From positions 19,468,001-19,532,000 of the forward strand of contig OZ231126.1 in the NCBI GenBank assembly GCA_965153355.1: a DNA stretch of 64,000 nt, in the 5' to 3' direction. Position 1 is the first letter of the stretch, and each line of letters opens with the position of its first letter. A program made the position numbers and the translations under genes. Source of the DNA: Flaccisagitta enflata. Taxonomy: Eukaryota. The notes beneath the pieces are model-generated. The model saw only the letters and a program-made list of their open reading frames with translations. It did not search any database and was not told where the DNA came from. This document shows, one piece after another, positions 1 to 64,000 of the stretch.

Positions 1-11
1 TCATGACTTAC

Positions 12-120
12 CTTGAATTTCATCAGCTAATTGAGCCTCGTCGGCGCCAACATCAAGAGGATAAGCCGCGACTGTCAATAAGAGAGCACCCAGGACAGCG
101 AGGTTCAAAAGCAGCTTCAT
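12..120 (-). CDS. Exon 1 of a secreted pre-pro-peptide gene (paralog A; remainder lies left of the window)
   Basis: ATG at 120 reads MKLLLNLAVLGALLLTVAAYPLDVGADEAQLADEIQ+G, then GTAAGT donor (phase 1). Hydrophobic signal peptide followed by an acidic pro-piece; same AYPL and EAQ..DE motifs and same intron position/phase as the gene at 13419-15245. Confidence 0.85.
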
Positions 121-214
121 TTTTTTGGCGCAAAAAAAGAATCTGCTAACGTCTTCAAATGAAATTTCAAGGGAACACACGATACTTGTAATCTTTGAGA
201 CTTTAAAGGGGCAA

Positions 215-325
215 CAAATTTATATTTCACCTAAACCTCATTTCTTTTCTTAGGATATCAGATTTCGTTTAGGCCAAGTCAATTACGGGTTACCTATCAA
301 ATTACAAAAGTACTAAGCAAACATA
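215..325 (-). promoter_or_regulatory. Proximal promoter of paralog A (TATA box plus conserved upstream blocks)
   Basis: ATATAAA on the minus strand at 219-225. On the plus strand GGCCAAGTCAAT (272-283), TTACC.ATCAAATTAC and GTACTAAG.AAAC are colinear with 15313-15421. Confidence 0.7.
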
Positions 326-507
326 ATTTTTTGGGGTTCAGAAAAAAGAGAGAGAAAAATAAAAGATAAAAAAATAAAAAGCGATCCTGATTTTTTCTTT
401 CAACTTTCTTTGTTAAGATCTTTTTTTTCTTTTTTTCATGCCTTTCTCATGAAAACATGAACCCATTACTATCAGTTTTCCTACCAGTATTCCCACCAGT
501 TCTCTGA

Positions 508-690
<183 letters not shown>

Positions 691-1005
691 AGAAAGGAGA
701 GAGATCAGAAAGGTGGTGAGGGGAGGGGGGAGTCGCATTGATGAAATTAAATTAAATTATCCCCTCTTCGTCTATCTGACTCAGAGACATAAATAACCAA
801 GTTTTGCTGTCGATTCAATTTGTAAGTACATTGCTACTTCTTTTTTCTACAATTTTTTCACGAGGAGAGCTGCCTTTACTGGTGCGGCTTTCCAATTCAA
901 GGCGTTTCAACCAAATGTATAGAAGGAGTATTTACACAAAATTTTGGTTGGTGTATTTGCGTGCTTCGCATAGCAAAAGTTGGTTATTTCTTTTCGCCCT
1001 CTTTA

Positions 1006-1420
1006 CCTAATGTGGAGTGACCACTTTTAGGACCCTTACCATTTTTGTTTTATCAAAAATCGTTCATCTTCCGTTTTTTAGAAAATTGCTTTTGAAGACC
1101 TAATTTGCATAATGCAGTGGGATAAAACAATATGCTGACATTGTTTGAATCAGCTTTTATAATTTTCTATTTTTCATAGAATTGCAATTCTGCCTTTTCA
1201 TTTGCTCTTTAATAACTTATGTTCTGATATTTTTGTTTATTTTTACATATATCATGATTTTTTAAAACAAATAATTGTCCTTTTTGTAACAAAACTACAC
1301 AGGATTTTGCTGAATTCTGGGAAATCAGTGGAAACTTTAAGGCCAAAACAAAAACGGAAGATGAAGGAATTTTGAAAAAAGGAAAATGGTCATCTTCATG
1401 ATTTTTGATCCTCCACATTA
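1006..1420. mobile_element. About 410-bp non-autonomous element with short TIRs (second copy at about 28262-28680)
   Basis: TAATGTGGAG...CTCCACATTA termini; internal sequence highly similar to 28262-28680. Confidence 0.75.
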
Positions 1421-1957
1421 CCTAAGTAGGGTGAAGGGATACTCCCAACTTTTGCTATGTGAAGCACCCAATTGGTGTATATTGGAAAATTAGAAGCAAA
1501 CAGGTATGACAGGCAGCATTATGTTTGTCATCACTCATTCGGTGGAGCTAACGGTGCGTGGGCAATGGACGAAATCTTGTAAAATATCACGCCACTGAAT
1601 TTGGGTGCCAACTAACCACTTATCCAATTACGCCCGTATACTACTCTGATCTTGAAAAAAAAAGTTCAGCAATTCTATTTGAAGAAAAAGTACGAATCTC
1701 TATGTCTGTTCCCAAATACAATCGATAGACATGAATTATAAGTGAACACTGAACAGATATTCATTGATAATTCATTCGACTGGCAAAAATTCGATCTTGC
1801 CAAACTCTTCCAGTGGCTGCTGCCAAATGACTTTTGTCGTAGATGTCAGACTTTTTTTTTTTTGTTTGAATGACAACACTTGTCTTAGAATCAACCTCTA
1901 CCTGTCGATTTATTTTGAAAGTATTGCTGGCTTTTTCCCTCCATGAATCTCGAACTT

Positions 1958-3335
1958 AATCGCGTGCACGTGACGCAATTACCCGCTATATCTGTCGGTC
2001 AGTCGGTCACGCCAGTCACACTTTGCATTTTTTGATGCTTACGGACATTTTTTTTGCATCACCGCTCCTGACCAAATGTTTGGTTGGCCGAGGCAGTGAC
2101 AACCAGCGGTCCACCCTGGTTTCTTTTACTTCCCTTTTCTGTCTCTTCCTACCTCCCAGCATCCTTTCCATCCCCTTTACCTCTTCCGCCGCCACTACCT
2201 CTGCCTCTACCTACCCTTTGACATCCTTTCCATTCCCTTAACCTCTTCTGCCAACAACTATACTGCCTCTACCTATCCTCATTTATCCTTTCTACCCCCT
2301 ACACCTCTTCCGCCGCTGCCGCTAGTGCCGCTACCTACCCCAAATCATGCCCCTATACCACTTCCGCCGCCGCCGCTAGTGCCGCTACCTACTCCATACC
2401 ATGCCCATACACCTCCTCCGCCGCTGCCGCTACTGCCTCTACTTACCCAAAATCATACCTGTATACCTCTTCCGCCGCCGCTGCTAGTGCCGCTACCTAC
2501 CCCAAATCAAGCCCCTACACTCTCTGCGCGCCGCCGCTAGTGCCGCTACCTACCATACCATGCTCCTACACCTCCGCCAGTGCTGCTACTACCTAGCCCA
2601 AATTATGCCCCTATACCTTCCGCTGCCGCTACTGCCGCTACCTATCCTAAATTATGCCCCTTCAACTCTACCGCCGCTAGTGCCGCTACACTACGACCGT
2701 GCCTTACACCTCCGCCGCTGCCGCTAGTGCCGCTCCACCCCATATAATTCCTGGACACCTCTTCCACCACCGCCACTAGTGCCGCTACTGACACTGGAAT
2801 TTTTTTTTTTTACAAGATGTATCCAAGGTAGCGGCAATAGCGGCAGCGGCGGAAGAGGTTTAGGGGGTTTCTATCTCTACCTCTGCTTCCTCTACCTACC
2901 CGATTAGCATCCTCCTACATCTCTTCCGCCGCCGCCTCTATTGCCGCCGCCTCTATTGCCGCTACCTTTAGTAGCGGCAGTAGCGGCAGCGGCGAAAGAG
3001 GTCTAGGGGCATGACATGGAGCAGGTAGCGGCAATAGAGGCGACGGCGGAAGAGGTAGGAGGATGAGAGGAGCTTAGTAGCGGCAGCAGAGGCGACGGCG
3101 GAAGAATTGTATGAGAATGGAGGGTGAAAGGTAGCGGAACAAGAGGCTTGGGCAGAGGATTTATAGGAGGATGAAAGAGGGAGGGAAGAAGAGGGAGGAG
3201 CGGCAATAGAGGTACCTCTTTTGGGCAGGGTCTAGGGCAGGAATAGGGCCTTTGTTTGGACGGCTGACTGTCATAGTCTGGGTTGGCCTATTTCATCACT
3301 GCCCCCATCCAACCGTGTATCCGTCCTTGTTTTTT
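1958..3335. mobile_element. HINE-like element carrying a GC-rich tandem array (about 50-bp unit) that is partly inverted
   Basis: Starts with the CGCGTGCACGTG hairpin and (GTCG)n; ends CCGTGTATCCGTCCTTGTTT like the other family A copies. Internal CCTCTTCCGCCGCCGCTAGTGCCGCTACC units at 2180-2790, reversed at about 2825-3210. Confidence 0.6.
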
Positions 3336-3579
3336 TTTGCAACGTTCGCTGAATATCACGGTTGAATGAAGCACATGTCTTGTTTTGGATCTCAAATTTA
3401 TATATTTATGCTATACATTGTATTTCAACAACATCTTCGTTTCATGATTGCAAAGGCATTTTTTTTTCTTTCTGTCAGTAGCCAAATGCAAATAGATATT
3501 TGGTGATATCCACAGGCTTACATTCAATAGGTGTTAGGAAAAAAGAGAACCAGAGTCGCACGGAAAATCATCAAAACAA

Positions 3580-4208
3580 TTATGAAAATAAAATGTTAAC
3601 AAAAACAGCCTCTCTTTCACCTTTGCCATTCACTCCACCTAAGCAAGCAACAGGCAAGTTTCTTGTACCGCCATTTATGACGACTGCGCGATGATTGGAT
3701 AACTCTCGATCTAAAGGATCTGCATCGGTCCATTCTTCCTTTTCCACGTTTAATATCTTCATCTTGAGAGATGCGCCTTCCCTATTCTTGCCACCGACGA
3801 GTAACAAATGATTCCCAGAAATGGGCGTCAACGAATGACGATACACTCCTTTCCCGCCTTCATGACCCCACAAAGAGCTTCCATCAACTTCCATTGGGAA
3901 GCCGGTGTTATGAAGTCTTCTCCATTTCCGCGTATTCATGTTCAGTTCGAAGAAGTCATTCAAGCATCGGTAGTTTTGACCGAGGCCGCTATGAACGTAG
4001 ACTCTTTCCTTGAGAATGGCGATGCCGTAAGAATGACGACTCTTCGGTTTGGGTCCGGAAGTGAAGAATTGCGAGAACCGGTTGGACTTTGGGTCGTATT
4101 GATGAACTTGGACGGTTTTCCATTCCCACAAACTCGACTCTCCCAGCAAGAATATTTTGCCTTCGTGACACCATGCTTTGTGCGGGAGTCTAGCCAGAAC
4201 CTTATCGC
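3580..4208 (-). CDS. Exon 3 (last) of the papain-like/3TM/mucin/Kelch gene: KLHDC-type Kelch repeats
   Basis: Acceptor TTTGCATCTATCAG|GC, phase 1, giving PKG-DKVLAR. Kelch motifs GPKPKSRHSY, VYVHSG...LNDFFELNMNTRKW, RHSLTPISGNHLLLVGG and CLGG; stop at 3580-3582. Confidence 0.85.
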
Positions 4209-4361
4209 CTGATAGATGCAAACATAAATTGTTGACAAAGAGTCATATTCATATTTGCGATTCGGTTTTATTCCGACTCGATTTTACTTTTTCATTCGAC
4301 AAATACAAAAATTAGCGTAAGCATAGCGCCTTGTATTAGGTATTCAAAGTGGCCCGAGTTA

Positions 4362-5267
4362 CCGTATTTTTTTTCTAATTAGCGCCCCGGGCGCTTTTGA
4401 AATTGAAATATAATTTTGTTTTTTAACCCTCCTTTGCAATTTAGATGAACTGTCATTCAGTCCATTTTTTCATGAGAGGCTATCAAATGCTGAATTTGAC
4501 TGGAAATATTCATTGCATATATCTGATAGAAAGTCACTGAAAATGGTTAATTGCGTCTTGTTATTTTATCATTTTACTCAATATATCTGCTCAAATCTCT
4601 TCTGAATATTGTAACACAAAAAATAGTCGCAAAAGTGTTAGATGGTCAGCGGTACCCGTGCCCTGCCTAAGTAGGTTGTGGACGAAGTTGAGGGGGGAGC
4701 AGGGCAGCAGCCCCGAAGGGGTCGATGATCGATGCATTCACACAGGGGAATTTTCTCTTTCTCCTCCTTCTCCTCCTTCTCCGTCCGTTCCCCTCCCCTC
4801 AAATCCCAGTCTCGAGGCCCAAATTCCAGTCTCGAGGCCTCAATCCCAGGCTTGAGGCCCAAATCCCAGCCTCAAGGCCCAAATCCTAGCCTCAAGGCCT
4901 AAATCAGAGCCTGGAGGCTGAGATTTGGGCCTTAAGGCGGGGATCTGGGCCTCTTGGCTGAGATTTTGACCTTGAGGCTGAGATTTGGGCTTCAAGACTG
5001 AAATCTGAGCCTCCAGGCTAGGATTTAGGCCTTGAGGCTAGGATTTGGGCCTTGAGGCTGGGATTTGGGCCTCAAGACTGGGATTTGGGCCTCGAGACTG
5101 GAATTTGGGCCTCGAGACTGAAATTTGAGGGGGCGGGTACGGACGTAGGAGGAGGAGAAGGAGAAAATTCCCCTGTGTGAAAGCATAGGTCATGGACCCC
5201 TTCGGGGCCGCTGCCCAAAAGGGGGGGCCGGTAATTGGAGGGGGGGCGCTAAATGGAAAAAATATGG
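4362..5267. mobile_element. pogo/Tigger-like MITE (TA TSD) in intron 2, with a nested family B element
   Basis: TA|CCGTATTTTTTTTCTAATTAGCGCCCC ... GGGGCGCTAAATGGAAAAAATATGG|TA. Confidence 0.75.
4621..5220 (-). mobile_element. HINE-like family B element with two opposed 21-bp tandem arrays
   Basis: AATAGTCGCAAAAG end, subterminal inverted GGCAGC.GCCCCGAAGGGG / CCCCTTCGGGGCCGCTGCCC, and (GGCCCAAATCCCAGCCTCAAG)n arrays in opposite orientations. Close copies at 29550-30142 and 34410-35018. Confidence 0.7.
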
Positions 5268-5344
5268 TAGTTGTATTGCACTGCTTTGTCAACATCCATT
5301 TCCCTACAACGTGGCATAAATCATTAATTATGCATCTTACTAAC

Positions 5345-5749
5345 CTTTGGGCAAGAATCTCTTAAATAGTCCATCCGAAGAAAGAGTAAACACGTAATCG
5401 ATTTTCTTGACATTGCCTTCGTTGGGACTCCATTTGTTACCGCCGAGGATGTAAAGGACGCCGTCGCAGACCCTCGACGCCGCGCCCAAGATGCCGTTGA
5501 CGTGAATGTCGCCGCGAGTCGGCAAAAGTCTGATTCGATGACGAAGATCTTCGACTTGGCGTTGATCCGATGAAAATTCGTTGTCGTTGTTGTTGAGCTT
5601 CAATGACCAAAAGTAGGTTCCAAATTCCGATTCTGGTTCGGAGGCGTCTCTGACGCCGCCCCACGCTATCAGAGTGTCGTTGAAAACTTCCACGATTCCA
5701 TGTCGATTGATGGGGAAACGAGGCCAAATGGAATGGGTTATGGTGGGAT
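5345..5749 (-). CDS. Exon 2 of the papain-like/3TM/mucin/Kelch gene: first Kelch repeats
   Basis: Acceptor TTTTTGTTGCTTCAG|AT and donor G|GTTAGT; 405 nt, phase 1-1. Motifs RHGIVEVFNDTLIAWGG and DGVLYILGG. Confidence 0.85.
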
Positions 5750-5910
5750 CTGAAGCAACAAAAAGGTTTGTATAGATTTGAGTGGACATCAGGGTTAATT
5801 CTAAATCTTTTTTTTTAAATGACATTTTTCAATGTATACATAGAAAAAAGAAGAAGGTGGACACCGGACAGGCGGACTGACTTAGAGACAGTCAATATAG
5901 TTCGGCTCAC

Positions 5911-8125
5911 CAGGAATGCCTGGTGTTATGGTAGTCACCGTTCCCACATCTGATGTAACTGAAAGGGTTGTTGTCGTGCCATCAACGCTGTTTTGAGTGA
6001 CACCAGCAAATGATGTGTTGCCGATTGCCATGGTGTAGGTCTTGTATGTTGGATCACCCTGAAACGGTGTGACCGTGACCGCCTGTGCTTCTGTAGTAGC
6101 CGCTGGAAATTTGTTTGGTAAACTTGAGGAGGTTGAATATTCCATTGTAGTAGATGTTGTGGCCTCACTTTGTTGAGAGGTTGTTTTAAAAAGGGTTGAA
6201 TCAACAATGTAGCTAGCTGAGACTGATTTCGCAGTTGTATTTGGCAATATTGTGACAGTTGTAATGGTTGTATCGGAATTGTCAACAACCTGATAGGTTG
6301 AAGCCACAGTGTTTGTGTTTGCTTCAAATGTCCTATTCTCAACCGCAGTGGCCAATGATGATAGCGTTGATGTTGTCACAATATTTGCTTCAGAAGCTGA
6401 TGATGACTTATCTATTCCTTTTGTCGCGATGGAAACCGATGGTACTGTCAAACCGTCAACAACAACGGGTGATGATGTTTCATGTGCTGCCGCTGTTGCG
6501 GCTGCATTTGGTGTGCTGTGAATCGATGCACCGATCAATTCGCCAATAGATTCGGTTGCGAACGTGTTTGTCGTTAAAATTGCACGTGTGTTGGTCGTTT
6601 TTCCGGTGGTAGTCTCTAAAGAAACCGATGCCATAGTGGACTTTGTGGTGAACTTCAAGTTCAAATGATTAAATCCTTGGCTTAAATCTGTCGCTGTCAT
6701 GGTCGAAGTGGTGAAATTTTCATGAGTCATATTCCTCGAGCTTGTATCCCTAAGTGCCATCAACGTTGGCATCAAGATGGGTTGCATGCTAATGGAAACG
6801 ATGAGGAAGAGAAAAGCTACAAGCACTGAAGCGATTGAGACACAGGAACAGACGCTACAAGATCTAGTCCAGCAGCGGAGCTTGAACAGACATCGGGACA
6901 CGGCTGGATGGAGGGAACCGAGAACGAAAATCAGGGACAAAACGGCAGAGATTGACAAGGACATTGCCAAACTGTGAATGTTGGTCCAACTATTTGGAAG
7001 GAACAATGACAAAATCACGAAAAGCGTCAGGGAAACCAAGACAGATAAAGTGCAAGAGAGAAAAAGCGACCACCGCGTCGAAGATTTGCGCAATGGAATG
7101 GCATCTGTGACATATTTCGCCGGATTAGGAAAAGGCACCGACGCGAATCGTTGCCACAAATTGCTGGCAAATTGCTGGCAATTGGAATTGGTGAGATGGT
7201 ATTTTTCCTTCAGCTCTCCTTCGTCGTGGAGCCATCGAATGACGTCTTTGAACGTGACGCCGTCTTTTGGTTTCGAGTCGGTCGTCACTTTCATCATCGT
7301 CGAAAGTCGTTTGCGCCGCTTCCGGTTTTGAAACTCTTTGACGACCGTCGATCGGTCCGTCGACGACGCTGATGCGGATGACGCTGATGTGGTTGATGGC
7401 GATGCCGTTGTAGGAGAAGACGATGATCCCGATGAAGGCGATGATGACGACGGTGACGACGACGGTGACGTTGGTGAAGAAGTTGATGACGAAGATGGAG
7501 ATGACGATAACGTCGTTGTGTTCGACGAGGATGACGACAGTGACAACGGTGAAGACATTGATGACGAAGATGGAGATGATGATAATGTTGTTGTCGTCGA
7601 CGGTGATGACGATAGTGACGTTGGTGATGATGGTGAAGATGTTGAAGATGTTGATAATGCAGATGGAGATGATTCCGATGAAGGTAATGTGGATAATGAT
7701 GGAGACGATGATGACAACGCTGACAACGGTGAAGACGTTGATAACGAAGATGGAGATGACGATAACGTCGTTGTCGTCGATGATGATGACGACGCTGACA
7801 ATGACGTAGAAGTCAACGACGAATTCGTCGACTGAACCAAGATGCAAGACGGTAGTTTTTCGATGCTGAACGCGTCGCCATTTTCCGTCTTCGCGATGAC
7901 AATGTGATGAGTCAACAGATTCTTGAAATAGGCGCAGTTGACGGCCAACGAAATCTGAAACGCCGTCAATTCGACGATTTTGACGTTCATCGAAGGGAAA
8001 TTGACGAGGTTTGAGTCTGGGCCGATGTCGAAGTAGTCACAATGAGAGGCCACTTGTCCATCGCCCACGTAGTCGATGTGGGTCAACTGGGACAACCAAG
8101 ATTCGCCGCGCAGAGAATCGCTCAT
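5911..8125 (-). CDS. Exon 1 of an approximately 1082-aa membrane protein: permuted papain-like (PPPDE/LRAT-type) domain with Ser-rich insert, 3 TM helices and Thr/Ser mucin stalk
   Basis: ACCATG at 8125. HHIVIAKTENGDAFSIEK...YHLTNSNCQQFA gives a His then an NC motif. Three hydrophobic stretches at about 6775-7073; T/S-rich region with NMT, NFT, NRT, NTT and NTS sequons. Donor CCTG|GTGAGC (phase 1) joins exon 2 in frame. Start codon not certain. Confidence 0.8.
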
Positions 8126-8127
8126 GG

Positions 8128-8249
<122 letters not shown>

Positions 8250-9039
8250 GGTAGTGGTGGTGGTGGTGGTGGTGGGGATGGTAAGGGTGGTGTTTTTGTT
8301 ATTGTTGTTGTTTGTTTTTTTCTAAAAGAATGATATCGTGATCGCTCTTTTGCGGGTACAATTACCAAATAGGCCGAATACCAGAGATATCCGCGACATA
8401 ACGGAACTTTTCCAAACCCATTATGAAAGTGGCTCTAAAAATTGAGCAATCGAGAGAAAAAGGTGTCATCGGGTTTTCCGTTAACAAAGATTATACCAGT
8501 AACCAGTTTTGAAATAATTACATTTTTCGATGCGTCCTCGCATCTCTATGATAGGCTGTGTCCGTTGGTCGGTTGATCGGTCGGTCGGTTGGTTGGTCGG
8601 TAACGCGTTCATTAAAAACATCAAAATCAAGCATTTTTTCAACAGAAAAGTGGTTCTGACCCAGAAAAAGAAGCATACATCAAGTAATTCATTCATTCAA
8701 TCATTTATTCATTCACAAATGACATTCATTCTTAAAAAAAAACATTCATTCATAAAAAAACTTTCATTCAAAGAGGACGCATCGTTGGCCTTGTTAGTAA
8801 CCAACTTTGGGGAATTTTGGAATGACGAAATTGAACTCTGACTGAGATGCTATGAGTGCGTTGCCTGGGAAAGGTCATGGCTAAATGTTGTGATAAAGTG
8901 GGCAGCAGCCGAACTCGCCATAAGCCCAGAAAAGCAAATCATGGGCTACATAAGGAACGGACCGTCGAACTGAAAAGTACACAAGTAACACGGGGTTACA
9001 ATAACGTTGCAGACGGGGGGCAGGGGCGAAAAATCGCGT

Positions 9040-9577
9040 TTTTAACCTTTTGACTCCATCACAACGGATAGACGGACGGACAGACTGACAAAGCATCTTA
9101 TAGAGATGTCTAACAGGTCGCCCAAGGGCAATATGTGGTCAGCGATACCCGTTGCCCTGCTTTGTATGGTTGTAAATGAGAGGCAGGGCAGTGGCCCCGA
9201 AGGGGACAAAGTCCTGTAGAACACAGGGGGCTTTTGTTCGTCTGTCCGTTCATTTGTCCGCCCCCCCGGCCCTCTCAGGCCCAAAATCTGCCCTTTCAGG
9301 CCTAAAATCTACCCTCTCAGGCCTGAAATCTGCCCTTCTCAGGCCTTGAAATCTGAGAGGGCAGATTTCAGGCCTGAGAGGGCAGATTTAAAGCCTGACA
9401 GGCAGATTTCAGGTCTGAAAGGGCAAATTTTAGGCCTGGGAGGGCAGATTTTAGGCCTGAGAGGGCAGATTTCAGGCCTGAGAGGGCCTGGGGTGGACGA
9501 GCGAAGGAATGAATAAACGAGCGAAAGTCCCCTGTGTTCTACAGGACTTCGTCCCCTTCAGGGGCGCTGGCCAAAAA
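9040..9577 (-). mobile_element. HINE-like family B variant with opposed (CAGGCCTGAGAGGGCAGATTT)n arrays
   Basis: GGCAGTGGCCCCGAAGGGGAC...GTCCTGTAGAACACAGGGG and its inverted copy. Related copies at about 14187-15033, 27190-27400, 51050-52600 and 53620-53840. Confidence 0.65.
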
Positions 9578-9632
9578 GTTGCGGTTTGTAATCAGATGGT
9601 CTCGCTAGGAAATCACCGGTCGGATACCTTAG

Positions 9633-9790
9633 CACAGTGCCCCGGATCCTACCACCACGAAAAATAAGTACCCGTCACCCCCCTATCACCACCAATTCAC
9701 CTAAACAGTGCCCCGGATCCCACCACCACGAAAAATAAGTACCCGTCACCCCCCTATCATCCCCCTATAACCATCAATTTACCTAGTAGT
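9633..9790. repeat. Tandem units of 70-85 bp beginning CACAGTG (also 29225-29468 in the opposite orientation)
   Basis: CACAGTGC(C/T)CCGGATCC.ACCACCACGAAAAATAAGTACC occurs twice here and three times at 29225-29468. Confidence 0.7.
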
Positions 9791-10069
9791 CACCTAAGCT
9801 TAGGTGACTAATACTTGTGCCGAAACTGGTCTGACTCAGAGTTTGAGTCTGAGTTTGAGTCTGAGTTTGAGTCTGAGTCAGGGTCATGTATTCGCGATTT
9901 AACGATGGAAATCAGAAATTAAAACACTTCATGATATCCACTAGATGTAATTAGCATATTAGCAATGAGCGATCACTGCACTTTCTACATGAGAACTGGC
10001 TCAACGGCAATTATCACTAATTCAAAGGGATATACAGTAGCTCAAAGTCATGTAAACCGATGATTTACA

Positions 10070-10106
<37 letters not shown>

Positions 10107-10199
10107 GTGCTTCCCTTTGTCTCCCCCTGTCTGCCTCGGCCTATCCGTCTAATTGTGAGTCTTTCTCCCTTCATGCACTCGGCTGCCTATTTTCTAGTA

Positions 10200-10760
10200 C
10201 AGTAGATCTCGTCTAGACTTGAGATAACGGGGCAAGCATTGTAGATTAACATATGAAGCCAGCGGATTGATATTTGAAACATAGACTAATAAAATGATGC
10301 TTTATTGCCCATGATAGTTGGTTGCCATGGAAACGCATTTCCATGTATTTACGCTAAAGTATCGATATTTTGAGAAATTTTTGAGGAAACATTGCTTAAA
10401 ATCAAATTTGCTTTAACTTTCCCACAGTATGTTCTGTAAGAATGTCGCTCGTTTAGCGGTTGCTGGGGGTTGTCACACATGGATACGCTCCCTAGCAACG
10501 GTGAAACCAGCGATATTCTTACAGAACATACTGTGGGAAAGTTGAAGCAAATTTAATTCTAAGCAATGTTCCCTCAAAAATTTTTTCAAAATATTGATAT
10601 TTTAGCATAAATATATGGAAATGCGTTTCCATGGCAACCAAGTATCATGGAGAATAAATCATTCTTTTATTAATTTATATTCCAAATATCAGCCCTCTAG
10701 TTTCATTTGTTCTTCCAAAGTGCTTGGCCCCGTTATCTCAAATCTAGACGAGATCTACTG
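10200..10760. mobile_element. Tc1/mariner-type foldback MITE
   Basis: TA|CAGTAGATCTCGTCTAGA.TTGAGATAACGGGGC ... GCCCCGTTATCTCAAATCTAGACGAGATCTACTG|TA; almost the whole element is an imperfect palindrome. Confidence 0.85.
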
Positions 10761-11298
10761 TAGCTATTCAGACTTGCTCATCACTTCGCCTACTCAATGC
10801 ACAAATGGAAATCGATTCAAACACATCAAACTCCGACCGGGACAGAATTAGACAACCTGATCTGATTCGCTCTAGCGCGTAGGGATGGTGACCCCATTGA
10901 TATTGTTCTCTTGTTTCTTACAAAAAATACCAGTCCATTTTCATTAACACTTTCCTCTCCACTCCAGTCACCGCGCCAACATATCTGTCACATTTCTATT
11001 GACAAATCGGCGCGGTGCTGTTAAGGTGGGTGACACTGCGCCGGGGGGGGGGGGACGCTAGGATGAGGTGACGAGGTGACAAGGTGACGAGGTGACGAGG
11101 TGACAAGGTGAGTGATCATGATCCACCTCAATACCAGCACAGAGCAGCTGAAGCAGCTTATGGGAATTCATATCTATTGAAAATAAAATCATCCTTTAAG
11201 CGATTTTTGAGAAAAAAATTGCCAAATTCTTTTTTGTTTTGTTTTGTTTTGTGTTTTTTTGTTTTTGTTTTTTTAATTTTTTTTTCATTTTTTTTTTT

Positions 11299-11336
<38 letters not shown>

Positions 11337-11690
11337 TGTCTTGACGTCTTGTTTGTTAACAAATTTCGAATCGTGGTTCACAACCACTGACTGAACATTC
11401 CTAAGACAAAGTTGGGGCAGATCTCTCACCTAGATCCTGGCGCCCCCTCCCAGGCGCAGTGGTGACCACTGCATATCATTTCATTGGTAAAATCTCGCCG
11501 ATTGCTTCAGAGGAAAACATCATAGTTCTTCTTTCACCTTAGCACTACTACCCTCTAAAAATGATTATTCAACTCTGAACGAAGATGTTTAAAGTCGATT
11601 CTTTAGCTAAGCCTCAACAGTTGCAAGTTGAGCGGATTGGCAGATTGAAAAATGATCAATTTTCAAGTTTTTGCGTGGCGTTTCTACATA

Positions 11691-11906
11691 AACAAGGCCG
11701 GATACACGGCTACCCCAGTCTCGTGCGGGGGGGCAGGGGCCGTATTTAATGTTACTTGATCATTTGGGCAGGAGCAGTGAGGCCAAAAACCGCAAAAACC
11801 CCAAAAAAGTAAAGTGTGACGGACCGACGGACGGACCGACGGACGGACCGATGGACAGACGGACCGACAAAGCGGGGTGTAGAGTCGCGTATCACGCGAC
11901 TAAAAA
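11691..11906 (-). mobile_element. HINE/DINE-1-like family A element (reference copy)
   Basis: AACAAGGCCGGATACACGGC end, (GACG/GACC)n microsatellite, GTCGCGT..ACGCGAC hairpin and poly-T/A flank. Copies at about 17645-17817, 18597-18755, 23894-24081, 41684-41881, 45595-45755, 52943-53148, 59606-59800 and 61961-62185. Confidence 0.75.
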
Positions 11907-25727: not shown

Positions 25728-26263
25728 CACTTTGGCACGTTGTTTCTCTTGGCCTTGTTCCAACGCTCATAAAAAAAGGTGTCGAACATCGAATCGTTCA
25801 AGAGCAAGATCTTCTCTCTTTTTCCCCCGCTTCTTTTTCTATTCTTTTCTTCCTCCACTTCGTTTTTCTCTCATCTTACTGATGTGTTTGAGAAATCACA
25901 TGCAAATGAGGGCTGGCTGTGGTGGAAAACACGGTTTAGGCAGAGTAGACTTAAGTTATAAAGTTCATTTAAACGCCCATTGATGTCATATACTTTTTTG
26001 ACATTTACTTATCAACGTTTACTTATTTGCTTACTTGCATTTATTTCTTAGAATTTAGAACTTTAGAATGATAAAATTCATCAAGGAACATAGCAATTTT
26101 GTGTCCGAGTCCTTGTTTTTTTCATTGTCGATGTTTTCTTACTAATTTTGCGAAGCTTTCGAAATCTGTTTTTCAGGAATTTTTTTCGTAAAAAAATTTG
26201 TTTGTGGCGTAAAGACGTCGGCTTGGAGATGGCGAGGCACATTTGCGTCAAGAAAAAGCGTGG

Positions 26264-26381
<118 letters not shown>

Positions 26382-26553
26382 TAGAAAGACAGAGAGACAG
26401 ACAGAGACAGCGAGAGAGAGACAGAGAAACAGAGAGGGAGTGACACCTTCACTCGGATGGATAGATAGACAGACAGAAGGTAACAAAGATAGAAACAAGG
26501 ACCGAAAAACATACAGAGTGGTAGCGACATGCACGTACACAAACGCGCGCGCG

Positions 26554-26661
<108 letters not shown>

Positions 26662-28193
26662 CACTTGAAAAAGACAATGAGCGCTATGATACCAAAAGAC
26701 GTCAAGAGACAGACCATCAGGTAGACGGAGAGACAGAGATGGACAGACACAGACGCAGAGACACAATTCACAAACAAGCGGAGACAGAGACAGAGAGAGG
26801 GGAAGAGTCTAGTTGAGAACTGCCGAGTCACATGGCATGACCTCAGTTGACCCGAGGTTGTTAACAACGGCGGGGAAAGGTTAGGCAGACGAGAGGAGAA
26901 AGAATGAACAAGAGAACCAATTTCAACGCCGCAGAACCACAATGGAAGGCAGAAAAAAAGGAAAAAGACGGGAGATGGCAGCCAACGGAAAAAACAAGGA
27001 CGAACAAACAGATGGCAGGCTCAGTGGTGCGAACGGATGGGCAGAAGGGGCGTTGAAAATTCAGCTTCCACGATCCACCTACCCTCTTCTTACCCTATCT
27101 TCCCCCTTTCATTAAAAGGAATACAAGCAAACCCAACTATAACGGATTCAAAAGAAATGGAAATCAAAAGGACACAAATATCTTTGATCACGGATGGACG
27201 GATGGACGGGCGGACGGACGGACGGACGGACGGACGGACGGACGGACGGACGGACGGACGGGCGGACGGACAGATTCCTCCTGTGTTCTACAGGACTTCG
27301 TTTCCTTCGGGGCCGCTGCCCTGCTCCCCTTCAACTTAAATCACACACTACTCAAGCAGGGCACGGGTGCCGCTGATCACTTACTGCCTTTAGGCTGCTC
27401 TTACCATTCCGATCGATCTACCGAGCTTTTTTCATGAGTTGCGTGATGGCGCGTACTTGGCTTGAATAAATGCGCCAGCTTATCGGATCAGGTAAGTGGC
27501 GAGTGAAGCAGCGACGTGTAAAATAAAATTAGAAGCTGGGTTGTTTGAGAACGAAATAGGCGAGTCTTGTAAATAAATGAAGCATATAGATCAATGAAAA
27601 AAAAATGACTAGTGGAACAATATGGTGGAAGAGGAACGATATGGTATTGTACTAATACATGAAGCACTGTTTTCCGAAAAAAGGCACATCGCATCTGCTT
27701 TAAAAGTGTTTTTGTATTTTATGTGTTATAAAAATCCGAACTGACTCCTCGCTGTAAAATGTACTTATCCTTTGTTAACATAGCGCTTGCAATTAACGGA
27801 AAACCATTATCGAGTGGCAAAAACTTTACTTGGTGAGAAAAACCGATTCTTAAACAAATGAGGCAACGCGTCAATAAAGTAATGTAAGTCAAGAGTTACA
27901 GTATTACTTAAATATTGTAAATGGTTTGCAACACCCAGAGATCAGAAAGGGTTTAGGTATTTGCGGCAGTTTTTTAGGCCAACGCTCGCACCTGTATGAT
28001 CGGTTGTGTCTGTTCGTCCGTCGGTCGGTCTCTCCGTCACGCAATTGAGCAAACGTTTGACGATCAACCCGACGCACCTATTGGCCAACTTGGCCTTGTT
28101 TTCATCAGCAATGTCTGATTCTTCCGTCAGCTTCACTTTTCTTGCGCTGGCTGTCGTGCTGTCATGCTACCCCTTGTTGTTGGCCCCTCTTTC

Positions 28194-28261
<68 letters not shown>

Positions 28262-28680
28262 ACCTAATGTGGAGTGGCCAATTTTAGGACCCTTACCATT
28301 TTTCTTTTATCAAAAATCGTTCATCTTCCGTTTTTTAGAAAATTGTTTTTGAGAGCCTAATTTGTATATTGCAGTGGGATAAGAAGATATGCTGATCTTC
28401 TTTGAATTAGCTTTTACAAATTTCTGCTCTTTAAAGAATTGTAAATCTGCCTTTTCACAAGCTCTTTCGTAACTTATGCTCTGATATTTTAATTCATTTT
28501 TACAAAAATTATGATTTTCTAAAACAAACAATTGTTCCTTTTGTAACGAGACTACACAGGATTTTGCTGAATTCTGGGAAATCTGAGGAAACTTTAAGGC
28601 CAAAACAAAAACGGAAGATGAAAGAATTTTGAGAAAAGGAAAACGGTCATCTTCATGATTTTTTTCACTCCATATTGGGT
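28262..28680. mobile_element. Second copy of the 410-bp TIR element
   Basis: ACCTAATGTGGAGTG ... CACTCCATATTGGGT; colinear with 1006-1420. Confidence 0.75.
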
Positions 28681-28700
28681 TAGCGGAACGAGAAGAAAAT

Positions 28701-28770
<70 letters not shown>

Positions 28771-29549
28771 GTTTGCCTAAGCTTTATGTTATGTCGCTAC
28801 TTTGTGTCTTTTGACCTCAATTTGCCCTGGAAAACCTCCAAAATATCTATTTCATACAAGCGTGACTTTGAATGCGGTTTCTTGAAGAAAGAAATGCGAA
28901 AAAGAAAAAGAGAAGTAATTTGATAGTTTTTTTTTTCTTCCTGAAATGGAATGAAAAAACAATAACGACCTGTACGCGCGACCGTTGAAGACAAATATGG
29001 AACGCAGCTCGAACTAAAATGTCGCGTTAGGTTGGACAGGGACGATAAAACAGGAACCACTTGCTAACGAGGGATTTGGCAGACAAACGGACGAAGAAAA
29101 CAGGACCGGATACTCAATATCAGTCTTGTTTAATTTGTCAGGTGATGCATAAGATTGCATTTCCAAAAGGTCTTGGGTGCGTAGCGACGAACCCATGCTC
29201 CACCGTCTGACGGTCCGTTGGAGCATGGGTGGTGATGAGGAGGTGATTAGGGGGTGATAGGTGCTTATTTTTCGTGGTGGTGGGATCCGGAGCACTGTGT
29301 AGGTTAATGGGTGGTGATGAGGAGGTGATTAGGGGGTGATAGGTACTTATTATTCGTGGTGGTGGGATCCGGAGCACTGTGTAGGTTAATGGGTGGTGAT
29401 GAGGAGGTGATTGGGGTTGATAATGATAGGTACTTATTTTTCGTGGTGGTGGGATCCGGAGCACTGTGGGTCGGACACACAATCATATGGAGTCTGCTGC
29501 ACAGTGCACACATGACTCTTCATGTTGTCGCTTTAGAGCATTCAACCAA

Positions 29550-30142
29550 AAATAGTCGCAAAAGCGTCAGATGGTCAGCGGTACCCATTGCCCCTATGTG
29601 AGTGTATGTGGGTGTGAGGTGGTTAGTGGGGCAGCGGCCCCGAGAGGGCTGATGACCTATGCTGTTTTTATTTGAGCTTCAAGGCTGCGATAAGAGCCTG
29701 GAGGCTGAAACTGGGGCCTGGAGGCTGAAATTGGGGCCTGGAGGCTGAAATTAGGGCCTTGAGGCTGGGATTTAAGCTTCAAGGCTGGGATTTGAGCCTC
29801 GAGACTAGGATTTGGGTCTCGAGACTAAGATTTGAGCCTTGAAGCTGGGATTTGAGCCTCCAGGCTTTGATTTGAGCCTGGAGGCTGGGATTTGAACCTC
29901 GCAGCTGATATTTGAGCCTCGAGGTTGAGATTTGAGCTTTATGAGGCTGGGATTTGAGCCTCAAGGCTGGGATTTGAGCCTTGAGGCTGGGATTTGAGCT
30001 TTGAGGCTAGGAATTGGGTCTCGAGGGGGGAAAGAGAAGAAGAGAAGAAGAGAAGAAGAGAAGAAGAGAAGAAGGAGAAAAAGAAATTTCTCCATAAGTG
30101 AAAGCATAGGTCATCAGCTCCTTCGGGGCCGCTGCCCAAAAA
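29550..30142 (-). mobile_element. HINE-like family B element
   Basis: Same termini and 21-bp array as 4621-5220, but the array is in one orientation only. Confidence 0.7.
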
Positions 30143-30693
30143 GCGTTCCTTAAATAATCTTGTGTAAACGTAACTGCTCAAATGTCCAAATGATCATCTC
30201 CACAAAGAACAAATTTGTTTTTACGTCAGCGGGGTTTGGCTTCATGATCATCATTTATAAATAAGCAACGAGAGCTAATGAACACATTTTCATATTTACT
30301 CATAAAGAAATTTCCACAATAAACGATCAAGTCAATAGGAATGCAGCATTTTTTCATGCGTATCTTTTTTGTGATGAAGGCTATAACACCTTGTCACACA
30401 TGTGTCACTAAAAATTAACATAGTTGACAACAGCTGAAAACCGTAAATCATACCTTTTATATGATCGAAAAAAAAATGTCAAATTCTAAGCTTGGTGCTT
30501 GGAGAGAGTAGATGCAACCGTTATGGGCTTACATTAATTTTACTCATGTTTACTCCTTTAGGCGCTTAGTTTTTACCGGGCCAGTTTATTGTAAAAATTG
30601 AAATCAAATAAAACAAGGCCAAGTAGGCCAATAAGGTGCGACGTGTGGATCGTCGAACGAATGCGGTACCCGACAGACCAACTAACCGACCGA

Positions 30694-30748
<55 letters not shown>

Positions 30749-30804
30749 TGTGTCCGCCCTTCCGTCCGCGACGCTATTGTCACGTCCGGTTCGGGGTTAC
30801 TTGT

Positions 30805-31386
<582 letters not shown>

Positions 31387-31408
31387 TTAATGGATAGATA
31401 GATAAATC

Positions 31409-31474
<66 letters not shown>

Positions 31475-31586
31475 AAGAAAGGAAAAAAAGAAAGGAAAAA
31501 AAGATAGATAGGTAGATCTAGGTAGATAGATTCCCATCAATATTCCCCATCTACCCGAACATTTCCGTCAACTTCTCCGATCTTAC

Positions 31587-32883
31587 CAAATGCGTAAATT
31601 CCATCACGGACTCTTATCCCGAGGCCCAACGTGTTGTGAATCTCGACAAAATCGTTGAAATAGTCCCTTCCCGTCGCGGATCTGTATTCCTCCGCCGCTC
31701 GGACAAAGTTTCTCCATTTCTCCGGCCAATCGTCTTCGAAGGCGAACACTTGCAGATGCGGATGCATCTGAGAAGCGCCGGCCGAGGGCGACGAGTCCAT
31801 CGTCAAAACGCGACGCAGCCGTTGTCTCTGTCGACGAGGCATTGCAGATCTCGAGGCGGTGTTGGAAGAAGTTACTGTAGCGTCGGCTTCTCGAAACCAT
31901 CGAATCGCCGTTTCGGCCATTCTTCGGAAATCGGAGCGATCGAGATCGACGATAGAATGCTGATTGGCGAAGACGAGTCCGTGGAATCGAGTGGCGGGGA
32001 AAGCGTTACCAGATGACGCCGCCGCGAAAAGGTCTTCCTCGACGCTAACTGGTTTCTTACTGTAACCGGAAGAATCTGCTTGGGCCGCTAAAACTCTCGT
32101 TCTTTTATCAACGGAGGGTGAGGATGAAGTTGCGAACGCCCATCTTTTCCTCTTCTTCTTTCTCTTCCGCTTCTTCCTCTTTTGAGTTTCTGCAGCTGCA
32201 ACGCTCTTCACAACTTCTCCGTTGAACTCCGAGATGATCACGTGACCGCCGTTTGACTTTAGGAAAGCGTTTCCGACAGTTTCCGAGCGGAACCGGCAGA
32301 AGGGGCAATTCTCCGCCGAAGCGTAAGCCAAGGATCTCAGTTTCGAGGCTTCGCTGTTGTCGTCGTCGTTTTCCGTCCCCGGCCGCTTACCCCGCAGCGC
32401 GTTCCACGAAGCTTCTTCCTTCGTCCATTTGTTACGCACGCGGACGATGCGCTGTCGAGAAGCGGAAGCGGCTGCGGAAGCGACGTCTTTGGCGCGGAAC
32501 CACGTGGCGTATAACCGCGCCATTGACGGCGGGACCAACGAATTGGCGTACAGCGATTCAACTTCAAATATGGAGGAGATCAATTTGCAGGTCAAGGAGC
32601 AAGAAGAAGAAGAAGAAGAAGAAGAAGAAGAAGAAGAAGAAGAAGAAGAAGAAGAAGAAGAAGAAGAAGAAGAAGAAGAAAAAGAAGAAGACATGAATTG
32701 GCTTAAATTAGAGAGGCTACTGATATTGGAGAGGGAGTCACAAGGTTTAAGAGAGATGACACGATGATATTCAAGTGAAGAAAGGCGTCGACTCTTCCTC
32801 AGGGGCCGCGGCTGCGACTGCAATTGCTGTTGCAACGGCGGGTGCTGCTGCTGCGACTGTGGCTGCTGTTTCGTCAATTTCAT
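31587..32883 (-). CDS. Main exon of a GalT/HIT-superfamily nucleotidyltransferase-like protein
   Basis: RGKRP, CPFC (Zn-ligand-like) and AGASQMHPHLQ (HxHxQ) motifs; donor TTTG|GTAAGA. A pyrimidine-rich CCCAG acceptor 30 nt upstream of the ATG is in frame, so an upstream exon is possible. Confidence 0.8.
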
Positions 32884-33407
32884 CGTCTTGGGCGGAATGA
32901 TTTCCCGTATATGCTGGGATATGGTGAAATGATAATGGAGTGAACGAATGAGTATTGAGTAAATGAAAAAACAAATAAATGAATGAATGAGCTCTTAATT
33001 CATGTGTAAGCGACTCAAGAGATTTGTCGGTCGGTCAATCGGTCTATCTCTGTCAGCCTGTCAGTCGTTAGCTTTTTTTAACTGTGAGTAAAAGAATAAA
33101 TGTCATTATGAAAGATTGATTGTAGCACGGCAGTGGGATGAAGAGAAAGAAACCGAGACTAAGCCAAGCCAAAGAAAAGGAGGAATAGAGGAAGACGCGA
33201 GCGATTTTCAGGAAAGAATTTTGTTCAAAGAATGATAGCACAGCTCCATAATGCTTACTTTGTTCCGCACTATGTGCTGATCATAGATGAACATCTTGAC
33301 CATTAAAATCGGAAATAGGCTCAAAATCAAAAGGATGCCGGCGGCCGAGCGTGCGTTGAATAACATGCTGTAAGCAGATTGAGATCCTTAGACAATATCG
33401 GTGAGAC

Positions 33408-33503
33408 ATTAGGGCATTAGGGCATTAGGACATTAGGACATTAGGACATTAGGACATTAGGACATTAGGACATTAGGCATTAGGACATTAGGGCATTAGG
33501 GCA
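33408..33503. repeat. (GGACATTA)n 8-bp tandem repeat
   Basis: Seen directly. Confidence 0.9.
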
Positions 33504-33981
33504 GTTAAAAGGCGGCACTTCGCGCTGCGTCCTTAGTACGTTAATTCGTTGATCCACTCATTATTCTGTCAGTGCATCAGTCCGTCCGTCCGTCATGATT
33601 TAATTATGTAGATAAGGAAGTATGTAAGTTATGTAGATCTTTTATCAATTATAAGGACATTTCTGTCATTGCTAACGTGGGAAACAGCAAGAAATGATAT
33701 GAAGGGATTAGGATTTCATATCTGTTATGAAGAGTCCTAAAAAATGACAGTCTTAAAAGTAGCTTTCGAGGTTTCGACAGCCGCATGATAACTCAAATGG
33801 GACCTTTGAGGGGGTTATAGAGCCCTTAAGCTGATCCTCGCTGCTGGTTCATTAAGGACGATGATTTCTTTTAACATAATAAAAAGAAAAATAATGGCAA
33901 ACACTTTGGAATGATAGAAATTTTTTAAGATTTATTCTATTGTGTCAAAGCAAGCTCAACAGGCCCCCTAACAGGCCCCGT

Positions 33982-35119
33982 TTGGGTGTGTCAATATGCA
34001 AAAGGTCTTCTGATGCATGATCCGCTCATCACCATCAAGGAGTATGAAGACAATAATTACAAAACACTCACCATTTTTATTTTTTTCAATTTCAATCATC
34101 TTCCGTTTTTTTAGCACATGTAAAGATTGTCAAAAATATATATACTTTTAGCGACTGCACCTAGTTTTGTTAAAAATGATACTGATATAGCATTTAGAAA
34201 ATTATATTTTTTCCATAACTAAGTCTTCTTGTATAAAAGCAGAAATTTTTCACTAATTTTTTATAGTAAAAGGAATAAGGAAACCAATGAGTTTTGATTT
34301 TTTTCCTTGTCATCAATACCAGATGCAAAACCAGCTGCACTACAATATACAAATTAGCGGCTAAATGGGGATTTAGAAAAAAACCGAAGACAAATGAAAT
34401 TTGCAAAAAGAATAGTCGCAAAAGCGTTAGATGGTCAGTGGTACCCGTGCCCTGCCTAAGTGAGTTGTGGTTGAAGTTGAGGAGGGAGCAGGGCAGCGCC
34501 CCAAAGGGGTCGATGACCTATGCTTTCACACATATGGGGGATTTTCTCCTCCTCCACCCCCCCCCTCAAATCCCAGTCTCGAGGCCCAAATTCCAGTCTT
34601 GAGGCCCAAATCCCAGCCTTGAGGCCCGAATTCCAGCCTCAAGGCCCAAATCCTAGCCTCAAGGCCCAAATCCTAGCCTCAAGGCCCAAATCCTAGCCTC
34701 AAGGCTAAAATCCTAGCCTCAAGGCCCAAATCCTAGCCTGGAGGCTGAGATTTGGGCCTTAATGCCACGATCTGGCCCTCTTGGCTGAGATTTTGACCTT
34801 GAGGCTAAGATTTGGGCTTCAAGACTGAAATTTGGGCCTCCAGGCTAGGGTTTGGGCCTTGAGGCTAGGATTTGGGCCTTGAGGCTAGAATTTGGGCCTC
34901 AAGATTGGAATTTGGGCCTCGAGACTGGGATTTGAGGGGGGGGACATAGGAGAAGGAGAAAATCCCCCATATGTGTGAAAGCATAGATTATCGACCCCTT
35001 TGGGGCCGCTGCCCAAAAATGGTATGTGTCTTAGAATTAATGTTTTACCACTCCCTGATGATGATGATCTGATCAAAAAACCTTTTGCATATTGACACTG
35101 TGTCAATGACACACCCGAA
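33982..35119. mobile_element. TIR element with 8-bp TSD and a nested family B element (34410-35018)
   Basis: GGGTGTGTCAATATGCAAAAGG ... CCTTTTGCATATTGACAC/GACACACCCGAA; flanks GGCCCCGT / GGCCCCAT. Other copies at 58237-58738 and from about 63642 to the window end. Confidence 0.7.
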
Positions 35120-35703
35120 GGCCCCATACAGGATGTAAGGAGGCATAAACCTATCCGAAGAAGTTGAAATTGTATTTAGATGGTGATGGATAAGATGATT
35201 AACGAGATCAGATCTATCTAAATAAGGGCTCCGTTTGGGCCCCTTATGAGCCCCTTTAGAGGCTTTATGGGCCCTTTTTGCCTATTAAGGCAAAAAATTG
35301 ATGTTCTAAAGTTTTCTTTGGAAAGCCAATTCAAGCTGTCATTTTCCCTTTAAATAGCTTTAAGCAGACCTCTAATAATGGCAAAAGATCTTTTTAATGA
35401 ACAATCAATTTATAAGCAAATCAACTGAAGATGTCCACTAACCATGTGTGTGTTGTGATTTGTGAATGAATGAATGAATGAATGAATGAATGAATGAATG
35501 AATGAATGAATGAATGAATGAATGAATGAATGAATGAATGAATGAAATATTGATATTATCTCAGTAATTACGTCTAGACGTCTCATTATGAATAAGTCAT
35601 GGTGAAATTTGGACGATTGTTGTTGAGGCATAATTCTCTCCTGGCATCAACCACTTTACCTTTACTTTCTCTTTCTCTCTCACTCTCATTTGCATTTTTC
35701 TTC

Positions 35704-35745
35704 TCCCCTGAAGAAGGCTGATGTCTTTCGGTCGAAATATTGGGA
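35704..35745 (+). ncRNA. Minimal type I hammerhead ribozyme motif (Penelope-like element pLTR relic)
   Basis: UCCC-CUGAAGA-A-GGCUGA(UGUCUU)UCGGUC-GAAA-UAU-U-GGGA: both core boxes, 6-bp stem II, palindromic AUAU stem III and 4-bp stem I; AATAAA about 35 nt downstream. Confidence 0.65.
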
Positions 35746-35919
35746 ATGATCATATATCAACATGTGTTTATGATCCGTCTAATAAACGAATTATGTCATT
35801 ATGAATAGTATGAATAAGATAAATGAAATGATGAAATGAATGAAATGAAATAAATGAGTGCATTGAATGAATGATATATTTTCTTCAAATCAATTTTTTT
35901 AAAAAACTGAAGTATTGTT

Positions 35920-37412
35920 TCATTCATTCAGCCGCATATTCTGTATGGGCTTCCTGCTTGGGGAGGATGCAACTCTCAAACCAGTGAAAAATGATTACAA
36001 TCCAAAAGAGGGCCATCAGGACGATCACTAAGTCCTACTTCTCTGCACACACAGAGCCCGGGATGAAAGAGCTGGGACTCCTCAAATTTTCCGATCTTTA
36101 CGAGCAACAATGTCTTATGCTTTACTCACGATTGTTTCTACCATAGAGCCCCCAAAACGATAGCTGAACGCATCAGAACACCACGAAATCTGAGGTGAGA
36201 TTAAAACCCGGAGTATACTCGGGTATGCTTGGGTATGCAGACCTCTTGATTATGATTTTCTACCAGGCAGCAGGATTTGTACCCAAAAATCTTCCGACAG
36301 ACCATCTGGTCTAACACAAAACAAAAAATTACCATAAAATGGGGTTTCAGCTTAATCAGCTATCAAAAACACTTTCATCATTGGTCTATTCTAGTCGCGT
36401 GCACGTGACTCTGTTGCTCTGTCAGTCCATCCATCTGTCCGTCCATCCATGAATTGGTCCATCCATGAATTGGTCCATCCATATATCGGTCACATTAAAT
36501 TTTTTTTCTTTTTTGGGTATTTCAAGGTTAAGTCGTTTCTATAGAAAAAATCAACATTGCTAATCTCTTGGTCAGTTGGTGGGAAGGAAGGAAGGACGGT
36601 AGGAAAGAAGGAAGGAAGGAAGGAAGGAAGGGGGGAAAGAATGCCAGGAAGGGAAGGGAAGCATGTTACTGTTGGCCTGTGAAGTCAATTTCATGATTTC
36701 AAAAAAAAAAAAACAAAAAAAAAAAAGAGATGCCCTCTTTTTCTCATTTTTCTAATCTTTCTTTTTTTTCTATTTCATTTTTCATCTTTTCTTTTTTCTT
36801 TTCTTTTTTTCTTTTTTCCTTTTTTTTTTTTTCCTTCTTTTCTTTTTTTTTCTGCTTCTTTTTTCTTCTATCTTTTCCTTTTATCCTTCCTTCCAAACCT
36901 TCCGACATGCCCCCTTCCCTTCCGAGCAGCGGCGCTGCACGCTGCAACATAATCAAGAGGTCTGTGGGTATGCTCGGGTATTGCTTGGGTATTGCTCAGG
37001 CATTGCTCGGGTATTGCTCAGGTATTGCTCGGGTATTTCTTGGGTATTGCTAGGGTATTGCTAGGGTATTACTTGGGTATTGTTTGGGTATGGTTGGGTA
37101 TACCTGGGTATTACTTTGGTATTGCTTTGGTATCGCTTGGGTATGCTCGGGTATTTTTCTATTACAGATTACCAGGTGCAGTATGCCAAATATAGATTAT
37201 AATCTACGGGGGCAGGCCCAAAACCCAGGCCGCAACCAGCAGCTTTAGTGCTAAGGCCCCAGCATTTTGGAATAATACCCCGGTAGAGCTAAGGAAAATT
37301 GATCAAAAACCTCTCTTTAAAAGAAATCTTAAAAAATTTATTTTGAATAGATATGATCAGAAAACTGACTGCATTAACCCCAGGTGTAGAGACCATAGGC
37401 ACCATACCTAAA
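35920..37412 (+). mobile_element. 5'-truncated, frameshifted LINE ORF2 C-terminus (L2/Crack/CR1-group-like), split by about 1 kb of insertions
   Basis: 35920-36195: SFIQPHILYGLPAWG / IQKRAIRTITKSYFSAHTEPGMKELGLLKFSDLY. 37195-37412: SFSAKAPAFWNNTPVELRK...FKRNLKKFILNRY...CINPRC...*. Confidence 0.8.
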
Positions 37413-38086
37413 AGAAGCTAACTAGGTCAGGTTTGGTTAAGTTAGGATAGGGACTTACTAGGTTAGGTTTTGCTGCGGATTTTTCACCAGCCATCTATCA
37501 CCATCCGTTCAAACTACCGTCAGGTGGTTTTCAGTATTACTCTGGATTTTCCGCTTGTTTGCACTCAATATGGACCTCCTGAACAAGAATCCAGCTTCAA
37601 AAAATCTTTTTTGTGGCGCCTTTTGAAAAAAATCCAAAATTGATTGTTTTTTCTCTTATTTTGAAATCAGAATTTTAGGGCTGTTAGTAGAGGGGTCAAA
37701 CGCTAATTTGCATAATTTTGTCACATCAATTTTTCTTTTCATTTCCTTTTGTTCACATTGCTACTAGTCATTTGCGACAATTTTCGAGCCATGAGACCAT
37801 ATATACTGCTCTGTAAACAATGGGGTGAAAATGACACATGCACTGGTTTTCCTGCCTGGCATGACATGTGAGGTAGAATGCCACTAAAAATTACCAAAAG
37901 TGCTTAAAACTTGTTCAAATATGTAAGTTAGTGTAGAATACATAAATTTTCACAGTCTAATTCATTTTTCCATGATCCCAAGTATGAACATGGTGAATAA
38001 CCATTTCTATTTAAGGAGCCAGTTTGGTATTCTTCAAGATATTCCTGACGTCTTTTGTTTTCAAGTCTTTTTAAAAGGCTTTTTAT

Positions 38087-38172
38087 TTAGGGTTAGTGGT
38101 GAGGTTAGGGTTAGGGATGGGTTAGGGGATGGTTTTAGGGTTAGGGTTAGGGATAGGGCTGGCGTTAGGGCT
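38087..38172 (+). repeat. Degenerate interstitial (TTAGGG)n repeat
   Basis: About 14 TTAGGG-like units seen directly. Confidence 0.75.
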
Positions 38173-38839
38173 AGTGGAGGATTTTTTTTATCTATAACTG
38201 CCGAAATATGGTCGAATATAAGCTTTGTCCAAGCGGGATATTCGAGGCCAGATACAATGGGACAGTCACGGACGGTTGGGCAGGAGCAGTAAAGCGAAAA
38301 CCGCCCGGAATTCAAAAATGTGACAGACCGACGGGCCGACAGACCGACAGACCGACAGGCCGACAGACCGACGGGCAGACAGACCAATGGACCTACCAAT
38401 CGACACGGCAAGGTGTAGAGTCGCTTGTCAACGACTAAAAACAAATGACACAATATGCTTGAACATCGCCCCAAGTTCTTTAAGTTTTTTTTCATTTCTG
38501 TGAAAGAAAATTGCATTTCGTTAACAAGCCAGGCTGGATGCACGGCTTCCCCAGTTGCATGCAAGTGAGAGGGTCAGTGACTGAGGTCACTGAAGCATTT
38601 GGGCAGGAGCGGTGAATGTATAAACGCCAAAAAATAAAAAAAAGAGGATGGCTTTGAGTTGAGTCACATAGCACCTGTCTAAAAGGGAGGTTAATTGCGG
38701 TTTGTCATTTCACGTACTAGCAACTCTAAAAGAAGTTTTTTCTGTCTGTCCATCTGTCTATTCCTCTGTCCATCAGTCCATCCGTAACGAATAAGTCAAA
38801 AATGATAATGTGCATTTGAGATGCCGAGCGTTCAAATAA

Positions 38840-38931
<92 letters not shown>

Positions 38932-39881
38932 GTGTGCATGTGTGTATGAGTGTAAGTGTGTGTGTGCTATGGAGAGTGGTTGTGCGCTCCTGCTTATCCG
39001 TCTGCAACAACATTTTAACTCATATATAACTCATGAAAAAAAAGAATTTTGCTCATTTCCTTCAATTTTTTTTTACATTTAGAACCCTTGAGAGCCCCAT
39101 AGGAGGGCCCCTGGGGCCCCTGGGGGGCCCAGGAGCCCGTTATTCATCAGTGCTTCTTCTTCTACACTTGACTGGTGGGCCGGAGATGCGTTGCAGTACT
39201 AAAGAGCGGAAAAAAGAATTTCGTTCTGTTTTTCCCTTGATTTGATATTTTTGGTACTGATAGACCCTGCTTAAAGCTAAATCGCGTGGCGCCGCGTGAC
39301 ATTTAAGCTCATCCAAAAACAGTTTTAGAACCCTCAAGGGGTGGTCTATAAGCCTGACCCTGAACTTTTCGAGTCCATGTAAAAATCTGTCCATGCTGAC
39401 AGGTTAAAAACTCCTTAGTTATTTTTGCAAATATTGCATTAAATTTTTGGAGAAAAAAACTACATACATTCATTCCCCAGTGTCAAATGAGTCCAAATCA
39501 TATACAAAAGACATGTTTTAACTTAGTTTAACAAAATATAAAACGATTTGATTGGATACAAATTCGAAAATAGCGCTCACCTACACTGTGTCTCCTTAAA
39601 TGTTTTCTATACGTCTAAGCATAAATCGAAACAATACTTTTTTATTAACATTTTACATCATTCGAATCGTCTCAGCGTCCTCGATATCACTGTCAAAAAT
39701 TTTTTTTTCGTTTTCTGATCATTTTGAGCCTAAAATTAAACAAATCAACCCATGTTTTGATATAAAACAGATAGTGTAAACAAAGCTGGTTCCACGGATT
39801 TACCCCTCTACTGTTAGAAGATACTTTTAAATAGCATATCTGAATTCCTGATGAAATTTCCTTTCATTTGATAGGTCGCAC

Positions 39882-40355
39882 CAGGGGCGTATTTGAGCCC
39901 AAATTTTTGGGGCAGCTAGCCAAAATCTGTGTCCCAACTAGTCTTGTGTCCCAATAATTTTCCTATTACCTATGAAGCTAATTTTGCAAATAATATTACT
40001 AGTCAGTATTGCTTTTTAATGTAACTATCATATAGAAGAAAGTCTTGCTTTACTGCAGTGCAGAATGTTTACTATTTTAGGTATAAACAAGCTCAAGGAT
40101 GATGTTTTCTCATATGACATGAAGTATAGTTATTGTCAAAATTTTTGTCATATCTTGAGCATTATACTTTTCGCCTCTTAGGGGTAAAGCATCGGTAGAT
40201 CTGTAGATCGATCCCATAAAAACCTGATTGTATTTCAGCTGGAAACATTTTGAACCTCTCTCTCTCTCTCTCTCTCTTTGTGTCCCAATGGGGTTTGTGC
40301 CCCAACAAAAAGGGCAGCAGCTGCTGCCCCTGACGCCCCGTCAAATACGCCCCTG
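39882..40355. mobile_element. hAT-type MITE with perfect 8-bp TSD, inserted into a foldback element
   Basis: GGTCGCAC|CAGGGGCGTATTTGA ... TCAAATACGCCCCTG|GGTCGCAC. Confidence 0.9.
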
Positions 40356-41042
40356 GGTCGCACTATGTATTTTTAAAAAGAAATAAAATTTCTGATTTTC
40401 AAGCCACCGTTACAAAAAATAACGGTGGCTAAAAAATTGAAAATTTGATCTCTTTTGAAAAATGTAGAGTGCGACTTATCAAACAAAAGGAAATTTCATT
40501 AGGAATTCAAATATGCTATCTAAAAAGGTTTTCTAGCAGCCCTTTAAAATCTGGGTACATTATAGGATGAAAAATTATTAATTTTGGATTTTTTTTTCAA
40601 AAGGTGCCACAAGAGAGATTTCTTTGAAGCTGGATCCTAGTTCAGGAAGTCCATCCTGAGTAAAAACAAGCGGAAAATTCAGAGTAATACTAAAAACCAA
40701 CTGGCGGTAGTTTGAGCAGATGGTGCTATAGTTATTTACTTCCCACACATACAAGACAACTGACAACTGACTCCTTACGGGGTCGCCCATATTAACAGAC
40801 AGTTTGTGGGCCGTTTTGGCCGTTTTGAGTATAACCCCTGTGCAACTTACACGAAACGTCCGTCTCACTCTTGGGGGCGTCCTGGAAAGGACAGATTTTA
40901 CCCCTGCCGTAGCCTAACGGGACTCCCTCTGTTTCAGATGGTGTTGTGGCAGGGTCTCCTCTTTTTTATCAGCCTAAAAAAGTAACTATACTAAGACGTT
41001 TTCTTCTCCAATCAATTCCTATATCATGTGCATATCTATACC

Positions 41043-41626
41043 CAGGGGCGTATTTGAGCCCAAATTTTAGGGGCAGCAAGCCAAAATCTGTGTCCCAACA
41101 AGTCTCGTGTCCCAATAATTTGGATAATTGTGCAATTATTGTTACTAATTGATATTGCTTTTTAATGTAAGTATTGTGTTGTTGTATAAAATGTTTAAAG
41201 AATAAACAAGCCCATATATTTAAAGAATAAACAAGCCCAAGGATGATGCTTTGTCATATGACATTTGTCACATTTGGAGCATTGTACTTTTCGCCTCTTG
41301 GGGGTAAAACAGAATCGTTTCTATCAGACATTTTTAAAAGGAATTTCTATTTTTTGGTGAAAAATTAGAAATGAGAAATGATTTAGATCAATATGGTTGA
41401 TGAAGAAGGTCGAGGGGATCAACCTAGGCAACTAAATGAATGGCCGAGGGGATGAATAGGCTCTGTATATCAATTCTATAAAACCCCATTGTACTACAGC
41501 TGGAAACATTTCAAACGTATTTCTCTCTCCCTCTCTCTCTCTCTCTTTTAGTGTCCCGATGGGGTTTGTGCCCCAACAAAAAGGGCAGCAGCTGCTGCCC
41601 CTGACGCCCCTTTGAATACGCCCCTG
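41043..41626. mobile_element. hAT-type MITE, second copy
   Basis: TCTATACC|CAGGGGCGTATT ... AATACGCCCCTG|TCTATACC. Confidence 0.9.
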
Positions 41627-42477
41627 TCTATACCTGTTCCATTTTAGTTCCTGAATTCTAGTTCCTGAATCATAAAGATACAGAAACAAGGCCGGACACA
41701 CGGCTACCCCAGTCGCGTGCGGGTGGGCAGGGGCCATAATTGAGGTCACCAGATCATTTGAGCAGGAGCAGTGAGGCCAAAAACCGCAAAACCCCCCAAA
41801 AAAGTAAAGTGTGACGGACCAACGGACGGACCAACGGACCGACAAAGCGGGGTGTAGAGTCGCGTAGAACGCGACTAAAAATAATAGAAAAGCTGCGCAC
41901 AACACCTATTCATGCACTTCAGTAGTTATGTGATAACCATCGCTATGTAAAAGAAAATTGTAATTAAGCAGATTGCGCAGAGTTGCTATTCTAGGGAGTA
42001 GGGGATTCTCCTTGGCAGAGCTCTCTGTGGCTTTTCTTTTTCTCCTTTTCATCAGGAACCCATGGCTTTGACATCAATCAACCAAAGATCTGAAGCAAAA
42101 AAGCTTCAAAATTACAGTCCCCGACTGGGGACTGTAATTTTTGAAGCTTTCTCATTGCGTAAACGCAACTCGATGAGATACACAACAAGACAGCCATTTC
42201 AAGAAAAAAAAATATTCAATATTGTTTTAATGATGACATAACTTGATAATGATAACAATAGTGGGTGATGATGATGACAACAATGAATGACAATGACAAA
42301 AATCTAATAAAAAATTTTCAAAAAAATTTTCAAAAAAAAAAAAATTTCAAACAAATTTTCAAAAAAAAATTTCAAAAAAAATTTCAAAAGGAAAATTTCA
42401 AAAAAAATTTTCAAAAAATTTTCAAAAAATTTTTTAAAAATTTTCAAAAAGAATTTTCAAAAAAATTAAGAAGTCAA

Positions 42478-43281
42478 AGATGATGACAGTAGTCGAGGAT
42501 GATGATAGTAGATGAAGATGATGACAGTAGTTGAAAATGATGACAGTACTTGAAAATGATGACAGTACTTGAAAATGATGACAGTACTTGAAAATGATGA
42601 CAGTAGTTGAAGATGATGACAGTAGTTGAAGATGATGACAGTAGTTGAAGATGATGACAGTAGTTGAAGATGATGACAGTAGTTGAAGATGATGACAGTA
42701 GTTGAAGATGATGACAGTAGTTGAAGATGATGACAGTAGTTGAGGATGATGACAGTAGTTGAGGATGATGACAGTAGTTGAGGATGATGACAGTAGTTGA
42801 AGATGATGACAGTAGTTGAAGATGATGACAGTAGTTGAAGATGATGACAGTAGTTGAAGATGATGACAGTAGTTGAAGATGATGACAGTAGTTGAAGATG
42901 ATGACAGTAGTTGAAGATGATGACAGTAGTTGAAGATGATGACAGTAGTTGAAGATGATGACAGTAGTTGAAGATGATGACAGTAGTTGAAGATGATGAC
43001 AGTAGTTGAAGAAGATGACAGTAGTTGAAGATGATGACAGTAGTTAAAGATGATGACAGTAGTTGAAGATGATGACAGTAGTTGAAGATGATGACAGTAG
43101 TTGAAATTGATAACAGTAGTTGAAGATGATGACAGTAGTTGAAGATGATGACAGTAGTAGAAGATGATAACAGTAGTTGAAGATGATGACAGTGGTAGAA
43201 GATGATGACAGTAGTTGAAGATGATGACAGTAGTTGAAGATGATGACAGTAGTTGAAGATGATGACAGTAGTTGAAGATGA
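42478..43281. repeat. 19-bp minisatellite (GTTGAAGATGATGACAGTA)n, about 42 copies
   Basis: Seen directly. Confidence 0.95.
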
Positions 43282-43377
43282 ATCTTGAAATCCATGATGG
43301 CAAACCTAAAGAAAAATCAGAATGTAATAAATGAGCAAGTAAACAAATTCATCAACTCCAATTCTCTATACAAATCG

Positions 43378-44132
43378 CCTAAGTCCTAGTAACATATTAC
43401 TACATTAATAAGCTAATATCTTATAAACCAGACTTCAGATTTAATTCGAATTTTGCAGGGGCAGTTCAATTAATATCCTTTACTTGTATACCAAATTAAA
43501 AAAGAATTCACATAACTTTGCTACCCTTTGCCTATGTAAACTGCCTAAGTTATAGAAACATATTACTACATAAATAAGCTAATATCTCATAAACCAGACT
43601 TCAGATTTAATTCAAATTTTGCAGGGGTTATTTATTTACTACCCTCTACTTGTGTACCAAATAAGAAAAAAATTCACATACCTTTACTACCCTTTGCCTA
43701 TGTAAATTGCCTAAGTCCTAGCAACATACTACTACATAAATAAGCTAATATCTCATAAACCAGACTTCAGATTTAATTCGAATTTTGCAGGGGTTGTTTA
43801 TTTAGTACCCTCTTCTTGTATACCAAATTAAAAAAAAATTCATAAACCTTTACTACCCTCTACCTATGTAAACCACCTAAGTCCCAGCTAAATACTACTA
43901 CAAAAATAATAGGCAAAGGGTAGTAAAAGTTAATGAATTTTTTCGAAAATTGGTACACAAGCTCCTATTGATCTATAAACAACACCAGCAAAGTTTCATC
44001 AAATTCTGAAGTCTGGTTCCAAAGATATGAGAAGGTTTTAAACGACGACGACGACGACGACGACAAACGAACAGACTACACGAACAGGCTACTTCATAGT
44101 CACCGACGAAAACTGTTCGTCGGGGACAAAAA
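43378..44132. repeat. 166-bp tandem repeats (3 full plus a partial), an inverted partial unit, (GAC)n and a terminal hairpin: HINE-like end
   Basis: Units start CCTAAGT at 43378, 43544, 43710 and 43876; inverted GCAAAGGGTAGTAAA...TCTGAAGTCTGGTT; hairpin CCGACGAA-AACTG-TTCGTCGG followed by AAAAA. Confidence 0.75.
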
Positions 44133-44227
44133 GTCGCGAAGATCGAGGCCTTACATCTAGATCAGCATACTCAATATTTGTTGTTAAATGTTAGCATTTA
44201 CCATCCTGTATCTATTTATTCCATTTT

Positions 44228-45018
44228 CGGGCAGGAATCCAGGATGAAAATTTCTAGAAAAAGAAAAGAGACACCACCCCTAATTTTTTGCACAGAGGTC
44301 CTAAAAAGGGTGTAGAATCAGAATATGATATTCATTTTGGTCAAATATTGGCCGATAAAATTAGAAACGGCTTTATGTGGTAAAAACTGCTATTTTTGCT
44401 TTAAAAACAGTATTTCTTTTATTGTTTCTATAATTATTTTTGCAGAAATGTGTAGCCCTTGTTTAGAAAGATATTTGAGTGAACTCTCTGTATTTCAGGA
44501 TTTGCTTAAGGAGCTAAAAAATGACTTTAAAAAGCCAAATTATGAGGGAATAAGCCAAATTTGTACAATTCTGATAAAAAAAACCATAGGACTGTGTATA
44601 AGGTAAAAATATACATCAGGTATGAGTTTCATTGAGCTACTAAAATAAATGCTCAAGTTATAAGCGAAAAATGCATAACCACAATATGCAAATGAGGTAA
44701 AAGTGCAAATTTTCAAAAATGGCCGAAATTGGTCAAAAACACCAATAATTGAGTCAATATAGTACCTATGATCAAAATACATCAGTTTCAATCAATGTTA
44801 ACCAAAAAATGTTAAATATATAATGTTTTTATAATAAAAAACACTATTTATTTTACAAAAAACCGTTTTTAATTTCATTGGCCAATATTTGACCAACATG
44901 AATATCATATTCTGATTCTACATCCTTTTTAGGTACCCTGTGCAAAAAATTGAGGGCGGTGTCTTTTAAAAAAAAAAAACCCTTAAAATTGAGATAATTT
45001 CATCCTGATTCCTGCCCG
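44228..45018. mobile_element. Foldback MITE with long TIRs and 4-bp TTTT TSD
   Basis: TTTT|CGGGCAGGAATC...TGTAGAATCAGAATATGATATTCAT ... ATGAATATCATATTCTGATTCTACA...GATTCCTGCCCG|TTTT. Confidence 0.8.
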
Positions 45019-45202
45019 TTTTCGTTTGTTAATTATTCCTTGTTTCACGTACTCGTACGTTTTTGAGTAATTTATCCTATTTTTGTGTTTCATTACTTTA
45101 ATGTCACTTAACATTTGCTCTCATGTACCAAGAGGGCCGTTTAGAACAAGCCCGTCGTAGAATTTAGTTGAAAATTGTAACAGAAATAGACCTGGACATT
45201 CC

Positions 45203-45678
45203 AGGCCCAGGTTTGGTCCTCCCCGACCATAACGCTTATTGTCTTATTTAACCACTGTTCATGTTGGGAAATAAACTTGGTTGATTTGATTTGATTTGAG
45301 AAAAAACATTGAAACAAAAAAGCGCAAAAATTGCGATTTTCGCGATTTTTGCGATTTTTAGACGCGGACACTCGATTCTACGCCTTGCTCTGTCGGTCCG
45401 AAGGTCGGTGCGTCGGTACGTCGGTACGTCCCAAATTTCAAGGCCCAGGTTTGGTCCTCCCCGACCATAACGCTTATTGTCTTATTTAACCACTGTTCAT
45501 GTTGGGAAATAAACTTGGTTGATTTGATTTGATTTGAGAAAAAACATTGAAACAAAAAAGCGCAAAAATTGCGATTTTCGCGATTTTTGCGATTTTTAGA
45601 CGCGGACACGCGATTCTACGCCTTGCTGTGTCGGTCCGAAGGTCGGTGCGTCGGTACGTCGGTACGTCCCAAATATTT
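45203..45678. repeat. Near-perfect 238-bp direct tandem duplication
   Basis: AGGCCCAGGTTTGGTCCTCCCCGACC... occurs twice; the two near-identical track ORFs are offset by 238 nt. Confidence 0.9.
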
Positions 45679-46236
45679 TTGAATTTCGCGCGGTTTTTGC
45701 TTTACGGCCCCTGCCCGGCCGTCCGCCACTGTCTTGCCGTGTATCCGGCCTTGTAATACGAAAAAAAAGTAATTTGTTTCTTTAATAACTGAAAAAAGTT
45801 ATTTGTTTCTTTAATAACTTCTGAACAGTCCAGAACAGTGAATAAATGAATTAATCAAATGATGCGTACGTTATCTTTGACATTTCCACGTCAGGATTAG
45901 AAGTGGTGAAAAAGTGAAGACGACATTTCTCTTCTTTTCTTTTTTTGGGGGTCGTGATTACTAGTTGATTACTAGATAAAACAACTTTTTATGATACTTG
46001 TCTTTAATGTTTACATTGTCGTTTTGAGAGTTTAAAACGCACTGAAAATTACCATAGAATTAGCTACCCAAGCTAGGTGAATCATGATATTCATAATATC
46101 AATTATGATAAGATTTTTTATTTAGATACTATCAATTAACATGTGAATAGATATATTTTACATGTATTTATTCTAACAAGTGAGTTCAAGTCATAACGCG
46201 ACATAGTGCAACAGCAACAACAACAACAATAACAGC

Positions 46237-46352
<116 letters not shown>

Positions 46353-47161
46353 CTTCAGCGAAAGCTTCAATTCTTTTTGACTGAGGACTACCTAACAGTT
46401 ACTGGCCGTTTTAGCATTTGTGTGCGTGAAATGAAATACATCTGACACAACATAAAAAGAAAAAAATTGTTTTTATTGATTTGAATTCCGCAAACGCAAA
46501 CTTGATGAGCAATGAAGCGATTCCTGCGCTTAATTCAAAATTTTCCTCTGTTTTTTTGGGTAGAAGCTTGAAAAAGAGAGAGTGACCGGTGATTATATTC
46601 ACATTGGGGTTCCCACGCACAATTTGCTTTTGTCTGCATCCTGCAAATTATACTTTATATAGAGGAGCGCTTACTCAACTGCATACGACTCGCATTACGA
46701 GGCTTTGTACGTCGATAGGCTAGTGAGCTGATCGGTCGAAGTCCAACAAGTCGTTTAGACGTAGTAACAAGGCCGGATCCAGTCGCGGACGGTTGGAGAG
46801 GAGCAGTGATGCGGAAACACTCGCAATTTTAGAAATATTTCGGACGGACGGACAGACTGACCGACCGACACGGCAAGGTGTAGAGACGCGTGTCCGCGAC
46901 TAACAGCTACGTCTGTCCGTGAACGAATGTGAAGCAATTCCTTTAAAATTCCCGGCGATGACAAGTTGATGACAAGTGAAGGACATGTGGAACAATACCC
47001 TGAAATTCGAGTTTGTATAGTGTATGTACTAGTAGAGGTAGGCGTAAAGAGGATTCTGTTCTGTCAATTGTGTTCATGCGTCAGTGTGTCACGGTTTCGA
47101 CACTCGGGTACAGAAGAAATGATCAAATGGATTTTTCTAAATTCTCATTCTATAAGTTCAA

Positions 47162-47197
<36 letters not shown>

Positions 47198-47417
47198 CTT
47201 CTCCCCTCCCCTCCATTGAATCCCCAAAGTGTCGACATCGAGTTTTATTGGTGGCTGTGGAATCCCTAATTTCGGTGAGACCAACACCTCATTAAACCTT
47301 CGCCCCGTCTCACTGCCTCTTTTCACAAGACGTGTGTGTGCCTAAACGTCAAATGAATTCTCTCTCACTCTCTGCTTCCTGCTTTTTGCTCTTATTCCCT
47401 TCTTTCCATTTTGCTCC

Positions 47418-47476
<59 letters not shown>

Positions 47477-47665
47477 TCCTGCTTTCTTTCTTTCTTTTTT
47501 CCTTTCTCTCTAACTGTTACCATGCCAGTGCCTACATGATTTCCAAAGTCTAACAGCACAAAACTACTCCGCTTTCTTTCTTCTTCACGTCACCCCTTTT
47601 TTTATCTGTCTTTCTTTTTCTTTTTTTTTTCTTTTTTTCTTTCTGTCCGTTTTTTCTTTGTTGTT

Positions 47666-47728
<63 letters not shown>

Positions 47729-47972
47729 CTCTTCCTTTTTTCTTTCTTTCTTTCTTTCTAACTTTTTTGGTCGCGTGTTCACGTCTCTACATACCGCTAT
47801 ATCGGTTTGTTCACTTTTGGAAATGATTTCCAATGTCTAACAGCACAAAACTACTCCGCTTTCTTTCTTCTTCACGTCACCCCTTTTTTCATCTGTCTGT
47901 CTTTTTTTCTCTCTCTTCTTTCTCCTTTTTTTTTTTTTTCTTTTTTTCTTTCTGTCCTTTTTTTCTTTCTGT

Positions 47973-48174
<202 letters not shown>

Positions 48175-48596
48175 TTTCTTTCATCTCCCTCTAAACCTCT
48201 TTTCAGTTGCATGCACACGACTCTACAACCCGCTATGTCCGTGGGTCGGTTTTTGCTTAACTGCCCCTGCCAAAATAGTTAGCTTTTTAATCGCTACCCC
48301 TGCCCATCCGCACGGGACTTGTCTCTTTCTCTTTCATTCCCTGCTTGCCTTTTTTCAGTCGCGTGCACGCGACTCTATGACTCGCTCTGTCTGTCGGTCC
48401 GTCCGAAACACTTAGCGGGTTTTCGTTGTTTTTCGTCATTATATACATCATTTTAAGTCAGTAAAAATCATCTTAAGACAGTATAAGTCATTTTAAGTAA
48501 TAATAAGTCATTCTAACTCATTCTAACTCATTTCAGGTCATTTCAAATTATTTTATATCATTTAAAGTCATTTCACATCAATTTTTGTCATATTTA

Positions 48597-49190
48597 ACAG
48601 GGTGTGCAAAATTATCCGGACTTGCTCCATTGAAAGAAAGCCATACTTAGAAGGGACCCAGCACAATGAAATTTGAGCTATAGTACCCCAGCTAGTCATG
48701 CTAGAAGCTAGAATTGATGGTAGGTATTTTCTAAATTCCTTGTCACTATGGGAGTTAAATGATTTGAAGCAAAGATTTTGATTTTGACACCATTTTATTT
48801 TGTAAGCAAGATAAGTTACAAAATCTTAAATTCTTGAATTTGTAAATCTTCTATTGTGACTTTCTCAGCTTGACACACACTATGCTAAAGGAGGTAAGTT
48901 AAATCAACATCGATGGAGCTCACAAAAGCAAATAAACTAGGCCTAATGGGCAAGAAAAACTAACAACAGAACTTCAGTTTTTTTTAAGATATATTTTCAA
49001 GGAGTGTTTTATAGCAGACAAATCTACCTGAAAAATTTTATTTTTGACACTTTTATTCTTTATGAACTCTGGTTTTAAATGCTAAAAAGGATACTTTTTT
49101 ATATCTACCCCTCATGCTTTCAAAAATCATTTTTACTACCGGTTTTTAAGAAAAGTAACTGTCAAGTCCGGATAATTTTGCACACCCTGT
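48597..49190. mobile_element. Tc1/mariner-type MITE inserted in an (AAGTCATTTT)n tract
   Basis: TA|ACAGGGTGTGCAAAATTATCCGGACTTG ... CAAGTCCGGATAATTTTGCACACCCTGT|TA. Confidence 0.85.
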
Positions 49191-49314
49191 TAGTCATTTA
49201 TGTCACTTCATTTGTTTATGTCATTTTAAGTAATTTCGAGATGTTTTCAGTCATTTTAAGTCATTTCAAATCACTGATTAGATTACTTTCAAAGGGTTTC
49301 AACTTTCAAGGGTG

Positions 49315-49655
49315 AAATTGAAACTGGTGGTTTTCAAGGCTTGAATTGACACTTGTGGGTTTCAAGGCTTTCATTGAAACTGGTGGATTTTAAGGCTTGA
49401 TTTGAAACTGGTGGGTTTCAAAGCTTGAATTGAAAACTGGTGGGTTTCAAGGCTTGAATTGAAACTGTTGGGTTCCAACTTGGAACTTGGAACTTCCAAG
49501 ATTTAATTGAAACTGGTGGTGTTTAAAGGCTTGAATTGAAACTGGTGGGTTTCAAGGCTTGAGCTCAAACTGTTGGTTTTCAAGGCTTGAATTGTAACTG
49601 ATGGGCCTTAAGGCTTGAATTGAAACTAAGGGGGTTTTAAGGCTTTTATTGAAAC
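49315..49655. repeat. About 28-bp minisatellite (GAAACTGGTGGGTTTCAAGGCTTGAATT)n
   Basis: Seen directly. Confidence 0.9.
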
Positions 49656-49729
49656 TTATGGAGTCAGGTCAAGGAAACTATTTACGTCCCGCACGCAACT
49701 TGTTGTATCTAATCCAAATCCTCAGCTCC

Positions 49730-49816
<87 letters not shown>

Positions 49817-52800
49817 TTTACAAGGCAAGGGGCATTACGGCTTCCATTTCAGATTTCCCTGTACTGGTTGCCAATGTAAATAAACTTTATATCAGTTAGG
49901 CTCAAAATAATGTATACCGTGTTCTGGTTTATCCTTAAGTCAAACTCGACGCACGATTCGTAATGAATGGGGTTTACATATACAAACAGACCATCGTCCA
50001 ATTCTTTGACATTCCACCCAAAACTGTGTGCTGAATGCCGGTAAACCGTCACGAAATATTTTTAGCTGTAGTATTTTCGTCCATCACCCTCTCAACCCAA
50101 GGTATTGAAATTGCAAATCAGCACTGAGCAATAAGGAGTCGCTTTGATACTAATGTCTGTCAAGACCCATAAAATCTAGTTATTGAACAATTGAATTGTT
50201 TGGTCTGGTAGTAGACAGTCCCTACCTCAGTTGATGCTGGAACAGCTCGTCAACTGCATCTTTTATGCTCTTGAAGGTGCCTTGTAAGATTCTTTTTTAT
50301 GCGTGACAGTGCTATAGTTCTATGGTTAGGACTTAGGTATCGGTTTGTATGTTGTTTATGCCTGTTTGAGGGCTTCAGATAATTAGAATGCTCCAGCACC
50401 TCGTCAACTGCTTTTTATAGGGTGATGAAAGATTTCTAGTTAAGTTTGCGTGCATTGGAACCTGCAGCGTTCATTTCGATATGATTGTCGTAATGTAATA
50501 TTGCTGAATAAAGTGGTTTATCATCTCTAAAAGGTGTCATTTTCAACGTTTGAATATAACCATAGGCCTTCCTAATGGACATATTCGTTTGGATAGTATC
50601 AAATTGTGTTTTACTAATCAGTCTTTATGATTTGGTACTGCCAAGATTTTTATTTTCCCCAAATTTTCATTTTCTCTCTTTTTTCCCCTTTGATTTCCTT
50701 CCCCATCTTCAGACCCTTTGATTTTTTTTTTGGGGGGGGGGGGAACTCAACTATATACAGGCCTGAATACAAATACTTAATTTGAAACTTAGGTTTGTTT
50801 AAGAGCTGAAACCAGCGCCGATTTTGTACGCATACATGGCACCCGAGTGATGGCACAATCAACTGCCTGTAACAAATCCTGAAATTCGCTCGCTTTGATA
50901 GAGCTTAAGTTTGCATAATCGCTCAAGCGTCATCATGGTCAGTGGTTCCCAATGCCCCATTGATATCATTTAGTATTGTATTATTGAGGTAATGGGACAG
51001 CGGCCTTGGAGGGGCAGGTGACTATGATTCCACACAGGGCATTGTCTTTTTGGGCAGCGGCCCCGAAGGAGATGAAGTCCTGTAGGACACAGGGGGAATC
51101 TGTCCGTCCACCCGTCCAACCGTCCGTCCGTCCGTACGTACGCCCATACGTCCCCCCCTGCCCCATCCTCAGGGCTTTGTCTCCTTTGGGGCCCATTCTG
51201 ACCTAAGTTCTGCCTAATAGCCTGAATCCAAGCAAAACGGCCCAAATCTAAACAAAATGGCTCAAATCAAAGCATAATGGCCCAAATCCAAACAAAATGG
51301 CACAAATCTTGCCAGAAAACCCCAATTTTGTCTATCATCTAGGCCCCTTAGACCTTTATTTCTGCCTAGATCTCGGCCAATTTACTTGGATTTGGGCCAT
51401 TATGCTTGGATTTGGGCCATTTTGCTTAGGTTTTGGCCATATTGCTTGGATTTAGGCTATTTGGCAGAATCAAGGTCAAAATAGGCCCCAAAGGAGACAA
51501 AGCCTTGAGGATGGGGCAGGGGGGGAACAAATGGACAGGCGGATGCGCGGACAGACGGATGGACAGATTCCCCCTGTGTTTTACAGGACTTTGTCCCCTT
51601 CGGGGCCGCTGTCCTGCTCCCCCTCAACTTAAGTCACACACCACTCAAGCAGGTTAGGGTACCGCTGACCACTTACTGCCTTTGGGCTGCTATTAAGGGA
51701 TAAGAATCTTTAAATTTGTTATTGGTGCATGTGAAAGGGCTTATTTAGGGTCTGACAGGCCTAATTGGGGTTAGGGTCTTTAAGGCCTGATTTCAAGTCC
51801 GAGAGGCCTAGGTTAGGGCCTGAGAGGCCTAGTTCTGGGTCCAAGAGGCCTAACATGGGACTTGTGAGACATGACTTGAGTCTGGGAGGGCTGATTTTGG
51901 GTCTGAGAGGCCTGATTTGGAGTTTGAGAGGCCTAATTTGGGGTCTGAGAGACCTGATTTGGGGTCTGAGAGGGGGACACAGAAACCAGATTGGAAAAAT
52001 TGCCCTGTCTGGAATCATTGGTCATCCACCCCTCCGGGGCTGCTGCCCAAAAACAAAATGCTTAACAAGGGCAATATGTGGTCAACGTTACCCATTGCCC
52101 TGCTTTGCAACATTGTGAATTTGGGTAAGAGGAAGGAGGGCAGCAGCCCCAAAGGATTAAAACACAGAACACAGGAGGACTTTTGTTCGTTCATTTGTTT
52201 GCTTAAGGCCTGAGAGGGCTGGATTGAAGGCTGAGAGGGCGGCTGGTTCAAAGCCTGAGGGGGCTGGTTTGAAGCCTTAGTGGGCTGATTTGAGGTCTGA
52301 GAGGGCCGCTTTGAGGGCCGCTTTGAGGCTAGAAAGAGCTGACTTGATGCCTAAGAGGCCTGATTAGAGGCTTGATAGGCCTGATTTGAGGGCTGAGAGG
52401 CCAAATATGAGGGCTGAGAAACCTGATTTGAGGCCTTAGGGGGTTTGGACAGGTGGACTAATGGACAGATGGATGGACAGATGGACGGATGGACGGATGG
52501 ATATACAGATTGACGGATAGAAGGATGAACGGACAGAAGAACAAAAGTCCCACTTGTGTTCTACAGGACTTTGTCCTCTTCTGGGCCGCTGCCCAAAAAT
52601 TGCCAAAGACCAGATCTGCAACAAATTTGGCAGCTTGTGCATTTCCTTTCTGGTGCAGCAAATTCTTCCTTCCCTTGTTGAATCCTCAATTTTAAGAAGA
52701 ATTTAAGAAAGCACTCCATTTTAAAGCAATACTGACCCAGCCCGCCCGCATATGACTACTGTGTGTTCTTTGAAATGGCGCCATGCTTCCAATGTTAGGG

Positions 52801-54021
52801 GTGACATTGAATTATCATTCATAATTTATCCAACTTTGGAAGCTTGTTTTTTGGATGTTTTTCAACTGATCTAGAGAAAATTCATAGTGAAAAGAATCTT
52901 TTTTTTCAAAATGGCGCCAAACACAATCGTGATCTACTATCTTTTTAGTCGCGTGCTACGTGATTCTACACCCGCTTTGTCGGTTGGTTGGTCTGTTGGT
53001 TGGTCAGATTCTACTTTTTTTATGATTTTATACTATTTAATTTTCATTCTTTGACCCAACTGCTCCTGCCCAAATGGTCTGGCGACCTCAAATATGGCCC
53101 CTGCCTACCCATACTCGACTAGGGTGCCCGTGTATCCGGCCTTGTTTCGTTTAGAAATGACATTCTCACTAAGTTAGAGGTGAAATTAAAGTAAATATTT
53201 AGGGTTATTCAAACTTCATCCAACTTTGCAAGCCAGTTACTTAATTGTTTTTCAACTGATTTAGATGAAATTCATGATGATAAGAAAGATTTTTTTTGCT
53301 CTTCAAAATGGCACCAAGCGTGATCTCCTATGTTTTTTCGTTTAGAAATGACATTCTCACAAAGTTAAAGGTGAAATTGAAGTATTGATTTGAGGTTATT
53401 CAAACTTCATCCAACTTTGCAAGCTTGTTACTTAGTTGTTTTTCAACGGATTTAGATGAAATTCATAATGAAAAGAATTATTTTTTGTGTTCTTCAAAAT
53501 GGCGCCAAACGCGATCTCCAATCTTTTTAGTAGCGGACACGCAACTCTATAAGAGGCTTTGTCCGTCCGTTGGTCTGTCCATTGGTCCATCCGTTGGTCA
53601 TAATGATCGAGTAGAAAAGTGGAATAGATTTGGGCCATTTTGCTTAGATTCGGGCCATTGTGCTTTGATCTGGGCTATTTGGGAGAATTTGGGTCAGAAT
53701 ATTGGGCAGAATAAGCCCCAAAGAAGACAAAGCCCTGAGGATGGGGCAGAAGGGGATGGATGTATGGACATACGTACGGATGGGCAGATTCCCCCTTGTT
53801 CTACAGGACTTCATCCCCTTTGGGGCCGCTGCCCAAAAACAAGTGGTTTGGATACTTTTTTGACAACGGCCCCAAAGGGCTTATGTCCTGTAGGACACAT
53901 GGGTGAATTTCCATACATCCGTCCGTCCATCCATCCATATGTGCCCCCCCACCCTGAAGCTTTTCATGCCTCAAATTCCCATCAGATTACATGGGAAATT
54001 GTCAAAATGCAAACTTCCCAT

Positions 54022-64000: not shown

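Follow-up and report, generated by a model that had tools for sequence, protein, structure and literature searches.

Within the 64,000-nt stretch of Flaccisagitta enflata DNA that was analysed (the window), an animal-type gene was found whose three predicted exons join into one open frame of 1082 aa. We lean, with modest confidence, towards reading it as one three-exon gene for a protein of ~1082 aa, in which a cytosolic PPPDE-like enzyme would be followed by an anchor of three transmembrane helices (3-TM) and, on the far side of the membrane, a Kelch propeller. As judged from the alignment and the predicted structure, the N-terminal domain is a divergent circularly permuted NlpC/P60 (PPPDE-like) domain of an unnamed family.

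Gene structure

Coordinates are those of the whole 64,000-nt stretch and every part of the gene lies on the minus strand. The start ATG is at 8125 (-), and the N-termini of the homologues line up with Met1 (alignment of n=39). The parts are:

5911..8125, minus strand, exon 1: residues 1-738 and the first base of codon 739
5750..5910, minus strand, intron 1: 161 nt, GT..AG, phase 1
5345..5749, minus strand, exon 2: Kelch blades 1 and 2 and the beginning of blade 3
4209..5344, minus strand, intron 2: 1136 nt, GT..AG, phase 1
3580..4208, minus strand, exon 3: remainder of blade 3 and blades 4-6, stop codon at 3580-3582

The ORF of exon 1 is open for 850 codons; up to intron 1 it runs through 738 codons, 288 of them in a non-repetitive linker. 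With exon borders marked by a slash, intron 1 reads CTG/GTGAGC ... TTGCTTCAG/A and its retention leads to an in-frame stop at 5882-5884, while intron 2 reads AAG/GTTAGT ... TCTATCAG/G and contains 20-bp tandem arrays and interspersed repeats. The two GT-AG phase-1 introns and the joined frame of ~1082 aa that were proposed in the initial annotation are thus present as described, and the frame is open.

The N-terminal domain and its family

The domain is divided by a long insertion:

7826..8125, minus strand, PPPDE-like domain, first part: residues 1-100, from alignment and AF2 model
7340..7825, minus strand, Ser/Thr/Pro-rich insertion between the domain halves: residues 101-262 (about 160 aa), 71% S+T
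7106..7339, minus strand, PPPDE-like domain, second part: residues 263-340, from alignment and AF2 model

The first part comprises an N-terminal beta-hairpin peculiar to the family (G..W...L....Y) and a beta-sheet that carries His73/His74 (7904-7909), Glu89 (7859-7861) and Lys90; the second part holds the invariant residues Arg271, Tyr309 (7199-7201) and Cys316 (7178-7180) together with the motif NCQxF..LW....(F/Y)PNP. Both motifs singled out in the initial annotation, HHIVI..FSIEK and YHLTNSNCQQFA, occur in the translation.

An exhaustive phmmer (HMMER) search of 1.84 billion representatives with residues 265-470 yielded 55 matches at E<=0.001, 15 of them at E<=1e-10. The alignment of 39 sequences (the window protein and 38 homologues) spans the entire domain, and the columns of C316, Y309, R271 and F319 are conserved in 39/39 sequences, that of K90 in 38/38, E89 in 36/38, H73 in 34/37 and H74 in 27/38. 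The typical member is a soluble protein of about 210-230 aa. Weak matches to Peptidase_C97 (PPPDE) were obtained for 33/39 aligned members at E<=0.1 (best 1.8e-8), and the 14 matches with a listed score all fall under the Pfam cut-off; the window protein itself scores 19.3-22.3 bits against PF05903, under the gathering cut-off of 29.2. Weak LRAT matches, under the cut-off of 24.3, were seen for 11/39 members (best 1.3e-4); the window protein gave no match to LRAT (PF04970) at E<=0.1, and its motif is NCQQF, not NCEHF.

In the AF2 prediction for residues 1-350 of the window protein, 137 residues reach a pLDDT of at least 90, and the His and Cys are borne by strand 72-80 and helix 316-327, the latter starting at C316. 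The model of the homologue P0001 has a pLDDT of 88.6 and was built on the same alignment, so that the two models are not independent. In a wide VIA-align search with the window model, 7/9 top rows were of NlpC/P60 type, headed by DeSI-2 2wp7 at Z 7.7 (rmsd 3.5, 114 aligned residues; Z 7-8 is middling by the tool's own scale) and including TseH (7.1), CLN5 (5.7), Aichivirus 2A (5.0), PLAAT4 (4.6), YiiX (4.6) and BcPPNE (4.2); for the P0001 model this held for 7/8 top rows, with DeSI-2 at Z 8.0 (rmsd 3.3, 115 aligned). With Foldseek, neither model matched a PDB entry at E<=0.001; TseH came closest, at 4.8e-3.

The order of the residues is the permuted one: an early beta-strand carries the His, and the Cys, closely preceded by the Tyr, opens a late helix. 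The assignment to a divergent permuted NlpC/P60 domain follows from the conserved residues, the weak Peptidase_C97 matches and the structural neighbours of the AlphaFold models, which bear out the initial annotation's permuted papain-like domain with His before Cys. Candidate active-site residues are Cys316, His73/74 and Tyr309, with Glu89 as a polar helper, and from the conserved residues we infer that the domain is catalytically intact.

The Ser-rich insertion is absent from 38/38 aligned homologues and predicted to be disordered in the AF2 model. A 75-bp tandem repeat lies within it at 7458-7627, and as several frames, on both strands, are open here, the open frame of the insertion carries little weight. 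Judged by the alignment, it is lineage-specific, unique to the Flaccisagitta enflata gene among the aligned family. Both this gene-specific nature and the sizeable unnamed family had been overlooked in the initial annotation.

Membrane anchor, linker and topology

Behind the enzyme domain the following features were marked:

6998..7069, minus strand, TM1: about residues 353-376, by hydropathy
6914..6970, minus strand, TM2: about residues 386-404, by hydropathy
6848..6913, minus strand, basic Cys-rich TM2-TM3 loop: about residues 405-426, 4 K/R and no D/E, presumably cytosolic
6785..6847, minus strand, TM3: about residues 427-447, by hydropathy
5911..6775, minus strand, T/S-rich linker: residues 451-738, presumably extracellular or luminal

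The hydropathy profile contains no hydrophobic segment upstream of residue 352 and hence no signal peptide. Lys and Arg together number 4 ahead of TM1 and 4 in the Cys-rich loop from TM2 to TM3, against 0 between TM1 and TM2. The odd number of helices, the lack of a signal peptide and the positive-inside pattern correspond, at the level of hydropathy, to a type III (N-in/C-out) protein. Five relatives (P0002, P0003, P0004, P0020 and P0046) likewise carry the 3-TM module after the enzyme domain. In P0046 an EGF domain lies downstream of TM3, and P0049 has the order EGF, one TM, enzyme domain; the position of EGF opposite the enzyme domain in both supports a cytosolic enzyme domain and an outside C-terminus. 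From these patterns in the protein and its relatives, the enzyme domain would be cytosolic and the C-terminus would lie on the far side, in line with the N-in/C-out orientation, the three helices, the basic Cys-rich loop and the missing signal peptide that had been noted before.

The linker (residues 451-738) is composed of 36% S+T and 4% P and has 5 N-x-S/T sequons; it has no Pfam match, and Tandem Repeats Finder detected no array in 5911-6775. Of the "mucin stalk" proposed earlier, the T/S-rich character and the sequons hold, but the term mucin overstates a segment with this composition and no repeats. By the Pro/Thr/Ser-rich tandem repeats that mark a mucin-type stalk, the linker does not qualify as one.

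The predicted Kelch propeller

Exon 3 matches PF24681 with 62.6 bits (cut-off 50), and Kelch_4, Kelch_2, Kelch_3, Kelch_6 and Kelch_1 are each above their cut-off on this exon. Exon 2 by itself gives a weak Kelch_2 match (E 0.082), and the Pfam model of the ATRN/LZTR1 propeller scores 45.5 bits, under its cut-off of 50. Inspection of exons 2 and 3 by eye gave six units of 49-69 aa that resemble blades, in each of which a hallmark GG, GE or GL comes after a stretch of hydrophobic residues; blade 3 crosses intron 2. The about six Kelch repeats reported initially are therefore recovered. The best solved sequence relatives of exon 3 are KLHDC2 and KLHDC10 (E 1.2e-8 and 2.5e-8 for the pair). The KLHDC-type label given initially goes too far, as it rests on generic Kelch scores, and the low identity and the cross-matching of Kelch families leave KLHDC orthology unsupported.

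One gene or two

Whether the enzyme-anchor part is joined to the Kelch exons depends on intron 1. On the minus strand within 3400-8500 (5.1 kb) there are only 4 GTRAG donors, one of which is the strong donor at 5910, located 28 nt upstream of the ORF stop. The acceptor at 5750 has pyrimidines at 11/13 positions followed by CAG, the splice phases are compatible across the intron, and Kelch blade 1 begins with the first codon of exon 2. The Kelch frame has its first ATG only 57 nt after the exon-1 stop, and intron 1, scanned for AATAAA or ATTAAA, contains neither. Exon 1 is probably spliced to the Kelch exons, a conclusion whose basis consists of splice-site quality, phase and the 57-nt gap; no transcript or orthologue that bears out the junction turned up.

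The main alternative holds that there are two neighbouring genes: one for a protein with the PPPDE-like domain and the 3-TM anchor whose T/S-rich tail ends at the stop at 5882, and one, with two exons, for a Kelch protein of the cytosol (about 360-370 aa) whose start would be ATG 5825 or 5789, both in frame with exon 2 and upstream of the acceptor. The family offers it some support. Four of the relatives with the 3-TM module stop within about 20-30 aa after TM3, so that termination at 5882 would suit the family too; P0029 consists of the enzyme domain and a long S/T/Q-rich tail and nothing more; a Kelch domain was found in 0/39 scanned members; and none of the 55 representatives recovered from the 1.84 billion exceeds 550 aa. 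The best solved Kelch relatives, KLHDC10 and KLHDC2 (E about 1e-8), are moreover cytosolic. Against this, the 57 nt between stop and ATG, devoid of either polyadenylation motif, could hardly accommodate both the 3' end of one gene and the promoter of the next in a genome that has introns, and the donor close to consensus, lying 28 nt ahead of the stop, together with the strong phase-matched acceptor at blade 1, would have to be a coincidence of ~1 in 1000 (a rough estimate from splice-site densities). We regard the two-gene arrangement as doubtful, though it deserves serious weight.

If the single gene is accepted, its product might still reside in the membrane of an internal compartment (ER, Golgi or endolysosome) with the Kelch part luminal, and then be no cell-surface receptor. 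PLAAT enzymes act at organelle membranes, and the features that we examined do not separate the plasma membrane from those of organelles. The PPPDE-like relative CLN5 is lysosomal according to excerpts of PMC9012467. A sequon-bearing T/S-rich linker and an EGF domain (as in P0046) would, however, be commoner in surface proteins, and we consider an internal location unlikely. A silent or decaying copy that gives no stable protein (a recent exon-shuffling product or pseudogene whose low-complexity parts are open by chance) would fit the multiply open Ser-rich insert and the gene-poor, repeat-rich remainder of the 64-kb window, but is very improbable given that all conserved family residues and six Kelch blades are intact, that the 738 codons including the 288 of the linker are open and that the frame is kept across both introns.

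Comparison with known systems

The present family shares with PPPDE/DeSI (Peptidase_C97; DeSI-2 2wp7, PPPDE1 3ebq and, remotely, CLN5) the early His and the late Cys at a helix N-terminus, and PPPDE/DeSI supplies both the top structural match (Z 7.7-8.0) and the commonest weak Pfam match. It differs in its additional N-terminal beta-hairpin module and in having EK and NCQxF..LW...PNP as motifs of its own. The known DeSI proteins are, to our knowledge, soluble, whereas the present domain is joined to a 3-TM anchor and probably to an ectodomain as well. As far as excerpts of PMC9012467 and PMC3142127 describe the PPPDE family, it has a His-Tyr-Cys triad; in PPPDE1 (Y101/C108) the Tyr precedes the Cys by 7 residues, as it does here, and YiiX and BcPPNE (H49/E64) have a His-to-Glu spacing of 15-16 like that of the present family, which in this respect is closer to YiiX than to PPPDE1.

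The permuted NlpC/P60 acyltransferases and phospholipases of the LRAT/PLAAT (HRASLS) group have the same layout of H-box and NC-motif and a membrane anchor close behind the catalytic domain, which in either case brings the catalytic residues to the bilayer. In the structural comparison PLAAT4 (Z 4.3-4.6) ranks below DeSI-2, and the motif is NCEHF in that group versus NCQ(Q/H)F here. PLAATs have one C-terminal membrane helix, in contrast to the three helices of the present protein.

As to the propeller, KLHDC2 and KLHDC10, which match exon 3 best among solved proteins, act as soluble substrate receptors for CRL2, whereas the present propeller would lie beyond the membrane. The initial annotation spoke of an intracellular-type Kelch domain displayed outside; that label, and any idea that an outside Kelch propeller lacks precedent, is overstated since MEGF8 has extracellular Kelch repeats (excerpts of PMC5792066). 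The same excerpts describe, for MEGF8/Attractin and MGRN1, a membrane protein with an extracellular Kelch beta-propeller that is coupled to a cytosolic ubiquitin-system enzyme. Both the outside placement of a Kelch domain and the receptor-like logic thereby have a precedent. MEGF8 is a type I protein with a single TM that recruits a separate E3 ligase, whereas here the enzyme would have a different fold and share the chain, joined via three TM helices. Extracellular Kelch domains and the permuted NlpC/P60 fold are known already; what is unusual is their probable receptor-like combination in one chain.

Possible function

In the single-gene reading, the 3-TM anchor, beginning about 15 residues beyond the enzyme domain, would keep the active site at the inner membrane face, and the T/S-rich linker and the predicted six-bladed propeller would be on the far side, at the cell exterior or in an organelle lumen. 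The membrane-proximal enzyme would most likely be a thioesterase/acyl-hydrolase (S-depalmitoylase-like or PLAAT-like) or a Ub/SUMO-type isopeptidase with membrane-bound substrates, and the Kelch ectodomain would determine where the enzyme is located or to which ligand it responds. The enzyme domain may act in cis on the Cys-rich juxtamembrane loop, which would then be a site of S-acylation.

We tentatively propose, as a possibility rather than an expectation, an undescribed receptor-enzyme with an extracellular Kelch domain on a glycosylated linker, three TM helices and a cytosolic PPPDE-like thioesterase/isopeptidase, from an unnamed family that pairs a single catalytic module in the cytosol with an interchangeable ectodomain (EGF, Kelch or none at all). 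It would be a natural example of a permuted NlpC/P60 enzyme coupled to an extracellular binding domain. Permuted NlpC/P60 enzymes (DeSI, CLN5, PLAAT, LRAT) are small and mainly soluble or tail-anchored, and their natural substrates are debated. The conserved three-helix module of this family, sometimes with an ectodomain, anchors such a domain at the membrane, which would favour membrane-bound substrates. DeSI-1/2 have been termed deSUMOylases and deubiquitinases and have S-depalmitoylase activity in vitro, as stated in excerpts of PMC9012467. The unnamed family itself marks a concrete gap in present domain libraries.

A divergent family of PPPDE-like proteins

What the analysis solidly establishes is a PPPDE-like family, divergent and without a name, whose members occur in soluble, three-TM and ectodomain-bearing forms; the N-terminal domain of the predicted 1082-aa product of the minus-strand gene at 8125-3580 (the window protein) belongs to it. 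At the level of Pfam, the match of the window protein to Peptidase_C97 (PPPDE) is sub-threshold and lies at the Cys motif (19-22 bits vs a cut-off of 29.2). When residues 265-470 were compared exhaustively with 1.84 billion representatives by phmmer, 55 proteins came up at E<=0.001, 15 of them at E<=1e-10; every member of the 20 clusters that were looked up derives from an ENA or Logan assembly, lies on a contig of between 0.5 and 3.2 kb and is unnamed. The family members are mostly ~200-230 aa long, and residues 1-100 together with 263-340 of the window protein cover the whole domain in a 39-sequence alignment (identity 24-43%).

Table. Conserved columns in the 39-sequence alignment (window protein numbering)
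C316: 39/39
Y309: 39/39
R271: 39/39
F319: 39/39
K90: 38/38
N315: 38/39
Q317: 37/39
E89: 36/38
H73: 34/37
H74: 27/38

Weak Pfam matches recur within the family, i.e. to Peptidase_C97 in 33 of the 39 members and to LRAT in 11 of the 39. Residues 265-470 gave no match to proteins of length 405-1292 in a word-index protein search and no usable match in the ESM Atlas, residues 1-100 gave none to PDB sequences (phmmer), and the sole match of the family profile to PDB sequences was HRASLS2, on the NC motif (E 0.79). In the case of P0001, a family representative, one of the nearest ESM Atlas feature clusters bears the name 'PPPDE domain-containing protein', and in another 31% of the members carry PF05903; both are leads only. 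A metagenome scan returned a single distant locus, L001, and nothing bearing on the Kelch fusion:

L001, 266-1072 (+): 268-aa protein on a metagenome contig of closely packed ORFs, with a Gly/Ala-rich hydrophobic N-terminal part and ending in ...LLIANCQQFAENIW...

Judging from a tblastn match of 19 residues only (E 2e-5), this protein is a putative distant family relative from a different kind of genome.

Fold and candidate active site

The AlphaFold2 models of the window protein and of P0001, which lacks the Ser-rich insertion described below, share one alignment, namely that of the 39 family sequences. The core of the window model is confident (pLDDT>=90 for 137 residues), with His73/74 on strand 72-80, Glu89 on strand 85-90 and a helix that begins at Cys316; the P0001 model has a pLDDT of 88.6. 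In Foldseek neither model had a PDB match at E<=0.001, and TseH came closest (4.8e-3, probability 0.99). The VIA-align search, which is independent of Foldseek, placed permuted or canonical NlpC/P60 proteins in the top ranks for both models, i.e. in 7 of the top 9 rows for the window model and in 7 of the top 8 for P0001 (DeSI-2 Z 8.0; the tool itself rates every Z here as middling).

Table. VIA-align scores against the window model (all middling by the tool's own note)
DeSI-2 (2wp7): Z 7.7
TseH: Z 7.1
CLN5: Z 5.7
Aichivirus 2A: Z 5.0
PLAAT4: Z 4.6
YiiX: Z 4.6
BcPPNE: Z 4.2

When the Foldseek top 1000 were re-scored, TseH, CLN5 and Aichivirus 2A (twice) occupied rows 1-4 at similarly middling values (Z 7.1 to 5.2), followed by a drop to 3.4 in row 5. 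It is the agreement between this structural ranking and the weak Peptidase_C97 and LRAT matches that carries the predicted assignment to the PPPDE-like proteins.

In the published work, the active site of PPPDE1 consists of His38, Tyr101 and Cys108, the Tyr lying 7 residues before the Cys, and that of YiiX and BcPPNE includes His49 and Glu64 at a spacing of 15 (PMC3142127, PMC9012467). The window protein has the same 7-residue spacing between Y309 and C316, and its H73/74 precede E89 by 15-16 residues. The residue pattern fits these published active sites, and all candidate catalytic residues are intact.

Residues 101-262 of the window protein form an insertion that is present in 0 of 38 homologues; it is 71% S+T, contains a 75-bp tandem repeat, lies in the loop between the sheet that carries the His residues and the helices that carry the Cys, and is disordered in the AlphaFold2 model. 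A hidden intron was considered here and rejected (0 GTRAG donors in 7340-7825, where the donor-like GT sites are poor), and we treat the insertion as putatively coding.

Gene model

The three minus-strand ORFs claimed in the initial annotation are present and join exactly as it described: 8125-5911, 5749-5345 and 4208-3580, joined by script, give an open frame of 1082 codons, with both introns in phase 1 as read from the splice sites.

5910 (-): donor 1, CTG/GTGAGC
5750 (-): acceptor 1, TTGCTTCAG/A
5344 (-): donor 2, AAG/GTTAGT
4209 (-): acceptor 2, TCTATCAG/G

The putative start at 8125 is supported by the 39-sequence alignment, since Met1 of the window protein aligns with the homologues' own starts. 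Upstream, the frame stays open to 8434 without an in-frame ATG, and a (GTT)41 microsatellite (8127-8250, plus strand), which reads as poly-Thr in the gene's frame, adjoins the start codon. When the window's ORFs in all six frames were searched with the family profile (hmmsearch), this gene was the only match, so the window contains no paralogue.

Membrane module and topology

Hydropathy gives three hydrophobic segments (~353-376, ~386-404 and ~427-447) and none earlier, and K+R number 4 before TM1, 0 in the loop from TM1 to TM2 and 4 in the Cys-rich loop from TM2 to TM3; this pattern implies an N-in/C-out orientation, as had been proposed for the three helices. In 5 of the 55 representatives (P0002, P0003, P0004, P0020 and P0046) the NC motif is likewise followed by three hydrophobic segments, similarly arranged, and the conserved module follows the PPPDE-like domain after ~15 residues. 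In P0046 an EGF domain comes directly after TM3 (25.5 bits, cut-off 21.5), whereas P0049 has an EGF domain, then a single TM and then the enzyme domain. Both agree with the proposed topology: because the enzyme domain and the disulphide-rich extracellular module lie on opposite sides in each, they provide independent support for a predicted cytosolic enzyme domain and exposed C-terminus. The ectodomain is optional in the family, since the chain stops ~20-30 residues after TM3 in P0002, P0003, P0004 and P0020.

The TM2-loop-TM3 part (6716-6965, residues ~387-464) has weak sequence similarity to mitochondrial poly(A) polymerases in their PAP-associated region (5a2v, E 0.003; 3pq1, E 0.008). With 0 Pfam PAP_assoc matches and poor conservation of the region among relatives, the similarity is probably due to chance between hydrophobic stretches.

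The linker and the Kelch exons

The 'mucin stalk' of the initial annotation is better described as a T/S-rich linker than as a classical mucin domain: residues 451-738 are 36% S+T and 4% P, hold five N-x-S/T sequons, and show no repeats and no Pfam match. Over exons 2 and 3, six units resembling Kelch blades were delimited by eye, in line with the about six repeats of the initial annotation. Exon 3 scores above the cut-offs of Kelch models (PF24681, 62.6 bits), and among solved structures KLHDC10 and KLHDC2 are its closest relatives (E ~1e-8). The first codon of exon 2 is the start of blade 1, and exons 2 and 3 belong together because the units run across both, with blade 3 straddling intron 2.

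The join of exon 1 (residues 1-738) to the Kelch exons is the weak point of the model. The less favoured reading has two adjacent genes, the first ending at stop 5882 and a separate Kelch gene starting at ATG 5825 or 5789. For it count the relatives (0 of 55 exceed 550 aa, and 0 of the 39 scanned carry a Kelch domain) and the result of a word-index protein search with exon 3, which found no close Kelch relative among proteins of the 'longer' and 'near' lengths. Against it stand the splice sites: GTRAG occurs only four times in 5.1 kb of minus strand, once as the donor at 5910, which falls 28 nt ahead of the stop, and a strong acceptor follows in compatible phase; moreover, stop 5882 and the first Kelch-frame ATG at 5825 are separated by 57 nt that contain neither AATAAA nor ATTAAA. 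By a rough estimate from the site densities, such a coincidence would arise about 1 in 1000 times. In RNA run X1, of the same study as the genome and read to ~6 in 100, depth over 3000-9000 is zero on the three exons, and the 159 reads there are all partial matches to intron 2 repeats, a result that counts neither for nor against the join. On balance we regard the single-gene model as probable, and the Kelch fusion predicted from it as eye-catching and plausible.

The observation behind the proposed architecture is confirmed, and its interpretation is supported in part. No protein combining PPPDE, Kelch and transmembrane parts was found among the papers listed, judged by title and abstract, nor one combining 'NlpC P60', kelch and transmembrane in the literature searched. 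A Kelch propeller outside the cell is not new: in MEGF8, a membrane protein of type I, the Kelch repeats are extracellular, and MEGF8 acts together with MGRN1, a cytosolic E3 ligase (PMC5792066).

Proposed function

The active site would be held at the cytosolic face of a membrane; PLAAT enzymes are similarly held by a tail anchor. A published study reports cysteine-dependent S-depalmitoylase activity in vitro for PPPDE1, PPPDE2 and CLN5 (PMC9012467). From this position and that activity, we would favour a membrane-proximal thioesterase or acyl-hydrolase, with a Ub/SUMO-type isopeptidase second. Within the basic juxtamembrane loop, the cluster of Cys residues could plausibly be S-acylated, and this site may be handled in cis. 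The ectodomain may bind a ligand or glycan and so set location or clustering; signalling across the three helices would be speculation. Several soluble relatives (P0007, P0009, P0011, P0015, P0034 and P0038) have a Cys within their last five residues, and these could be lipidation sites bringing soluble forms to membranes as well.

Surroundings of the gene

The window is eukaryotic in style (introns, many microsatellites, 32-50% G+C) and has no Rfam match. Apart from this gene, 68 ORFs of at least 90 aa gave 0 Pfam matches above cut-off and one weak match, to DUF6033.

4608-5411: intron 2 repeats, with 20-bp tandem arrays in both orientations at 4800-4918 and 4909-5120
23144-23527: weak DUF6033 match
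31540-32994 (-): 485-codon open frame with poly-Ser and basic runs and no Pfam match, the only other long non-repetitive ORF
38064-38573 (-), 41435-41905 (-), 61790-62263 (+): recurring ORF fragment (...HPALSVR.SV...APAHPHATGVAV.PALF...)

All 159 X1 reads on 3000-9000 are partial matches to 4608-5411; their ends are loose, and one joint is to the opposite strand (4659/5216). This suggests that an interspersed repeat is transcribed at other places in the genome. The recurring ORF fragment likewise marks an interspersed repeat family.
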